Part shown: positions 1 through 64,000 of the stretch, one piece after another
Position numbering within the stretch: position 1 is the stretch's first letter
How the letters are laid out: each line of letters begins with the position of its first letter
Assembly: GCA_038065275.1 (NCBI GenBank)
Contig: JBBTRH010000002.1
Location: forward strand, 34,756-98,755
Source of the DNA: Patescibacteria group bacterium
GTDB taxonomy: Bacteria; Patescibacteriota; Patescibacteriia; SBBC01; CAIJZX01
DNA: 64,000 nucleotides
Direction: 5' to 3'
The notes under the pieces: generated by a model
Database searches by the model: none
The model's input: the letters and a program-made list of their open reading frames with translations, nothing else
Told to the model about the DNA's origin: nothing
Program-made: the position numbers and the translations under genes

Positions 1-753
1 TGGGAAGAGGCCGTGGCCACCGCCCTGACCCAACACATCCCGTACAATCCGGACGAAGTGTACTGGGACTGGTATGGCGTCGACCAACCGAATTCGCTCG
101 GTCAACCCCAAGTGTTGGTCGGCGCCGCGCCGCGGACCACTGTCGACGAATACCTGCACTTGTTCAGCGACGCCGGACTGCGGGTCAACTGCGCCGAAAT
201 CGAATCGGTGGCCATCGCCCGAGCCGTGCTCGGACCGCAACCGCCGGACGACGCCCGCATCATCCTCGACCTGGGCCGGACGCGATCGACGCTCATCCTG
301 GTTGACCGCGGGGTGGTCCAGTTTAGTAGCACCCTGCGCTACGCCGGCCGAGAACTTAATCGTTACATCGCCGATGAATTGCACATCTCCGTTGACCAGG
401 CGGAACGAGCCAAGTCGCTGTTCGGGCTGGACCCGCAACGCGGCCAGGGGTTATTACGCCGCGTCCTGGCGCCACATATCGACGCGATCGCCGACGGCAT
501 CGCCGACGTAGAGGAGTTCTTCCAGGAACATTTCATCGACCATCGGCCGATCACCGCCATCCAGATCAGCGGCAGTGGGGCGTTGTTGCGGGGAATCGAC
601 AGCGAGCTCCGTCAACGCCTCGACCAACAGGTAGTGCTGTCGCCATCCTGGATTTTCCAGCAGTTGTTGAAAACTGATCCCGCCCTCCCGCCGGAACTGG
701 GATATACCTACACCACCGCCTTCGGACTGGCTCTTCAACCCTGGTTCACTTAA
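1..753 (+). CDS. pilM: Type IV pilus assembly protein PilM, C-terminal part (5' end outside window)
   Basis: Reading frame open from nt 1; actin-like fold C-terminal region; directly followed by PilN/PilO-like TM+coiled-coil genes. Confidence 0.5.
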   Translation, partial: WEEAVATALTQHIPYNPDEVYWDWYGVDQPNSLGQPQVLVGAAPRTTVDEYLHLFSDAGLRVNCAEIESVAIARAVLGPQPPDDARIILDLGRTRSTLILVDRGVVQFSSTLRYAGRELNRYIADELHISVDQAERAKSLFGLDPQRGQGLLRRVLAPHIDAIADGIADVEEFFQEHFIDHRPITAIQISGSGALLRGIDSELRQRLDQQVVLSPSWIFQQLLKTDPALPPELGYTYTTAFGLALQPWFT

Positions 754-758
754 AAGCC

Positions 759-1304
759 ATGCTATCCCTCAACTTGATCCCCCCCCAGCTGAAAACGGAT
801 ATTCAGACCACTGCCATGCTCCGGCATTGGCGACGAGGCCTGGTTATGCTGGCCGTCCTGACGGTCGTCGGTACGGGCGGGGTGATCACCGCCTGGCAAC
901 TGCTCGCCGGACATGCCCGCCAGGTTCAAGGTGAGCTGACCGCCTTACAACAGCGCCAATCGACCCGCGGCGAAACCGATATCACGGCCACGACCGGCAC
1001 TCTGAATACCACCATCAAAATACTCAGTACGACGCTCGGCCGTCCGCAATCATGGTCACGCAATGCGGCGATGGTGTTAGCCGCCTTACCGTCCGGAACG
1101 ACGGTGTCCGATTTGACGATCCAAGCTGGCGGTCGTTTCCGCCTGGTCGGCGTGGCCGACAGCCGGCAAACGTTCGTCGCCCTGGAACAGACCTTGAAGA
1201 CGCATCCCCAGTTACAGCAGGTCACCACCTCATCGACCGCTTCTAAGCGGACCGCCGTACCGTTCGACTTTACCGGCCTGGTGGTCGCCGGAGGTCCCCC
1301 ATGA
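759..1304 (+). CDS. pilN: Type IV pilus assembly protein PilN-like
   Basis: Single N-terminal TM helix then periplasmic region; 5 nt after pilM stop; size and order as in pilMNO. Confidence 0.5.
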   Translation: MLSLNLIPPQLKTDIQTTAMLRHWRRGLVMLAVLTVVGTGGVITAWQLLAGHARQVQGELTALQQRQSTRGETDITATTGTLNTTIKILSTTLGRPQSWSRNAAMVLAALPSGTTVSDLTIQAGGRFRLVGVADSRQTFVALEQTLKTHPQLQQVTTSSTASKRTAVPFDFTGLVVAGGPP

Positions 1305-1822
1305 CCTCCCGTTCACGCTTGATCATCGCGGTCACGGTCTTGGCCGGCCTGGCGGTGGCCACCGTCGTGGCCGCGGGGGCTTGGTTCGTCCCGCGCCTGC
1401 ACCGACTCCGGCAAACGATTGACAACGACCGGGCTTCAACAGTCGTCATTCTCCAGCAACAGTCGAACCTGGATAAGCTTGGCCGTGATCTTGAGGCCTT
1501 GAAGAAGAAACAGGTCGAACTCGACCAGGACGTTTGGACCTTCTTGAAAGAAGATGACTTCTTCACTACGCTGGGGACGGTAGCCGGCAAGCGGCGCGTG
1601 CAAATGGATACACCGGTGATCGCCGACGCCACGCCGACCGGGACTTTGCTGACGCGGGCCGTGACGGTCAAGTTGCATGGCAATCTTGACTCGGCCCTCA
1701 ACGCCGTGGCCGATTTCCAACGCCTGACCCCGCTGATCGCCATCCAACAACTTCAGATCACGGTCAACTCCAAGCCCGGAGAATGGACCGTCAGCGTCGA
1801 GGCGCTGACGATCTGGAAATAA
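1301..1822 (+). CDS. pilO: Type IV pilus assembly protein PilO-like
   Basis: 4-nt overlap with pilN; N-terminal TM plus coiled coil (LEALKKKQVELDQD). Confidence 0.45.
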   Translation: MTSRSRLIIAVTVLAGLAVATVVAAGAWFVPRLHRLRQTIDNDRASTVVILQQQSNLDKLGRDLEALKKKQVELDQDVWTFLKEDDFFTTLGTVAGKRRVQMDTPVIADATPTGTLLTRAVTVKLHGNLDSALNAVADFQRLTPLIAIQQLQITVNSKPGEWTVSVEALTIWK

Positions 1823-1835
1823 TCTCATCCCGCCG

Positions 1836-2114
1836 ATGCCCGCCATTCATTCCATCCGACGTCTCCTGCCCGCCCTGACCAAGCGTCTTCTGCCGATCGT
1901 CCTGATCGCCGGTTTAACTTGGGATGCTTGGCTGGGCTGGCAAAGCTGGACCCAGTGGGCCGATCAACCTTTGCCCCCCGAACGGGTAACCGCTAAACAG
2001 CTACGGGTCAACGAAAGTCAGTGGCAGGCCCTAGTCAATGATTTAACTGCCTACCGCCAACCGGTCAGCGGTCCGGCCATTCCGAGCAGTACGGCGGATA
2101 GTTCAAAAAATTAG
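1836..2114 (+). CDS. hypothetical protein, possibly PilP-like pilus accessory protein
   Basis: 92-aa ORF with N-terminal hydrophobic segment, 13 nt after pilO; no motif recognised. Confidence 0.25.
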   Translation: MPAIHSIRRLLPALTKRLLPIVLIAGLTWDAWLGWQSWTQWADQPLPPERVTAKQLRVNESQWQALVNDLTAYRQPVSGPAIPSSTADSSKN

Positions 2115-2265
2115 CCTGCCAAGTGCCACTCGTCGCGGAGTTTATCCCGCCGTATGGCGGGGCTTCCTTGGATGCTTAGCGGCGCCATCTTGTTGGAGGA
2201 GCAATGTGGGTAAGGTTTCGTTTGGCGACTTAACTCTTCCGGGGACAGGTTATGACCCGCCTTGC

Positions 2266-2294
2266 TTGACCTTTTTCGGCACCTAGCCTAGTAT
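2266..2294 (+). promoter_or_regulatory. sigma70-type promoter (TTGACC-17-TAGTAT)
   Basis: Hexamers with exact 17-nt spacer about 55 nt upstream of the 2350 ATG; GAGGGA Shine-Dalgarno 8 nt before the ATG. Confidence 0.5.
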
Positions 2295-2349
2295 CGGCGT
2301 ACTACCGAAGCGGACAGGACGTTGACAACAAAATAATGAGGGACTGGAA

Positions 2350-3024
2350 ATGGCTGATGGAATGGAAGACAGGGTGCATGATTCACTCCTCGCCTTTACT
2401 GACTTCTTGTATGCGGTGGTGTTTGGCATGATCGTCGGAAAAATCTTCGAAGACGTCATCAACGCCACTGGTCACTGGGGTGATAAGTTGGGGAAAATCG
2501 CCCTAGTCGGCGGAGTTTTCTACTTCTTGGCCTGGGATTGGTTACACGGTCGGTTGTTGACCCTGAAGAACCCATACCGGGGATATTGGCGATTTTTTCT
2601 TGAAATAATCATCGCGTGTTGCGGTTATGGGGCAGCACTTGGGGCCGTAGCAGCAAGCCCCTCTCTCCTGCTCTACATTGCCGTAATTCTATTGCTCGGT
2701 GTGTGGTGGTCCACGCTGACCATACGCGAATATCCTCAAAGCATCGATCTGCGGGAACTACGGTTTGTCATAAGATACCAATTAGTTGGCTTCACTTTTC
2801 TGCTCGTCTTCTCCGCGACCTACTTAGCCCAAGTCGGGACTCGGATACATCCGTGGGTATCGATACCATACGTACTCTGGGGATTCCTTTTTGTTTTCAT
2901 CTATGAGCTTTTCATCGAGCGCCCACCGGGGATGCTTGGCGGACCCGGAGTTCCATTCGTGAATAGAGAAATCATGACAGCGGCCAGAAGAAAAATCTTC
3001 CGTCCTAAGAAAGGAGAAGAATAA
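2350..3024 (+). CDS. hypothetical polytopic membrane protein
   Basis: 224 aa with about 6 hydrophobic helices; own promoter and RBS. Confidence 0.5.
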   Translation: MADGMEDRVHDSLLAFTDFLYAVVFGMIVGKIFEDVINATGHWGDKLGKIALVGGVFYFLAWDWLHGRLLTLKNPYRGYWRFFLEIIIACCGYGAALGAVAASPSLLLYIAVILLLGVWWSTLTIREYPQSIDLRELRFVIRYQLVGFTFLLVFSATYLAQVGTRIHPWVSIPYVLWGFLFVFIYELFIERPPGMLGGPGVPFVNREIMTAARRKIFRPKKGEE

Positions 3025-3026
3025 GA

Positions 3027-3128
3027 TGGTTGTCAAGATCATTATTCTTTTCGCCCTGGCTTACATCAGCACGATTCTGGCTGGCTTTCTGGCCGATCAC
3101 TACTCACGGCGAAAACCCAAGCGCTAGT
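3027..3128 (+). CDS. small single-TM peptide (33 aa), unannotated in ORF track
   Basis: ATG 2 nt after upstream stop, AGGAG 8 nt upstream; MVVKIIILFALAYISTILAGFLADHYSRRKPKR; lies between upstream gene and a canonical terminator. Confidence 0.3.
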
Positions 3129-3150
3129 CGCTACACGCACCTTCTCACCC

Positions 3151-3183
3151 AGGGGTTGGCCGTACAACCCCTGTTTTTATTTG
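3151..3183 (+). terminator. rho-independent terminator
   Basis: AGGGGTTG-gccgta-CAACCCCT hairpin followed by GTTTTTATTT. Confidence 0.7.
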
Positions 3184-3383
3184 AGTGCGGAGATATATCA
3201 GAACAAAACGGTTGTTTGGTCTCGACGATTTTCGGTTCGCGGCTGGAAAAAATATGCACCGTTCCGAAAACACCGCCATATCCCGGAACGATGTCCAATT
3301 CCCCCTGCTGAACCCGTAACATCCCAATCTTTCTTCCGCCGCCCATGATTTGTTTCGTCGAGTCTCTCAGCAGATGACGCCTG

Positions 3384-3495
3384 GTCAACCCCGTTAGAAG
3401 CGACTAAGCCGCAGTTTGTTGATGAAATGTTGTTATGTGGCCACAAACAAAGTATATTATTTTAGTGTAGGCTTTCCGCTTCTAACGGGGTTGAC
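3384..3495. repeat. Inverted-repeat element family A (19-bp arms GTCAACCCCGTTAGAAGCG, ~75-bp loop)
   Basis: Left arm 3384-3402 and right arm 3477-3495 are exact reverse complements; same core CCCCGTTAGA(A/G)GCG also at 15550-15657 and 63028-63103. Confidence 0.6.
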
Positions 3496-3519
3496 AAGGT
3501 TGCTCCCGCCAGGTACAAT
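3491..3519 (+). promoter_or_regulatory. sigma70 promoter of rpmA (TTGACA-17-TACAAT), -35 formed by the repeat arm
   Basis: Consensus -35, 17-nt spacer, TACAAT; 40 nt upstream of rpmA ATG. Confidence 0.6.
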
Positions 3520-3559
3520 GATGTTCGGTTCGCGGGAGGCTTAATCATTTTCCCAGTTT

Positions 3560-3853
3560 ATGGCCCACACTAAATCCGGCGGTTCGACCAGTCTCGGCCG
3601 CGATTCGCAAAGTAAACGGCTCGGCGTGAAGTTGTTTGCCGGCCAACGGGCGCGGGCCGGAGCGATCCTGGTTCGCCAGCGCGGGGCGCGTTTTTTACCG
3701 GGCGATAACGTCGGCCGGGGCGGAGACGATACTCTGTTCGCAATGCGGACCGGAACCGTCAGTTTCAAGAGCACCGGAAGAATCCGCTACGACGGACGGC
3801 GCGTCATGCGGCGGTATATTCACGTCCGGCCGGCGCAGTCGGCCGGTCGTTAG
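3560..3853 (+). CDS. rpmA: 50S ribosomal protein L27
   Basis: N-terminus [10 protein letters not shown]...RLGVK matches L27 signature MAHKKGGGS..RLGVK. Confidence 0.85.
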
Positions 3854-3878
3854 TCCCGGCTCACGACTGGGGATCGCC

Positions 3879-3926
3879 TCATTTTTTAGTTCCGGCCCGC
3901 AGGAGATCGACAAACAGCGGGTCTAG
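3879..3926. repeat. degenerate (~80% identical) duplicate of the pyrG 3'-proximal segment 4291-4335
   Basis: ttttttagttccggcccgcaggagatcgacaaacagcgggtctag versus gtttttagtccggcccgcaatagaccgacgaacagcggatgcggg; encodes ...PLFVDLLRAGTKK* on the minus strand versus pyrG ...PLFVGLLRAGLKTQKRST*. Confidence 0.55.
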
Positions 3927-3929
3927 GCG

Positions 3930-4199
3930 CTAGGAAACGAATATCTTTGACTCGTCGAGAATGATACCCTTGGCCTTCAGCTCGCGGATCAGGTTTTGCA
4001 TTTCCTGACGCATGGCCAGCATTTCCATAATCGCGTCAAGTTTAGCATCGACTTCGTCGAAGCGCTGGTCGGTATGTTCTCGTTCTTTACCCAGGCTTCC
4101 AGTAAAATGTCGAGCTAAGTCCGTAATCGAAGACCGGATCCGTTGCTCCGAGGCGTCGAGGTGGGTCTTAGTGATCGTTAATGATGTGCGTCGCACCAT
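3930..4199 (-). CDS. small hypothetical protein of the 'KLDAIM' family (paralog of 10355-10633)
   Basis: About 90 aa; shares ...DAKLDAIMEM... with ...INTKLDAIMSGEV... in the paralog; own TTGACA-17-TAGACT promoter at about 4205-4245. Confidence 0.5.
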   Translation of the reverse strand: MVRRTSLTITKTHLDASEQRIRSSITDLARHFTGSLGKEREHTDQRFDEVDAKLDAIMEMLAMRQEMQNLIRELKAKGIILDESKIFVS

Positions 4200-4271
4200 A
4201 ATAAAGGTATCTTTGTGGCCAGTCACCTGTTGGCCTGAGTCTAGGTTATTCTTCCTCAGTTGTCAATACGC

Positions 4272-5915
4272 TCAGGTGGATCGTTTTTGCGTTTTTAGTC
4301 CGGCCCGCAATAGACCGACGAACAGCGGATGCGGGCGAAGCGGCCGCGAGAGAAATTCAGGATGGAATTGGGTGCCGATGAACCAGGGATGATCGCGCAG
4401 TTCTAAAATTTCGACCAGCTGTCGTTTTGGTTCGAGACCGGCCACCACCATCCCCGCCCGCTCAAAGACCGACCGAAACCGGTTTTGGAATTCATAGCGG
4501 TGGCGGTGGCGTTCGTCAACCTGCCGGCGACCGTAGGCCAATGCAGTTTTCGTGTGCGACCGCAAACGGCAGGGGTACGACCCTAACCGCATCGACCCGC
4601 CGAGGTGGCGCTCTCGCACCAGCCGTTCCTGTTCGGGCATCAGGTCGATCACCGGTTTTTGCGTTTGCGGATTGACCTCGGTCGTGTTGGCGTCGCGCCA
4701 CCTAAGAACATGACGCGCGAACTCGACGGCCATCAACTGCATGCCGTAACAAAGCCCGAGGAAGGGAAGGCGGTGCGTTCGGGCGTACTTAATGACGTCG
4801 ATTTTTCCGGCCACGCCGCGCGGCCCGAATCCGCCTGGTACGATCAGCGCTTGAAAATTATCAAGTTCGCGCAATTTTTTGGGACGGCCGTCATAATCTT
4901 CGGCATTCAGCCAGGAAATCTCGACCGGCCGCCGCAATGACCAGGCGGCGTGTTTGACCGCCTCGATCACCGACAAATACGAATCGCTCAGGGTAAACGC
5001 CCCGCTGGAAAAATACTTGCCGACGATGCCAACGCGCAGTGATCTGGCTTTAGATTCAGCGCCGCGGACGAAATATTTCCAGTCGTGCAGATCGCGGCGC
5101 CGCACCGGCAGGTCAAACTTCGCTAGGATCTTTTCCGCCAAGTGTTCCCGCTCGAAGTTTAAGGGAATAGTGTAGATGTTCTTGACATCCGGAGCGGAAA
5201 TAATATCGCTCGGGTGCATGTTACAGTTGATCGACAGTTTCTCCTTGCGCGTTGTATCAAGCGATACTGCTCCGCGTCCGAGAATAAAATCGGGTTGGAT
5301 GCCGGCGGCGTTGAGCGTGCGCACGGCGTACTGCGTGGGTTTCGTCTTCATTTCCCCGAGTTGCCCGGGAATCGGCAAATAGCTTAGCAGGACGAACTGG
5401 ACCCGACCAGGCATCCGCAGGTGCATCATCCGGGCCGCTTCAAGGAATAACAGGTTCTGGTACTCACCGACCGTCCCGCCGATTTCCACCAGCTGAATGG
5501 CCGACCGATTGACCCGGGCGGCCGTGATCACCCGGCGGATGACTTCCTCGGGCACGTGCGGGACGACCTCGACGCACTTGCCGCCGTAGCCTAAGGCCCG
5601 CTCGCGCTCAATGACCGACAGGTAGACTTGGCCGGTGGTCATGTAGTCGTGACGGGTGAGCGTCACGTCCAGAAAGCGTTCATAGTTGCCGATATCCTGG
5701 TCGGTTTCCAGTCCGTCGGCGGTTACGAACACCTCGCCGTGCTCGGTCGGGTTCATGGTGCCGGCGTCAACGTTGATGTAGGGATCGATTTTCATGGCCC
5801 CCACCCGGTAGCCGCGGCTTTTGAGGAGCAGGCCCATGGACGAGACCGCGATCCCCTTCCCTAGACCCGACAGCACGCCGCCAACCACGAAGATGTAACG
5901 CGTTTTATTCGGCAT
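4272..5915 (-). CDS. pyrG: CTP synthase
   Basis: 547 aa; N-terminus MPNKTRYIFVVGGVLSGLGKGI and C-terminal glutamine amidotransferase domain. Confidence 0.95.
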   Translation of the reverse strand: MPNKTRYIFVVGGVLSGLGKGIAVSSMGLLLKSRGYRVGAMKIDPYINVDAGTMNPTEHGEVFVTADGLETDQDIGNYERFLDVTLTRHDYMTTGQVYLSVIERERALGYGGKCVEVVPHVPEEVIRRVITAARVNRSAIQLVEIGGTVGEYQNLLFLEAARMMHLRMPGRVQFVLLSYLPIPGQLGEMKTKPTQYAVRTLNAAGIQPDFILGRGAVSLDTTRKEKLSINCNMHPSDIISAPDVKNIYTIPLNFEREHLAEKILAKFDLPVRRRDLHDWKYFVRGAESKARSLRVGIVGKYFSSGAFTLSDSYLSVIEAVKHAAWSLRRPVEISWLNAEDYDGRPKKLRELDNFQALIVPGGFGPRGVAGKIDVIKYARTHRLPFLGLCYGMQLMAVEFARHVLRWRDANTTEVNPQTQKPVIDLMPEQERLVRERHLGGSMRLGSYPCRLRSHTKTALAYGRRQVDERHRHRYEFQNRFRSVFERAGMVVAGLEPKRQLVEILELRDHPWFIGTQFHPEFLSRPLRPHPLFVGLLRAGLKTQKRST

Positions 5916-6351
5916 GGTCGATGGTAACGGTCAAGGTGGCGCGGTGCTGGTCGGCGAGGATGACGGTCAGCTGATGGGTGCCGATTGTTTTTAGGTGGTC
6001 AGGTTCGCAACGCAAACCAGGCAGGTGCAGGCCGAACTGGCGAGCCAACTCTTGACGAATGGTCTCGGCCTTGACCGCGGCGAATAACGTCCCCTGGGCA
6101 CTGGCCCGGCCGTGAAGTCTGACCGTGACCCCAGTCAGCCGTTGAACAGCCGCCGTCATCTCGGCTGACTGCTGATGTTGTTGTCGTTGCTGACGGGTAG
6201 CGGCGGCGGCCTGAGCGGTGACGACCGCCCGGGTGGCCGGCACCGCCAATCGCTTCGGCAACAAAAAATTCCGGGCGTAGGCATCGCTCACCTCAACCAG
6301 GCTATTGGCCCGGCCCAGATCACGGACGTTTTTGAGGAGCTGGAGTTTCAT
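5905..6351 (-). CDS. rplI: 50S ribosomal protein L9
   Basis: MKLQLLKNVRDLGRANSLVEVSDAYARNFLLP is the L9 N-domain signature; start overlaps the ctpA stop (ATGA). Confidence 0.85.
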   Translation of the reverse strand: MKLQLLKNVRDLGRANSLVEVSDAYARNFLLPKRLAVPATRAVVTAQAAAATRQQRQQHQQSAEMTAAVQRLTGVTVRLHGRASAQGTLFAAVKAETIRQELARQFGLHLPGLRCEPDHLKTIGTHQLTVILADQHRATLTVTIDHAE

Positions 6352-7559
6352 CAGGACGAACTCAGGAGATCAAGCGCGCGATCGCGTTGCACGTCGGCGG
6401 CGGCGTCCTGGCCGGCGGCTTCTACCACCACGTCCGGAGTGATGCCGTTCTCGGCGATCGACCGGCCCTTGGGGGTCAACCACTTGGCGACGGTCAGTTT
6501 TAGGCTTGAACCGTCGCTCAGCGTCTGGTAATCCTGGACCGTGCCCTTGCCGAAGGTCAGGGTTCCGACGACCGTGCCGCGGCCGGTATCCTGCAACGCT
6601 CCGGCCACGATTTCCGAGGCGGAAGCGCTCCCGCCGTTGACCAGCACCACGACCGGCTGATCAGCCAAAAAGGCGTTGCCGACGGCGTCGAATGTTTGGC
6701 GCTGACCGTCGCGGTCCACTTCGGCCACGATCAAGCCGCGGGAAATAAAGACGCTGGCCACGTCGACCGCCTGATCAAGATAGCCGCCGGGGTTATTGCG
6801 CAGGTCAATCAATACGCCGTCGAGAGATTGGGCGGCGATGGCCTTAGTCTTGGCCCGTAGTTCGCGTCCGGTATCGCGGTTGAAGCTGGTAATGATGATG
6901 TCCGCCACCCGCCGGCCGCGATGCTCGGTCACCTTGGCGCTGACCGAATCGACGGTAATCTTGGCGCGGGTAACCGTGAATGTTTTCGGTTGCGGGTCGG
7001 CGCCGCGCTGGATGGTCAAGTTGACCGTCGTCCCTTGCTGACCGCGGATAGCGTCGATCACTTGGTCGAGATTCAGGCTACTGGCATCCTTGGTGTCGAT
7101 GGTCAGGATGGTGTCGCCGGCTTGCAAGCCGGCTTTTTCGGCCGGTGACTTTGGCAGCGGCGCGATGATCGTCACCTGTTTATTTTTGTAGCCGACTTGC
7201 ATCCCCACCCCCTCGAACGTGCCGCTGATTTCGTCTTCGAATTTCTTCGACTCGTCGGCGCTCAAGTAGGTTGAATAGGGGTCGCCCAGGCCGGATACCA
7301 GGCCGGCCACGGCCCCTTGCAACAGGTCGCGATCGTTGACGTTCCGGTTGACGTACTCGGTATGGAGCCGGTCCCAGACCTGGACCAGCTGGGAGTAGTC
7401 GACGTTTTGCGGCCACGGACGGAGCGCGGCGATGGCTTGCTGGAGCGTGGTCGGCCGGGTGGAGCGCTGGCTGGAGACGGTGACCGTCACCCCGACCGCA
7501 AAACCGACTACCAGCAAAACGGCGATACCGGCCAGACGGGTTAGGCGCGGGGACAACAT
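6351..7559 (-). CDS. ctpA: carboxyl-terminal processing protease (S41) with PDZ domain
   Basis: N-terminal TM, PDZ (GDTILTIDTKD), S41 catalytic region (NGGSASASEIVAGALQD). Confidence 0.85.
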   Translation of the reverse strand: MLSPRLTRLAGIAVLLVVGFAVGVTVTVSSQRSTRPTTLQQAIAALRPWPQNVDYSQLVQVWDRLHTEYVNRNVNDRDLLQGAVAGLVSGLGDPYSTYLSADESKKFEDEISGTFEGVGMQVGYKNKQVTIIAPLPKSPAEKAGLQAGDTILTIDTKDASSLNLDQVIDAIRGQQGTTVNLTIQRGADPQPKTFTVTRAKITVDSVSAKVTEHRGRRVADIIITSFNRDTGRELRAKTKAIAAQSLDGVLIDLRNNPGGYLDQAVDVASVFISRGLIVAEVDRDGQRQTFDAVGNAFLADQPVVVLVNGGSASASEIVAGALQDTGRGTVVGTLTFGKGTVQDYQTLSDGSSLKLTVAKWLTPKGRSIAENGITPDVVVEAAGQDAAADVQRDRALDLLSSS

Positions 7560-7562
7560 AGT

Positions 7563-8858
7563 TTACAAGCGTTTAATCGTCGCGCCCAAGGCCTGGAGCC
7601 GAACCACCAGGTCCTGATAGCCGCGGTCAAGATGTTCCACGCCGGTCAGGGTCGAGGTGCCGGTGGCGGTCAGCGCGGCCACGAGGTGGGCCATGCCCGC
7701 CCGGATATCGGGAATACTGATGTCGGCGGGGTGGAGCGGCGTTGGGCCGATGACCTGACAACTATGGACATATCCGTGCGCCCACCAGCGACAGGGCAGT
7801 TCACCCCAGCAGTCGCTGCTGGTGGTAATCTTCGCCCCCATGGCCACCAGGGTTTTGGTATAGCCGAAGCGATCTTCGTAGACCGTCTCGTGGACGGTCG
7901 AGCGGCCGTCGGCTTGGGTCATGACGGTGACCAGCGGTTGTTGCCAGTCGGTCATATACCCCGGATGGGTATCCGTTTCCACCGTTACCCCGCGCAACGG
8001 TCCGCGGCGGTAAAAACGGATGCCGGTCGGTAAGACTTCAAACTGGCCGCCCAGGCGGCGGACGGTAGTCAGGAACGTCACCAGGTCAGCCTGACGGGCC
8101 TCGGCCACGAAAATGTCGCCGCCAGTGGCCAGGGCCAGGCAGGCGAACGAGGCGGCTTCAATCCGATCGGGGATGACGCGGTAAGTCGTGCCCTGCAGCC
8201 GATCCACGCCATCAATGATCAGGGTGCGGTTCGTCCCGAACTCGATAATCGCCCCCATGGTTTGCAGCATCTGCAACAAGTCCACCACCTCCGGCTCGAC
8301 GGCGGCATTGCGGATCATCGTCCGGCCGGCGGCCAAGACGGCCGCCAGGGCGATCGTTTCCGTCGCGCCGACGCTCGGGTAGGGTAAAGTGATGGTGGCG
8401 CCATGCAGTCGCGCGGCACGGGCTTTGAAACTCGTCGGCGTCGTGGCGATCTCGGCGCCCATGGCTTTCAAGGCCGCCAGGTGATAATTAACCGGCCGCG
8501 GACCGATGGCGTCGCCGCCGACGACCGGCACCTCCGCCTGGCCGGTGCGGTTGATCAGAATGCCAAGCGTTAAAATGGGCAGGCGGTTCCGGCGGCTGAG
8601 TTGCGGGATCGTGCGGCTGGTGACGGCGGGAGTGGTGACTGTCCAGCGGTGATCGTCGCGGTCGACTCGACCGCCGATCGAAGCAATCAGTTCAGCCGCG
8701 ATATCCGTTTCGCCAAGCTGGGGAACATTGTCGATTGACGACGGTTCATCCGTCAACATCGTGGCCAACAGGATTTTCGAAGCCGCGTTTTTTGCGCCGG
8801 AGAGCGTGACCGTGCCGTGCAACGGCCGACCGCCGGTAACTGAGAATCGGGCAGACAT
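7563..8858 (-). CDS. murA: UDP-N-acetylglucosamine 1-carboxyvinyltransferase
   Basis: 431 aa, EPT fold; LSGAKNAASKILLATML motif near N-terminus. Confidence 0.9.
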   Translation of the reverse strand: MSARFSVTGGRPLHGTVTLSGAKNAASKILLATMLTDEPSSIDNVPQLGETDIAAELIASIGGRVDRDDHRWTVTTPAVTSRTIPQLSRRNRLPILTLGILINRTGQAEVPVVGGDAIGPRPVNYHLAALKAMGAEIATTPTSFKARAARLHGATITLPYPSVGATETIALAAVLAAGRTMIRNAAVEPEVVDLLQMLQTMGAIIEFGTNRTLIIDGVDRLQGTTYRVIPDRIEAASFACLALATGGDIFVAEARQADLVTFLTTVRRLGGQFEVLPTGIRFYRRGPLRGVTVETDTHPGYMTDWQQPLVTVMTQADGRSTVHETVYEDRFGYTKTLVAMGAKITTSSDCWGELPCRWWAHGYVHSCQVIGPTPLHPADISIPDIRAGMAHLVAALTATGTSTLTGVEHLDRGYQDLVVRLQALGATIKRL

Positions 8859-8957
8859 GAATGACGGGGAGAAGTGAACGTGGTAGACTTCGCGACGCGT
8901 TGGACGCGCGCGGCAAACTCATCGTACCAGCCCCGCCGTCGACCGTCAACGCAACTT

Positions 8958-10253
8958 ATGTCCCGCTCCGCTCGCCGCATCTATTACAGCTCCGCTTTCG
9001 CCGTCTTCCTGGTGGCGGGACCGCTGTTGGTGGCCTGGACCGGCGGCTACCGCTGGGTTAATTGGCGGGCCGGTTTCGTCCGCACCGGCGCGCTAGTTAT
9101 TTCCAGCGACCCGCGAGCCACGGTGTTCCTCAACGGCCAGCCGCGCGGCTTGACGCCGCAGCGCCTGACCCACCTCCGGCCAGGCACCTATACGGTCGAG
9201 TTGAAAAAAAACGGCTGGGCGACCTGGCGGCGGGACGTTCGCATTGTGCCGCGGACCGCCCAAGTCATCGGCCCGGTGTCATTGGTGCCGCCCCAGTTCA
9301 CGTCCGTCAAGATCGACCTTGGCCAGGCTCAGGACGTGATCGCCGCCGACGACCGGCAAACTATCTTCGGGGTGACTAAAAACGCCAACGACTGGTCGGT
9401 GCAGGCCGTCTGGCCCGATCCCTGGCCGACATCTACCAGGCTCCCCTGGCGGCCCACGGCGGTGAGCGTCAGTCCGAACCGCCAGACCGTCGTTTACCGT
9501 GATGACCGCGCCGCGGCGATCGTCAACAAAAACCGCGGCGATGCCGTATGGCTGACCGCCGCCCCGGACGCGATCACCTGGGACCCATCGTCCGCGAACA
9601 TTGTCTACGGCCGGCGCGACGGCACGCTGTACCGCTACGACGCCCTGACCCAGGGCGTGACCGCCCTCGGCTCGGCTGACTCATTCTCGCTGGTTGGTGA
9701 TTCCCTGTGGGTGACGCGAACCGCCGCCGCCGCGACGGTGATCACCAAACAACGGACTTTCGGCCAGAGCGTTCCCGACGTGGTGATACAATTGCCTGAC
9801 GAGTGGATCTTGGCCGACACCGGCGCGCTGACGCTGAACAATCCCAAAACACGAGAAATGACCGAACTCCGGTCCGACCCATTGACGAACCAGGTCACCA
9901 CCAGCTCCTTCGGCCTGGTCGATCGGATGTGGTGGACTGACCGCGCCCAGCCGCCGCTCTGGCTCAACGGGAGTGACCTGTTGACCTTCGACGATCGCCA
10001 GCGGACGATCCTAGTCGACCGTTACCCGCAACCGCCAACCGCGGCGTGGTGGCTGGTTCCCGGCCATATCCTTTTGACCTTCGACGGTCAAACACTCCGC
10101 ATCGCCAGCGTCAGCGACCGGCAAGGACGAGGCACCCTGCTGGAACGGCGATTGGCCGTTCCCGGCCAGTTGCTCGGTTTCGACCTTATCAAGCGTGAGG
10201 CGGTTTTCCAAACCGGTACGAATCCTCCGCAGTTATCGGCCTGGCGTTGGTAG
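8958..10253 (+). CDS. PEGA domain-containing membrane-anchored protein with repeat/beta-propeller-like C-terminal region
   Basis: Likely start at internal Met (ORF 8874-10253); TM helix then PEGA segment (ATVFLNGQPRGLTPQRL...GTYTVELKKNGWATWRRDVRI). Confidence 0.55.
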   Translation: MSRSARRIYYSSAFAVFLVAGPLLVAWTGGYRWVNWRAGFVRTGALVISSDPRATVFLNGQPRGLTPQRLTHLRPGTYTVELKKNGWATWRRDVRIVPRTAQVIGPVSLVPPQFTSVKIDLGQAQDVIAADDRQTIFGVTKNANDWSVQAVWPDPWPTSTRLPWRPTAVSVSPNRQTVVYRDDRAAAIVNKNRGDAVWLTAAPDAITWDPSSANIVYGRRDGTLYRYDALTQGVTALGSADSFSLVGDSLWVTRTAAAATVITKQRTFGQSVPDVVIQLPDEWILADTGALTLNNPKTREMTELRSDPLTNQVTTSSFGLVDRMWWTDRAQPPLWLNGSDLLTFDDRQRTILVDRYPQPPTAAWWLVPGHILLTFDGQTLRIASVSDRQGRGTLLERRLAVPGQLLGFDLIKREAVFQTGTNPPQLSAWRW

Positions 10254-10301
10254 TTGATTAGTTGATTAGCCGGTTAGCTCGTTAGCTGGTTAGTCAGTTA
10301 G
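10254..10301. repeat. tandem array of six 8-bp units ending in TTAG (ttgattag x2, ccggttag, ctcgttag, ctggttag, tcagttag)
   Basis: Directly visible; starts right after the PEGA gene stop and abuts the duplicated-fragment region. Confidence 0.6.
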
Positions 10302-10354
10302 TTTTCCTATTCCATTTTTCATCGACAACCCGACACTCATCAGCCCCACCGCTA

Positions 10355-10633
10355 TCAACCACACCGCGCCACCAGCGTCCGGAGCAGGCGTTGGAATTGC
10401 TTGCGCGTTACCAGCACCTCACCGCTCATGATTGCATCTAACTTGGTGTTGATGGTGCTGAATTCTTCTTTAATCAATTCGTCCTGTTTCCCCTGGCTGG
10501 CGTTGAAATGGCTGATGATTTCCCGTGTTGCTCCTTTCATTTCTTCCCGCACGCCATCGCGAAAGCCACCCAGTTCGGCCTTGAGATCGTCCCTGGTCAG
10601 GAGTTTGGCGGCAGTTCGTGAGGGTTTTGGCAT
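10355..10633 (-). CDS. small hypothetical protein of the 'KLDAIM' family (paralog of 3930-4199)
   Basis: Second Met of ORF 10355-10660; TTGACG-16-TATTCT promoter within the 40-nt gap to the upstream gene; last codons lie in a degenerate copy of the upstream gene's 3' segment. Confidence 0.5.
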   Translation of the reverse strand: MPKPSRTAAKLLTRDDLKAELGGFRDGVREEMKGATREIISHFNASQGKQDELIKEEFSTINTKLDAIMSGEVLVTRKQFQRLLRTLVARCG

Positions 10634-10674
10634 AACAATGTTGTATGAACAGAATACCATTCAGCCGGTTGACG

Positions 10675-10989
10675 TCAAGGGCTAGATTTTTTCTCTTTCC
10701 CTAACTCCGCCATCCCCCGCTTGACCACCAACCCGCCGCTGACCAATATCACCGCCGCCAACCACACCAGGCTGATATTCACCGCCCCCGACACATAGCC
10801 GGGCCGCCACGATTCGAGCCCTGACATAACCGCGAGCCCGGCGATGTTCATGGCGATGCTTATATCAAGCAAAAGAATGCTCATCTCGTGAGATGTTGAT
10901 TCGATGTTAGCTGAAGAAAAAGTCATCAGTTTTCGGGTTTTAACGGGACAATTCCATGGTAATTGTCTTAATTTCAACCGGCCGAACAT
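10675..10989 (-). CDS. small hypothetical membrane protein
   Basis: 104 aa with two hydrophobic helices; its 3'-proximal segment (about 10700-10790) is duplicated in degenerate form at about 10310-10380. Confidence 0.35.
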   Translation of the reverse strand: MFGRLKLRQLPWNCPVKTRKLMTFSSANIESTSHEMSILLLDISIAMNIAGLAVMSGLESWRPGYVSGAVNISLVWLAAVILVSGGLVVKRGMAELGKEKKSSP

Positions 10990-11401
10990 CTGACGTCACC
11001 TTAACGATAAACGTTCGTTCCTGCCACGCGATCGCATCCCATGCTAGCGGCAGGGTGACCACCCCACCAGTCGGCGTTGTGCCGGCGGTGCCGGTCTTCC
11101 CCGCCGGAGCATTAATGCTCACGGTCAGGACGCCCTGACCGGGGACGGTGGCCACGGACAACTCGCCGGACGAGAATTTACGCGGGACGGTAACCTTAAA
11201 TGCGCTGTTCGTGTTGGCCGGGATGATGGCATTATTGTCGGCTGACGGAACCGCCCAGCGCCACGCGGCATTCGGTTGGCTGGGATTCGGCCACCGGAAC
11301 GTCACTGGCCCGAACCACAGGCGATTAATCCGCAGAACTGATCCTCCAGCGACTAGCCAGAAAAGAATGGTAACGACGATAATCAGGCGAGCGCGTGTCA
11401 T
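10940..11401 (-). CDS. hypothetical secreted/membrane-anchored protein
   Basis: Probable start MTRARLIIVVTILFWLVAGG (signal anchor), 4-nt overlap with the upstream GT39 gene stop. Confidence 0.4.
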   Translation of the reverse strand: MTRARLIIVVTILFWLVAGGSVLRINRLWFGPVTFRWPNPSQPNAAWRWAVPSADNNAIIPANTNSAFKVTVPRKFSSGELSVATVPGQGVLTVSINAPAGKTGTAGTTPTGGVVTLPLAWDAIAWQERTFIVKVTSDVRPVEIKTITMELSR

Positions 11402-13083
11402 GATGACAAAGAAATTTTCCACAACGCATCGCGCCCGATGGTGAGCTTCCGTTCCATCCGCAGGCCGTAGTCAGCCATTGTCGTTTGCGCCTGGCCGGTG
11501 TTCACCGCGCCGACCGCCACATATAGATAAACCGGGCGAAGCGTCAATAGTTGGCGCAATGTTTTCCACTCCCCGTCATTTTGCGGCAATCGAAACGTCG
11601 ACAAACGCTGATCTTGAAAATACTTGTCGTCATGTCCGGCGATGATTACCGCGTTGTTTTCAGTCGCGGCCAGAACCGTCCCACGAAGACCGCGATTTTT
11701 ATCGTCGGCCGAAAACCTAGCGCTTATTCCTGATACTGGATGCGACCAGACGGCGACGATCTGCGAGGCACCGAGTATGACGGCTAAACTAATCACCAGC
11801 CAGCGGCGCGATAGTAAGCGCAAGGTGATGATCACCCCTGGCGCCATGGCCACGTACAGCGGCAACCAGTAGCGGGCGTATGACGACAAGGCCCCGACAT
11901 CGGCCGCCGGGGTTTGCGGATAAAGATTCCAGGTGCCGTAGTAAACGAGCGGAAACAGGCCGATCAAACTCAGCCCTGTTAATTTTAACGCTTTGCTCCG
12001 AGTCACATACTTGCGGCGGAAGTAGCGACCTAACGCCACCAGCGCCATCGCCGACCAGGCCGGCACTAATAGCACAAAATACCACCAGGCCGACGACAGC
12101 CAGTGCCACGACCACTGTCCGCCGGCAGGCGTAAACAGGCGTTGCGCCGGCGCGATGACTGTCGTCCCACCGACGGCATCGATGAACACTCCGCTCGGCG
12201 TATATCCCGACGACAGGAACGATCCGAATACGGCGCGGTTAGCGATCAACCACGGCGCCTGCACTGCCAACGTGATCAAACCGACAACTAACAACTCCCG
12301 CCAAAGTTTTCTGGCTAACAAAAGAATAATCACGGCCGGCGCCGTCCATAATGCTTCAATCGGACGAAAGAACAACGCCGCGCCGTAGGCCAAACCGAAA
12401 CCGGCGCTATATAAGTACGACGGCCGTTCGAGTAATCGCAACATGGCCCAAGCGGCAACCATCAAGACGGCTACGAACGCTCCGTTATGCAAGTACGGCA
12501 AGGTCGCGAATTCGAAGAAAGCCGGATGGAACGCGATCAGCGCCGCGCCGAGCAACGCCCACCACCGCCCCCAGAATCTCCGGAACACAAAATACATGGC
12601 TAACAAACCGCCCAGCGACAGCAACGGCGTCAAGAATCGTTCCGCACCTGCCCCAACTAACTTAATCACTAATCCGCCAGCCTGCACTAGCCCCAGGAAG
12701 CTCCCAGAGGCCAGAAATTGACCCTGGACGGCCATACTCCGCGGATGGAGAAAGGAGACCACCTCCGCCGGCAGGCCTGTATCAACGCGATACTGGCCGG
12801 TCTTAGCTAAAACCGACATGAAGTACGCGTTCGCCGCTTCGTCGGGTGAACCGACGGTGTTTGCGGTGATCACGATCCAGCCGGTCGCCAACAACCAACC
12901 GAGTATCGCCAAGCCCGCCGCTAGGCGAAAAAACAACGACGGCCGAGTACCGTCATGGTATGTCGATGCCTGCCACCGCTCAGTTATAGAAAATGACGGG
13001 CGGGGCCCCGCCATCGGCGGAGCTGATAAATCAGCCGACTTACGTTGATTGTTCGGGATCGTCGTCTCGGTCATAGTACACAA
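11398..13083 (-). CDS. glycosyltransferase family 39-like (PMT/ArnT-type, polyprenyl-phosphate-sugar dependent) polytopic membrane protein
   Basis: 561 aa, more than 10 TM helices, N-terminal periplasmic loop; architecture of GT-C transferases; weak primary-sequence support only. Confidence 0.55.
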   Translation of the reverse strand: MCTMTETTIPNNQRKSADLSAPPMAGPRPSFSITERWQASTYHDGTRPSLFFRLAAGLAILGWLLATGWIVITANTVGSPDEAANAYFMSVLAKTGQYRVDTGLPAEVVSFLHPRSMAVQGQFLASGSFLGLVQAGGLVIKLVGAGAERFLTPLLSLGGLLAMYFVFRRFWGRWWALLGAALIAFHPAFFEFATLPYLHNGAFVAVLMVAAWAMLRLLERPSYLYSAGFGLAYGAALFFRPIEALWTAPAVIILLLARKLWRELLVVGLITLAVQAPWLIANRAVFGSFLSSGYTPSGVFIDAVGGTTVIAPAQRLFTPAGGQWSWHWLSSAWWYFVLLVPAWSAMALVALGRYFRRKYVTRSKALKLTGLSLIGLFPLVYYGTWNLYPQTPAADVGALSSYARYWLPLYVAMAPGVIITLRLLSRRWLVISLAVILGASQIVAVWSHPVSGISARFSADDKNRGLRGTVLAATENNAVIIAGHDDKYFQDQRLSTFRLPQNDGEWKTLRQLLTLRPVYLYVAVGAVNTGQAQTTMADYGLRMERKLTIGRDALWKISLSS

Positions 13084-13471
13084 GCAACGCCAGGCCGAGG
13101 ACGATCAAGCCCGACAGTGGAGCGATGACTTTTACTAACCAGCCGATCGATGAGGTTTTGTACCACACGACCGCCACCGTACCCAGGGCCAGCAACACCA
13201 TCCAGATGAAATCCTTCCACGTCGGTTTCGCCGGTTCGCGCTTCGCTTCCGGTACGACGACTGGCCAGATCGTGGATAACACGCCGGTGACGATCGCCGC
13301 CCACAGGAAATTATTTAAGTTGTAGAAGGCGGTGACGAATCCTGGGCGAAGGTTCTCAATCAGGTAGAATCCCAGGTAGGACACCAACGACACCTGGAAA
13401 GCGAAGGACAGGATTTCCCTCGTCTCGACGGCTGTCAGCGGCCAGGGGATGGAAAAGGTGATGCGACGCAT
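13040..13471 (-). CDS. hypothetical membrane protein
   Basis: Probable start MRRITFSIPWPL; 4 hydrophobic helices. Confidence 0.35.
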   Translation of the reverse strand: MRRITFSIPWPLTAVETREILSFAFQVSLVSYLGFYLIENLRPGFVTAFYNLNNFLWAAIVTGVLSTIWPVVVPEAKREPAKPTWKDFIWMVLLALGTVAVVWYKTSSIGWLVKVIAPLSGLIVLGLALLVYYDRDDDPEQST

Positions 13472-13545
13472 GAGAGGGTTTGTTGATTGGGGACTTGGTT
13501 GATTGGTTAATTTGGGGAAATTGACGAGTATTGCTGTTGAGATTA

Positions 13546-15117
13546 TTACTTTAATCCAAGTTTCTGCCAAATTTTATTCCAGGGGAACGGACCGCGAATT
13601 AGCGTCACGCGGATGTCCCGCAACCCCAGTTGGGCGTCGCTCGCCTTCAAGCCCGGCGAGGCGATGGAAAAAGTCAGCGTCTTGGTGGCCAGTCCGAGAT
13701 CGCTGAGGTTATATGTCCGGTCGACGACGATATCTTTATTATCTCCGGCCGGCCGCGGCTGATACTTGGCAATAATGTAATCGTACGGCGTCAAATCGGG
13801 CGCACCGGCGACGTCAACGGGGTGGACGCCGTCGGGAATGAGCTCCGCCGGAGCGATTGCGATTAGGCCGTCGCTTAAGACCGTGGCATCGCCTTTGGCG
13901 ATCTCAAAGGCCGTCGGGCCGGATAACCCGCTGGCCGTTTGATTGACTTTCAACTCCTTCAGGTTGAACTTCTTGCCGGCCACCGTCAGGGTTTGCTTGC
14001 CCTGATCATGGTTGGCGGCGAAGGACAAAGACGATCCGCTGGTGACCAGCTGAACCGGCTGGAATGACGGTTCACCGTAGGCCGGACCTTCGGCTAAAAA
14101 AACCCGGCCGTTGAAAGCTAAATTATGTTGCGCGCTGGTTAAGTTGTTGAATACGACATCTTCAGTGGCGGTGATATCAACCAGATATGTGCCGGCCGGT
14201 ACGTTCTTGATCGCCAGATCAACGCGCTGGGCGGCGCCGCGCGGACCTTTCGGGCCGGCGTTACCGTCGTCGGCGACGGTTATTGTTTTCAGCCACGTCC
14301 GCGAATCGTTTGTCAGTTGATCGGCGCGGGCGACTTGAACAGTCATCGTATCGGCGCCCGCTTGCCGATTAAGATCTATTTTATCAAAGGCCAGGCGTAA
14401 ATCCTCGTTCGCCGCGTAAACGTAAAGTTGGTGGTTGCCGCGGAAGGTGCGATTGAGCGTGATCGGCGATGAGCGGGGTTGGTAGTTCGGGATGGAAGCG
14501 AGGGCCAGGCGGTCATAACCGGCAGTGGCGACGGTGTTCAAGTCGGGCGGAGCGGAGCGGAAATCGTTGATCGACGCGTATTGTTTAAGCGTCCGCTCCG
14601 TCGTGACGGTTTTTGTCTTGGCTTTCTTGCCGGTTCCAGTGACGATTTTTTCTTCGCTCACGCGCTTGTCGCGCATCCACAGCGTCATCGTTCCGTCGCT
14701 GACGTGTTTCCAGTCGAGGTTGTCGAGCGCCGCAGAAGAAACAATAGTCGAATAATCGCCGTCGGTTTTCGCCTTAGCGTTCAAGGCGATGTACGATTGC
14801 GTTCCGGGTTGAAGCCGGACGCGAACGCGAACGGCCTCGATTAAACGCGGGATGATGACCTTAAAAGGAAAGTTGTCAGTTGTGACGCGCCAACGAAGCT
14901 TGGCATCAGCGGTGCGGATAAGAGTGGTCGGCGCGGTCGGGCTGACCGCGCGAGTCGCGCGGCCGGGACGGTACATATAGGACAGCGTCGGCGTGATAAA
15001 TATCGATTGGTTGATCAAGTCCGCCAGCAGGGCCAGCGGCACGATCACCATGATAACTTTCACCGCGCTAACGACAGTCTTATAAACCGAGTGGTGGTGG
15101 AGTAAATCGTTGAACAT
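13546..15117 (-). CDS. large membrane-anchored surface protein, paralog A (tandem with 15657-16649)
   Basis: Probable start MFNDLL... (ORF 13546-15192); shares NRTFRGNHQLYVYAA, TWLKTITV and FNGRVFLAEGPAYG...LIAIAPAELIP with paralog B. Confidence 0.45.
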   Translation of the reverse strand: MFNDLLHHHSVYKTVVSAVKVIMVIVPLALLADLINQSIFITPTLSYMYRPGRATRAVSPTAPTTLIRTADAKLRWRVTTDNFPFKVIIPRLIEAVRVRVRLQPGTQSYIALNAKAKTDGDYSTIVSSAALDNLDWKHVSDGTMTLWMRDKRVSEEKIVTGTGKKAKTKTVTTERTLKQYASINDFRSAPPDLNTVATAGYDRLALASIPNYQPRSSPITLNRTFRGNHQLYVYAANEDLRLAFDKIDLNRQAGADTMTVQVARADQLTNDSRTWLKTITVADDGNAGPKGPRGAAQRVDLAIKNVPAGTYLVDITATEDVVFNNLTSAQHNLAFNGRVFLAEGPAYGEPSFQPVQLVTSGSSLSFAANHDQGKQTLTVAGKKFNLKELKVNQTASGLSGPTAFEIAKGDATVLSDGLIAIAPAELIPDGVHPVDVAGAPDLTPYDYIIAKYQPRPAGDNKDIVVDRTYNLSDLGLATKTLTFSIASPGLKASDAQLGLRDIRVTLIRGPFPWNKIWQKLGLK

Positions 15118-15180
15118 GGTAATAACTGGGCGGAATATTACCTTATTTGGGGGAAAAAACAAAGTCAGCCGGAGTGGAAT

Positions 15181-15335
15181 CCCCACCCCCAACGCCCCCT
15201 CCCGACCTCCTCTTCCCCGTGCGCGGGGTTGCCCTCCTTAGGCCGAAGGATGGCACTTCGGGAGGGGGATCTTGAGCAAAGCGAAAGAGGGTGCCGGGGG
15301 TGGGGGTATGCACCCCGGTCACAGCCACCGTTCAT
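15181..15335. repeat. GC-rich G-run/C-run palindromic region (CCCCACCCCCAACGCCCCCTCCCG ... CGGGAGGGGG ... CCGGGGGTGGGGG)
   Basis: Imperfect long inverted repeat; related motifs at 42700-42790, 50324-50398, 60481-60575. Confidence 0.4.
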
Positions 15336-15345
15336 GACACTGAAT

Positions 15346-15519
15346 TTACAACTGTCGCTCAGTCTCTTCAAAAAAAAGTTCGGCCGCTTCCGCAAATCGC
15401 TGCTTCGCCTGATCGAATGTTTTTCCGGAGGTCGACAAATCAAGCGCGGGTGTATAGGCGATAAAACGCTTACCCTCGCGGAGAATGGAAACGGGTAGAA
15501 TAATGTTGCGAACGGCCAT
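15346..15519 (-). CDS. HicB-like/UPF0150 family small protein (57 aa), below ORF-track cutoff
   Basis: MAVRNIILPVSILREGKRFIAYTPALDLSTSGKTFDQAKQRFAEAAELFFEETERQL fits the UPF0150 pattern; -10 ends 6 nt before ATG (leaderless). Confidence 0.4.
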   Translation of the reverse strand: MAVRNIILPVSILREGKRFIAYTPALDLSTSGKTFDQAKQRFAEAAELFFEETERQL

Positions 15520-15525
15520 AAGGCG

Positions 15526-15554
15526 ATACTATCAAATCAACGTCGTTTTGTCCA
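15526..15554 (-). promoter_or_regulatory. sigma70-type promoter (TGGACA-17-TAGTAT) for the HicB-like ORF; -35 provided by repeat arm
   Basis: Hexamers and spacer read directly on the minus strand. Confidence 0.4.
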
Positions 15555-15657
15555 CCCCGTTAGAGGCGAACGCTGACACCAGAAGAACGGTTGATTTTCC
15601 CGGCGTCCTGAATTGTACTATATGACCGAGGCAAACCACCCTCGCCTCTAACGGGGT
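15550..15657. repeat. Inverted-repeat element family A (arms GTCCACCCCGTTAGAGGCGA / TCGCCTCTAACGGGGT, ~72-bp loop)
   Basis: Same core as 3384-3495; right arm abuts stop codon of 15657-16649. Confidence 0.55.
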
Positions 15658-16649
15658 TAATATTTCGCCAAGGCCGCGTCCGACGGCGCAGTATTCGGGG
15701 CCGGGATTTTCGGTTCTTGTTGCTTTACCGCGGGCGGAATGAGTTCGGCCGGCGCGACCGCGATCAAGCCGTCACTGGTGAAAATGGCGTCCCCTTTTGA
15801 CACTCTGACCATCGTCGTGCCGTTCAGTCCGTCAGCCACTTGATCAGCTCGGACGTTAGTTAAGGCATACGTAGCGCCGTTGACTTCGATATTTTGCCGG
15901 CCGGGATAATGATTGGCGGAAAACGCCAGTCTGGTGCCGTCAGTGCTCAGGGAGATCGGAGTAAAGGGGGTCTTGGCGTAAGCCGGCCCCTCGGCCAGGA
16001 ATACCCGCCCGTTAAAGGCTAATAAGCGTTGCCGGCTGGTTACATTGGAAATCAACACGTCTTCGCTGGCGACGATGTCGATCAAGTAGACACCGGGACG
16101 GTCGGCCGGCAGTGACAACGCGACGCGCTGGGGTCTCCCGCGCCGCCCCTTGGCGACCGTCACGCCGTCGTCCCCGACCGTGACGGTTTTTAGCCAGGTT
16201 GGTCGTTCGGCGGCGATGGTGTCGACCCTGGCTATACGGGCAGTTAAAGTCTCGGGGCCGAGATACCGATTGAGATCGACTTTGTCGAAGCTGAACTGAA
16301 TGGTTTCGAGAGCGGCATAAATATAAATCTGGTGACTCCCGCGAAACGTATTGTTGATGGTGATCGGCGCGGCGCTCGGCCGGTATCCTTTGACGACCAC
16401 TGACGCTAATCGATTGACCACCTTGTTCCGGCGGGGAGATGTTTTTGCGACGCGAATATTAACCTTTTTCGTGACGGCGTAAACTTGGGTGATATTGACT
16501 GGATTCCAGCGGAAGATATTATCAAAATCGATAAAAGAAAAATGGCTGTTTACAAGCAATGCGAAAAAGAAGATTGGGACGGTAACTATGATGCCCTTGA
16601 GCGCCTGTAAGCGCGTACAAAAATGTAGTTTTGGGAGTGACTGGTTCAT
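15657..16649 (-). CDS. membrane-anchored surface protein, paralog B
   Basis: 330 aa; N-terminal signal anchor; conserved blocks shared with paralog A. Confidence 0.5.
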   Translation of the reverse strand: MNQSLPKLHFCTRLQALKGIIVTVPIFFFALLVNSHFSFIDFDNIFRWNPVNITQVYAVTKKVNIRVAKTSPRRNKVVNRLASVVVKGYRPSAAPITINNTFRGSHQIYIYAALETIQFSFDKVDLNRYLGPETLTARIARVDTIAAERPTWLKTVTVGDDGVTVAKGRRGRPQRVALSLPADRPGVYLIDIVASEDVLISNVTSRQRLLAFNGRVFLAEGPAYAKTPFTPISLSTDGTRLAFSANHYPGRQNIEVNGATYALTNVRADQVADGLNGTTMVRVSKGDAIFTSDGLIAVAPAELIPPAVKQQEPKIPAPNTAPSDAALAKY

Positions 16650-16723
16650 GAAAAATGTGTCTATGTCTCAGAGTAGCTTAAATGCGGGGGGAAGGCAATG
16701 AAATCGGCAAACGAATCGAAGTT

Positions 16724-16752
16724 TTGACAAAGAAACGAAAAAACAGCATAAT
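16724..16752 (+). promoter_or_regulatory. consensus sigma70 promoter (TTGACA-17-CATAAT) of gmd copy 1
   Basis: Exact -35, 17-nt spacer; nearly identical promoter plus leader repeated at 17868-17896. Confidence 0.65.
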
Positions 16753-16790
16753 GCCTGGGCTGTTTTTGTTTATACTTGTTTGGGAAATCT

Positions 16791-17810
16791 ATGAAAAAGG
16801 CGCTAATAACGGGAATCACCGGCCAGGACGGATCGTACCTGGCAGATTTGCTGTTACAAAAGGACTATGAAGTGCATGGTTTTGTTAGGCGTTCAAGTTC
16901 TTTGCAACGAGAACGGATTGACCATCTCTTGACTGAAAAAGGTAAAAAACGATTGCATTTACATTACGGCGATTTGAATGACAGCGAATCCATCCGACAG
17001 GTACTAAAAGCAGTTAAATTGGATGAGCTTTACCATCTCGGCGGGCAAAGCCATGTGAAGATCAGTTATGAAATGCCCGAATACACGACGGACGTTTCTG
17101 GTGTTAGTACATTAAGATTTCTAGAAGCCATTAGGGAAATCGGTCTACCGACAAAATTCTACCATTCGGCTTCCAGTGAAATGTTTGGTCGCGCAACGAC
17201 TGTGCCGCAAACCGAAACTACTCCGTTTCATCCGCAGAGCCCGTACGCCATTTCCAAAGTTTTTGGTTATTGGACTACGGTAAGTTACCGTGAAAATTAC
17301 CAGATGTTTTGCAGTAATGGCATTATGTACAACCATGAATCGCCGCGCCGCGGGGAAAATTTCGTGACCAGAAAAATTACGCTGTCGTTGAACAAAATCG
17401 TCCAGGGTAAACAAGAAAAACTATCGCTGGGGAATTTGGATGCGACGCGTGATTGGGGCTATGCGCCCGATTACGTCGAAGCCATGTGGCTTATATTGCA
17501 AGCAAACAAACCCGACGATTTTATAGTAGCCAGCGGTGAATCTCATTCAATTCGTGAATTCGTGGAAACGGCTACCGAATACATTAATATCGACATACAA
17601 TGGATTGGAAAGGGCGTAAACGAGCACGGGATTGACCGCCGCACGAGAAAAACCATTATCGATATTGATCCAGTGTTTTTTCGTCCAACCGAAATCGGTC
17701 AATTACAAGGAAATCCGGAGAAAATAAAGAAGGCGCTCGGTTGGAAACCGACAGTCGGTTTCAAAAAGCTTGTTCAGGTCATGATGGAAGCAGATCGCCA
17801 GCAAAAGTAA
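16791..17810 (+). CDS. gmd: GDP-mannose 4,6-dehydratase (copy 1)
   Basis: [22 protein letters not shown]...; SDR Rossmann; GMD motifs ([13 protein letters not shown]). Confidence 0.9.
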   Translation: MKKALITGITGQDGSYLADLLLQKDYEVHGFVRRSSSLQRERIDHLLTEKGKKRLHLHYGDLNDSESIRQVLKAVKLDELYHLGGQSHVKISYEMPEYTTDVSGVSTLRFLEAIREIGLPTKFYHSASSEMFGRATTVPQTETTPFHPQSPYAISKVFGYWTTVSYRENYQMFCSNGIMYNHESPRRGENFVTRKITLSLNKIVQGKQEKLSLGNLDATRDWGYAPDYVEAMWLILQANKPDDFIVASGESHSIREFVETATEYINIDIQWIGKGVNEHGIDRRTRKTIIDIDPVFFRPTEIGQLQGNPEKIKKALGWKPTVGFKKLVQVMMEADRQQK

Positions 17811-17867
17811 TGTTATTTAAATCCTACACCGGCAACAAAAGTCTGAACCATACAAAAAATCGACGTT

Positions 17868-17896
17868 TTGACAAAGCATCGAAAAAATAGCATAAT
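17868..17896 (+). promoter_or_regulatory. consensus sigma70 promoter (TTGACA-17-CATAAT) of gmd copy 2
   Basis: Duplicate of 16724-16752 including about 12 nt upstream and the 5' leader. Confidence 0.65.
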
Positions 17897-17934
17897 GCCG
17901 AGGCTATTTTTGTTTATTCTCGTTTTAGAAATTT

Positions 17935-18969
17935 ATGAAAAAAGCACTGATTACAGGAATTACGGGCCAGGATGGATCATATTTAGCCGAACTTCTTTTG
18001 GAAAAGGGCTACGAAGTCCATGGTATTGTTCGCCGATCATCGACGTTTAACACCGGTCGGCTTGATAACATATACCAGGACCCGCACGCACCTGATCGCC
18101 ACTTAATCCTCCATTACGGCGATTTGACGGACTCTTCAAACCTATTCCGAATTATTGAAAAAGCCAATCCCGATGAAATTTATAACCTCGGGGCGCAGAG
18201 CCACGTCCGAGTTAGTTTTGATATGCCGGAGTACACTGGCGATGCGGATGGCCTCGGCGTAACACGCTTGCTTGAAGCGATCCGCGAAACTCGCGTCAAG
18301 ACAAAGTTTTACCAGGCATCCTCCAGTGAAATGTTCGGAAAGGTTCGTGAAACTCCGCAAACAGAATTGACACCCTTTTACCCGCGCAGTCCGTATGGTG
18401 TAGCAAAGGTCTATGCCTATTGGATGACCGTCAACTTCCGCGAAAGTTACAATCTTTTTGCTTGCAACGGTATTTTGTTCAATCACGAATCTCCCCGCCG
18501 GGGCGAAACATTCGTGACCAGAAAAATTACCCAGGGCTTGTCGCGGATTAAAACTGGAAAACAAGATGTGCTCTACCTGGGTAACCTTGATGCCAAACGC
18601 GACTGGGGTTACGCCAAGGATTACGTGGAAGCGATGTGGCTGATGCTGCAACAACCTAAACCGGACGATTATGTTATCGCTACCGGCGAAACGCATTCAG
18701 TTCGCGAGTTTGTTGAAGAGGCTGGTCGGCATCTCGGTATGGATATCTTATGGCGAGGCGAAGGCATTAACGAAGAAGGTTTTGATAAAAAAACTGGAAA
18801 AACGATCATCAAAATTGATCCTAAATACTTCCGTCCGGCTGAGGTTGATCTGCTGATCGGCGATCCGGCGAAAGCAAAAAAGAAACTTGGCTGGACGCCG
18901 AAGATGACCTTTCAAGATTTGGTAAAATTGATGGTCGAGTCTGATTACCAAACTGAATTAAAAAAGTAG
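17935..18969 (+). CDS. gmd: GDP-mannose 4,6-dehydratase (copy 2, about 60% identical to copy 1)
   Basis: [22 protein letters not shown]...; same motifs ([13 protein letters not shown]). Confidence 0.9.
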
Positions 18970-18973
18970 CTGC

Positions 18974-19921
18974 ATGGAAAAGAATGCGAAAATTTATGTG
19001 GCCGGGCATCGTGGACTTGTCGGTTCGGCGTTAATTCGATACTTACAGGCGCAGGGTTATAGTAATTTGATCTGTCAGACAAGAGCAGAATTAGATTTGA
19101 TGGACTACTCAGCGGTTCAAAGATTTTTTAAAAAAGAAAAACCTGAATTCGTTTTTTTGGCCGCGGCTAAAGTCGGTGGGATTCATGCTAACAACACTCT
19201 CGGCGCGGATTTTATTTACGAAAACCTGACGATTCAAAATAACGTCATTAAATCTGCTCATGATTTTAAAACTAAGAAATTATTATTTTTGGGGAGCAGT
19301 TGCATTTATCCACGCGATTGTCCGCAACCAATAAAAGAAGAGTATTTTCTTGATGGTAAACCTGAACCCACGAACATTCCGTATGCGGCTGCGAAAATTG
19401 CTGGGATACTTATGTGCCAGGCATTCCACAAACAATACGGCGATAATTTCATCTCGGTCATGCCGACTAACCTTTATGGACCGAACGATAACTTTGATCT
19501 CGAAACATCGCATGTTTTTCCGGCTCTCATTCGTAAGTTCCACGAAGCGAAAGTTTCTCATTCACCCACGGTTACTGTTTGGGGTACGGGATCACCAAGA
19601 CGTGAATTTTTACATGTGGATGATTTAGCCGATGCCTGTATCCATTTGATGAAAACATACGACGACCCGTCAATCGTAAACATCGGAACTGGGGAGGATG
19701 TCAGCATCAAAGAATTTGCTGAAATAGTGAAAGAGGTTGTTGGTTACGTCGGTGAAATTGTATGGGATACGACCAAACCAGATGGAACGCCGAGAAAATT
19801 ACTTGATGTTTCGAAAATAAACTCTTTGGGATGGAGGGCGGAGATTCAACTTCGGAATGGCATAAACGAAACATATCAATGGTATCTCAACAACATTCAA
19901 CATGGCCGAGTATCAGGGTAA
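18974..19921 (+). CDS. fcl: GDP-L-fucose synthase (GDP-4-keto-6-deoxymannose 3,5-epimerase/4-reductase)
   Basis: Collinear with E. coli Fcl: [49 protein letters not shown]. Confidence 0.9.
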
Positions 19922-20738
19922 TACAATCGTAATCAAGCCAACAAAAGGATGGGTTTCCATTAACCTCCGTGAGTTATGGCGCTTTCGAGAATTGTTCTAT
20001 ATCTTTTCCTGGCGCGATTTTAAGGTTCGATATAAACAAACAATCATCGGGGTACTCTGGGCAATACTCCAGCCCTTCCTGATGATGGTGGTTTTTTCCA
20101 TTTTTTTTGGTCGTTTGGCCGGCATTTCAAGTAACGGGGTGCCCTATCCGATTTTTGTCTACTCAGGATTAATTTTTTGGAACTATTTTTCAACCGCGCT
20201 GATGGGTGCAAGCAATACACTAACGGACAACGAGAATATCGTAAAGAAAATCTACTTCCCTAGACTTTTACTTCCCTTTTCGGCGACCATTACCCCCCTG
20301 ATCGATTTCTTTTTTGCATTGTTGGTATTGGTGGGGATGATGGTGTACTACCATTCCGCTCCATCACTACTCACTGTTGTTCTATTGCCTCTGCTCCTGC
20401 TGTTGAGTTTTTTAGCAGCATCGGGGCTTGGATCGTTACTTTCGGCCATCAATGTTAGATTTCGGGACGTACGATATGCACTGCCTTTTCTAACACAGTT
20501 GTTATTCTTTGTAACACCAGTCATCTACCCTATTAGTATAGTACCCATTCAATACCATTGGGTGCTCAGTCTGAATCCGATGACAGGTATTATTAATACT
20601 GCTCGGGCGGTATTCTTACACCAAAGCACCATACCGTACACTGAACTTATCTACTCAACGCTGGTCATTATTGTACTCTTTATACATGGCCTATTCTACT
20701 TCCGCCGCACGGAAAAGATATTCGCGGATGTCGCCTGA
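19902..20738 (+). CDS. wzm: ABC-2 type polysaccharide export permease (Wzm-like)
   Basis: 278 aa, 6 TM helices; overlaps fcl stop; followed by ATPase. Confidence 0.8.
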
Positions 20739-20740
20739 TT

Positions 20741-21991
20741 ATGGAGCAAGCCATAATCTCAGCCCAAAATCTGTCGAAAGCGTACCGAATATCGCATCGC
20801 GCGTCATACGGAACATTACGTGATTCAATCTCTCAACTAGCAAAGAGACTACTCACCAAGACAGATCAACACGACACCGTTGAAGAGTACTGGGCATTAC
20901 GCGACATCAACTTTGATGTCCAGACCGGAGAATGCATCGGCATTATCGGGAAAAATGGGGCCGGCAAGAGCACACTACTCAAGATACTGTCACAAATCAC
21001 CTCGCCAACATCTGGCCAAGTGACCATCAACGGTCGGGTCGCGAGCTTGTTAGAGGTGGGAACTGGTTTTCACTCGGAACTCACAGGACGAGAAAATATT
21101 TTTTTGAACGGAGCGATTCTAGGTATGAAGCAGTCGGAGATTCGCAAGAAATTCGATGAAATTGTCGCCTTCGCAGAAGTTGAAAAGTTTCTTGATACGC
21201 CCGTCAAGCGCTATTCCAGTGGTATGTATGTACGTTTGGCTTTCGCCGTCGCTGCCCACCTCGAGCCGGAGATCCTTATTGTCGACGAGGTTTTGGCTGT
21301 TGGTGATGCGGAATTTCAAAAGAAGAGTTTGGGGAAAATGCGTGAGGTTAGTGAGCGGTCCGGTCGAACTGTCATTTTTGTTAGTCACAATATGGCCGCC
21401 ATACGGAAATTGTGCCAACGTGTATTGCTCCTAGATAAAGGACGAATCATCGCTTCAGGAAAAACCGATGCTATCATCACCCAGTATCTGCGACCTCAGC
21501 AAGAGTATCAATCTGAATCCTTATTTAATGACGACGCGCATGACGTTCAATTTCGCAGAGTTGCCACATTAAACATACATAATCAACCCGTTAGAGAATT
21601 CTCCTTCGGTGACAAGATTCTATTGCAAATAAATTTTGATGTAAAAAAGAAAATATTCTCGACTCTCATTATCGGTTTTGAAATATATAATGACGAAGGA
21701 TTGTGTATTTTTACCTCCACCAACGCTGATCAAAGTGGTGTACCAAAAAAAATTGGGGTTGGCAAGTTCCAGGCCAATATTTACATAGACACGCAACAGT
21801 TGCTCCGACCAGGAAATTTCACCCTAAACTTCCATGCGATCGTCCCAAATATCTGTATTATTGAAAATATTGAAGGAGAAATCGGCTTTTCAGTAATGGA
21901 TAGCAACGAGAACATTACCTCCAAACTTGGGTATATCAGACGAGGTGTTCTTGAACCAGTACTGCCCTGGAATATTCAGAAACTCTCCTAA
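20741..21991 (+). CDS. wzt: polysaccharide ABC transporter ATP-binding protein (Wzt-like) with C-terminal extension
   Basis: Walker A GKNGAGKST, ABC signature; about 170-aa C-terminal domain as in O-antigen-cap-binding Wzt. Confidence 0.85.
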   Translation: MEQAIISAQNLSKAYRISHRASYGTLRDSISQLAKRLLTKTDQHDTVEEYWALRDINFDVQTGECIGIIGKNGAGKSTLLKILSQITSPTSGQVTINGRVASLLEVGTGFHSELTGRENIFLNGAILGMKQSEIRKKFDEIVAFAEVEKFLDTPVKRYSSGMYVRLAFAVAAHLEPEILIVDEVLAVGDAEFQKKSLGKMREVSERSGRTVIFVSHNMAAIRKLCQRVLLLDKGRIIASGKTDAIITQYLRPQQEYQSESLFNDDAHDVQFRRVATLNIHNQPVREFSFGDKILLQINFDVKKKIFSTLIIGFEIYNDEGLCIFTSTNADQSGVPKKIGVGKFQANIYIDTQQLLRPGNFTLNFHAIVPNICIIENIEGEIGFSVMDSNENITSKLGYIRRGVLEPVLPWNIQKLS

Positions 21992-21994
21992 ACC

Positions 21995-23152
21995 ATGTTG
22001 GGCCTTCATTGGAAAACGCAACAGTCGTCAACAGCTACGACGATATCTCCCTCAAAAGACACAAGAATTGTGGGTCGAGTACTTGTTAGTTACCTTACCG
22101 AACCAGTTGAATGGCAGGATGCGGACCCACGTTTTCTCGGACACAGTAACCTATGGGAATCACGATCAATCATCCAGCAATTTCTTTCCTTGGGCTATGT
22201 GGTCGATACTATCAACTATACCGATACCGCCTTCCTACCGACTGAGCACTATGACACTGTCTTTGACATCTACACCAACCTCCAGCGGCTTGCTCCACAT
22301 CTGCCAACAACGACCATCAAGTTATTACACCTCACCGGAAGTTACGCGCCGTTTCAGAATCAGGCTGAACTCGGACGTGTACGTGAACTTGAGGAACGCC
22401 GAAAGTCCCACTATTCACCGAAACGTCTGGTTCGAGATGTTGAACTATTTGAGCGTTCACTCCAATTGGCTGACGCTTGTAGTTTGATTGGTAATGAGGT
22501 CACTCTTCGTACTTTCCCCGAAAACTACCGCCAGAAAATATCGCTGGTTACCGTCTCGGCAACAGCCCTCCCAACGACCAAGAACGATACAATGTTCGTT
22601 CCGAATCCGCGGGAATTCTTATGGTTTTTTGGTGGCGGGATGGTTCATAAGGGATTAGACTTGGTGCTCGAATCCTTCGCCCAGTACCCGAACGCGACAC
22701 TGCATATCATCGGCAACGTTGAAGTGGAAAAAGATTTTATCTCGATCTACCGCCATGAGTTGTTTGATACACCCAACATCCACTACCATGGATATATCCT
22801 ACCGCATACGGCTCAGTTCCGTGAAATTGCGAATCGGTGTGTAGCATTTTTGGCACCGAGTTGTAGTGAGTCGATCTCAACCGCCGCCGCGACGGTCATG
22901 CAATATGGTCTCTACCCATTGGTCAGCCGGGCCACCGGCATCACCTTACCGCCAAACAGCGGCATCTACCTCGAACACTGTTCCATCCCTGAAATCCGAC
23001 GTTGTATCCAGCAGGTTCAAGAGATGGAAGTTGAAGTTTTACGACAGCAAATACGTCGCACCCAACGGTTCGCCCTGGACCATTACTCACGGGACAACTT
23101 TACAATCAACATGCATACATATTTATCGACCCTTTTACCAAAACCCGCATGA
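21995..23152 (+). CDS. glycosyltransferase, GT1/GT4-like
   Basis: C-terminal region with GT4-like block (FFGGGMVHKGLDLVLESF...IIGN). Confidence 0.45.
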   Translation: MLGLHWKTQQSSTATTISPSKDTRIVGRVLVSYLTEPVEWQDADPRFLGHSNLWESRSIIQQFLSLGYVVDTINYTDTAFLPTEHYDTVFDIYTNLQRLAPHLPTTTIKLLHLTGSYAPFQNQAELGRVRELEERRKSHYSPKRLVRDVELFERSLQLADACSLIGNEVTLRTFPENYRQKISLVTVSATALPTTKNDTMFVPNPREFLWFFGGGMVHKGLDLVLESFAQYPNATLHIIGNVEVEKDFISIYRHELFDTPNIHYHGYILPHTAQFREIANRCVAFLAPSCSESISTAAATVMQYGLYPLVSRATGITLPPNSGIYLEHCSIPEIRRCIQQVQEMEVEVLRQQIRRTQRFALDHYSRDNFTINMHTYLSTLLPKPA

Positions 23153-24000
23153 GCAAGCCCAGTACCGAGTTTGGCTGGAAAGAAGAGGATTTCCAACTGT
23201 TGTTGGATACGTGCAAGTATGATGAAGAGGTCCAGATTGCGAAACGACACATCGAACTGCACGGCGGACAGGAGCAAAACATTCTTGAATTAGGTGCTGG
23301 TCTTGGTCGGATTGTGAAATATTTCAAGGATGAAGGGTATCAGAATATTCATGGTATTGAATTAAACGGAACGGCCGTGAAATATCTGAATGAAAAATAT
23401 CCCGAATTGGATGTTATCCAGGGAGATGTTCTTTCACTGCCCTATCCACCAGCCAGCTTTGATGTCGTACTCAGCTACGGGCTAGTCGAACACTTCATCC
23501 CTGGACTAGCCACACCGCTGAAAGCACATTTCGATGCTTTGAAACCAGGCAGCATCGCCGTCATCACCGTACCAAGTATGAATTTCATGCGAAGATTTGT
23601 TAATCGTTGCGGTAAAATATCGACAATTATTGACCCCCGAAAGAACGTTCTCGTTCGTAAGCTACTCAAGAAACCTGATTTCGCAAAAAGAAATGCGGGT
23701 GGTAAATTTCAGTACTATGTCCACCCACCATACGGAGATTTCTTTGAGTATCGACTCACTCCGAGAGAATATGAAACCGCCTGCAAAACCGCCGGGTTTA
23801 CTATTCTCGAGAGCACCCCGATCATGCATCCTGATGGTCTCTATCACTTGATTGGCTCAAGGTTGGGTATTATTCGTCACGAGAATCACCGATTCGTTGT
23901 CTCCTTACTCGGTAAAATCATAATCGCCACCTCAAAAAGAATAAGGTTTTTCAACAACCACATGCACCTCGTCGTCGTTCAAAAACCATTCACGTCATGA
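23149..24000 (+). CDS. class I SAM-dependent methyltransferase
   Basis: Motif I ILELGAGLGRI; motif post-I/II (DVIQGDVLSLPY, FDVVLSYGLVEHF); 4-nt overlap with upstream GT. Confidence 0.65.
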   Translation: MSKPSTEFGWKEEDFQLLLDTCKYDEEVQIAKRHIELHGGQEQNILELGAGLGRIVKYFKDEGYQNIHGIELNGTAVKYLNEKYPELDVIQGDVLSLPYPPASFDVVLSYGLVEHFIPGLATPLKAHFDALKPGSIAVITVPSMNFMRRFVNRCGKISTIIDPRKNVLVRKLLKKPDFAKRNAGGKFQYYVHPPYGDFFEYRLTPREYETACKTAGFTILESTPIMHPDGLYHLIGSRLGIIRHENHRFVVSLLGKIIIATSKRIRFFNNHMHLVVVQKPFTS

Positions 24001-25001
24001 ACCGAACCATGCGCAAAAGCATCGTCATCACATCTATCTTCCCGCCGTCACAGGCGGTTAAGGCGTTTGCAAGACAGGATGGTTGGAATCTGATCGTTGT
24101 CGGTGATAGGAAGAGTCCACACGATTGGCAGTGGAAGAATGTTACTTACCTTTCCCCAACTCGACAGACACAACTTGGCTATCGCCTGACCAAGCGGTTG
24201 CCCTGGAACCATTATGGCCGAAAGATGATTGGTTACCTCTACGCCATGGAGCACGGAGCTGAGATCATCGCCGACAGCGATGATGACAATGTGCCGAATT
24301 CGAACTGGGCATTACCGAAGTTCGCCGGACCATTCCCCACCATCAAACATGAAGGTTTTACGAACGTGTATTCATATTTCGGCGGCCAACATATCTGGCC
24401 ACGTGGATACCCACTGAATCAAATTCTTGAGCGCCGTGTACCTCATAGCATTGGGACTCGCCACCATAAAGTCGGTATTTGGCAGTATTTGGCTGATGGT
24501 GATCCCGATGTTGATGCTATCTATCGCCTGACCAGTAACCGACCATTCTTCTTCCGTTCGAAGAAACCGATTGTTTTAACCCCCGGAACGATCTGTCCGA
24601 TTAACTCCCAGAATACCTTCTTCACGGCTGCTACTTTCCCCTTATTGTACTTGCCCGCCTTTGTCACCTTCAGGTTTACCGACATCCTCCGCGGGCTTGT
24701 TGCCCAACCACTGTTGTGGTCACAGGGTTTGCGGGCCGGTTTCGGGCCAGCCAGTGTGACCCAGGAACGAAATCCGCATGACTACCTGAAGGATTTTATT
24801 TCTGAGATTCCGATATACCAGCATACCGAGGAAGTTATTGAGCTGACGAAACAGGCAACGACGCGAAAAGGCACGTTACACCAGAATCTCCTGCGAGTGT
24901 ACCAATTATTGAACGCTAACGGGATTGTCAGTACCGACGAACTGGTGCTACTCAAACTCTGGCTGGCAGACGTGGCTCATTTGCAACGATCGGTACGATG
25001 A
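23997..25001 (+). CDS. hypothetical protein (glycan-cluster associated)
   Basis: 334 aa, no motif recognised; translationally coupled to both neighbours. Confidence 0.3.
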   Translation: MNRTMRKSIVITSIFPPSQAVKAFARQDGWNLIVVGDRKSPHDWQWKNVTYLSPTRQTQLGYRLTKRLPWNHYGRKMIGYLYAMEHGAEIIADSDDDNVPNSNWALPKFAGPFPTIKHEGFTNVYSYFGGQHIWPRGYPLNQILERRVPHSIGTRHHKVGIWQYLADGDPDVDAIYRLTSNRPFFFRSKKPIVLTPGTICPINSQNTFFTAATFPLLYLPAFVTFRFTDILRGLVAQPLLWSQGLRAGFGPASVTQERNPHDYLKDFISEIPIYQHTEEVIELTKQATTRKGTLHQNLLRVYQLLNANGIVSTDELVLLKLWLADVAHLQRSVR

Positions 25002-26236
25002 ATATTGGGATGATGGTCAATAATCTCGCCACCAGCGGCGGATACCAGAAACTGGTCATCCGCTTGACTCAGGAACTCCAGCGTCGCGGTCATCTGGTGA
25101 CAATCTATACTCCCCTATTTGACCCAGTTGCTTGTTTCCCAGAAATGATTGGGGATTGTACCGTCGTTACTATGTCTGTTGAATCCACTCAACTAAATAA
25201 TCATCTGGGCCTGCTAGCACGGATATCGAGGATGCTAGCCGAACCGTTATCTGAAGCCCGACGGTATTCCCAATTGGCCAAACTCGTCTCGCCTGAGACT
25301 GACCACCTGATCATCCACGATGATTATTCTTTGTATGCGTTACCCTGGGTCCCACAATTGCGTCATCAAGGGAAAGTGCTGTGGATGCTGAACAACCAGC
25401 TACCAGACGAGTATCAATCGCTCTCCCACTATTTGCGCGCCAGGTTTGCGGGAACCGGTTTCCACCTCCTGCCCATGATGTTTAAACTGCTGCAGCTACC
25501 AAACTTTATTCGAGCATACCGCCTGATCATGAAAGGAGTAGCACGTGTTTCTGTTTTCGCCACCTACGACAACTTCAATAAGGGTCTGGTTCGTACGATT
25601 CTCCATCGCGATGCCACGAATGTGAGTGCCGGGGCTGACACCATCGAGTTTGAACGATTGTACACTTCACGACACGCACCGCGTGCCGATGCTTTCCGAT
25701 TGCTATCGGTCGGGGTCATCTTCCCACATCGCCGGTATGAGGATATCCTCCGGGCTACAGCGCTATTGAATGATTCCGGATTTTCCATCCAGACCACCAT
25801 TGTCGGTTCGGCAAAACATGCGCCCGAACACGTCCGTCACCTCAAGCTCTTAACGCAAGAATTGGGTATCGAGCAGCGAGTCCGGTTTCTCCAATACATC
25901 CCCACGAACGAACTCCATGAACTCTACCGCCAAGCAGATGCATTCGTATTCGTCAACGATGGTTTTACCTGGGGCATTTCTGTGTTCGAAGCCATTGCTG
26001 CCGGTGTCCCCGTGATTATCACCAACAACATCGGTGCTGCCGATTTGGTACAGAACAGGAAACACGGTTGGGTCGTACGCCCACGATCACCGGTCGAGAT
26101 TGCTGAAGCCATCCGCGATATCCACTCGGGTCAGCATTTGTCTGCTATCATCGAAGCAGGCCGAAGGGAAATACTGTCATCCGTCTCTTGGTCGGCATAT
26201 ACTGACCGACTACTGGTTTGTCTCAATCCAGCATGA
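24998..26236 (+). CDS. glycosyltransferase family 1 (GT4-type)
   Basis: C-terminal EAIAAGVPVIITNNIGAADLV block typical of GT4. Confidence 0.7.
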   Translation: MNIGMMVNNLATSGGYQKLVIRLTQELQRRGHLVTIYTPLFDPVACFPEMIGDCTVVTMSVESTQLNNHLGLLARISRMLAEPLSEARRYSQLAKLVSPETDHLIIHDDYSLYALPWVPQLRHQGKVLWMLNNQLPDEYQSLSHYLRARFAGTGFHLLPMMFKLLQLPNFIRAYRLIMKGVARVSVFATYDNFNKGLVRTILHRDATNVSAGADTIEFERLYTSRHAPRADAFRLLSVGVIFPHRRYEDILRATALLNDSGFSIQTTIVGSAKHAPEHVRHLKLLTQELGIEQRVRFLQYIPTNELHELYRQADAFVFVNDGFTWGISVFEAIAAGVPVIITNNIGAADLVQNRKHGWVVRPRSPVEIAEAIRDIHSGQHLSAIIEAGRREILSSVSWSAYTDRLLVCLNPA

Positions 26237-27126
26237 ACCAGTCATCGCTCAACACACCATCAGCCGGTCAACCGAAGGTATCGGTCGTTATCGGTTCGTA
26301 CAACCGTTTGAACTTCCTCCGTTTGACGATCGACAGTGTCCGACGTGAATTGTCCGGTCATCCTCACGAGATTATTGTCGTCGACGGCGGATCGACCGAC
26401 CGAACTCTACCGTGGTTGATGAAGCAAAAAGACATCATCACGATTGTGCAACATAACCGCGGAACCTGGAACAAACATCCTATCCGTCGCCGATCGTGGG
26501 GATATTTTATGAACTTAGGTTTTAAGGCCGCCGAGGGAAAATATACATGCATGCTAAGTGATGATTGTCTTGTTGTTCCTGGTGCTATCATCAACGGGGT
26601 CAAGCATTTCGAACAACTCTTGGTCGCTGGACAACCGATCGGCGCGCTAGCGTTCTACTGGCGAAACTGGCCTGAGCAACAAAAATACTGGGTTGGATAC
26701 ACGCTCGGAGGTAAAATGTTCGTCAACCACGGGCTGTACCTACGCGATGCCATTCAACGAGTCGGGTTTATTGATGAACAGTATACGTTCTATCATGCTG
26801 ATGGCGATCTGTGCTTAAAACTTTGGCAAGCCGGATATGTTTGTGTTGATTCCCCAAGATCCTTCATCGAGCATTACTCCCACGCCAATAGTCAGGTTCG
26901 TGCCAGCAACAATGAAAAGCAACGTCAAGATTGGTCGGACTACATTACAAAATGGTCCGGTGTCTATTGGGTCCCGTCATCCCCCAACGAGGGTGGTTGG
27001 ATTGAGAAAGACTTCACCGATGTAACGCACACGGCTGATCGGCTACGAAGTCTTCATATGAAGAACACTTTCCACCAGCGATTAATAACTTTATCACTTC
27101 GACTATTTCATAACCGTAATTCATAA
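26218..27126 (+). CDS. glycosyltransferase family 2
   Basis: VSVVIGSYNRLNFLRLTIDSV...VVDGGSTD (GT2 N-terminal DxD region). Confidence 0.65.
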   Translation: MSQSSMNQSSLNTPSAGQPKVSVVIGSYNRLNFLRLTIDSVRRELSGHPHEIIVVDGGSTDRTLPWLMKQKDIITIVQHNRGTWNKHPIRRRSWGYFMNLGFKAAEGKYTCMLSDDCLVVPGAIINGVKHFEQLLVAGQPIGALAFYWRNWPEQQKYWVGYTLGGKMFVNHGLYLRDAIQRVGFIDEQYTFYHADGDLCLKLWQAGYVCVDSPRSFIEHYSHANSQVRASNNEKQRQDWSDYITKWSGVYWVPSSPNEGGWIEKDFTDVTHTADRLRSLHMKNTFHQRLITLSLRLFHNRNS

Positions 27127-27154
27127 TCTTAATTCATCACGTCTCGCGATCCTT

Positions 27155-28003
27155 ATGCCGAAAGTATCTATTATCACCCCGACATACAACGCCGCCGAAT
27201 TCATTGGAGCAACCATCGAGAGTGTTATTTCGCAAACGTTCACTGACTGGGAGCTTATTATCGTCGATGATGGCTCAACTGATGCCACCGTTACCGTCGC
27301 CCAACAGTATGCCCGCCAACACCAAGACCGTATCCAGGTCCATTCACACACCCATACCGGCTTGCCATCAGTCACCCGTAATGCGGCCATCTACGTAGCT
27401 CAGGGCGAATTGTTAGCTTTCCTCGATGGTGACGATGTCTGGGAAAAGAACAAGTTATCACATGCGGTGCAACTTTTTTCGCAAGATTCTGGTCTGGCGA
27501 TGATAGCAACTGGGGCGACAATCATCGGCATCGGATCGCATTACCCCATGCCTCGACCAGCCGGCCGTGTCCAATTCCGATCGTTGACTCACAATAACTG
27601 CATCATCACCTCGACCGTCGTGGTACGACGTTCGGTCATCAATCGGGTAGGGATTCAGAACACCGATCCAAAACTTTTCGGATACGAAGATTACGAATTA
27701 TGGCTCCGTCTCTCCAGTCGGGCGAACGTGCAATTAGTCGATCAGACTTTAACCCGTTACCGTCAGAACCCCCAGGGCATCTCACTAACTATTGGAAAAG
27801 GTGCTACTGATTTACAGGCAAAAAAATACATGTTCCAGCAGCTCCTCAAGACTAACTTAAACGTCTTCCAAAACCTGTATATACGTCTCGTAATTAACCG
27901 AATCAATCGGCAGATCGCAACAATGAGTTCAGGCGAAGCTCCAACCTCCAATGAACGTCCCGCGCCCCCCCCACTACCGAAATACCACCTTGGCTGCGGT
28001 TAA
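27155..28003 (+). CDS. glycosyltransferase family 2
   Basis: VSIITPTYNAAEFIGATIESVISQTFTDWELIIVDDGSTD. Confidence 0.8.
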   Translation: MPKVSIITPTYNAAEFIGATIESVISQTFTDWELIIVDDGSTDATVTVAQQYARQHQDRIQVHSHTHTGLPSVTRNAAIYVAQGELLAFLDGDDVWEKNKLSHAVQLFSQDSGLAMIATGATIIGIGSHYPMPRPAGRVQFRSLTHNNCIITSTVVVRRSVINRVGIQNTDPKLFGYEDYELWLRLSSRANVQLVDQTLTRYRQNPQGISLTIGKGATDLQAKKYMFQQLLKTNLNVFQNLYIRLVINRINRQIATMSSGEAPTSNERPAPPPLPKYHLGCG

Positions 28004-28627
28004 GTGTACCTTCCTGGATATATCAACGTCGATTATCCAAATGACAGCCATACGTTACAAATGGACTCAAAAAAAGTCGATCTCTACCAGGACATTACGA
28101 CGATCGACTATCCGGCCGGCGAGGTTGACGAAATACGACTCCACCATGTCTTTGAACACTTTACTTATTCGGGCACATTGAACCTCCTCCAACAGTGGCA
28201 TCGGGCCCTACGCCTCGGTGGCAAACTGACTATCGAAACACCGGACATTAAAGCATGCAGTCAGACCATATTCAACTCGTCGGCCCCCTTTGACGTCCGG
28301 CAACGGGTGATGCGTCATGTGTATGGATCACACGAAGTATATTGGGCTAATCACTATGATGGGTGGTACGAAGATAAATACCGCCGAATTCTGCCCCGTT
28401 TTGGATTCCGCGTCACCTCGATCGATAAAACGGAGTATCGTCGTTTGAGCAACATCATCGTTCATGCGGTGCGAGTAAAATTGTTGACCAAAGTTGAATT
28501 GTTAGCAGCAATAACGCAAACACTTCAGGACTATATGGTTGACCATTCTGCAACTGAGGAGAAGCTATTCGGTATCTGGATGAAAGAGATCGACCTGAAA
28601 CCTGTCGTACCAACGCGGCAAAGTTGA
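28004..28627 (+). CDS. SAM-dependent methyltransferase (type 11/12-like)
   Basis: GTG start immediately after upstream stop; LHHVFEHF...LRLGGKLTIETPD. Confidence 0.55.
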   Translation: MYLPGYINVDYPNDSHTLQMDSKKVDLYQDITTIDYPAGEVDEIRLHHVFEHFTYSGTLNLLQQWHRALRLGGKLTIETPDIKACSQTIFNSSAPFDVRQRVMRHVYGSHEVYWANHYDGWYEDKYRRILPRFGFRVTSIDKTEYRRLSNIIVHAVRVKLLTKVELLAAITQTLQDYMVDHSATEEKLFGIWMKEIDLKPVVPTRQS

Positions 28628-28645
28628 TAATTTGACCAAGAGTCA

Positions 28646-29344
28646 ATGAACTTATTTTCACTGAATAGATTTCGTTCCGGCGTCAAATCACCAGCGATAT
28701 ATTATCCTGGTGGAAATTTCGAGGTAAATAACTGGACGTTGTCAACCTTCGTCGTCAAGAAACTTGTACCTATTGTTGGTACGCACCCATTCCCGGTGTC
28801 TGAACTCCTCTTGTTGGCCGGTGCGTTCTGTTGGACTGCCCCGACACACGTTTTTGATTGGGGGACACATATTGGTAAATCGGCTAGGATCTTTTATGAA
28901 ACCGGTCGTTATTTCCGAATACGATCTGAATTCCACTCAATTGATTTACCGAACCAGTCTGACCACCAAGAACATCCTGGTAAGCAGCGAGGTAGCTTAG
29001 TACGACACCTACCCTCGGTACACCTCCACACAGGTGATGGTGTGACGACAGCGCTATCTATTCTCAAACAATCGAAATTAGTATCCACCAGGCCATTATT
29101 CTTCCTTGATGGCGATCATAATTATGAAACCGTATATCGAGAGTTAACAAACATTTTATCCACCTACCCTCAGGCGCATTTGCTCGTCCACGATACTTTT
29201 GATCAAGCCAGTTCATCGGGCTACAATACTGGCCCACATAGAGCTGTCGTTGAACTCCTCCGACAACAACCCGAAGGCCATACGACGTTATCGGTCTCAA
29301 CGGGGCTACCCGGCATGACATTTCTTTACCCACGCCGACAATGA
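28646..29344 (+). CDS. putative O-methyltransferase (CmcI/TylF-like class I MTase)
   Basis: FFLDGDHNYETVYRELT block resembles macrocin/rhamnosyl O-MTase family; weak. Confidence 0.4.
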   Translation: MNLFSLNRFRSGVKSPAIYYPGGNFEVNNWTLSTFVVKKLVPIVGTHPFPVSELLLLAGAFCWTAPTHVFDWGTHIGKSARIFYETGRYFRIRSEFHSIDLPNQSDHQEHPGKQRGSLVRHLPSVHLHTGDGVTTALSILKQSKLVSTRPLFFLDGDHNYETVYRELTNILSTYPQAHLLVHDTFDQASSSGYNTGPHRAVVELLRQQPEGHTTLSVSTGLPGMTFLYPRRQ

Positions 29345-29357
29345 CAGTAGCGGGCAC

Positions 29358-30236
29358 ATGATTATCTCCCACATCATCGGCGGCACTGGAAACCAAATGT
29401 TTCAGTACGCCGTCGGTCGAGCACTAGCTTTACGTCTGGGCACTGAAGTCAAGGTTGATGTTACTGAATTCGCTCGCTATCCACTGCGAACGTACGACCT
29501 TCATAAATTCAATGTGCACACAGCCAAGGCGTCCGCACAAGAATTCCTCACATTACGCGGTCAGATAAATCAAGGACCTAGTAGTCGTCTACTTCAACGA
29601 CTCTTGCCGAGAATCTACCGGACCAAAACTGGGTACTACAAGGAACGCGGATTTACATTTGATACAAACGTACTGAACCTGCCCGATAATACTCTTTTAG
29701 AGGGATTCTGGCAGTCCGAAAAATACTTTACCGATGTAGCCGACACCATCCGTCAGGATTTCATGACTACCGAACCGCTTGATCCAGTAAACCAGCACCT
29801 GTACGACCAAATCAAAGGAACTATGGCCATTGCGGTCCATGTCCGTCGTGGGGATTATGTGACGAATTCAGTGACTAACGCCTTTCACGGTACCACACCG
29901 CTTGAATATTACCGCGCCGCCGTGCAGAAGATGACCGCCTACGTTCCGCAAGCGACGTTCTTCGTCTTTTCTGATGACCACCCATGGGTCCAGCAAAACC
30001 TGAAGTTCAATGCTCCTACCGTCTTCGTCACCGCCAACGACGCATCACGATCACACTTTGACCTTCACCTGATGCGTGCTTGCCAACACCACGTCCTGGC
30101 TAATAGCTCGTTCAGTTGGTGGGGAGCTTGGTTGGCCGAACATCCCACACAACACGTCATCGCCCCAGCACGTTGGTTTGCCAACATCTCGCTGGATACC
30201 AAGGACCTTATCCCTGACCGATGGGAGAAAATGTAA
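29358..30236 (+). CDS. alpha-1,2-fucosyltransferase (glycosyltransferase family 11)
   Basis: GT11 motifs: IIGGTGNQMFQYA, HVRRGDY, ANSSFSWWGAWL; collinear with H. pylori FutC. Confidence 0.9.
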   Translation: MIISHIIGGTGNQMFQYAVGRALALRLGTEVKVDVTEFARYPLRTYDLHKFNVHTAKASAQEFLTLRGQINQGPSSRLLQRLLPRIYRTKTGYYKERGFTFDTNVLNLPDNTLLEGFWQSEKYFTDVADTIRQDFMTTEPLDPVNQHLYDQIKGTMAIAVHVRRGDYVTNSVTNAFHGTTPLEYYRAAVQKMTAYVPQATFFVFSDDHPWVQQNLKFNAPTVFVTANDASRSHFDLHLMRACQHHVLANSSFSWWGAWLAEHPTQHVIAPARWFANISLDTKDLIPDRWEKM

Positions 30237-30395
30237 AGGTATTAGCGTTTACACCAGTGCGTACTGTTGGAGATTGTCCGACGTTGTGAAAATACTGACC
30301 ACGCTGTAGTATTCACCCCGCTACGGATAGACCGGGTACTATTTCGCAACGATGTCCGCGGACGCCCAACAGCTTCTCTCAATTGATCCCTCTCC

Positions 30396-31388
30396 ATGCA
30401 GTCATTCAACAATAAACGCGTACTCATCTTCGGTGGCCTCGGCTTGATCGGTAGTGGTGTAGCCCGGATGTGCATTGCCCAGGGGGCCAGTGTTACTATC
30501 GCAGACAACCGCGCGCCCATTTTTGGGGCCAACGATTTCAATCTTTCTGACCTTGATGGAAAATTCGAGTTACTGACCGGCGACGTCCGTGAACTCAATT
30601 TTGTCCAGCAAGCTGTACGCGATAAAGACTACGTTCTGAACTTCGCCGCACAAGTTGACCACGTTCGGAGTATCGAAGATCCGATACTTGATAACCAATT
30701 AAACTGTGTCGGCCACCTCAACGTACTACTAGCGTGTCGGGACATCAATCCAGATGCCATTCTATTCTACCCCGGTTCTCGCCTGCAGTATGGAAGTACG
30801 CCGACCCTGCCGGTAGCGGAATCACATCCCCGGCGACCGATCAGTCTCTACGCCATTCATAAAAACACCGCCGAACAATACTACCAAGTATTCTCTACGT
30901 ATCATGGCATTCGTTTAGTGTGTATACGAATTACAAACCCATATGGCCCACGTGCCCAGATGAAGAATCCACGCTACGGCTTAGTCAATTGGTTCGTCCG
31001 CCAAGCGTTGGATGGAAAGACAATCACGGTCTATGGCAATGGCCGCCAACAACGCGATTACATTTACATCGACGATTTGGTCGATGGCATACTTCAAGTT
31101 ATTGCCACCCCAAAATGTTTCGGTCACGTCTACAACCTGGGATCGGGACAAGGTACGAGATTCATTGATATGGCCAAGACGGTTGTGCAGGCGGTAGGGC
31201 AAGGTGAGGTCGTTTCAGTCCCTTGGCCAAAACAATTCGATACATCAGAGTCTGGCGATTTCTATGCCGATATCGCCGCCATCACTTCTGATACGACATG
31301 GACGCCCGTAACGAATCTATCGAGCGGTATTCAACAAACCGTCGAGTACTACCGTGTACACCGCGATAAGTACTGGACACGCGAGTAG
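30396..31388 (+). CDS. NAD-dependent epimerase/dehydratase (extended SDR)
   Basis: VLIFGGLGLIGS Rossmann motif; YAIHK catalytic YxxxK. Confidence 0.7.
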   Translation: MQSFNNKRVLIFGGLGLIGSGVARMCIAQGASVTIADNRAPIFGANDFNLSDLDGKFELLTGDVRELNFVQQAVRDKDYVLNFAAQVDHVRSIEDPILDNQLNCVGHLNVLLACRDINPDAILFYPGSRLQYGSTPTLPVAESHPRRPISLYAIHKNTAEQYYQVFSTYHGIRLVCIRITNPYGPRAQMKNPRYGLVNWFVRQALDGKTITVYGNGRQQRDYIYIDDLVDGILQVIATPKCFGHVYNLGSGQGTRFIDMAKTVVQAVGQGEVVSVPWPKQFDTSESGDFYADIAAITSDTTWTPVTNLSSGIQQTVEYYRVHRDKYWTRE

Positions 31389-31389
31389 T

Positions 31390-32559
31390 ATGAGAATCTT
31401 GCATTGTGTAGAATTTTATTACCCGTCCGTTGGTGGTGCACAAGAGGTGGTCCGTCAGATATCCGAACGTTTAGTTCAGCAAGGACACCAGGTGACTGTT
31501 GCTACCTCAACGAACGCCAACCGGACAGACTATGTACATCACGGTGTTTCGATCGTAGAATTTTCTGTCTCCGGAAATCAAGCCAATGGCTTACATGGAG
31601 AAGTCGAGCGGTACCAAGAGTTCGTTCGTAACGGATCGTTCGACGTCATCATGATCTACGCCGCTCAGCAATGGACTCTTGATTCACTCATTCCTGTATT
31701 GCCGTCGATCAGCACCCCACTTGTACTCGTCCCCTGCGGATTCTCTGGCCTGAACAATCCAGCATATCAAAAGTATTTCCTGTCCATGCCGTCATGGTTG
31801 ATATATTTTCGTAAACTGGTTTTCTTATCTGAGAGTTACCAGGATATAAAGTTTGTTCGTGAACACGGATACATGAATACAGTGTTAATCCCGAACGGCG
31901 CTGACGAGCATGAGTTTAATGATCCGCCACAAGACTTCCGGAAGAAATATGGTTTGAACGATGAATTCCTGCTCTTGACCGTCGGCGGACACACCGGTAT
32001 CAAAGGACATGCGTTTGCCATGCGAGCATTCACCAAAGCACGGATCAAAGATGCGACATTGCTCATCATTGGTAACACGCCGGTCGGTGGGGGCTGTAAA
32101 CGAAATTGTACCATCCTGGCGAACGTCTACAATTTCCACCCACGTAACATGTTGAAACACAAACGCATCGTCATTTTGGATCCGCCGCGGCATGATGTCG
32201 TTTCTGCTTTTTCAATGTCTAACCTCTTTATTTTACCGTCAAATATCGAAGCATCACCTCTAGTATTGTATGAATCAATGGCCGCAAAGCTTCCATTCAT
32301 CTCATTTGATGTCGGAAATACCCGAGAGATTGTCGATTGGTCGAATGGTGGTATCATTGCCAAGACCCGCAAACGCGCTGATGGGTTTGCCTTCGGTGAT
32401 CTCGCTGATTGTACACGACTGATCGAACTACTCTACCGCGACCCGGATGGTCGCCGTCAACTCGGCTTAAGTGGTCATGCGGCCTGGGAACGTTCCTTCA
32501 CGTTCGAGCGCCTGGCCAGCAAGTACGAGCAGTTGTATCATGAGATATTGGCCACTTAG
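31390..32559 (+). CDS. glycosyltransferase family 1
   Basis: Probable start MRILHCVEFYYPSVGGAQE (GT4 N-terminal signature); ORF 31354-32559. Confidence 0.6.
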   Translation: MRILHCVEFYYPSVGGAQEVVRQISERLVQQGHQVTVATSTNANRTDYVHHGVSIVEFSVSGNQANGLHGEVERYQEFVRNGSFDVIMIYAAQQWTLDSLIPVLPSISTPLVLVPCGFSGLNNPAYQKYFLSMPSWLIYFRKLVFLSESYQDIKFVREHGYMNTVLIPNGADEHEFNDPPQDFRKKYGLNDEFLLLTVGGHTGIKGHAFAMRAFTKARIKDATLLIIGNTPVGGGCKRNCTILANVYNFHPRNMLKHKRIVILDPPRHDVVSAFSMSNLFILPSNIEASPLVLYESMAAKLPFISFDVGNTREIVDWSNGGIIAKTRKRADGFAFGDLADCTRLIELLYRDPDGRRQLGLSGHAAWERSFTFERLASKYEQLYHEILAT

Positions 32560-33659
32560 GATTTCTTCAGTAAATTCAAGTAGGCCTTTCCCATCCGCAT
32601 CGCTCCGCCATCCCGTTGCATGTAGGTCAACGCCGCTTCTTTCATTACCGAAACATCCTGTCCGTTCTCAAGAACATGTTGCAGGGCATTTCGATACCGC
32701 TCAGGGGTATTCGGCTCGATCATTATCCCGCGCCCTTGTAGTAGCTCTGGTAATCCGCCAGCGGTACTTCCAATCACCAAAACGTTGTTCTGAAAAGCTT
32801 CGAGTACCGCGTAGGGCTGCCCCTCAGATCGAGAAGGTATGATGAGCACGTCGAGCCGTGAATAAATCTCGCCGGCATCGTTCAATGTGGGCTCGATCTG
32901 ACAATTGCTCATGTCTCGAACTTGTTCCCTGATCTGTTCTCCCAACGGACCGGTACCAAACAGGGTAAACGTGACGGGGAGATCTAAACACAATGCTGCT
33001 GTTTTTAGGAATATGTCAGGCCCCTTCTCATGGGAGAACCGGCCGACATATCCGACCGAGAGGTTATTCCGTCCACTTCGTAAGACTCGTTCGACTTGGA
33101 CCGGCGGTAGTCCGTTTGGTACCACGACTATTCTCGCATGTTGAATTCCGGCAGAGATAAGATTCTCCGCACAATACGAAGAAACGGAAATGTACATGGC
33201 CACCAGTGATTGGAGTAGACGGTGGAGTGTATAGATTATCGCAACAGTGAACTTCCGACTACCAGGCATATCACGTAAAGTCGAATGTACCACTACATAC
33301 AGTGCTGTTTTCCGGTACAAAGATGCGTAGCTGAAAAAGAACAAACTTTCATAAAGGTCATTTACTAGAATGTACCGTGTGTGAGCTGATTGGAGTAACC
33401 GGAAGAGACAAGGTTGCAGGTAGGCGTTATGAAAACTCGGCTCGTCGACAAAACGAACTTGAATCGACGGCAGTAAACCTTGAATGGCGGGCCGCAAATT
33501 CTTCGTGGTAATGACGACTAGTAGCACGTCGTGACCACCTCTCTGGAGTTCTGGCAACAGCGCCCGGAGGTACGCGAAATATCCGCCCTGAATACTTAAT
33601 AATCGAACGACGACGACCGTCTGATGTGGAGCACGATTGTTCATGGTCGTCGAGTCCAT
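32556..33659 (-). CDS. glycosyltransferase family 1 (GT4-type)
   Basis: LVIGSTAGGLPELL block; start uncertain (ORF extends to 33740). Confidence 0.65.
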   Translation of the reverse strand: MDSTTMNNRAPHQTVVVVRLLSIQGGYFAYLRALLPELQRGGHDVLLVVITTKNLRPAIQGLLPSIQVRFVDEPSFHNAYLQPCLFRLLQSAHTRYILVNDLYESLFFFSYASLYRKTALYVVVHSTLRDMPGSRKFTVAIIYTLHRLLQSLVAMYISVSSYCAENLISAGIQHARIVVVPNGLPPVQVERVLRSGRNNLSVGYVGRFSHEKGPDIFLKTAALCLDLPVTFTLFGTGPLGEQIREQVRDMSNCQIEPTLNDAGEIYSRLDVLIIPSRSEGQPYAVLEAFQNNVLVIGSTAGGLPELLQGRGIMIEPNTPERYRNALQHVLENGQDVSVMKEAALTYMQRDGGAMRMGKAYLNLLKKS

Positions 33660-34606
33660 AATCTTCCCCACATTCGGGTCAGGTATGTTTGCGGACCGAG
33701 GCACAGACTCCGGAGGAAGAGTCGACTGGCTGGCAAACAACGGCCCTGATGCACGAGGATCCAGGCCAAGCGATAGAGATGGTATTGATACTCTGCACGC
33801 CGTAGGGCCGGCAGTCGCGTACCGTAATTAGACCAGTTCTCACGGGTTGGGTACCGTGTCTGTAAAAGGTGTCGCATGTTTTTTTCAATCAACTCCACCT
33901 TTTCGTTCTCCGTGAACACCCTGCTGATAACAGCGGACGTTTCCTTTGACATTACCTCTTGGTGCTGACCGCTCACGCTCGATGGATGATCCATCCAGAC
34001 ATACAAAGGTTCGGCTAAATTGGCTATTTCAGTCACTCGAGAACACCGCAACCACAGATCGAAATCCTCGTAATGTGTTGCTTGGGCTCGGTAGGTTAAA
34101 CCATTCTCCCGCAGAACAGAGCCCCGGATCATTACCGTGCCATGTCCCAACGGGTTTCGATACAAGAGTTGCAAATGTACATCGGCCGGATCGAGCAGCG
34201 ACGGGTAGATCGAAGTGTAGTGTCCCGTTGCATTCATAACATAATATGTCGTCCCGACTATACCGCAACGAGGATGATTCTCCAAATAGTTGATTTGCTT
34301 CTCCAAGCGCTGCGGTAAGGAAATATCATCTACGTCCATACGGGCAATGAATTGCCCTCGGCTCGCTCGTAGTCCTTCGTTCAGTGCTGCCACGATCCCC
34401 TGGTGAGGTAATCGCTTCAGCACTATCCTGGGATCGGGAAATTCCTGGCTGACTATTTCTTTGGTCCGATCTGTCGAACCATCATCAAGAATTATTAACT
34501 CGAAGTCCTGGAATGTTTGGGACAGTGCGCTCTGGATCGATGTCCGAATGTACTGTTCCCCATTCCAGACCGGAAGGAGAACTGAGATTACTGGTTCACG
34601 TCTCAT
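33641..34606 (-). CDS. glycosyltransferase family 2
   Basis: ISVLLPVWNGEQYIRTSIQSALSQTFQDFELIILDDGSTD. Confidence 0.75.
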   Translation of the reverse strand: MRREPVISVLLPVWNGEQYIRTSIQSALSQTFQDFELIILDDGSTDRTKEIVSQEFPDPRIVLKRLPHQGIVAALNEGLRASRGQFIARMDVDDISLPQRLEKQINYLENHPRCGIVGTTYYVMNATGHYTSIYPSLLDPADVHLQLLYRNPLGHGTVMIRGSVLRENGLTYRAQATHYEDFDLWLRCSRVTEIANLAEPLYVWMDHPSSVSGQHQEVMSKETSAVISRVFTENEKVELIEKNMRHLLQTRYPTRENWSNYGTRLPALRRAEYQYHLYRLAWILVHQGRCLPASRLFLRSLCLGPQTYLTRMWGRLWTRRP

Positions 34607-35402
34607 AGTGTTTACGAACCATTTCAATCCGGTGGTTAATGTCAAGTTTAGCGTACGTTACCGCCAACCCGCGAAGGAAATAAAACGTCTGGAGCAGGCG
34701 TAAGCCAAGACCGCTGGAATATCTCCGTTGCAATCGAAATGCTTCATGAATGTGTTCGATCCCTCGAGTAGAACTCTTTGTGTCCATGTAATATCGGGCG
34801 TCGGAAATAATCCACGGCAGAATCGTAGGTCCACAGTTTTCGGCCATGCGTAACCAAAGATCATAATCCATGGCCAAGTGTAAATCTTTGTTGAGAATCC
34901 CGACTCGAAAGAGGAAGTCGCGCCGATAGATACAGCTAGGTTGCATGATGTTACATATGACCTGCAACCGCCGATGGGAATAGGCGGTTGGTTGAATCGT
35001 CTTGTAGATTCGTCGGTCAATATCAACGTACCGCCAGCCCCCATATCCCCAGTTTGGATGATCCGGTGCGGCAAATCGTTCGATGACTTTTTTCACTACC
35101 CCCGGCTCGAGATAATCATCGGAATTGAGATAGGTGAGAATGTCACCGGTAGCTAATGTGAAACCTTTATTGATCGCGTCCGACTGACCCTCATCTGGTT
35201 CGGAAATATTGATGATCCGATACCCTTGATGCTTAAGTTTCGGAGTGTATTCCTGTATGACGGACGGGGTTTTGTCGGTAGACCCGCCATCCATGATGAG
35301 TATTTCAAGATCGATGCCCCCATCTTGCTGCAAGAGTGATTCCAGGGTCTGGCTGATGAATTTGCCTTGATTCAAGGTGGGAACAACGATGGAAAGGCGC
35401 AT
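34596..35402 (-). CDS. glycosyltransferase family 2
   Basis: LSIVVPTLNQGKFISQTLESLLQQ...LIMDGGSTD. Confidence 0.75.
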   Translation of the reverse strand: MRLSIVVPTLNQGKFISQTLESLLQQDGGIDLEILIMDGGSTDKTPSVIQEYTPKLKHQGYRIINISEPDEGQSDAINKGFTLATGDILTYLNSDDYLEPGVVKKVIERFAAPDHPNWGYGGWRYVDIDRRIYKTIQPTAYSHRRLQVICNIMQPSCIYRRDFLFRVGILNKDLHLAMDYDLWLRMAENCGPTILPWIISDARYYMDTKSSTRGIEHIHEAFRLQRRYSSGLGLRLLQTFYFLRGLAVTYAKLDINHRIEMVRKHYET

Positions 35403-35476
35403 ACGTTACAGAGCTCTACGTTTGAATAAGGTGATTGCGACGGCAGACCAATCATGGTAGCACGGAATACAGTATC

Positions 35477-36985
35477 TCATGGCGAACGCGGTCGAGAAAG
35501 GGGTCGGTACACTTCGGCTGACTGATTAGCGTATTCCAAAGTAAATCTGTTCGTCGCTTTGACGAGCCGACTGAGTTCGCTGAATTTTTTTCCGTCGATA
35601 TCACCGATCGTAATAAATAACATAGAGATATCGTTGTCTGCCAGCCAGTTCGCGTCGGTCAGTACACCACGACTTATGTCTTGGTGTATAAAAAGGCGGT
35701 TAGAAATAGAAACATCAAACGGCGCGATTTCTGAAATATTTCCCAGCACAATACTGCCTACCGTCGAGTTATCTTTTATGAATTTGAGGGCAGCAACTTG
35801 GTCGGGCCCTACGAAATTCGTATGAGCGGCAACGTACGAATTCGTCTGCACCGCATAGATAACAGCTTGGGATAATATGATACATACGATTAACGGCCTA
35901 AGGAACTTGCTCATCCTAGTTGTACACAGAATATAATGCAGCCCGATTACTACAACAATGATCAATCCGGGCCAGACCATATACAAGAAACGACCGTAGT
36001 AGAAATAGATTCCTAGATATGCGAGTAAGGTCAGTGATATCCCGACCAGGGTCCAGACTACTGCCGGACTGAGGATCCGCGTTGAACTCCTCTTCTTCAT
36101 GGTTCTCAGGAGATAGACGAATGCAAACAAGAACAAGACAATATTGATTTCGCGGAGGTTGGTAATATATTGCTCAAAGACAATTTTTTGTGCAAACCTA
36201 TCACCCGAAATGGCATCGCTGTTGTGATAATTGTAGATGATCATCGATCGTACTATCGGAACCAGCTTCATCAGCGCACCCGCAACGAGAACCCCGATCA
36301 GCAACATGATTTTTTTATTTATTGGTTTGAGTAGCGACCACCATGAGCTGGCGCGAAGACCGACAATGATCATCATGGCGACCACGAAATAGATGAACGA
36401 CAATGATCGGTGAGTGAAGTAGAGACTGACTAAAACAATAACCAGCACCGACCATGATCGAGGTCGTATCGGGAGGCAATAGAATGTTAGAGCGACCAGC
36501 AGGATGTTGATGAACCCCAGAAAATTTGCGATGGTAGAGCTGTTAAATAAGAAAAACAATCCATAAAAATTTAATCCAAGAACCGTCCCTACTACTTGAA
36601 TTGCCTGACTACCAGTACTTCGACCAATGACGATACCAAGCAACACGAGCATTTCCATGACCAGGATCATTTGGAGGGTAGAAAAGAGGGGGTACTCGAT
36701 GTCCAAACCGGTCAGACGGTTCAACACAACCAATAACAAGCTGTTGACCGGACTTTCATACATCGGTCTTCGAACATAGGCGTTGTTGTTGTCCGTCGGC
36801 AACCGTCCGCCGTGGTTAAGAATGAACCGAGCATCGAGTATGTACACACTTGAATCACCTCCGGGTGGTGTACCGGCCTTGAGACTCAAACCAAAGATAG
36901 TCGCAATGAGCGCGATGCTGCACACCAACACCGCCCCGAAAAGCCAATTGGATGGTGTTTGTCGATGGTTATGAATACTGTTCAT
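35477..36985 (-). CDS. polytopic membrane protein with C-terminal soluble domain (candidate GT-C-like transferase or polymerase)
   Basis: 502 aa, at least 10 hydrophobic helices followed by about 120-aa hydrophilic tail; no catalytic motif recognised. Confidence 0.4.
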   Translation of the reverse strand: MNSIHNHRQTPSNWLFGAVLVCSIALIATIFGLSLKAGTPPGGDSSVYILDARFILNHGGRLPTDNNNAYVRRPMYESPVNSLLLVVLNRLTGLDIEYPLFSTLQMILVMEMLVLLGIVIGRSTGSQAIQVVGTVLGLNFYGLFFLFNSSTIANFLGFINILLVALTFYCLPIRPRSWSVLVIVLVSLYFTHRSLSFIYFVVAMMIIVGLRASSWWSLLKPINKKIMLLIGVLVAGALMKLVPIVRSMIIYNYHNSDAISGDRFAQKIVFEQYITNLREINIVLFLFAFVYLLRTMKKRSSTRILSPAVVWTLVGISLTLLAYLGIYFYYGRFLYMVWPGLIIVVVIGLHYILCTTRMSKFLRPLIVCIILSQAVIYAVQTNSYVAAHTNFVGPDQVAALKFIKDNSTVGSIVLGNISEIAPFDVSISNRLFIHQDISRGVLTDANWLADNDISMLFITIGDIDGKKFSELSRLVKATNRFTLEYANQSAEVYRPLSRPRSP

Positions 36986-38087
36986 AGACCTTCAATGTCT
37001 GCCGAGCACATCGTTCCCAAGAGTATTTTTGTATTTCAATATCACGGGCCGCGATAAGATCACCCCTTTTCACTTCGGTATTGACCGTCCGCATCGCTTC
37101 GGTACAGAGCTCATGACGATGAGGATCGAAATACAGGGCTGCTGGCCCGGCAATTTCCCGGATTACTGGAATGTCTGAACAAATAATCGGGCACCGACAG
37201 GCCATCGCCTCGACAACTGGCAAGCCAAATCCTTCGTGCCACGATGGGAAGATCAGGGCCCGTGCATTCGCATAGAAAAAGGGTAAGTCAATGTCTTCGA
37301 CTTTTGCCAGCCACCGAATATCGTCCGCAAATGGAGACGTTTTCATCGCTTGTTCGATGGCCTGATATTTCCATCCTAAACGTCCGATGATGAAGAGTTG
37401 GGCCATCGATCCGCCGTGACGATAATCGTTGAAGGCGGCGATCAATGTGGTTAAGTTTTTTCGCGGTTCGATGGTACCCACGAAAAGAAAATATGGGGTA
37501 TCGATGTGATACCGTTTGAGAAAATCCTGGTTATTCTGTGAATCGAGTTCCAGCGGATGGAAACGTTCGGGGTCGTGCGCCAATGTCGTCACATGAATCT
37601 TACGAGCATCGACGTGATACTGCTCGACGATCTCGCGTTTACTCGTTTCACTGATAGTGATGATTGCGTCGAGGTTATTGAGGATCAGACGAACACCGAT
37701 GGTGTTGCGCCACCGGTTGGCAGTGGTCACGAACTGCGGATAGCGCATGGGTGATAGATCGTAGATTGTTTCTATCGCCACATACGGCTGTGCGGAAAAG
37801 AACGGTCCAACTTGAGCTAAGTCATGGACCACATCGAAATTGTATTGCCGAAGCGCCCGACCAAGGGTGATTTTTCGTAGCTCGCGACCGAGCGGAACGT
37901 GCGGTGACGGAATAACAATATGTTGGATGTGACCACGGTAGAGTTCATCGTCAATCTCCTTCTCGTGGATGAGGACATACTCATTCTTCCTATCAACCTT
38001 GGTCAAATTTGTAACCAGGTTCCGGATATACCGTCCGATCCCGGCGGCCTGATAATCCAGTGAATCTGTGATTAATCCAATTTTCAT
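36969..38087 (-). CDS. glycosyltransferase family 1
   Basis: GT4 C-terminal block PSWHEGFGLPVVEAMACRCPIICSDIPVIREI. Confidence 0.7.
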   Translation of the reverse strand: MKIGLITDSLDYQAAGIGRYIRNLVTNLTKVDRKNEYVLIHEKEIDDELYRGHIQHIVIPSPHVPLGRELRKITLGRALRQYNFDVVHDLAQVGPFFSAQPYVAIETIYDLSPMRYPQFVTTANRWRNTIGVRLILNNLDAIITISETSKREIVEQYHVDARKIHVTTLAHDPERFHPLELDSQNNQDFLKRYHIDTPYFLFVGTIEPRKNLTTLIAAFNDYRHGGSMAQLFIIGRLGWKYQAIEQAMKTSPFADDIRWLAKVEDIDLPFFYANARALIFPSWHEGFGLPVVEAMACRCPIICSDIPVIREIAGPAALYFDPHRHELCTEAMRTVNTEVKRGDLIAARDIEIQKYSWERCARQTLKVYEQYS

Positions 38088-38115
38088 GTGGGGATGGTCA
38101 AGCTGGTCACGAATA

Positions 38116-38472
38116 TCATTTCTTTCGGTTCCGGTGCATCACACGTCCAGTGACAATACCAAGCGCCGCCATCACCACGACCGTGACAACGGCCGATTCG
38201 ACTGAGATACCGATACCCAATTTATTTTCGAATAAGATGGTCAACGGCATCACCACGACTGACAGTGCGATCGATATGACACAGCGTTCAAACAAGGTGA
38301 CGCTCCGATTCTCCCAAAGCACAAAACTCCAGACGTACCCTGGCAGGAATAGGATGGCGGTAAAGCCACCGACGATTCGCAGGGACTCGAATGGTGGATA
38401 CCAGCGTAATAGAACCAGAACTGCACAGAGTAGAACGGATGTGAGCACGATGAGTTGTTTGGGGAGCGTCAT
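38116..38472 (-). CDS. small hypothetical membrane protein
   Basis: 118 aa, 3-4 hydrophobic helices. Confidence 0.3.
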   Translation of the reverse strand: MTLPKQLIVLTSVLLCAVLVLLRWYPPFESLRIVGGFTAILFLPGYVWSFVLWENRSVTLFERCVISIALSVVVMPLTILFENKLGIGISVESAVVTVVVMAALGIVTGRVMHRNRKK

Positions 38473-38476
38473 ACAA

Positions 38477-39652
38477 TTACTTCAACCGGTGGGTAGTGCC
38501 CGTGTTCGCTTCCATGGTTGTCACCGGCCGACGGTCGATTACCTCGGAATAGATACGGACAAAATTTGCAATCGTGTTCTCCCAAGGAAATGTTTTTCTC
38601 GGCAGGTGAAGCCACTGACCTTGTGACGCCGCGATGATGGCTTGGGCACATGCTCGGATATCACCTGGCGAAAAGAATACTACCCGTCCCGAAACAACTT
38701 CCGGCAATGAAGCGGCCTGACTCACCACGACCGACTGCCCAAGCAAACAGGCCTCGGCGGCACTAAAACCAAACCCTTCGGAAAGGGATGGGACGATGAC
38801 GGTATCGGCCGCGAGAATATGGCTCGCCAACTGGTCCCTAGGACACGACGGTACTATCGTCACCTGCTCCTGCAGGTGGAGCTCCTGGAGCAGATGAATG
38901 ATCTGCTGATAACGATCGAGCGGATTCTTCGAGAGCTGCAGGACGAATTTCAGGTTTGGACGTTCACGAATAGCCAGGGCGAAACCTTGCACCGCAATCT
39001 CGATCCCTTTCGCCCATCCTGGGCGGCCAAAATACAGCAGCACGAAGTCCGTCGTTTCCGTCCGCCACTCGCGCCTGATCGTTTCTCGAGTGATGGTTGG
39101 ATCGGCGGCCGGAATTGCTACTCCGTGGTAAACGACTTCTGGATGGTACTTTGGATTAGCCCGCTTGACCGCCTCAGCGGTGTGCTGCGACCCGACGACC
39201 ACTCTGGCATACGGCAAGCTGTAGATGAACCGTTCATACAGCCCATGGAGCCACGCGGACCACCATGGCATGCTGGGTAACATTCGCCACAGATCAATCC
39301 AAACCTCCTGGATGGAAAGTACTACGGGACGGCGAAATACGGTGGCCACCAGCCAGCCAGGCCAAGCCGCATTATACGTCGTCGTATGAACTACGTCTGC
39401 TTTCCGAATAGCCGGCCAGATGAACAGCGGAGCGAAGAAAGTGAAGAAATATCGCTGACCAATAGGCGGAACCGACAAACGGATGATCCTAACGCCGCTG
39501 CGCGTTTCGTTTCGTAGGGTATTTGGTAGGCGCGATGTATAGACCACAACCGAGTGGCCGAGCTTGACCATCGCTTCGGCGACGGTCTGGAACAGTGTTT
39601 CTACGCCACCAACGTGCGGGTAGTAGTACTCGAGGACGTAGACTATCTTCAC
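38477..39652 (-). CDS. glycosyltransferase family 1
   Basis: MKIVYVLEYYYPHVGGVE; C-terminal PSLSEGFGFSAAEACLLGQSVVVS. Confidence 0.7.
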   Translation of the reverse strand: MKIVYVLEYYYPHVGGVETLFQTVAEAMVKLGHSVVVYTSRLPNTLRNETRSGVRIIRLSVPPIGQRYFFTFFAPLFIWPAIRKADVVHTTTYNAAWPGWLVATVFRRPVVLSIQEVWIDLWRMLPSMPWWSAWLHGLYERFIYSLPYARVVVGSQHTAEAVKRANPKYHPEVVYHGVAIPAADPTITRETIRREWRTETTDFVLLYFGRPGWAKGIEIAVQGFALAIRERPNLKFVLQLSKNPLDRYQQIIHLLQELHLQEQVTIVPSCPRDQLASHILAADTVIVPSLSEGFGFSAAEACLLGQSVVVSQAASLPEVVSGRVVFFSPGDIRACAQAIIAASQGQWLHLPRKTFPWENTIANFVRIYSEVIDRRPVTTMEANTGTTHRLK

Positions 39653-39656
39653 TGCC

Positions 39657-39980
39657 TCAATCCTTTGATAACGCTATTTTTCGTACCAGCTCCTCGAGTC
39701 GTTTATCAGTTCGACGAACGACGACGTAATTCCGAAACGTCGCGCCGAAGAGTAATAAGATACCGCCAGCCGTGAGCAAATCAAAAGCACGGGTGAAATG
39801 TAACTTTTCGATAACGAATTTTGTCGGCCCGGGGAACAGTACGACAACCGCTAGACCTAGCCAGATCACCTGCCAAAAAGCGAATTCCCACAAGGAGAAT
39901 TCGCGTCGTCGGTAATGCAGAAAGGAAAAATAGGTCATCCATAACACGAACAGGAGAGCAATAATCTGAATGATGTTCAT
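39657..39980 (-). CDS. small membrane protein (DUF2304-like companion of polyprenyl-phosphate GT2)
   Basis: 107 aa, 3 TM helices, 4-nt overlap with upstream GT2. Confidence 0.45.
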   Translation of the reverse strand: MNIIQIIALLFVLWMTYFSFLHYRRREFSLWEFAFWQVIWLGLAVVVLFPGPTKFVIEKLHFTRAFDLLTAGGILLLFGATFRNYVVVRRTDKRLEELVRKIALSKD

Positions 39981-40660
39981 AGGATCTTCCAGGCCAGGAT
40001 ATTAATCATGATGCGAATCCCATCAATGACCGTCGTGCCCTTATACCGATCATGGTAGATGGTCGTGATCGGGACTTGAACGAAGGGTACATGATGTTTT
40101 CCGGTGTTGACGATCATCTCCGTTTCGACTGCGTACCGGGGTGACTGCCAAGCAATTTTCTCAAAGGCAGAAATCTTCAAAGCACGGAAACCGGATTGCG
40201 AGTCATCGACCTGGATTCGGTAGAGAACTTGCATGGCCTTCGTCAGGAGATGGTTCCCAGCCCGAGCGATCAACGGCATACGACCATGGAATTCTCTCAC
40301 CCCAAAAACTATTTCGGCCCGCTGTTCGAGTATCGGCCGAAGTAAACTGGGAATTTCCTTCGGGTCATGTTGACCATCAGCATCAATGAACACCACGGCC
40401 TCATAGCCATGGTCGATCGCCCACATCACTCCGGTTTTCAATGCTGCCCCCTTTCCCAGATTGATGGTGTGACGAAGAATTGTTATTGCGGGGTTACTGT
40501 CGAGCTGCTCCCGAAGTGGTTCGCGCGATCCATCATCAACGACCACGATGTGATCAACGAAGGGAAGTACTTCACGGTTGACACCCTGCAGCCGATCAAA
40601 TTCATTAAACGCCGGAATGATGGCGATGGTCTTCATAACGCGGTTTTCGCCCAGGCCCAC
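39977..40660 (-). CDS. glycosyltransferase family 2, polyprenyl-phosphate sugar synthase (DPM1/GtrB-like)
   Basis: IAIIPAFNEFDRL...VVDDGS; about 230 aa size typical of Dpm1-like enzymes. Confidence 0.75.
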   Translation of the reverse strand: MGLGENRVMKTIAIIPAFNEFDRLQGVNREVLPFVDHIVVVDDGSREPLREQLDSNPAITILRHTINLGKGAALKTGVMWAIDHGYEAVVFIDADGQHDPKEIPSLLRPILEQRAEIVFGVREFHGRMPLIARAGNHLLTKAMQVLYRIQVDDSQSGFRALKISAFEKIAWQSPRYAVETEMIVNTGKHHVPFVQVPITTIYHDRYKGTTVIDGIRIMINILAWKIL

Positions 40661-41553
40661 GTTGTTCGTAAACCGTGATCAATGTGTACTTTCGGTTTCC
40701 ACGTTAGTTGTTTCCTTGCCAATGCCCACGATAACGAGCTCTTGGATACTTCGCCCGCTGGCGCCAAACGATGCTTGACCGGTAAGGTAATACCCGAAAC
40801 CTTCATCATGGTCCGGACCAGGTCGTTCACCGACGTCTGGACGGCCGTTCCGATATTGATCTGCCCACCGATCTGCGGATACTTCATGGCTAACAAATTT
40901 ACTTGCACGACGTCAGATACATGCACATAATCTCTCGTTTGCCGACCATGGCCAAAGATGATCGGCGGTTTCCCATGGAGTAGACGTTCGGCAAAAACAG
41001 CCACCACCCCTGCCTCGCCCTTCGGATCCTGACGCGGTCCATAGACATTAGCATACCTAAGCGAGACACTGTTTAGTCCCCGATTGAGGAGATAAAAATT
41101 CAAATATTGTTCGACGGTAAACTTGGCGATGCCGTACGGTGATTCCGGCCGCGGGGGTACTGTTTCGGGAGTCGGCCTGGGGACATTGTCACCGTACAAT
41201 GCGCCGCCGGTTGAAGAAAAAATGAATCTCTTCACGCCAAAGCGTCGGCTCTGTTCAATGACGTTGAGCGACCCGGCAATATTCACGTCCGCGTCGAACA
41301 ACGGATCATCGACCGACATCCGAACATTCTTTTGGGCGGCCAGGTGAAAGACGAATTGCGGACGGACGCGGCGGAAAACGTCCTTTATCCGCGGTGAGCG
41401 GATGTCTTTGCGGAAGAACTCAACACCGGCTGGCACATTCTGCCGTTTACCAGTGGACAGGTTGTCAACAACGGCCACCTTATGCCGCTTAGCAACTAGG
41501 GCATCGACCAGATGACTTCCTATGAAGCCGGCACCGCCGGTAACAAGAATGCG
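40633..41553 (-). CDS. NAD-dependent epimerase/dehydratase (UDP-sugar 4-epimerase-like)
   Basis: Probable start MARILVTGGAGFIGSHL; YGIAK catalytic motif. Confidence 0.7.
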   Translation of the reverse strand, partial: RILVTGGAGFIGSHLVDALVAKRHKVAVVDNLSTGKRQNVPAGVEFFRKDIRSPRIKDVFRRVRPQFVFHLAAQKNVRMSVDDPLFDADVNIAGSLNVIEQSRRFGVKRFIFSSTGGALYGDNVPRPTPETVPPRPESPYGIAKFTVEQYLNFYLLNRGLNSVSLRYANVYGPRQDPKGEAGVVAVFAERLLHGKPPIIFGHGRQTRDYVHVSDVVQVNLLAMKYPQIGGQINIGTAVQTSVNDLVRTMMKVSGITLPVKHRLAPAGEVSKSSLSWALARKQLTWKPKVHIDHGLRTTWAWAKTAL

Positions 41554-41560
41554 GGCCATG

Positions 41561-42595
41561 CTATCCTTGGTCTCCAAACCCGAGCGACGCGAGGCCGACC
41601 TGACGCAACCCCCGCATATAATCAATCGTCCGCCGCAGTCCTTCTTCCAGCGGCACCACCGGAAACCAACCCAGCAATTCGCGGGCCTGGCGGACGCTGG
41701 GGGTGGCTTGCTTGGCGTCGTACGGCAGGGGCGGCTCCATCCGGAAATCAGGCCGCGAACCGGTCAGGGCGACTACCTGTTCAGCGATTTGTCCGACGGT
41801 GTGCTCTTCCGGATGTCCGATATTGATCGGTCCGGGTTCTTTCGACGACATCATCCGCGTCAATCCTTCCAGCGCGTCGGAGACGAAACAGTAGGTCGCC
41901 ACGTCCTCTTTACTGCCATGAATGGCGATCGGCAGGTTCTTGATGGCCATGCCGATGAACTCCGGAATCATCCGCCCGTCGTTGAGCCGCATCCGCGGGC
42001 CGTAGGTGTTGAACAGGCGGACAATCTTCGCTTCCAATTTAAATCGCGTCCGATACGCGACGGTCAGGGCTTCGGCAAAACGTTTGCCTTCCTGGTACGG
42101 ACTGCGGACCCCGATCGGGTTAACGTAGCCGAAATAGTTTTCCGGGAACGGCGTTTTCTCGACCGGTTCGCCGTAGGTCGAGCCGCTCGAGACGAGTAAA
42201 AATTTCGCGCTGAACTGCTTCGTCAGGTCGAGGGCGTTTTTGGTGCCGAGGGCGTTCGCCAGGAGCGTTTCGACGGTCAGCCTGGTGTAATCCTTCGGCG
42301 ACGATGGCGAGGCCAGGTGGTAAATCTCCTGGACGCCCTGGAACGGCACCTGGAAGGCCTTCAGTTCGCGTAGGGCGGCCAGATCGATCGGTTCGGCCAT
42401 ATCGTGCCGGACAAACTCAAAGTTGGGATTGGACAGCAAATGGTGGATATTCTGTTCATCGCCGGTGCTGAAGTTGTCGATGCAAATGACCTTATGGCGC
42501 TGGACCAGGATGTCGCACAGGTGCGAGCCTAAAAACCCCGCCCCACCGGTAATTACTATATTCTTTTTTTCAAATGCGGCCGAGCGTGTAGCCAT
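41561..42595 (-). CDS. UDP-glucuronate decarboxylase (UDP-xylose synthase)-like SDR
   Basis: ITGGAGFLGSHLCD...VICIDNFSTG block characteristic of UXS family; YQEGKR. Confidence 0.7.
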   Translation of the reverse strand: MATRSAAFEKKNIVITGGAGFLGSHLCDILVQRHKVICIDNFSTGDEQNIHHLLSNPNFEFVRHDMAEPIDLAALRELKAFQVPFQGVQEIYHLASPSSPKDYTRLTVETLLANALGTKNALDLTKQFSAKFLLVSSGSTYGEPVEKTPFPENYFGYVNPIGVRSPYQEGKRFAEALTVAYRTRFKLEAKIVRLFNTYGPRMRLNDGRMIPEFIGMAIKNLPIAIHGSKEDVATYCFVSDALEGLTRMMSSKEPGPINIGHPEEHTVGQIAEQVVALTGSRPDFRMEPPLPYDAKQATPSVRQARELLGWFPVVPLEEGLRRTIDYMRGLRQVGLASLGFGDQG

Positions 42596-42699
42596 AGTTT
42601 ATAGTGCTTTCTTGCTTGCTCCGTAGAACCGCGACCTGTGGTGAGCACAGCCGAACCAAGCGGTTTGTACGGGGTCGAACGCGGCTGATCGTTTTGCCA

Positions 42700-42790
42700 T
42701 AGTTATTGCTGCTTCCCCCACCCCGGCTCCGCTCCGCTTCGCCACCCCTCCCTAATTAGGGAGGGGTCTCGCAGGGGGTGGGGGTTAGCG
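42700..42790. repeat. GC-rich palindromic repeat (CCCCCACCCC ... CCCCTCCCTAATTAGGGAGGGG ... GGGGGTGGGGG)
   Basis: Nested inverted repeats between two minus-strand genes; same family as 50324-50398. Confidence 0.4.
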
Positions 42791-42791
42791 G

Positions 42792-43496
42792 TCAAAATTT
42801 ATAATACCCCCGCAGTCTAAAGTAATGAATCTTTACCAGGTCGCCGAGCGTCGTCAGATAATCGGTCAAGCGCACCCGACTGCGCGGATCGTTCACCCAC
42901 CGCACCGGCACTTCCAGCATGCGGAATCCGGCCAGTCGGGCCAGAAACAGAATTTCGAAGTCGTATCCCCAGCGGTCCAGCCGTTGCTGTTGGAACAGGA
43001 CGCCGGTCCGGCGGTGGAACAATTTGAAGCCGCACTGCGTATCCTTAATGCCCGGCGCGGCCAGCAACTGGATTAATCCGTTGCCGAGCTGACCGAGCGT
43101 TTCCTTCCACCATGATTGGTGCTTTTCAACCTGCGCTCCGGCCGCGCGCCGCGACCCTAGAATAATTTCCGCTTCGTGGCGCCGGGACCACATTTTCTCG
43201 AGATCATCGATTGGCGTGGACAAATCGGCGTCGCACAGGTAGCGCCATTCCCCTTCGGCCGTGGCCATCCCCGTCCGCACCGCCGCGCCTTTGCCCATAT
43301 TCTTCGGCTGGCGGATGACCCGCACCGTCAACGGCGCCTGCTCGGCTACCCGATAGGTGGCATCGCTTGAGCCGTCATCGACGACCAGAACCTCGACCGA
43401 TCGCCCATCATGCTGCAGATACGCGGCGATTCGGCGGAGCGTGGCCGGCAACCGCTCGGCTTCGTTATAGGCCGGGATGACGATGGACAAGTCCAT
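42792..43496 (-). CDS. glycosyltransferase family 2, GtrB-like polyprenyl-phosphate glycosyltransferase
   Basis: MDLSIVIPAYNEAERLPATL...VVDDGSSD. Confidence 0.7.
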   Translation of the reverse strand: MDLSIVIPAYNEAERLPATLRRIAAYLQHDGRSVEVLVVDDGSSDATYRVAEQAPLTVRVIRQPKNMGKGAAVRTGMATAEGEWRYLCDADLSTPIDDLEKMWSRRHEAEIILGSRRAAGAQVEKHQSWWKETLGQLGNGLIQLLAAPGIKDTQCGFKLFHRRTGVLFQQQRLDRWGYDFEILFLARLAGFRMLEVPVRWVNDPRSRVRLTDYLTTLGDLVKIHYFRLRGYYKF

Positions 43497-43549
43497 GGGG
43501 AACTACACAAAATCAGACGATAGGGCAAGTCTACTATACTGAAAAAGAG

Positions 43550-44152
43550 CTATCCTGGCAAGCCGGCGGGCGGGTGTCGGAAGGTCCAGAATCTGGTTCC
43601 GCCGTAGTTCCAGCCGATCACGATCGCGATCGCCAGGGCTTTAGCTACAAGCTGGTGGAGTTGGAAACGGTCCACAAAAACGTACAGGATCAGCTCGCTC
43701 AGCCCCAAGCCGATGACGTAGACCGTCAGGTACTTGGCCGCCTCGCCGGCCCAGCCGTGGTGGCGGCTTTGGAAGGTCCAGCGCCGGTTGAGGATGAAAC
43801 TGCTCGTGACGGCGATGCTGAAGGAGAGGATGTTGGCCAGCAGATAATGGATGCCCAGCAACGAGGTGAAGATGCTGAAGAGCGCGTAATCGATAAAGGT
43901 GTTCAAGGCGCCGACCAGGCCGAATTTGAGGAACTGTTTGACCAGCGGACGCTCGGCAATCAGCGGATGGTGGCCGACGGCGGAGATGAAGCTCCGCGGG
44001 CTTCGACCTACGGTAGGTTCTTGGGGCGGAGCCGCGTAGAAGCGAAGCGCTTTACGCGGCGGAGCGCCCGACAGAGACGGGTCAGGCTTTGCCTGAGAAT
44101 CCGCCGAAGCCCCGAGCAAAGTCGAGGGGCGAAGGTGGATAATGCGGCGCAT
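43550..44152 (-). CDS. GtrA family membrane protein (polyprenyl-phosphate-sugar flippase-like)
   Basis: FLKFGLVGALNTFIDYALFSIF GtrA signature; N-terminal about 70-aa extension may not be translated. Confidence 0.55.
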   Translation of the reverse strand: MRRIIHLRPSTLLGASADSQAKPDPSLSGAPPRKALRFYAAPPQEPTVGRSPRSFISAVGHHPLIAERPLVKQFLKFGLVGALNTFIDYALFSIFTSLLGIHYLLANILSFSIAVTSSFILNRRWTFQSRHHGWAGEAAKYLTVYVIGLGLSELILYVFVDRFQLHQLVAKALAIAIVIGWNYGGTRFWTFRHPPAGLPG

Positions 44153-44154
44153 GG

Positions 44155-46581
44155 TTAGAGCCGGCTTAACGAGTTGGCGGCGGTCGAGGGCACGGTCAGG
44201 CGCTGGAGCAGTTTCCCGGCGGCCGTCCAGCGCTGAATGGTCATCGGGCCGCTCCGCGGCGCGGTCAGGAGTTCAACCAATCCGTCGCCGTCCAGGTCGA
44301 TGGCTTGGAGGTCAAGACTTCCGGCCCCGGTCAGGCCCTTGATTTTCCACGACCGGAGTTCAACGCCGGTGGCGGACAGCACTAGGATCTTGGCTAATTT
44401 AATCGCCACGTTCGGCGTGGCCATGATTTCCGCCCGGCCGTCACCGTCGGTATCGCCGGCCGTCACCGACCAGCCTTGCTTGAAGGTCGGTCCGCGCGGC
44501 GTGAAGGTGGCGGTTCGTTGCCGCCGCGCGTCGTAGACGCGGATGTCCGCCCCGGCCGTTTGAGCCGCGATCAGCTCATCGTTTCCGTCGCCGTCCAGGT
44601 CGCCGGCGGCGATATCCAGGCCGCGACGGTAGGCGCCGTAGACGAGATTGCGCCCGGTCAGCTTGCCGGCGGTAGTGTACCAGGCCAGGCTGGCGCCGTT
44701 GGTGGCCGTGGCGGCTACGAACCGCGACGTCCCGTCGGCCAGTTGCAGGACGGCGGTATTGATGGTGCCGTTGAACTTAGCTCCGAACGGCTGGACTGAA
44801 CCCAACCGCCGGCCGCTGGTGTCGGTGATGGTGACGGTCGGGCCTTGCGGTTGCGCCGTCACCAGCAACCGATTGCTCTGGTCGGTCGCCAGCACGCCGC
44901 CAGCCACCGTAAACGACGGCGCGGCAATGCGCGGTTGCAAGACGCGCACCGGTTTCGCGGCCGACCCGTAGAGGGTGATGGTGGTGCCGGTGCTGGCCAC
45001 GATCAGCGGCGGACGATAGCGGTAGGTAAAGGTCGATGGCGCGGACGTCCGGCTGACTGCGTCGACCGTCGCGACCACCAGGTTATAGACGCCGGCCGAT
45101 GACAGCTTCGGCTGGTAGGTGGTGGCTGTTTGTCGGCTTTGTTTGACCACGGTTGAGCCGCGGCGCCAGGTGACGTTGTAGACCGCGCCGACCGGACCCG
45201 ACCAGGTGAAGACCGGGTTGATGTACGGCGCCGGCCGCTGGGATACTAATGGCAATCGCGCGGTGGCGCTGGCCGTGCCGCTGATGGCGCTCGGCGGAGA
45301 CGGGACGGTATTTTGGCAACCGGCGGCGTTCAGGGCGGCGGCGGCATCGATCAGGCCGTAGCCGGACTGATCATCGCGACCGGCGGGGCTGAGATCTTGG
45401 GCGGTGGATGTCAGGATGGTCCGCACACTGCCCGCCACCGCCCCGCACGACTCCAGCAGGGCCGCCACGCCGCTGACGTGAGCCGCGGCCTGAGACGTCC
45501 CGACATAGAACATCGTGTTGAACGATGCACAGGCGGCATCAACGCAGGTTTGGGACGGAATTCCGTCCGGCTGTCCGTCGGCGTTTTGATCGAGGGAAAT
45601 ATTGCCGCCCGGCGCGACCAGGTCGAGCGTCGAGCCGTAATTGCTGTACGGGGCGCGGGTCAGGTCAACTTGCACGGCGCCGACGCCAATGACCTCGGAG
45701 TAACGGGCCGGGTAGGTCACCGCGCCGGCCCCGCTGTTACCCGCCGCTCCGACCACCACCACGCCTTGCTGGACCGCCGTTTGAATGGCTTGGTGAAAAA
45801 TCGGGTCGTCCTGGTCGCCGCCGAGACTGAGGTTGATGATATTGGCTCCGTGTTTGACCGCGTAGTTGACGGCGGCCGTCAAGGTCGCGGTGGAGCCGTC
45901 GCCGTTGTCATCAAGCACCTTGAGGGGCATGATCGTCACGTTGGCGGCGATGCCGGCCGTGGCCACCGCGTTATTCGTGGTCGCGGTGATGATGCTGGAA
46001 ATGTGCGTCCCGTGGCCGTTATCGTCGGCCGGCGCAGCGTCATTGCTAACAAAGTTCCAGCCGTGGACATCATCGACGTATCCATTGCCGTCGTTATCAA
46101 TTCCGTCGCCGGCAATTTCTCCCGGATTTGTCCAGACGGCGCCGGAGGCGATGTCCGGAACGGATTTGGCGCCGCCGACGAGAGTCGAGGCCAAACCGGT
46201 ATCAAGCACCGCCACCACAATGTGCGGGTCCCCGCCGTAGAGCGGCGGGGTTTGGTCGGCGTCCCAGGCGGCGGGAACATGGATGACGTTCAGATTCCAT
46301 TGCAACGGAAACTGGGGATCATTCGGCGTGAACAAGGCCCGATAGATGACGTTCGGCTGGAGGGTCCGTCGTTCCGGGATAGTGAGCGTCCCGCCTTCGG
46401 CCGGCGACGTCAGGCGGCGTAACTGCGACAGGCCGGCGATCGCCGTACCCGGCGGCGGCGTCAGATTCGACCCGGGGGAACGCTGAACGCGATAGAGGAG
46501 ATCAATCTCTTGCGCCCCTGCCGGTTGACCGGCGAGTCCCAGGCCGATGACCGCCACCGCGATCAGCCACCCCCGCGTCAT
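44155..46581 (-). CDS. secreted subtilisin-like serine protease (S8) with C-terminal FG-GAP/VCBS repeats
   Basis: Signal peptide; triad blocks VAVLDTGL, HGTHISS, GTSQAAAHVSG; DLDGDGNDEL / DTDGDGRAEI / DLDGDGLVEL repeats. Confidence 0.8.
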   Translation of the reverse strand: MTRGWLIAVAVIGLGLAGQPAGAQEIDLLYRVQRSPGSNLTPPPGTAIAGLSQLRRLTSPAEGGTLTIPERRTLQPNVIYRALFTPNDPQFPLQWNLNVIHVPAAWDADQTPPLYGGDPHIVVAVLDTGLASTLVGGAKSVPDIASGAVWTNPGEIAGDGIDNDGNGYVDDVHGWNFVSNDAAPADDNGHGTHISSIITATTNNAVATAGIAANVTIMPLKVLDDNGDGSTATLTAAVNYAVKHGANIINLSLGGDQDDPIFHQAIQTAVQQGVVVVGAAGNSGAGAVTYPARYSEVIGVGAVQVDLTRAPYSNYGSTLDLVAPGGNISLDQNADGQPDGIPSQTCVDAACASFNTMFYVGTSQAAAHVSGVAALLESCGAVAGSVRTILTSTAQDLSPAGRDDQSGYGLIDAAAALNAAGCQNTVPSPPSAISGTASATARLPLVSQRPAPYINPVFTWSGPVGAVYNVTWRRGSTVVKQSRQTATTYQPKLSSAGVYNLVVATVDAVSRTSAPSTFTYRYRPPLIVASTGTTITLYGSAAKPVRVLQPRIAAPSFTVAGGVLATDQSNRLLVTAQPQGPTVTITDTSGRRLGSVQPFGAKFNGTINTAVLQLADGTSRFVAATATNGASLAWYTTAGKLTGRNLVYGAYRRGLDIAAGDLDGDGNDELIAAQTAGADIRVYDARRQRTATFTPRGPTFKQGWSVTAGDTDGDGRAEIMATPNVAIKLAKILVLSATGVELRSWKIKGLTGAGSLDLQAIDLDGDGLVELLTAPRSGPMTIQRWTAAGKLLQRLTVPSTAANSLSRL

Positions 46582-47732
46582 GTCCCCGACGATCCAAGTT
46601 TCACGCGGACGGTTTTTTCCTGGTCTTGACGACGATACGTCACCTTAACTTCATCACCGGGACGGTGGGTGGCCAGGGTTTTGAAGAGCGTCTCGGCGGG
46701 CGGTTGGCCGTCGATGGTCAGCAGGATGTCGCCGGACTGCATTCCGGCCCGATCGGCCGGACCTTTGGGGGTGACGGCCGTTTGACCCTCATCCGCGCCG
46801 ACTAAAAAACCGGCCGCGGTCGGATCTCCGGAGACCGTGGCCATCGATCGGTTGATGGCCCGCACGCCGAACACCGGCCGGGTCGCGGCGCCGGTTTGGA
46901 CGATCTGCTTCAAGACGCTCTCCAGGGCCTCGACCGACCAGACCCGACTGTCGCTCCCCAGCAGTCCGACCATCCGTCCGTCGCCGTCGACGATGGCCGA
47001 GCCGATGGGCAGGGCCACGGGCGCGTCCAGCGACCAGGTCGTTTCTTGGCGATCGCTTGACAACCAGCGCGGGGCGGTCGCCCGACCGAGTTGGCGCGGG
47101 AAGGCCGCCTCCGCCGTGACCGCCCAGACGCGGACGCCGGGTTTCAGACTGCCGGCCGGGGCCAGCGCCAGCGGCTGATTGCTCAAATCGGTTGACCTCA
47201 AAAAAATGAACGGCGTGGCCGGGTCGTTGACGGTCGCGGTCACCGCTTGCGACTGGCCGACGCGAGGGACGATGACCAGGCTTTTGACGTCCGCCGGCCA
47301 GGCGCCGCTGATTGTCAACAGCCAGCCGCTACTGCTTAGCGGCCAGGCGTATCCCGCGGCGTCGCCGGGCAGATAGACGCCGCGCTCGCCAAGATTACGG
47401 CTGACAGCGTAGGCCGAATCGGTGACGGTCTGCACCGCCACTGGCACCGTGGCCAGGTCTTTGTCCCGCGCCGATTGGACCACGGTGGTCGTGGTGGTCG
47501 AGGTAAACGGCACGAAGCGGGCGACCCGGGCGGTCGGGAAGCGATGGACGTACCAGCCCAGGGCAACAATGACGACGACGTTAACCACCAGCCCGACCAG
47601 AACCATGACCGCGATGATTCTGGCCCATGGCGTACGCGGCGGCTGTTGAAGTTGGCCGCTCTGCCAGACCGTCGCCACGGTATCATGGGGCGCGTTGGCG
47701 GCCGGTGAGGTTGGCGCGATTCGTGCTTTCAT
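46578..47732 (-). CDS. membrane-anchored trypsin-like/PDZ domain protein (HtrA-like, catalytic status uncertain)
   Basis: N-terminal TM; PDZ (GDILLTIDGQP); catalytic Ser motif degenerate. Confidence 0.45.
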   Translation of the reverse strand: MKARIAPTSPAANAPHDTVATVWQSGQLQQPPRTPWARIIAVMVLVGLVVNVVVIVALGWYVHRFPTARVARFVPFTSTTTTTVVQSARDKDLATVPVAVQTVTDSAYAVSRNLGERGVYLPGDAAGYAWPLSSSGWLLTISGAWPADVKSLVIVPRVGQSQAVTATVNDPATPFIFLRSTDLSNQPLALAPAGSLKPGVRVWAVTAEAAFPRQLGRATAPRWLSSDRQETTWSLDAPVALPIGSAIVDGDGRMVGLLGSDSRVWSVEALESVLKQIVQTGAATRPVFGVRAINRSMATVSGDPTAAGFLVGADEGQTAVTPKGPADRAGMQSGDILLTIDGQPPAETLFKTLATHRPGDEVKVTYRRQDQEKTVRVKLGSSGT

Positions 47733-47737
47733 CACCT

Positions 47738-48508
47738 TTAGATCCAACGAGCGGTGGCCAGGGTGAGCAGGATGACCACCGAACCAACTAGCAGGTATCG
47801 CCGCGACCGTCCGGCTTCCCAGTGCCCGGCCCACAAGTGACGACTGGCTTGAATGACTAAGGCGTTGACGGTGGCGGCCAGGACGCTACCGACGATGATG
47901 CTCGTCGGCAACCACCAGGTGACCAGCCAAAGTTCCGCCCCGAACCAGACCATGGCCAGCAAGCCCCAGCGGCAAGGTCGCAGGTTGAGCCCTGATTCAA
48001 GCCAGACCAGCAGGGCCGCGGCTCCGGTCATCGCCCCGGCGCCCATGACCAGCCAGGTCAGCTGAATATTCAAGTAGATGCTGGCACTCAGCAGGCTGTA
48101 CCAGCCGAACCAAATCAAGACCGCGGTGGTCAAGGCCATGGTGCGGCCGCGTCGACTGTCATGCGGACGCTGGCGCTGGCGGCCGGTCAGCCATAGTAAC
48201 CCGACGCTGACCAGGGCAACGGTATGTTGCGGCCAAGGACCGGAGACGAAACTAAATACGGCGATCGTCGTCACCACGATCAAGCCGGTGGCCAGGCTGG
48301 CCACGTTCGTCGAGCTTCGGCGCCGCCACCGCCAGGCCGACTGCCCGATCAGCCACAAGGCCAGGACACCGACGATCATCAGTCCGATCCGATGATAACG
48401 AATGGCCATCTCCAACCCGGCCAACCACGCCGCGACCTCAAAGTACAGCGTCCCGGGGATGCCTGAGGGTCGATGAGCTGGCGATGCGGGGACCACTTCC
48501 ATGCTCAT
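47738..48508 (-). CDS. hypothetical polytopic membrane protein
   Basis: 256 aa, about 7 hydrophobic helices. Confidence 0.35.
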   Translation of the reverse strand: MSMEVVPASPAHRPSGIPGTLYFEVAAWLAGLEMAIRYHRIGLMIVGVLALWLIGQSAWRWRRRSSTNVASLATGLIVVTTIAVFSFVSGPWPQHTVALVSVGLLWLTGRQRQRPHDSRRGRTMALTTAVLIWFGWYSLLSASIYLNIQLTWLVMGAGAMTGAAALLVWLESGLNLRPCRWGLLAMVWFGAELWLVTWWLPTSIIVGSVLAATVNALVIQASRHLWAGHWEAGRSRRYLLVGSVVILLTLATARWI

Positions 48509-48968
48509 TTGATGCTACCAAAAAACTGCCGTCCTGACAACCGTCATGGCGTCAATTGATCGGGGGACCAGTCGAGCCGCGAGCGTTGAGCTCCCGTAGC
48601 AGTGAACACCTGGTGAGGATGTTGTCGTCACTGCTAGTGAGTTCCGGCCTTCGAGGTTTCTGGCCCGGGCCCTGATCCTCCGGTCAATGAACGCGCGGTC
48701 GGGTATACACGAAACGGCCTGGCCCGCAAATGCGGCAGGCAAGTGTCGAAAGTGAACTATGTCTTCACCGTACGTCCAGGTTACACGACTGTCAAGTCTC
48801 CAGTTGTGCACAGGCGATGTTTTTTTACGACGTCAACTCGTTGATCGAAAATCGGTTGCTGTGCCTATGCTATCATAGTTATCATATTTGCGTCGCACAA
48901 TACTTTTGTTATCCACATTCCTAATTTTTTCTTTAGATGGCAATAATTACAATGTCGAGCCCGCCGTA

Positions 48969-49074
48969 GACCAGCCCCACTTTGGTCGGTTTAATTTTTT
49001 TGGCAAAGTAAATGTCCAGTCGCAGTAACGTCATAAAGAAGATTAACTGCTTTATTGCCAAAGTGGCGCTGGTC
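48969..49074. repeat. Inverted-repeat element family B (arms GACCAGCCCCACTTTGG / CCAAAGTGGCGCTGGTC, 72-bp loop)
   Basis: 16/17 complementary; same arm core as the 21-bp perfect IR at 61133-61245. Confidence 0.55.
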
Positions 49075-49110
49075 GCAAGTGGAATATGTCGGTTCAAAAT
49101 AATTTCCGGA

Positions 49111-49139
49111 TACCAAAACCAGCCCGATTAAGAGCTGGT
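49111..49139 (-). terminator. rho-independent terminator of the zinc-ribbon gene
   Basis: Minus strand: ACCAGC-tcttaatcgg-GCTGGT followed by TTTTGGTAT. Confidence 0.55.
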
Positions 49140-49153
49140 CGTGGTTTAAATCC

Positions 49154-49354
49154 TTAGTAGCGGCGCGGGGCGTCGCCGAACGCTTTGCGTTGCGGCTTGT
49201 GCTCGCGGCAGTACACCGGACGCTGGGGGGTCCCGTCGGGATTCATGGCCGGTTGGAACGGGAGCTCGGTGATGGCCGTGCCGCAGGTGGCACAGGTCAA
49301 ATTCAGCGAGGTCACGTCGATCATCGGCCGGGGACCGCCTTGGTTGTAATCCAT
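49154..49354 (-). CDS. small zinc-ribbon protein (CxxC ... C-x3-H)
   Basis: 66 aa; LTCATCG ... YCREH resembles CxxC-x17-CxxC zinc-ribbon family. Confidence 0.4.
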   Translation of the reverse strand: MDYNQGGPRPMIDVTSLNLTCATCGTAITELPFQPAMNPDGTPQRPVYCREHKPQRKAFGDAPRRY

Positions 49355-49652
49355 GGTGGGCTTGTCGTGATTGTTAGTGAGCGTGGGTCGACTTCGAAAG
49401 CCCGTTCAGCGTCTGCGCCGGCGATGCCGGCGATCTGCGTGCGTAGCTTCTTTTCCCATCTTGGGCAAGGGTAGCAGAGGATGAGATATTTGTCAACCCC
49501 AATCCCCCCAGACTGCCGATACTAAATACAGCCTATGCTTTTTAGCAACGCTGATCCCGCATCACTCCCCTTCGACTCACTCCGTTCGCTCAGGGTCGGA
49601 TGCGGGATGGCCCTACAACGACTCAAATGAGTCAATATTGTAACCGTTTCTA

Positions 49653-49681
49653 TTGTTTTTACCTTAACAGTATTCTACAAT
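49653..49681 (+). promoter_or_regulatory. promoter TTGTTT-17-TACAAT abutting the dNK start codon (leaderless transcript likely)
   Basis: -10 ends 1 nt before first ATG; second in-frame ATG 6 nt downstream is the probable leaderless start. Confidence 0.5.
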
Positions 49682-50323
49682 ATGGTCATGTTCATCGGCG
49701 TTGTCGGGTGCATGGGGGTGGGGAAGTCGCGTTTAACGGAGGCGTTGGCCGGCCATTTGGGCTATCGGGCCTATTTTGAGCCGGTTAAGGAGAACCCCTA
49801 CCTCGACGACTTTTACGCCGATGCCAAACGCTGGTCATTCGAAATGCAGATCTACATGCTGACCAGCCGTTTCCGGCAACACCTCGAAGTCCAAGCACTG
49901 ACCACCAAAGACATCGGCGTGGTGCAAGACCAGATCATCTACGGCGACGTTTTATACGCCGAGCTGACCCACCAGTTCGGCTTCATGGACGATCGTGACT
50001 TCGCCAACTACAAAAACCATTTCGCCACGCTCCGACCCCTGCTCCAACTCCCCGATGTGATCATCAACCTCGAAACGTCAATCGACACCGTCTACGACCG
50101 GATTCATAACCGCGGCCGAGTGAGCGAGAAAAAAATCAGCCGCGAGTATCTGGCGGGGCTGACCAAGCTCTTCGCCGACTGGACCGCCTCGGTGGGAGAC
50201 AAAACCAAAGTCATCCACCTCGATTGGACGACCTTCCAGCCGGTCGAGCAGGTGGTGAAAGAGATTGAACAGCAGTTGGAAGTTCAGTTGCCGTTGCCGG
50301 TAGCGGTACCGGCGAACGCTTGA
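49682..50323 (+). CDS. deoxynucleoside kinase
   Basis: P-loop IGVVGCMGVGKSRLTEALA and dNK-family core (YFEPV, ...RGR...E). Confidence 0.75.
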   Translation: MVMFIGVVGCMGVGKSRLTEALAGHLGYRAYFEPVKENPYLDDFYADAKRWSFEMQIYMLTSRFRQHLEVQALTTKDIGVVQDQIIYGDVLYAELTHQFGFMDDRDFANYKNHFATLRPLLQLPDVIINLETSIDTVYDRIHNRGRVSEKKISREYLAGLTKLFADWTASVGDKTKVIHLDWTTFQPVEQVVKEIEQQLEVQLPLPVAVPANA

Positions 50324-50398
50324 CCCCCCTTCGTCCCCTCCTTATCTAAGGAGGGGTGCCGAGCGGATGAGCGAGGCGGGGTGGTCAGAGATACCGGG
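50324..50398. repeat. GC-rich palindromic repeat (CCCCTCCTTATCTAAGGAGGGG) between convergent genes
   Basis: 22-bp near-perfect palindrome; may act as bidirectional terminator hairpin. Confidence 0.4.
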
Positions 50399-51471
50399 TC
50401 AAGCCTTCGCCAGCTGTGCCTTCAGGTAATTTATAGTCGGAATGTCGGCTGGATTTACTTTCCGCGCCGCCGCCAAGTACCAACTGACGTATCCGCCGAA
50501 AGCCAGGAGGTCAACGGCTTTTTCCAGTGACGTTGTGCCGCGCGGTTTGTAGGTCGAAACTTTCGCCCCGAATTGTTTCAGAATTTTTGTTGTCAGTACG
50601 AATCGTTTTTGCGTTCGCACATTGTAGGTCGTGTCAAGAATCATCAAGGCGTGAATCTGCTTGGTGACCGCGCGATGGCGCAACCCTTCAAGCAAATGGT
50701 GGTTCAAGTCGGGCAAAAGTTTCCAATCGGCGTAGGTTTTAGCGTTTTCATGGAGCTGGTTGGCAAAGGTGTGGAGATTACCGCTGGTCCATTCGGCGCC
50801 GATCAGTAATGGGATGCTGTTCGGCCAGGAAGCGGCTAGCTGTTTGGCCGGATTATTTATTATCGGTTTCTTTGCGCCGTACTGTTTGGTTGCTTCCCAG
50901 GCGACGGTCGACAGGCGCTGAATATCCGCTTCGCTTATTTTCAATAACCCCAGCTTGCGCCAGCACGCCAGCATGGCCATCATCCCGTAGGCCACCCCGA
51001 GCCGGGGTTGGCCGGAGGGATTTTCAGTAGCCCGGTACAGGTACAATGGTAACCGCCGGCGTTTGGCCTGGGCGGCTAATCGGCCGCCGCTGGTGACTGC
51101 TACGATTTTTGCCTGGCGCCGCACCGCGGCCGGTAGCGTAGCCAGCGTTTCTTCCGTTGTTCCCGAGTAACTCGAACAAACGACCAATGTGCGGCGATCA
51201 ACCCAGGCTGGTAATCGGTAGTCGGCAACGATCGTGACCGGTAATTTAAGTTGGTCGGCTAAAGCGGCGCGGAGGATGTCCGCCCCGAGATGCGATCCGC
51301 CCATGCCGCAGACGGCGACGTTATCGATTCGACGATATGATTCGGGTATCTGCACCCGCCGCGCTTGGCGCCAGCCATCTCGGAGCTGATCGGCCAGCCG
51401 GTCGAGTGAAGCCCCGACCTGTCCGCGGTCGCGAGTGAGAATCGACGATTGATCGATAGTCCGCAACGTCA
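50399..51471 (-). CDS. bifunctional phosphoglucose/phosphomannose isomerase (SIS domain, archaeal-type)
   Basis: Probable start MTLRTID (ORF to 51667); VAVCGMGGSHLGADIL SIS motif. Confidence 0.6.
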
Positions 51472-52218
51472 TCGGGTTATGGCCTGGTTTTTGGCCTTCC
51501 GCGGCGGGTACTTCTTGTGCGGGTGCAGTTGGTGATGGTCGAGGCGAAGCCACACCAGCCACAAGCCAAGCGCGATAAGCGCGGGCGTGATGAACGTCAG
51601 CCAGCTGAAACCGGCGAAGGCCTGATCGCGCCACCAGCGAATCGGCAACTGCCAGGCGTCCGGCCACTGGGCCACCGCCGATCCGCGGTCAAGCAAGAAG
51701 CGGTATTGACCGCCGGCGCTACCGGCGTTATAAACGGCAAAGATGTAAGTCCCGGCGGTCGGCCAGACCGGTTGGGCTTCCAGGCGGACCGTATACAGCG
51801 TTTGGGTAAAGACGTCAAAGACGACCCGCGGCGCGGTCATCGGGTAGACCAAGGCGATAGTTTCGGGGGGTTGTTCGACGGGCAGGATCGGCCCGACAGT
51901 TGTGTCGTGCGGTCGGAAAAGAACGACTTGCGGCGCGAATTTGGCCGCGGCCGAGCGGGAAATGCTGATTTGGATCCGCACCCGGCGCGGTTGATCGACG
52001 GTCAGCCGATAGTAGACAGCATCGCCGGTGGCCCGGAGCGTGCGGTAGTCGGTAAACTGCCGGGCGTTGACATTGATCGTGACCGGCTGTTGCCAGGAAT
52101 CGCCGGTGCCGGCCGCAGTTGTCGGACGAGATCCGATCACCGTCAGGCCGACGATCGCGATGGCTAGGAGGATTCTCCCGATCAAGCGCAAGCGCATCAT
52201 GACCGTATTGTATACCAA
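51469..52218 (-). CDS. hypothetical secreted protein with C-terminal TM anchor
   Basis: TTG start; signal peptide; C-terminal hydrophobic helix then KKYPPRKAK. Confidence 0.35.
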   Translation of the reverse strand: MVYNTVMMRLRLIGRILLAIAIVGLTVIGSRPTTAAGTGDSWQQPVTINVNARQFTDYRTLRATGDAVYYRLTVDQPRRVRIQISISRSAAAKFAPQVVLFRPHDTTVGPILPVEQPPETIALVYPMTAPRVVFDVFTQTLYTVRLEAQPVWPTAGTYIFAVYNAGSAGGQYRFLLDRGSAVAQWPDAWQLPIRWWRDQAFAGFSWLTFITPALIALGLWLVWLRLDHHQLHPHKKYPPRKAKNQAITR

Positions 52219-52233
52219 CTGACCCCAGCCCGT

Positions 52234-52746
52234 CTACGTCGCGGTCGGGCGGGTCAGTAACCGCTGTTCTGCCTCGTTGAGCCCCGGCCCCAGCCACCGA
52301 CTTCCCTCGCACCGCCGGGTCAGGTACGTGCCGTCGCTTTGCCGGCGGAGGTAGAGGAGATAGGGCGGCTGGTCACTGGCGAAATGAAAATCGCTCGGCC
52401 GCATCATCGGGCCGGACCGGATGACCCGGTCGTCAAGCGCATGGATGGTCACTGTCGGCATCGAGATCGCGCCTTGGTACACCTCAATCGGATTGATGAT
52501 CACCTCCGCCCCGCCCGGCCCGCCGGGGATAACCATCGCCACCCGGCCGGAGAGAATAACATCCGCCTGATTGATCCGCTCGGCGACGGTAGTTGGGCAT
52601 GGTCGGACAGTATCGGTCGCCACTGGTTCAACTTGACCGCGCGGCCACCGCCCAGCCGCCACCCAGACCACAACCGCGCCGTAAAGAAGCAACGGCATGA
52701 CCCAACGGCGGTAGTATCGGCTATCAGCGGCCATATCGTTTGGCAA
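52234..52746 (-). CDS. hypothetical secreted protein
   Basis: 170 aa ORF with N-terminal hydrophobic segment; overlaps malQ end. Confidence 0.3.
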   Translation of the reverse strand: MPNDMAADSRYYRRWVMPLLLYGAVVVWVAAGRWPRGQVEPVATDTVRPCPTTVAERINQADVILSGRVAMVIPGGPGGAEVIINPIEVYQGAISMPTVTIHALDDRVIRSGPMMRPSDFHFASDQPPYLLYLRRQSDGTYLTRRCEGSRWLGPGLNEAEQRLLTRPTAT

Positions 52747-54220
52747 GTCTGGCCAGTCGATCAGCCGACCGAGCGGTCAGTTGCCGTTCACTAAGACGCC
52801 AGGACCAGTTGCCTCGCTGACGGCCGGGCCGGTTGAGGCGCGCGCTCGAGCCGAGCCGAAGAATGTCTTGAATGGGCATTACCACCAGCCGAGCGGAAGT
52901 TTTGGCGGCCGCCTCGAGGCATTGCCAAGCCACGTCCCGAATTGGCCCGAGGTATAACCGGAGGTTTCGCCGTTCGTACTTTTTGGCCTCCTCGCGCCAC
53001 CCGCCGACGGTGGTGTTGGTATCATGGTTGGCCGTGTAGTAGACGACGTCTTCGGTCACCGCCTGCGGATGGTGCGGATTGTCCGGCAAGCCGTTCCAGC
53101 CGAAGAGCATGACCCGAATGGTCGGCAGATGGAAAGCCCGCCGCAGGGCATCCGCCCCGGTTTCTTCCGACCCCAGGTCCTCGGCAATTAGGTTGAGTTG
53201 CGGACGGCGGCGCTTGACCGCCCGCAGTAACGCCTGGCCGGGACTTGGCACCCAGCGGCCCCGCCGAGCGGTGGCGGCGCGGGCCGGAATCTGCCAGGTA
53301 TGGACCAGGCCGCGGAAGTGATCGACCCGAATGACGTCGCAACGATCATCGAGCAGTCGGAAGCGTTCGACCCACCAGCGGAATCCGGTCCGGCGATGGG
53401 CGGGCCAATTGTAGAGCGGATTTCCCCAGCGCTGGCCGTGGCGGGCGAAAGAGTCGGGTGGCACCCCGGCCACTACCGACGGCTGACCATGGCGGTCGAG
53501 GCGGAACAGTTCCGGATGCGCCCAGACATCAACGCTATCGGCGCGAACAAAGAACGGCAGATCGCCGATGATGATAATCTGTCGCTGATGCACGTACCGC
53601 CGGAGCGCCTGCCATTGTTCCGCCCATAGCCACTGAGCGTAAGCATGGAAGTCAATCTGCCGGCGCAGGTGCCGGTCGAGGTACAGCCGGGCGGTACGCG
53701 GGTGGCGCCACTTCGACTCCCATGTCCACCACGACTGTTGGTCATGGCGGTCCTTCAAGGCTTGAAAAAGGGTAAAGTTCTCCAGCCATCGCCCCTGGGC
53801 TCGTCGGAAACGGGCGAATGCCGTTTGTTGCGCCAATGAACCGCGGCGGAGAAAAAAACGGTATGAGGCGCGGACCAGCGTCCACTTGGTCCGGAATACG
53901 CGCCGATATGAAACCGAGCGTTTGGCCATGTGCCGCTCCGGCCGCTGGACCGGCAATAACTTTTGGCGACGCAGTAGCTCCGGACTGATGAATAGCCAGT
54001 TTCCGGCCTCGCTGGACGGCGAGGCGTACGGCGAGCCGGTGCTATCGGGAATACCGAAGGGTAGAATCTGCCAGGCCCGTTGTCCCGCGCGGTGCAACCA
54101 ATCGACAAAATGATAGGCGGCCGGCCCGAGATCGCCGATGCCGTCGGGCCCGGGTAGAGCGGAAATCGGCAACAGCACGCCGCTCCGGCGTTGTAATCCT
54201 GGCCTCCGACGATTCGACAT
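52724..54220 (-). CDS. malQ: 4-alpha-glucanotransferase (amylomaltase, GH77)
   Basis: Start MSNRRRPG...; GVLLPISALPGPDGIGDLG N-terminal signature and GH77 catalytic blocks. Confidence 0.85.
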   Translation of the reverse strand: MSNRRRPGLQRRSGVLLPISALPGPDGIGDLGPAAYHFVDWLHRAGQRAWQILPFGIPDSTGSPYASPSSEAGNWLFISPELLRRQKLLPVQRPERHMAKRSVSYRRVFRTKWTLVRASYRFFLRRGSLAQQTAFARFRRAQGRWLENFTLFQALKDRHDQQSWWTWESKWRHPRTARLYLDRHLRRQIDFHAYAQWLWAEQWQALRRYVHQRQIIIIGDLPFFVRADSVDVWAHPELFRLDRHGQPSVVAGVPPDSFARHGQRWGNPLYNWPAHRRTGFRWWVERFRLLDDRCDVIRVDHFRGLVHTWQIPARAATARRGRWVPSPGQALLRAVKRRRPQLNLIAEDLGSEETGADALRRAFHLPTIRVMLFGWNGLPDNPHHPQAVTEDVVYYTANHDTNTTVGGWREEAKKYERRNLRLYLGPIRDVAWQCLEAAAKTSARLVVMPIQDILRLGSSARLNRPGRQRGNWSWRLSERQLTARSADRLARLAKRYGR

Positions 54221-54224
54221 GCGT

Positions 54225-55019
54225 TTAGAACTGCTTGACCGTCTCGACGTACAGGCAAAATGGACACTCTGGCGCCGGCGCCGGCAATGACCCGTCAAGA
54301 ATATCAATCGCTTTCAGCACGTCCGGTTTGACCCGGGCGGGGTTCGTGTGGAGCGTTTTGACGGTGATTTGCATCGGAAACCCTTCGTGTAACTTCTGCC
54401 CTTCGGACGGATAAAAATATATCAAATAGCCGATGCCGCTGGGCGGTTTACGGTTCTGCTCAAGCAGGAAAGCGTAGCTGTCCAGTTGGAATTGGTAGGC
54501 CGGAATCAGTTCCCGCGTGGTCGGGTCGGAGGAAGCGGTTTTATGGTCGACCGGGGTGTACCTCCCGTCACTCTGCACCACGCATTCATCAAGTTTCCCC
54601 AGATAGCCGTACTGATCATTGATGGCGGCGAAATATTTTTCTTGAAACGGCGACTCCAGCCGACCGTCAATCTGACCGGCCACCAACGGCGGCAGGTCGG
54701 GCGTGCCGCGATAGAGATCGAAGTAGCGCTTGATGACGCTGTCGAAACGATTGGCCAATCGCGAAACGATGCCTTCCGGCCGGTAGATTTTCCGATTGAT
54801 TTGCATCCAAAAACACCGCGGACAGCGCCGCGACGTTTCAATCGCTGTGGCTGAGAGCCAGCGCTTTTTTCCTGGTGCGGGTGGGATCGGCTGAGGAACG
54901 ATATGCTTCGTACCAGTACTGACTTTAGTCCGTCGCACGGACATTTTTTTTCCAACCTTGCCCCGCGTCGAAAACAAACTTCCCTGCTCACTGACTGACG
55001 ATCGTGATCGCGGTGTCAT
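54225..55019 (-). CDS. PD-(D/E)XK nuclease family protein (Cas4/RecB-like) with two Cys-x2-Cys pairs
   Basis: CPRCFW near N-terminus, CPFCLY at C-terminus, acidic/Lys motif (KLDE ... VDHK); no CRISPR array in window. Confidence 0.55.
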   Translation of the reverse strand: MTPRSRSSVSEQGSLFSTRGKVGKKMSVRRTKVSTGTKHIVPQPIPPAPGKKRWLSATAIETSRRCPRCFWMQINRKIYRPEGIVSRLANRFDSVIKRYFDLYRGTPDLPPLVAGQIDGRLESPFQEKYFAAINDQYGYLGKLDECVVQSDGRYTPVDHKTASSDPTTRELIPAYQFQLDSYAFLLEQNRKPPSGIGYLIYFYPSEGQKLHEGFPMQITVKTLHTNPARVKPDVLKAIDILDGSLPAPAPECPFCLYVETVKQF

Positions 55020-55078
55020 AGCGAGCAGTATACCACGAACGTCAGGACTCTAGGAAGCGCACCGCCGGCCCTTAGTTC

Positions 55079-55245
55079 AGTGCCGATTCCACCGGCAAGT
55101 CGTGATGACTATGGACAGGATTCGGTTCATCAAAGGTCGGTCGGTAGTATTGGAGGTCGACATTGTGCTGGCCGAGGATCTCCTTGATGCCGTCCCGCAG
55201 TTGGCGCAGTGCGGCGTGGCGGCATATGGCTGGCAGTATACCACG
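55079..55245 (-). pseudogene. C-terminal fragment (about 50 codons) paralogous to gene 56266-56571
   Basis: Translates to ...RHAALRQLRDGIKEILGQHNVDLQYYRPTFDEPNPVHSHHDLPVESALN* versus ...RHLRDGIHEILGQHNIDIQYYRPVFDEPNPLDHNHVHKS* of the intact gene; about 70% DNA identity. Confidence 0.5.
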
Positions 55246-55323
55246 TCACCGCCCTGATAAAAAATCCACCTTCGCTCCTCGACTTTGCTCGGGGTTTCGG
55301 TGGATGAGTTCACTGACGCCTGA

Positions 55324-56178
55324 TCAGCGGATTGAACCGGAGCTGGCCCGCCGGTACAGCACCAGGCCGTCGCGAATGACTTGGGCGTAGCGACGGAGTG
55401 CGCCGGATGTTTGGAGCCGTCGCCAATCGGCGTTGTTCGGCAGGTTGGCCAGTTCAATCAACAGCGACCGCGGCACCGGATTATACACCAGCCGGGTGCG
55501 GCCGCGGAGGCGGTCGCGGTACCGCCGCAGATCGTGCGGTTGACGGAGGATAAACAGGTGCCGTCCTAAGCCGGATCGGCCATTGGCGACCGTCGGTCCG
55601 TCTTCGTCAGCGCGGAGCAAACCGGCCTGACTGAAGGCGCTGACCATGCTCACCACTAGGAGCGTATCGTACGGACCGGCCGGATAGATGATCCGCGCCC
55701 CGGCCGGACAGCCGCGACCAAGGACGTGGTCGAAGTGCAGCGACAGATACAGCACCGTGGCCGTCGAGTCGCTGGCCAATACCTGTCGGGCCCGGGCGAA
55801 ACGTTGTTCGAGCCCGGCCCGGCCACCGCGAATCGACGGCTGTCCCCAGGTCATAAAGACGTCGGCTCCGCGGGCCGGAATCGTGTCGCGACCGAAGACG
55901 GCCAGCGGCGGCCATTCCGACGGAAGCCGGTGCTGCATGGTCGTCAGTCTAACGGTGGCACCGTCAGCCGTTAACAGCGGCCGCAGTTCGCTGGCCACGC
56001 CCCAGGTGAGTTGGGCTTCGGTGATGAGTTGCTGGCCGTACCGCCGTCGCGTTCCATGGTCGTCGTTGCCGTGCCCGGGATCGATGACGACCGTCAAGCC
56101 ATCAAGACTTCCGGCCTTAGCCGGAGCACAAATAGCCAGAAACAACGCCACAACGAACAACGTCCGCATGCTCATCAC
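55324..56178 (-). CDS. putative N-acetylmuramoyl-L-alanine amidase-like secreted protein
   Basis: Signal peptide; LTVVIDPGHGNDDHGTRR resembles amidase_3 N-terminal metal-binding block; weak. Confidence 0.45.
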   Translation of the reverse strand: MMSMRTLFVVALFLAICAPAKAGSLDGLTVVIDPGHGNDDHGTRRRYGQQLITEAQLTWGVASELRPLLTADGATVRLTTMQHRLPSEWPPLAVFGRDTIPARGADVFMTWGQPSIRGGRAGLEQRFARARQVLASDSTATVLYLSLHFDHVLGRGCPAGARIIYPAGPYDTLLVVSMVSAFSQAGLLRADEDGPTVANGRSGLGRHLFILRQPHDLRRYRDRLRGRTRLVYNPVPRSLLIELANLPNNADWRRLQTSGALRRYAQVIRDGLVLYRRASSGSIR

Positions 56179-56265
56179 CCCTTTTCAGGATGTTGGGAAA
56201 GAGCGTTACATCAGATACGCTGACACTACCAGAAGATCACTACGACTGCCAGTGGAGAGTTCGCT

Positions 56266-56571
56266 TCAGGATTTGTGGACGTGATTGTGGTCGAGCGGAT
56301 TCGGTTCGTCGAAGACCGGCCGGTAGTACTGGATGTCAATGTTGTGCTGACCGAGAATTTCATGGATGCCGTCGCGAAGATGTCGGGGTATGGTCGTGAT
56401 GTACCCGCGGATCATGGCGTCCTCGTCGACCTCCGATTTTCCTTGACGGTGCGCATGAAGTTCAGCGCACTCCCGAACATCAGGATCGAGGTACTTGCGA
56501 TAGGCCGGCGGAGTGTCGGCCAATAATTCCCGTAGCTTGTCTTCCACCTCAGACGCCCAGATGATATGCAT
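56266..56571 (-). CDS. hypothetical protein (101 aa) whose 3' half is duplicated at 55079-55245
   Basis: Intact ORF; His-rich C-terminus; paralogous fragment downstream of the amidase-like gene. Confidence 0.5.
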   Translation of the reverse strand: MHIIWASEVEDKLRELLADTPPAYRKYLDPDVRECAELHAHRQGKSEVDEDAMIRGYITTIPRHLRDGIHEILGQHNIDIQYYRPVFDEPNPLDHNHVHKS

Positions 56572-56573
56572 GG

Positions 56574-57236
56574 CTAGCTGGTTAGTTCAATGGTAACGGA
56601 TTGCACCGTATCACCTACCACAAGCGCTTGGACCACGTCCATGCCGGTCGTAACTTTTCCCATAATTTGATATCGTTGTTCAAGTCCGGCGACGGATTTC
56701 ATGATAAATATTTGTGAACCGGCAGAATTTGATGCGGCCGTTTTAGCCATCGCCACTACTCCCGGATCATAGGTGCCGGTCACGGTCTCGTCAGGAATGG
56801 TATATCCTGGCCCGCCGGTACCCCACAGGTTTTGGCTGACGGTCTCGTCTTTGGTCTGCGGATCGCCCATTTGTACCACCCAGGTTTCAATCCGATGCCA
56901 ACGGATACCGTTATAAAAACCCTGCTCCGCTAAGTAAACGAAATTGCTGACCGCCAGCGGCGCCTGCGAGGCATCAAGCGTAAAAACAATGGTGCCTTTA
57001 TTGGTCACCAGGCGGGCTTGCTTATTGAGTATGCGGTCGTCCGGCAGGCGGCCAGGGAAAGAATAGGTAGGCACGGCGGTGGAGGGTTTAGTTGATAAAT
57101 TAACGTTCGCGTTTTGGTTACTATTCGACGCCGTTGGTTTAAGCTTGAAACCGGTCAGGCCAAGAATAATGGCTGTCACCACGACTAAGACGGCGATACC
57201 ACCGATGACTGTCGGACTGTTGATGGGGTTGGCCAT
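56574..57236 (-). CDS. membrane-anchored peptidyl-prolyl cis-trans isomerase (cyclophilin type)
   Basis: N-terminal TM; cyclophilin blocks (FYNGIRWHRI, QMGDPQTKD, GTGGPGYTIPDE, AGSQIFIM). Confidence 0.8.
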   Translation of the reverse strand: MANPINSPTVIGGIAVLVVVTAIILGLTGFKLKPTASNSNQNANVNLSTKPSTAVPTYSFPGRLPDDRILNKQARLVTNKGTIVFTLDASQAPLAVSNFVYLAEQGFYNGIRWHRIETWVVQMGDPQTKDETVSQNLWGTGGPGYTIPDETVTGTYDPGVVAMAKTAASNSAGSQIFIMKSVAGLEQRYQIMGKVTTGMDVVQALVVGDTVQSVTIELTS

Positions 57237-57248
57237 CTGACTGAACGA

Positions 57249-57861
57249 TTAGTTAGTAGTGAATGACGATATTATCTCCGAGACTAATTCCTCCGCGACC
57301 GCGGGCGCAATCGCCAGGACGTAGTAGGTGAATGGCGTGACGGCGCCGTTTTGGATTTCATAGACGTGACGTTCCTGATTCCACCAGGTCGGAAGGGCGA
57401 CATCCGGTTTCGCCTCGGAAACAGGTACGATGTAGGTTTGGGCCGGTTCATTGTTGAAGGTGATCGTGCGGTCGACTTCGCCGCTCACCCGGTCGGGGCG
57501 ACGGAAGGCCGCGCCGGTGTAATACTGAACGAATATTTTCGATCTTGCCAGGGTTGAACCGTCACTTGAGTTAGCCGCGTCGTAGATATTAATCGCGGTC
57601 GGTCCGGCCAGGTATTCCACTCTCCATTTGGCGGGGATCTTCATGGTGAACTCAAAGGCCGGATCCCGTTCGGGTAAATCGACGGTCGAAAAAGTCGTCA
57701 TCGGCACCGTCGTGTTTGTATTTAAATTTGCCGCTGTGTTCGATGTTGTTGTGTTCGCGGGAACAGTCGGAGCGACTGTTTTTTTCGTCGGCCAGGCGAT
57801 CCAGATTATCAGACCAGCCATGACCACGCCAACTAAGATATATGGATACTTCTGCTTCATG
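57249..57861 (-). CDS. hypothetical membrane-anchored secreted protein
   Basis: Probable start MKQKYPYILVGVVMAGLIIW (the longer ORF to 58259 would overlap the divergent gene). Confidence 0.4.
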
Positions 57862-58023
57862 GGTAGAGTATAGCGAATATCGCCGGAAAAGAGAACGGCC
57901 CCGGCCATCGACTTGACATACTCTGGCAATAAGGAGAAGATGCGCCCGTCTGTTGCGTTGTCCTCGCTCCTTTCCCACCTTTCTGCTGTTAATAGCATCA
58001 TCTCTCGTACTACAGGAGGCACG

Positions 58024-58611
58024 ATGGATCTCCGTACCCTCAACGAACCGGAACGTTTCAGCGTCATCAACGGCATGGTCAACCGCCAGAAAGCCCTCTG
58101 GACCCTGTGCCTGATCTGTCTGATCCTGTTCCTCGGCCTGGGGCTGTGGAACTGGAACATCGAGCGGAGGGCCTCCCGGGACCGCTTGGCCGCTACCGCT
58201 GTCACCGCCAACCACCAGGCGTCCATCGTCGGTCTGCGCCTCGCGGTGCGGAACACCATCGACAGGACGGACCGTCAACAGCGGACTATCGATTCGCTGA
58301 ACACTGATCTCCGCACCGCGCGTTCCTTCGCCGCCGTACAGGTGCGGGCGATCCAAACGCTAGCCACGCGACTGGACCGGACCAATCGCGATCTTGATGA
58401 GGTCATTGCCTCCGACCAGGACAACGTCGAGTGGCTGAACGAGCAGGACCTGGAGCTGACCGTCTTTCGACCGTTGCCCGCTCAGTTCGATTCGCTTCGT
58501 CGGGCGACCGTCGTGGCCGACAGCACCCTGAACGCCCGGCAGAGAATCCTCGAGACGCGGCTGAAGGTTCTGCTCGAACCGAAGCACCGCCATCGCTGGT
58601 GGCTGTGGTAA
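58024..58611 (+). CDS. hypothetical membrane protein with coiled-coil region
   Basis: GGAGG 5 nt before ATG at 58024; TM helix then Arg/Leu-rich coiled coil. Confidence 0.45.
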   Translation: MDLRTLNEPERFSVINGMVNRQKALWTLCLICLILFLGLGLWNWNIERRASRDRLAATAVTANHQASIVGLRLAVRNTIDRTDRQQRTIDSLNTDLRTARSFAAVQVRAIQTLATRLDRTNRDLDEVIASDQDNVEWLNEQDLELTVFRPLPAQFDSLRRATVVADSTLNARQRILETRLKVLLEPKHRHRWWLW

Positions 58612-58646
58612 ACACCTCCACCGCTCATCCCAAGCGGTGGTTTTTT

Positions 58647-60474
58647 CTATTCGGCCGCTTTCTTCTCGCGTTTGCGTGCTAAGGCATCGAGAACGCGCTT
58701 GCGGATACGAATAGATTTCGGCGTCACTTCGACATATTCATCCGGTCCGATGTATTCGAGGGCCAGTTCCAGCGACATCTCTTTCGGCGGCGTGAGCAGG
58801 ATCGCCGCATCGGATGCCTTCGAACGCATGTTCGACAGCTTCTTCTCCTTGCAGACGTTGATTTCCATGTCCTCATCGCGGGAACATTGGCCGACCACCA
58901 TCCCGGCATAAACCTCGACGCCCGGACCGATGAATAACGTACCGCGTTCCTGGGCGGTATCGAGCGCGTAGCCGGTGCTCATCCCCTGTTCGAAGGCGAT
59001 CAGCGATCCGTGACTGTTCGCGTTGAGCAGGTCCGGCTGAAACGGCTCGTATTTATTGAACAGGTGGTTGACGACGGCTTGGCCGCGGCACTTGGTCATC
59101 AGCGCCGACTTCAATCCAATCACGCCGCGGGTGGGCATATCATACTCGATCTGTATTTCGCCGTGGCGGCCGGTGTCGAGTGACAACATGGCTCCCTTTC
59201 GCGCGCCGCACACTTCAATCACGACGCCTTGGTACTCGGCCGGAACATCGATGGTCACCAGTTCATACGGTTCCATTTTATGGCCGTCTTTGGCATGCAT
59301 GATGACCTGCGGTTGCGACACTTGTAACTCGAATCCTTCGCGGCGCATCTGCTCGATCAGGACCGCCAAGTGAAGTTCACCGCGGCCGGACACCAGGAAA
59401 CTGTTGGCGTTGTCGGTCGGCTCGACGCGGAGCGCGACATTGGTTTCCAGCTCTTTCATCAGCCGCGCTTGAATCTGCCGCGAAGTGACCAATTTTCCTT
59501 CGCGCCCGGCGAACGGCGAGGTGCTGACGCCGAAGGTCATCTGGACGGTCGGCTGGTCGACTTCGATCGGAGGCAGGGCGACGGGGCGGTCCGCGTCCGC
59601 AATCGTCTCGCCGATAGCGATCGTCGGAATACCGGCCACGGCCACGATTTCACCGGCGTCGGCCGATTCGACCGCGACCTGTTTCAAGCCCTGATAGACC
59701 ATGATGTCCGTGACTTTACTTTTGACCACCGCGCCGTCAACTTTGATTTCGGCCACCGCTTGGTTCTTCGTAATTTTCCCGGCCGAGATTTTGCCGATGC
59801 CCATTTTACCTTTGTAGTCGTCGTTCATCAGCGCCAGCACCAGCAGTTGTAGCGGCTGGGCAGTGTTGACGGCTGGGGCTGGAACTTTAGCGATGATGGT
59901 GGCGAACAGCGGTTGCAAATCGGTGCCCGGTCGGGCCAGGTTAAGGGTGGCGGTGCCGGCCACGGCGTTAGTGTAGACGATCGTGAAGTCGTGCTGGGCG
60001 TGAGTAGCGTTCAGGTGCGAAAAAAGGTCGAAGGTTTTGTTGACGGTTTCATCCGGGTCAGCGTCGGGTTTATCGATTTTGTTGACTACCACGATCGCAT
60101 TCAGGCCGAGCTCCAGCGCTTTGCGCAACACGAATTTCGTTTGCGGCATCGGTCCCTCTTTCGCGTCGACCAGCAACAACACGCCGTCGGCCATCCGCAA
60201 AGTTCGTTCTACTTCGCCGCCGAAATCAGCGTGGCCAGGCGTATCAACGATATTAATCTTCACGCCGTTATAAAGCACGCTGGCGTTTTTCGCCTTGATG
60301 GTAATCCCCCGCTCCCGTTCCTGGTCCATCGAATCTAAAATCCGCTCGCCCATTTGATCTAAATTTCGAGCGGAATGTGTTTGCTTCAACATCGCGTCGA
60401 CCAAAGTGGTCTTACCGTGATCGACGTGAGCAATGATGGCGATATTTCTGATGTCAGTTCGTCTATCAATCATA
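58647..60474 (-). CDS. typA: translational GTPase TypA/BipA
   Basis: Start [26 protein letters not shown]; G-domain and EF-G-like domains. Confidence 0.9.
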
Positions 60475-60480
60475 GCGACA

Positions 60481-60575
60481 GGAAATGCTTGCCCCCTCCT
60501 GCCCGAGGTCGCCGACGCGCCAAAGCCGCTTTGGCGACGGCGCGAGGGGTTAGGGGGTGGTGGGAGGCGATGTTT
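60481..60575. repeat. GC-rich palindromic region upstream of typA (CGCCGACGCGCCAAAGC/GCTTTGGCGACGGCG plus GGGGTTAGGGGGTGGTGGGAGG)
   Basis: Directly visible nested inverted repeats and G-runs. Confidence 0.35.
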
Positions 60576-60685
60576 CGAATATCTGTTCGGCGGTCCATAG
60601 CAGTTGAAAAAAGCGCCACGGGCGCGAGACAACACTATAATGATTGCGCGCCGGCGTCAAGTGTTCGCATAAAAATCCCCTGGTC

Positions 60686-61063
60686 CTAGACCAGGGGTGA
60701 TTCGACGCTCAGGCTGTCGACTTCGTCACTGAAAACTTCCTCCCAACTGTCCATGGCCTTCTCCACCAAGCGGTACCCGCGGCGGTTGTGGCGACGGAGC
60801 GTATCGTGCTCCAGCTCGAAGAAGATGGTCGCCGCTTCGTCGCGCATCCACTTCACCATGTCGTCCGTCACCGGCAGGTTACGATAGCGGGAACCGTGGA
60901 GGCGCTTGAGGCGCATCAGCAGGGCCGCGACCGCGGTCCACAGCACCTCTTGCTCCGGCGTCAAATCTGGGCGTTTCCTTAAGCGGCTACCTGCTGACTC
61001 CTGGTTGACGCGACCGACCCCGAACTGCCGGACGAGACTGATAAAGAACTGTCGCACCAGCAT
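60686..61063 (-). CDS. hypothetical protein
   Basis: 125 aa; strong RBS (AGGGAGG) 8 nt upstream and TTGACA-16-TACGAT promoter. Confidence 0.4.
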   Translation of the reverse strand: MLVRQFFISLVRQFGVGRVNQESAGSRLRKRPDLTPEQEVLWTAVAALLMRLKRLHGSRYRNLPVTDDMVKWMRDEAATIFFELEHDTLRRHNRRGYRLVEKAMDSWEEVFSDEVDSLSVESPLV

Positions 61064-61109
61064 GGTCTACCTCCCTGTCTCCAGGCCATGGGGTTTGAGG
61101 AACAGCCGT

Positions 61110-61137
61110 ATCGTACTCCACCGCGAAAAAATGTCAA
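61110..61137 (-). promoter_or_regulatory. sigma70 promoter (TTGACA-16-TACGAT); -35 supplied by terminal GTCAAC of IR element
   Basis: Read on minus strand upstream of 61063 start. Confidence 0.5.
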
Positions 61138-61245
61138 CCCAGCACCACTTTGGCTTATCCGTAGGTTTTTTTACCCGAGTTCATCTGCCATGAAAATCAA
61201 TTGGGCGGAAAACATGCATTTTATCCAAAGTGGTGCTGGGTCAAC
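61133..61245. repeat. Inverted-repeat element family B: perfect 21-bp arms GTCAACCCAGCACCACTTTGG / CCAAAGTGGTGCTGGGTCAAC with 71-bp loop
   Basis: Exact reverse complements; located between tRNA-Gln and the next gene. Confidence 0.6.
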
Positions 61246-61327
61246 ATCTTATTGTCGAGCAAGGCCGGCCGCGCTTGACGAGAACAAAAAAGTTGCCTGG
61301 TCGGTATTTTCAAGTCGAAACATTTTT

Positions 61328-61401
61328 TGGCTCCGGGACCTGGACTCGAACCAAGATTACCAGGTTCAGAGCCTGGCGTCCTACCATTAGACGATCCCGG
61401 A
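61328..61401 (-). tRNA. tRNA-Gln (anticodon CUG)
   Basis: 7-bp acceptor stem TCCGGGA/TCCCGGA, anticodon loop CTCTGAA, T-arm TTCGAGTC, encoded 3' CCA. Confidence 0.75.
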
Positions 61402-61444
61402 ATGCAGACCGAGTATAAACAATCCGAGTCTTAGCGTCAACGCG

Positions 61445-63025
61445 CTAGGCCTCTCCGAAACTCGACACCACCTGCTCCCATAAATCCCCTGGTGGCGGTG
61501 CCGGCGCGGTGGCCGTCGGGTTCGGTGTGGCTTTGATCGCGGTCGGAATTGGCGCCGGCGTAGCGGTGGTCATGACGCTCAGCCGGACCGGTCGGCCGAG
61601 GGCACGCTGAAGCGCCGCAATCAACGGTTGGCTGTACTTCGGATCGCTCAAGCGATCGGCATGGAGTTTGAACGGCACGTGTAAAATCACTTCTTCGTCA
61701 TTCAGGTCGCCGATCGAAGCGTGCTGGACGCTCAGGCCCAGACTGGGGTGGGTGTGACCAATAGTCCGTTGAATTGCCTGCCAGGCCTGGCGGACGGCTT
61801 GGAGCGTTAATTGCGAGCCGGCAGATTTTCTTTTGACGGTCGGCGATGACGGCGTCGGCGGTGATGGGGGGCGGCCAGGCGCGATGGGCGGCGGCGTCGG
61901 AGGCGGCGAGGCCTCGCGTCCGGCCGTCGCCATGGAGGCGGTGATGGTGATGATCGCCAATTCGACCGGCAACTCGGCCATGACCGACCGGCTGAGCCGC
62001 CGCTCGGCGGTTAACCATACTTCGATCATCTGGTTGAGCTCGGCCACGGTGGCTGTTTGCGCTAAGTCGATCAGCCGCTGGACGTCGGTCCGGTCGAAAT
62101 CGGCGGCCACCTGCTGGATCAGGCTTGGATCGACCGCACTGAGCAACAGGGCGCGGGTGGTCATCACCAGCTCATGAACGAGATTCGGGATATCGCCGCC
62201 CTCGTCGCAGAACTGGTGGAAGCGGTTAAGCGCGTCAACCGTTCGACGCTGAAGGCACTCCTCGAGCAGATTGAGAATCAGTTGTTGATCGGATCGCGGC
62301 AGAACGAGATCGGCGATGTCATTGGTAATCCGCTGATCGGCGAAAGAAAATAGTTGGCCTAACATAGTCTCGGCGTCGCGCACTGATCCTCCGGCCCGGC
62401 GTGCAATCCGCCGCGCCACATCGTCGTCAAGCCGGCGGTGTTCGGCGGCGGTCAGTTTCTGCAGGCGGGCGATGATGTCTTCGACGACGATTTTCTTGAA
62501 GTCAAACCGCTGGGTCCGCGAGACGATCGTTTCCGGGATGCGGTGGACTTCAGTGGTGGCCAGAATAAACATGGCGTGAGCCGGCGGTTCTTCCAGGAGC
62601 TTTAACAGGGCGTTGAACGCCGAGGTCGACAGCATGTGGACCTCGTCAATGATAAAGACCTTCCGCTTGGCCATGGCCGGGATACTGTGAGCGCTGTGAA
62701 TGATGTTTTCACGGACATGGTCGACGCCGGTGTGCGAAGCGGCGTCGATTTCAACGATGTCGAGGCTACTGTTGGTAAGAATGGCTCGGCAACTGGCGCA
62801 GGCGTTGCACGGTTCGCCATTCGCCCGGCGGTCAGTGCAGTTGACGGCCCGGGCCAGGATTCGGGCCAGGGTGGTCTTACCGACGCCGCGCGGGCCGGCG
62901 AACAGATAGGCGTGGGCCACCCGATCCTGCTCCAAGGCGTGTTGCAGGGTGATCCGAACGTGTTGCTGGTCAACGACGTCAGCAAAGGTCAGCGGTCGAT
63001 AGGTGCGGTAGAGCGCCTCGGCCAT
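61445..63025 (-). CDS. dnaX: DNA polymerase III subunits gamma/tau
   Basis: MAEALYRTYRPLTFADVVDQQHV, Walker A GPRGVGKTT, zinc module CTDRRANGEPCNACASC. Confidence 0.9.
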   Translation of the reverse strand: MAEALYRTYRPLTFADVVDQQHVRITLQHALEQDRVAHAYLFAGPRGVGKTTLARILARAVNCTDRRANGEPCNACASCRAILTNSSLDIVEIDAASHTGVDHVRENIIHSAHSIPAMAKRKVFIIDEVHMLSTSAFNALLKLLEEPPAHAMFILATTEVHRIPETIVSRTQRFDFKKIVVEDIIARLQKLTAAEHRRLDDDVARRIARRAGGSVRDAETMLGQLFSFADQRITNDIADLVLPRSDQQLILNLLEECLQRRTVDALNRFHQFCDEGGDIPNLVHELVMTTRALLLSAVDPSLIQQVAADFDRTDVQRLIDLAQTATVAELNQMIEVWLTAERRLSRSVMAELPVELAIITITASMATAGREASPPPTPPPIAPGRPPSPPTPSSPTVKRKSAGSQLTLQAVRQAWQAIQRTIGHTHPSLGLSVQHASIGDLNDEEVILHVPFKLHADRLSDPKYSQPLIAALQRALGRPVRLSVMTTATPAPIPTAIKATPNPTATAPAPPPGDLWEQVVSSFGEA

Positions 63026-63027
63026 AT

Positions 63028-63103
63028 CTCGTTAGAAACTTCTTTTAATCAGCGTGGCGGGCATGGGGAAAAGATGTTGTGTCCCACCCAAGTTTCTAAC
63101 GGG
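63028..63103. repeat. Inverted repeat (CTCGTTAGAAACTT / AAGTTTCTAACGGG) of family A core, 3 nt upstream of dnaX start codon
   Basis: 14-bp arms with about 48-bp loop; shares CGTTAGA(A/G) core with elements at 3384 and 15550. Confidence 0.45.
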
Positions 63104-63180
63104 ACATAGACTAGTAGTGTACCCGAAGCAAGCGACCGGCCGCAAGATGGCCGGCGCTGTGGAGAACTCGGCTCGCCCCA

Positions 63181-63873
63181 TTAAACCAGTCCTTTGTCCG
63201 TTTCGCTCTGCTTGATGATGTTCTCGACCGCGGCCCAGCGCGATTCGCCGCTGGCCGGGACGAGGACCACCACCTCATCCCCCGGTTCGCCTTTGAAATA
63301 GGTGATCGACGCCAGCAAGACCTTGAAGTTCCGCCCGTCCGCCACCACGCGGTACTCGCCGGTGATATCGTCGCGGATCAGTTGGCCAATCAGGCGCTGG
63401 CGTTCGATCGGTCCGATCTGCTTGTAAATGAACGAACCGTCTCGGGTGATGGTCAGTTTCAACACGTCACCTTCCACCAGTTTCGACTTGGATGCGTAGT
63501 TAGCCGGAACGGAGTACTGCTTGCCATCCGGACCGAGCATGTTTTGCCCGTCGAACGCCCCCTCTATGATTTTGGCTCCTTCTTGGTCAATCCCCGTCGG
63601 CATGGTCGGCGGTCGCAGCCGGGCCGCCAGCGGCGTGATCTGGATCCCCCGGGTGACGAGCATTTGGCGGATGGTATCTAAAGCACGCTGGGCTGTTTCA
63701 AGCAACGGCAACACCTCGGCCGCATCAATGGCCTGGGGTTTCGGCTGATCGGCCGAATCATCGGCGGTCGTTATTGGAAGTTGATCTTGTTCATCCATAT
63801 GTTTTGGTGTCGCGGCTAGGAATTCGGTTTCTGTTTGTGTAGTCAGCTTAGCACTAGGCCGGTTAACGGTCAA
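63181..63873 (-). CDS. hypothetical protein
   Basis: 230-aa ORF upstream of dnaX; acidic N-terminal region; no motif recognised. Confidence 0.35.
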   Translation of the reverse strand: MTVNRPSAKLTTQTETEFLAATPKHMDEQDQLPITTADDSADQPKPQAIDAAEVLPLLETAQRALDTIRQMLVTRGIQITPLAARLRPPTMPTGIDQEGAKIIEGAFDGQNMLGPDGKQYSVPANYASKSKLVEGDVLKLTITRDGSFIYKQIGPIERQRLIGQLIRDDITGEYRVVADGRNFKVLLASITYFKGEPGDEVVVLVPASGESRWAAVENIIKQSETDKGLV

Positions 63874-64000
63874 GACCGGCCGTAACCACGCGCGCCAACG
63901 GCCATTGTTAAGTGAACACTAAAAGTGTTCAATGACCCACGCGGTACAGATACACGGCCATGGTTTGCGGATCCGGTTTGTCTTTCAACACCGGCGTCCA

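Follow-up and report, generated by a model that had tools for sequence, protein, structure and literature searches.

A probable hairpin-ended miniature insertion element at the −35 box of a patescibacterial promoter, and its possible relation to small GIY-YIG nuclease cassettes

Introduction

Correia elements of Neisseria (also called CREE or NEMIS) have 26-bp repeats and duplicate TA. As described (PMC2649163), they resemble the subject of this paper (A1, a repeat in the 64,000-nt stretch of DNA that was analysed, hereafter the window) in being non-coding and intergenic, with a length of ~100–150 bp, in having terminal inverted repeats and a short target duplication, and in having ends that take part in the promoters of neighbouring genes; a Correia hairpin can form in RNA. 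The two are, however, unrelated in sequence: here the repeats are of 15–19 bp, the duplication is of 4 bp, the elements live in a CPR bacterium, the −35 box is that of a host promoter and is regenerated by the duplication rather than supplied by the element, and the Correia IHF site has as its only counterpart a weak central TTGATTTTC motif. A1 was not accepted as a Correia element because of its different repeat sequence and length, its 4-bp duplication and its host (by sequence, a member of Kerfeldbacteria).

REPINs are like the elements described here in having two conserved inverted sequences of ~16 nt and a spacer that is kept in length but not in sequence, in undergoing compensatory changes that keep the pairing, and in leaving single arms as remnants (PMC3116915). 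They fold into one long hairpin that includes the spacer, which is unstructured here, and the REP unit is a palindrome with a GTAG head, whereas the arms here are not self-complementary. These features of arms and spacer, together with the lack of a Y1/RAYT gene among the 40 window ORFs scanned, led us to reject A1 as a REPIN or REP-RAYT system. We know of no REPINs described with 4-bp target duplications.

Integron attC sites are also imperfect inverted repeats (about 60–140 bp) whose structure is kept more than their sequence. In the elements considered here, however, RYYYAAC and GTTRRRY do not occur in the required order (as judged by eye), there are no cassette arrays, no integrase was seen and the arm sequences are conserved within families. 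A1 was rejected as an attC site because TGTCAAC and GTTGACC fail the consensus (again by eye), the order is reversed in family B (see below) and the copies are isolated. Finally, free-standing GIY-YIG homing endonucleases (T4 Seg, I-TevI) invite comparison with the small nuclease cassettes discussed later, in being (putatively, for the cassettes) selfish, in having a GIY-YIG catalytic domain (PF01541) and in inserting between or into host genes. The homing enzymes carry a DNA-binding domain, are without terminal inverted repeats and home to one cognate site, whereas the cassettes encode only a catalytic domain of ~90 aa, have 14–16-bp inverted repeats that overlap the ends of the ORF, and have apparent ORF-less derivatives at many sites.

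CPR/Patescibacteria genomes are about 1 Mb in size, tightly packed, and usually described as poor in mobile DNA. In the literature, we found nothing relevant on MITEs in CPR bacteria or on inverted-repeat-flanked stand-alone GIY-YIG elements. Here we argue that A1 (61134–61244) is probably a non-autonomous, hairpin-ended insertion element of the MITE kind. The main interest beyond its coordinates lies in a possible new class of tiny, inverted-repeat-bounded GIY-YIG cassettes.

Judged by sequence, the host is a Candidatus Kerfeldbacteria (CPR) bacterium of 55% GC. The window is ~99% identical to the NCBI MAG GCA_964359265.1 and to contigs from Hainich groundwater, and the best source-named matches of its BipA and L27 proteins are to Candidatus Kerfeldbacteria or to 'Patescibacteria group'. 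Loci on other contigs are referred to by L numbers.

Anatomy and surroundings of A1

An earlier, sequence-only reading had described a perfect 21-bp inverted repeat at 61133–61245, with arms that were exact complements, around a 71-bp loop. The repeat and its coordinates were confirmed, but it is not perfect: 19 of the 21 positions pair, and the perfect part is of 17 bp (61137–61153 and 61225–61241), with the loop of 71 nt between these 17-bp arms. The reverse complement of GTCAACCCAGCACCACTTTGG is CCAAAGTGGTGCTGGGTTGAC, yet the right arm reads ...GGGTCAAC, where the left arm predicts ...GGGTTGAC. The 21-mers fail to be exact complements because GTCAAC is not a palindrome, and the outer bases (GTCAAC...GTCAAC, or TCAA...TCAA) are a direct repeat, not an inverted one. 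When the ends are set at CCC...GGG, A1 becomes a 103-bp element with 16-bp arms and a 71-nt spacer, between identical 4-bp flanks (junctions tgTCAA/CCCAGCAC..GTGCTGGG/TCAAca), as follows.

61110..61137, minus strand: promoter of ORF 60686–61063, TTGACA-16-TACGAT, whose TTGA is the gene-side flank copy of A1
61134..61137: left flank copy, a 4-bp direct repeat, TCAA on the plus strand and TTGA on the gene strand
61138..61153, plus strand: left terminal inverted repeat CCCAGCACCACTTTGG, perfect over 17 bp with A61137
61154..61224: spacer of 71 nt, 38–39% GC (window, 55%), unstructured by itself
61225..61240, plus strand: right terminal inverted repeat CCAAAGTGGTGCTGGG
61241..61244: right flank copy, a 4-bp direct repeat, TCAA on the plus strand

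A1 has no coding capacity, the sole listed ORF across it being a mechanical one of 100 aa (61088–61390, plus strand) that also runs through the tRNA-Gln gene. The GTCAAC ends, although not part of a perfect palindrome as had been supposed, hold the flank duplication, and the gene-side copy does complete a −35 box: the proposed promoter of the adjacent gene (minus strand, 61137..61110) is present and matches the consensus at 10 of 12 positions. A second candidate, TTGACC-15-TAAAAT at the left end of A1 (read by eye), was discarded as a promoter for its too short spacer, and the A1 loop contained no promoter-like site.

The adjacent gene for tRNA-Gln(ctg) is indeed there, at 61328–61401 on the minus strand, but adjacency to a tRNA is a weak sign of a mobile element, with 4 of 14 A copies lying within 600 nt of a tRNA gene. 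The positions of the elements follow promoters and TNNA sites more clearly than tRNA genes, and the link of A1 to a tRNA is probably incidental.

The repeat is beyond chance. A scan of the window for inverted repeats (at least 13 matches, at most one mismatch, loop 30–130 nt) gave six, against about 1.1 in each of 15 first-order Markov-randomised copies, and five of the six had loops of 67–74 nt. The motif CCACTTTGG occurs five times in the window (0.47 expected).

Copies of A1 and two further families

The window contains a second A-type copy, and three copies of a sister family (B) that has the same build and a different arm sequence. A third family (C) was found in relatives.

48969..49074: A2, an older or degenerate A-type copy, arms GACCAGCCCCACTTTGG and CCAAAGTGGCGCTGGTC with one mismatch, 72-nt loop
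3380..3499: B1, arms GTCAACCCCGTTAGAAGCG (3384–3402 and 3477–3495), 19 bp perfect, 23 bp with one mismatch, 74-nt loop
15554..15657: B2, arms ACCCCGTTAGAGGCGA (15554–15569 and 15642–15657), 72-nt loop
63023..63108: B3 with its duplication, CATA/TCTCGTTAGAAACTT - 48 nt - AAGTTTCTAACGGGA/CATA, inserted at the dnaX start codon (arms 63027–63041 and 63090–63104, loop 48)

Arm lengths in these four range from 15 to 23 bp. A2 had already been noticed as a related copy; its arms (48969–48985 and 49058–49074) pair at 16 of 17 positions, it has neither a flank duplication nor an adjoining promoter, and it was recovered by nhmmer with E = 1.4e-19. That the loops of A1 and A2 share only a T-run is roughly right, as an oriented alignment found weak common motifs only. 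B2 lies between the stop codon of ORF 15657–16649 and the promoter (TGGACA-17-TAGTAT, spacing by eye) of a 57-aa ORF.

Further copies, the prediction by which a mobile element could be checked, were found: besides A2, there is a degenerate one in L176, and other CPR contigs, at least ten of them, have a further ten or more at sites that are unrelated. Family A is present in several Kerfeldbacteria-like CPR genomes. Pattern scans for the extended arm given above for A1 found A-type copies in L017, L104 (two copies), L102, L126, L128, L130, L131, L132, L133 and L138; variant copies occur in L121 and L135, and L073 and L087 have a subfamily with a GC-rich loop. The pattern used on genome contigs specified 18 bases, and most of its 114 matches were due to chance, the related ones being only those in L017, L104, L102, L073, L087 and L088. 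Paired arms were absent from viral contigs, which gave only single chance matches.

The A-bearing loci of other CPR contigs show no synteny with the window. A1 and an element in L104 (L104b) are 76% identical overall and 94% over the last 33 nt, while the surrounding DNA does not align. The degenerate A-like copy in L176 lies between tRNA-Gln and bipA, in the opposite orientation and with different neighbour genes. Loop orientation relative to the adjoining gene varies between A copies, that of A1 being opposite to those of L104b and L133. The profile search found only two A copies in the 64 kb of the window and one degenerate copy in 181 kb of relatives, a low number for an active MITE, which counts against that interpretation. 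The spacers of different copies are almost unalignable and the arms perfect; this combination needs either selection on the arms or an ascertainment bias, as copies were found through intact arms.

Some matches were set aside. A helix of verrucomicrobial 23S rRNA, CCC(A)GCACCACTTTGG...CCAAAGTGGTGC(T)GGG, resembles the A arms and was met in L047, L097, L118, L119, L123, L125, L136 and L137; we regard this as the coincidence of one helix and not as a set of elements. The inverted repeat at L001:1816–1917 is a chance GC-rich repeat in coding sequence. The one at L130:880–992 is a tRNA-Leu(gag) gene (892–977, minus strand) whose acceptor stem runs on into a perfect 21-bp duplex of leader and trailer, an unusual precursor structure. 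Among the A-type copies themselves, a single element with three arms in L121 (583–765) suggests a nested or partly duplicated one.

Evidence for insertion

A test for 2-bp target duplications such as TA had been suggested, but the duplication at A1 is of 4 bp (TCAA/TCAA on the plus strand). With ends taken at CCC...GGG, 9 of 26 elements have identical 4-bp flanks (binomial P~6e-16), and in five more three of the four bases are the same. On the gene strand, the nine read as follows.

TTGA: A1, L017, L126, L130, L177C, L182C
TTTA: L131
TATG: B3
TAGA: short copy in L190

As six of the nine are TTGA beside a promoter, the two TTGA copies might be needed for function and not result from duplication of a target. 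The TTTA, TATG and TAGA flanks argue against this, although they are few; they also show that the target is not strictly TTGA.

For B3 there is a clean empty site. Upstream of dnaX, the window has GGGTACACTACTAGTCTATG, the 78-bp B3 and then TATGGCCGAGG, where the relative L176 has GGGTACACTACTAGCCTATGGCTGAAG; deletion of the 78 bp and one CATA gives a continuous alignment to L176 across the junction, and L177 is likewise without B3. B3 lies exactly on the start codon of dnaX. Of the two TATG copies, the upstream one now begins a mini-ORF (ATG TCC CGT TAG), and the real start codon comes 78 nt further on, directly after the right arm of B3, with no obvious ribosome-binding site.

The rpmA (L27) locus also changes between species. 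Gene order there is kept in L179–L182. In three of these (L179, L180 and L181), no element adjoins the rpmA promoter (TTGACA-17-TAnnnT); in the window it is abutted by the right arm of B1 (the promoter reading TTGACA-17-TACAAT), and in L182 by a C-type element (arms ACCGGTACTACAACAA) with TTGA/TTGA flanks. Thus, different families occupy this promoter in different species, and in others it is empty. Compared with L179–L182, the window (2350–3559) also has an extra 224-aa membrane ORF (2350–3024) and a 535-bp spacer between the pilus genes and rpmA, and B1 lies at the end of that spacer.

At A1, the features of a MITE that can be seen are the terminal inverted repeats, the 4-bp target-site duplication, the small size and the lack of coding capacity, and families B and C share this construction and have 4-bp flanks of a like kind. 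On the other side, the flanks of B1 (TCAA on the left, TTGA on the right) are inverted rather than direct, and A1 is unchanged and in the same orientation in all four assemblies available for the host species (~99% identical), which give no empty site for A1 itself.

The small mobile element that the sequence-only reading had proposed is partly supported, by the flanks, the copies and the B3 empty site, and not by the proximity of a tRNA gene or of an AT-richer, gene-free stretch on which that proposal had been based. The latter stretch is likely to be the remains of a lost EndoIII gene rather than an island brought by an element: at the syntenic position, L176 has an EndoIII (HhH-GPD) gene, of which a 39-nt remnant match is left at 48892–48930, and from the sequence, window 48509–49154 is probably a decayed gene with A2 inside it. 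Next to it (49137–49496), a 66-aa CxxC ORF (49155–49355, minus strand) and its flanks are 84% identical to L176 over 370 nt of DNA, much above the surrounding genome.

Elements at −35 boxes

On the gene strand, the A1 locus reads TTGA-element-TTGACA, the element lying within the −35 hexamer of the promoter of ORF 60686–61063, and the promoter sequence is intact because the right-hand flank copy completes the hexamer. Most copies are similarly placed: the arm ends in ...GGG immediately before TTGAC(A), and a proper −10 box follows 16–18 nt later. From copy to copy, the spacers of these promoters are unrelated and the −10 boxes vary, and at rpmA the promoter is also found with no element beside it; the adjoining promoters are therefore host sequence and not part of the element.

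A duplication of TTGA inside TTGACA would rebuild the hexamer on the gene side, so that the promoter would survive. TTGA may be a true preferred target, or it may be that, given very short intergenic regions, only harmless insertions persist, and our data fit both. In either case, elements of ~100 bp that land in a −35 hexamer and rebuild it would illustrate a way for selfish DNA to last in a streamlined genome while leaving its genes unbroken, and promoter-proximal sequence in these organisms would be partly transposon-derived.

The same juxtaposition might instead mean that the arms are paired operator or activator sites, at which a regulator loops the AT-rich spacer to control the adjoining promoter, one site being immediately upstream of the −35 box and the other, inverted, ~88 bp beyond it. 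In keeping with this, the arm abuts TTGAC(A) in A1, B1, B2, L017, L104a, L126, L130, L133, L138, L176, L177B, L177C and L182C, arm sequence is conserved across genera, spacer length is constrained, and in L177 a solo C-type arm lies directly on the bipA promoter. We nevertheless think it improbable: insertion is evident from the identical 4-bp flanks and the empty site, B3 lies over a start codon, and neither A2 nor the L131 copy has an adjoining promoter. The downstream genes (hypothetical protein, L27, L19, CsoR, and an ORF that looks HicB-like by eye and has no Pfam match) have no common theme, three different arm sequences share one architecture, and the varying arm positions always change on both arms, which a protein-binding site would not require.

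Pairing of the arms

In family B, 96.5% of arm cells are paired, and 10 of 16 pairs have changed on both sides, a value not reached in any of 500 shuffles; slid controls gave 33–50% pairing. The outer core CCCCGTTAGA is conserved, and the inner part varies between copies and is always matched on the other arm. Several family B copies were found via their inverted repeats, but the L183, L185 and L190 cassettes (see below), found by protein similarity, are free of that bias. Family A arms have compensatory changes at three pairs and, at one position, a mismatch that recurs. The ends of the element evidently have to match each other for whatever acts on them.

Such pairing could also be expected of a structured RNA, the stem of which might act as a terminator or insulator, protect 3' ends or be cut by RNase III, in transcripts from upstream genes such as that for tRNA-Gln. 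The stem is certainly strong, having an MFE of −48 to −52 kcal/mol (z about −7) when folded in either orientation, as had been suggested as a check, and compensatory changes maintain it. All five window copies are downstream of a co-directional gene, and on the gene strand a T run follows A1. However, the stem is equally good on both strands and most copies are without a U-tract. No window element (A1, A2, B1, B2, B3) matched an Rfam family: at gathering and at permissive thresholds only the tRNA passed, and the best local match was noise (E = 9.7), so the assignment to a known RNA that would have spoken against a mobile element was not found. The 71-nt loop is unstructured and without covariation (loop-only folding gave z = −0.29 for A1 and, averaged over 23 elements, a z of about 0; from 12 oriented A copies, RNAalifold predicted the stem alone, with no conserved pairs in the loop), and loop structure was rejected for these elements. 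In L017, L128 and L138, the copies lie between divergent genes (by naive ORF calling), and no transcript from upstream would stop there. With respect to the adjoining gene, the loop is oriented one way in some copies and the other way in others, and the flank duplications are left unexplained. A role as RNA in the first place is therefore unlikely, although an inserted element may have a secondary effect at the RNA level.

Least credible is an invertible switch, in which a site-specific recombinase would flip the 71-bp segment and so change expression of the neighbouring gene, for although inverted repeats do surround a short AT-rich segment beside a promoter, and related loops (A1 as against L104b and L133) stand in opposite orientations to it, opposite orientations are equally expected of a symmetric transposon, one orientation is found in all four assemblies of the host species, the loop has no promoter-like site, the 40 window ORFs scanned include no recombinase gene, 71 bp is short for recombinase synapsis, and flank duplications and the empty site are unexplained.

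If A1 and its relatives are insertion elements, as we consider probable, they would be cut at their CCC/GGG ends and would enter at staggered breaks of 4 nt, for the most part in TNNA sites and above all in TTGA. Since compensatory changes keep the arms of each copy complementary, the enzyme that mobilises the elements probably recognises a hairpin or cruciform, or else a pair of identical sites to which a dimer binds. The predicted empty site of A1 is ...GATGTTGACATTTTTT... with a single TTGA.

Small GIY-YIG cassettes as a candidate source of the mobilising enzyme

No transposase, integrase, recombinase or Y1 enzyme was found by Pfam among the 40 window ORFs scanned, which lie outside an 18.9–30.3 kb gene cluster and which had housekeeping genes only. 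A kb-scale search between A arms in the loci examined revealed no ORF-bearing element with such arms. In L087 (5558–7023), two A-type copies in direct orientation flank a DUF362/4Fe-4S gene, their inner ends forming a 26-bp inverted repeat; as the gene is not for a transposase, this pair was dismissed as a coding partner.

When repeats with a wider spacing were sought, L104, whose MAG also carries three A copies, proved to have B-type arms separated by 271 nt. The segment between them encodes a 92-aa protein consisting of the GIY-YIG catalytic domain alone (PF01541, E = 6e-14). Counting this one, cassettes of ~300 bp with ~270 nt between B-type arms occur in five places; each has 14–16-bp inverted repeats with the core CCCCGTTA...TAACGGGG around an ORF for a GIY-YIG-only protein of 86–93 aa.

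L104:7521–7823: GIY-YIG cassette
L128:4550–4842, minus strand: GIY-YIG cassette
L183:9965–10267: GIY-YIG cassette, on the 979-kb Kerfeldbacteria contig that comprises L183 and L184, with GTTAGA changed to GTTCGA and a matching change on the other arm
L185:169–469: GIY-YIG cassette
L190:1631–1935: GIY-YIG cassette of the L186–L195 locus

In L186–L195, from a low-GC organism, the cassette interrupts a transposase gene of the IS91 family, leaving Y2_Tnp and Zn_Tnp_IS91 as separate ORFs, and L190 has, as well as the cassette, an ORF-less copy of 75 bp between TAGA flanks on both sides. In the cassettes, the C-terminus of the nuclease and its stop codon are contained in the right arm (AAC CTC TAA, or CTA ACG GGG TGA). 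Among the closest nuclease homologues, 87 of 120 end in the peptides that a right arm would encode (..LTG*, ..NL*), and some mis-called N-termini (MTPLEV, MSPVR) are the left arm read through. In the library clustered at 50% identity, the nuclease family has 5,105 representatives at E <= 1e-3, a number that falls to 661 at E <= 1e-10, and (L/P)T(G/A) ends the domain in 22 of the 40 representatives that carry the tail motif. There is also a weak match of the nuclease to TIGR01453, and tblastn gave no match to it in plasmids and phages.

A MITE is usually assigned to an autonomous partner by the terminal repeats that it has in common with a coding element. Between family B and the cassettes, 11–16 nt of arm are shared, the short ORF-less copies having 11–13 nt in common with them (13 nt identical in B2), and the idea that the spacers of short elements derive from the nuclease ORF was dropped, the arms alone matching the cassettes. 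A small GIY-YIG gene is present on 3 of 13 A-bearing contigs, whereas Kerfeldbacteria loci that lack A copies, about 150 kb in all, contained none. None of the cassettes (L104, L128, L183/L184, L185, L186–L195) has clean 4-bp flanks. For A1 itself, the proposed link to the nuclease comes from the architecture shared with family B, the CCC/GGG ends, the same type of flank and this co-occurrence.

The best candidate for the mobilising enzyme would thus seem to be the stand-alone nuclease of 86–93 aa encoded between B-type arms in the same kinds of genome, with family A assumed to be mobilised in trans. We offer as a tentative suggestion, possible without being likely, that the ~300-bp cassettes are uncatalogued autonomous mobile elements, smaller than any known insertion sequence, and that the A, B and C hairpins of Kerfeldbacteria, A1 included, are their ORF-less derivatives. 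On this suggestion, it is the structure formed by the paired arms that the nuclease would recognise, and this would account for their covariation; the sites at which it inserted copies would be TNNA, as found in stop codons and in the TTGA of −35 boxes. Enzymes of the GIY-YIG kind are nucleases and, to our knowledge, are not known to carry out strand transfer or to join DNA, and we know of none among the bacterial transposases. If the link is true, a nuclease class would be added to these transposases, and a very small autonomous element would provide a simple system for the study of structure-guided DNA mobility.

A second, GC-rich repeat family

Nested, GC-rich palindromes of the form CCCCACCCCC..CCCCTCC..GGAGGGG..GGGGGTGGGG make up a second repeat family, present in the window at 15181–15305, 42715–42784 and 50330–50385, and in L133 at 1131–1214, where the copy is 81% identical to window 15186–15268.
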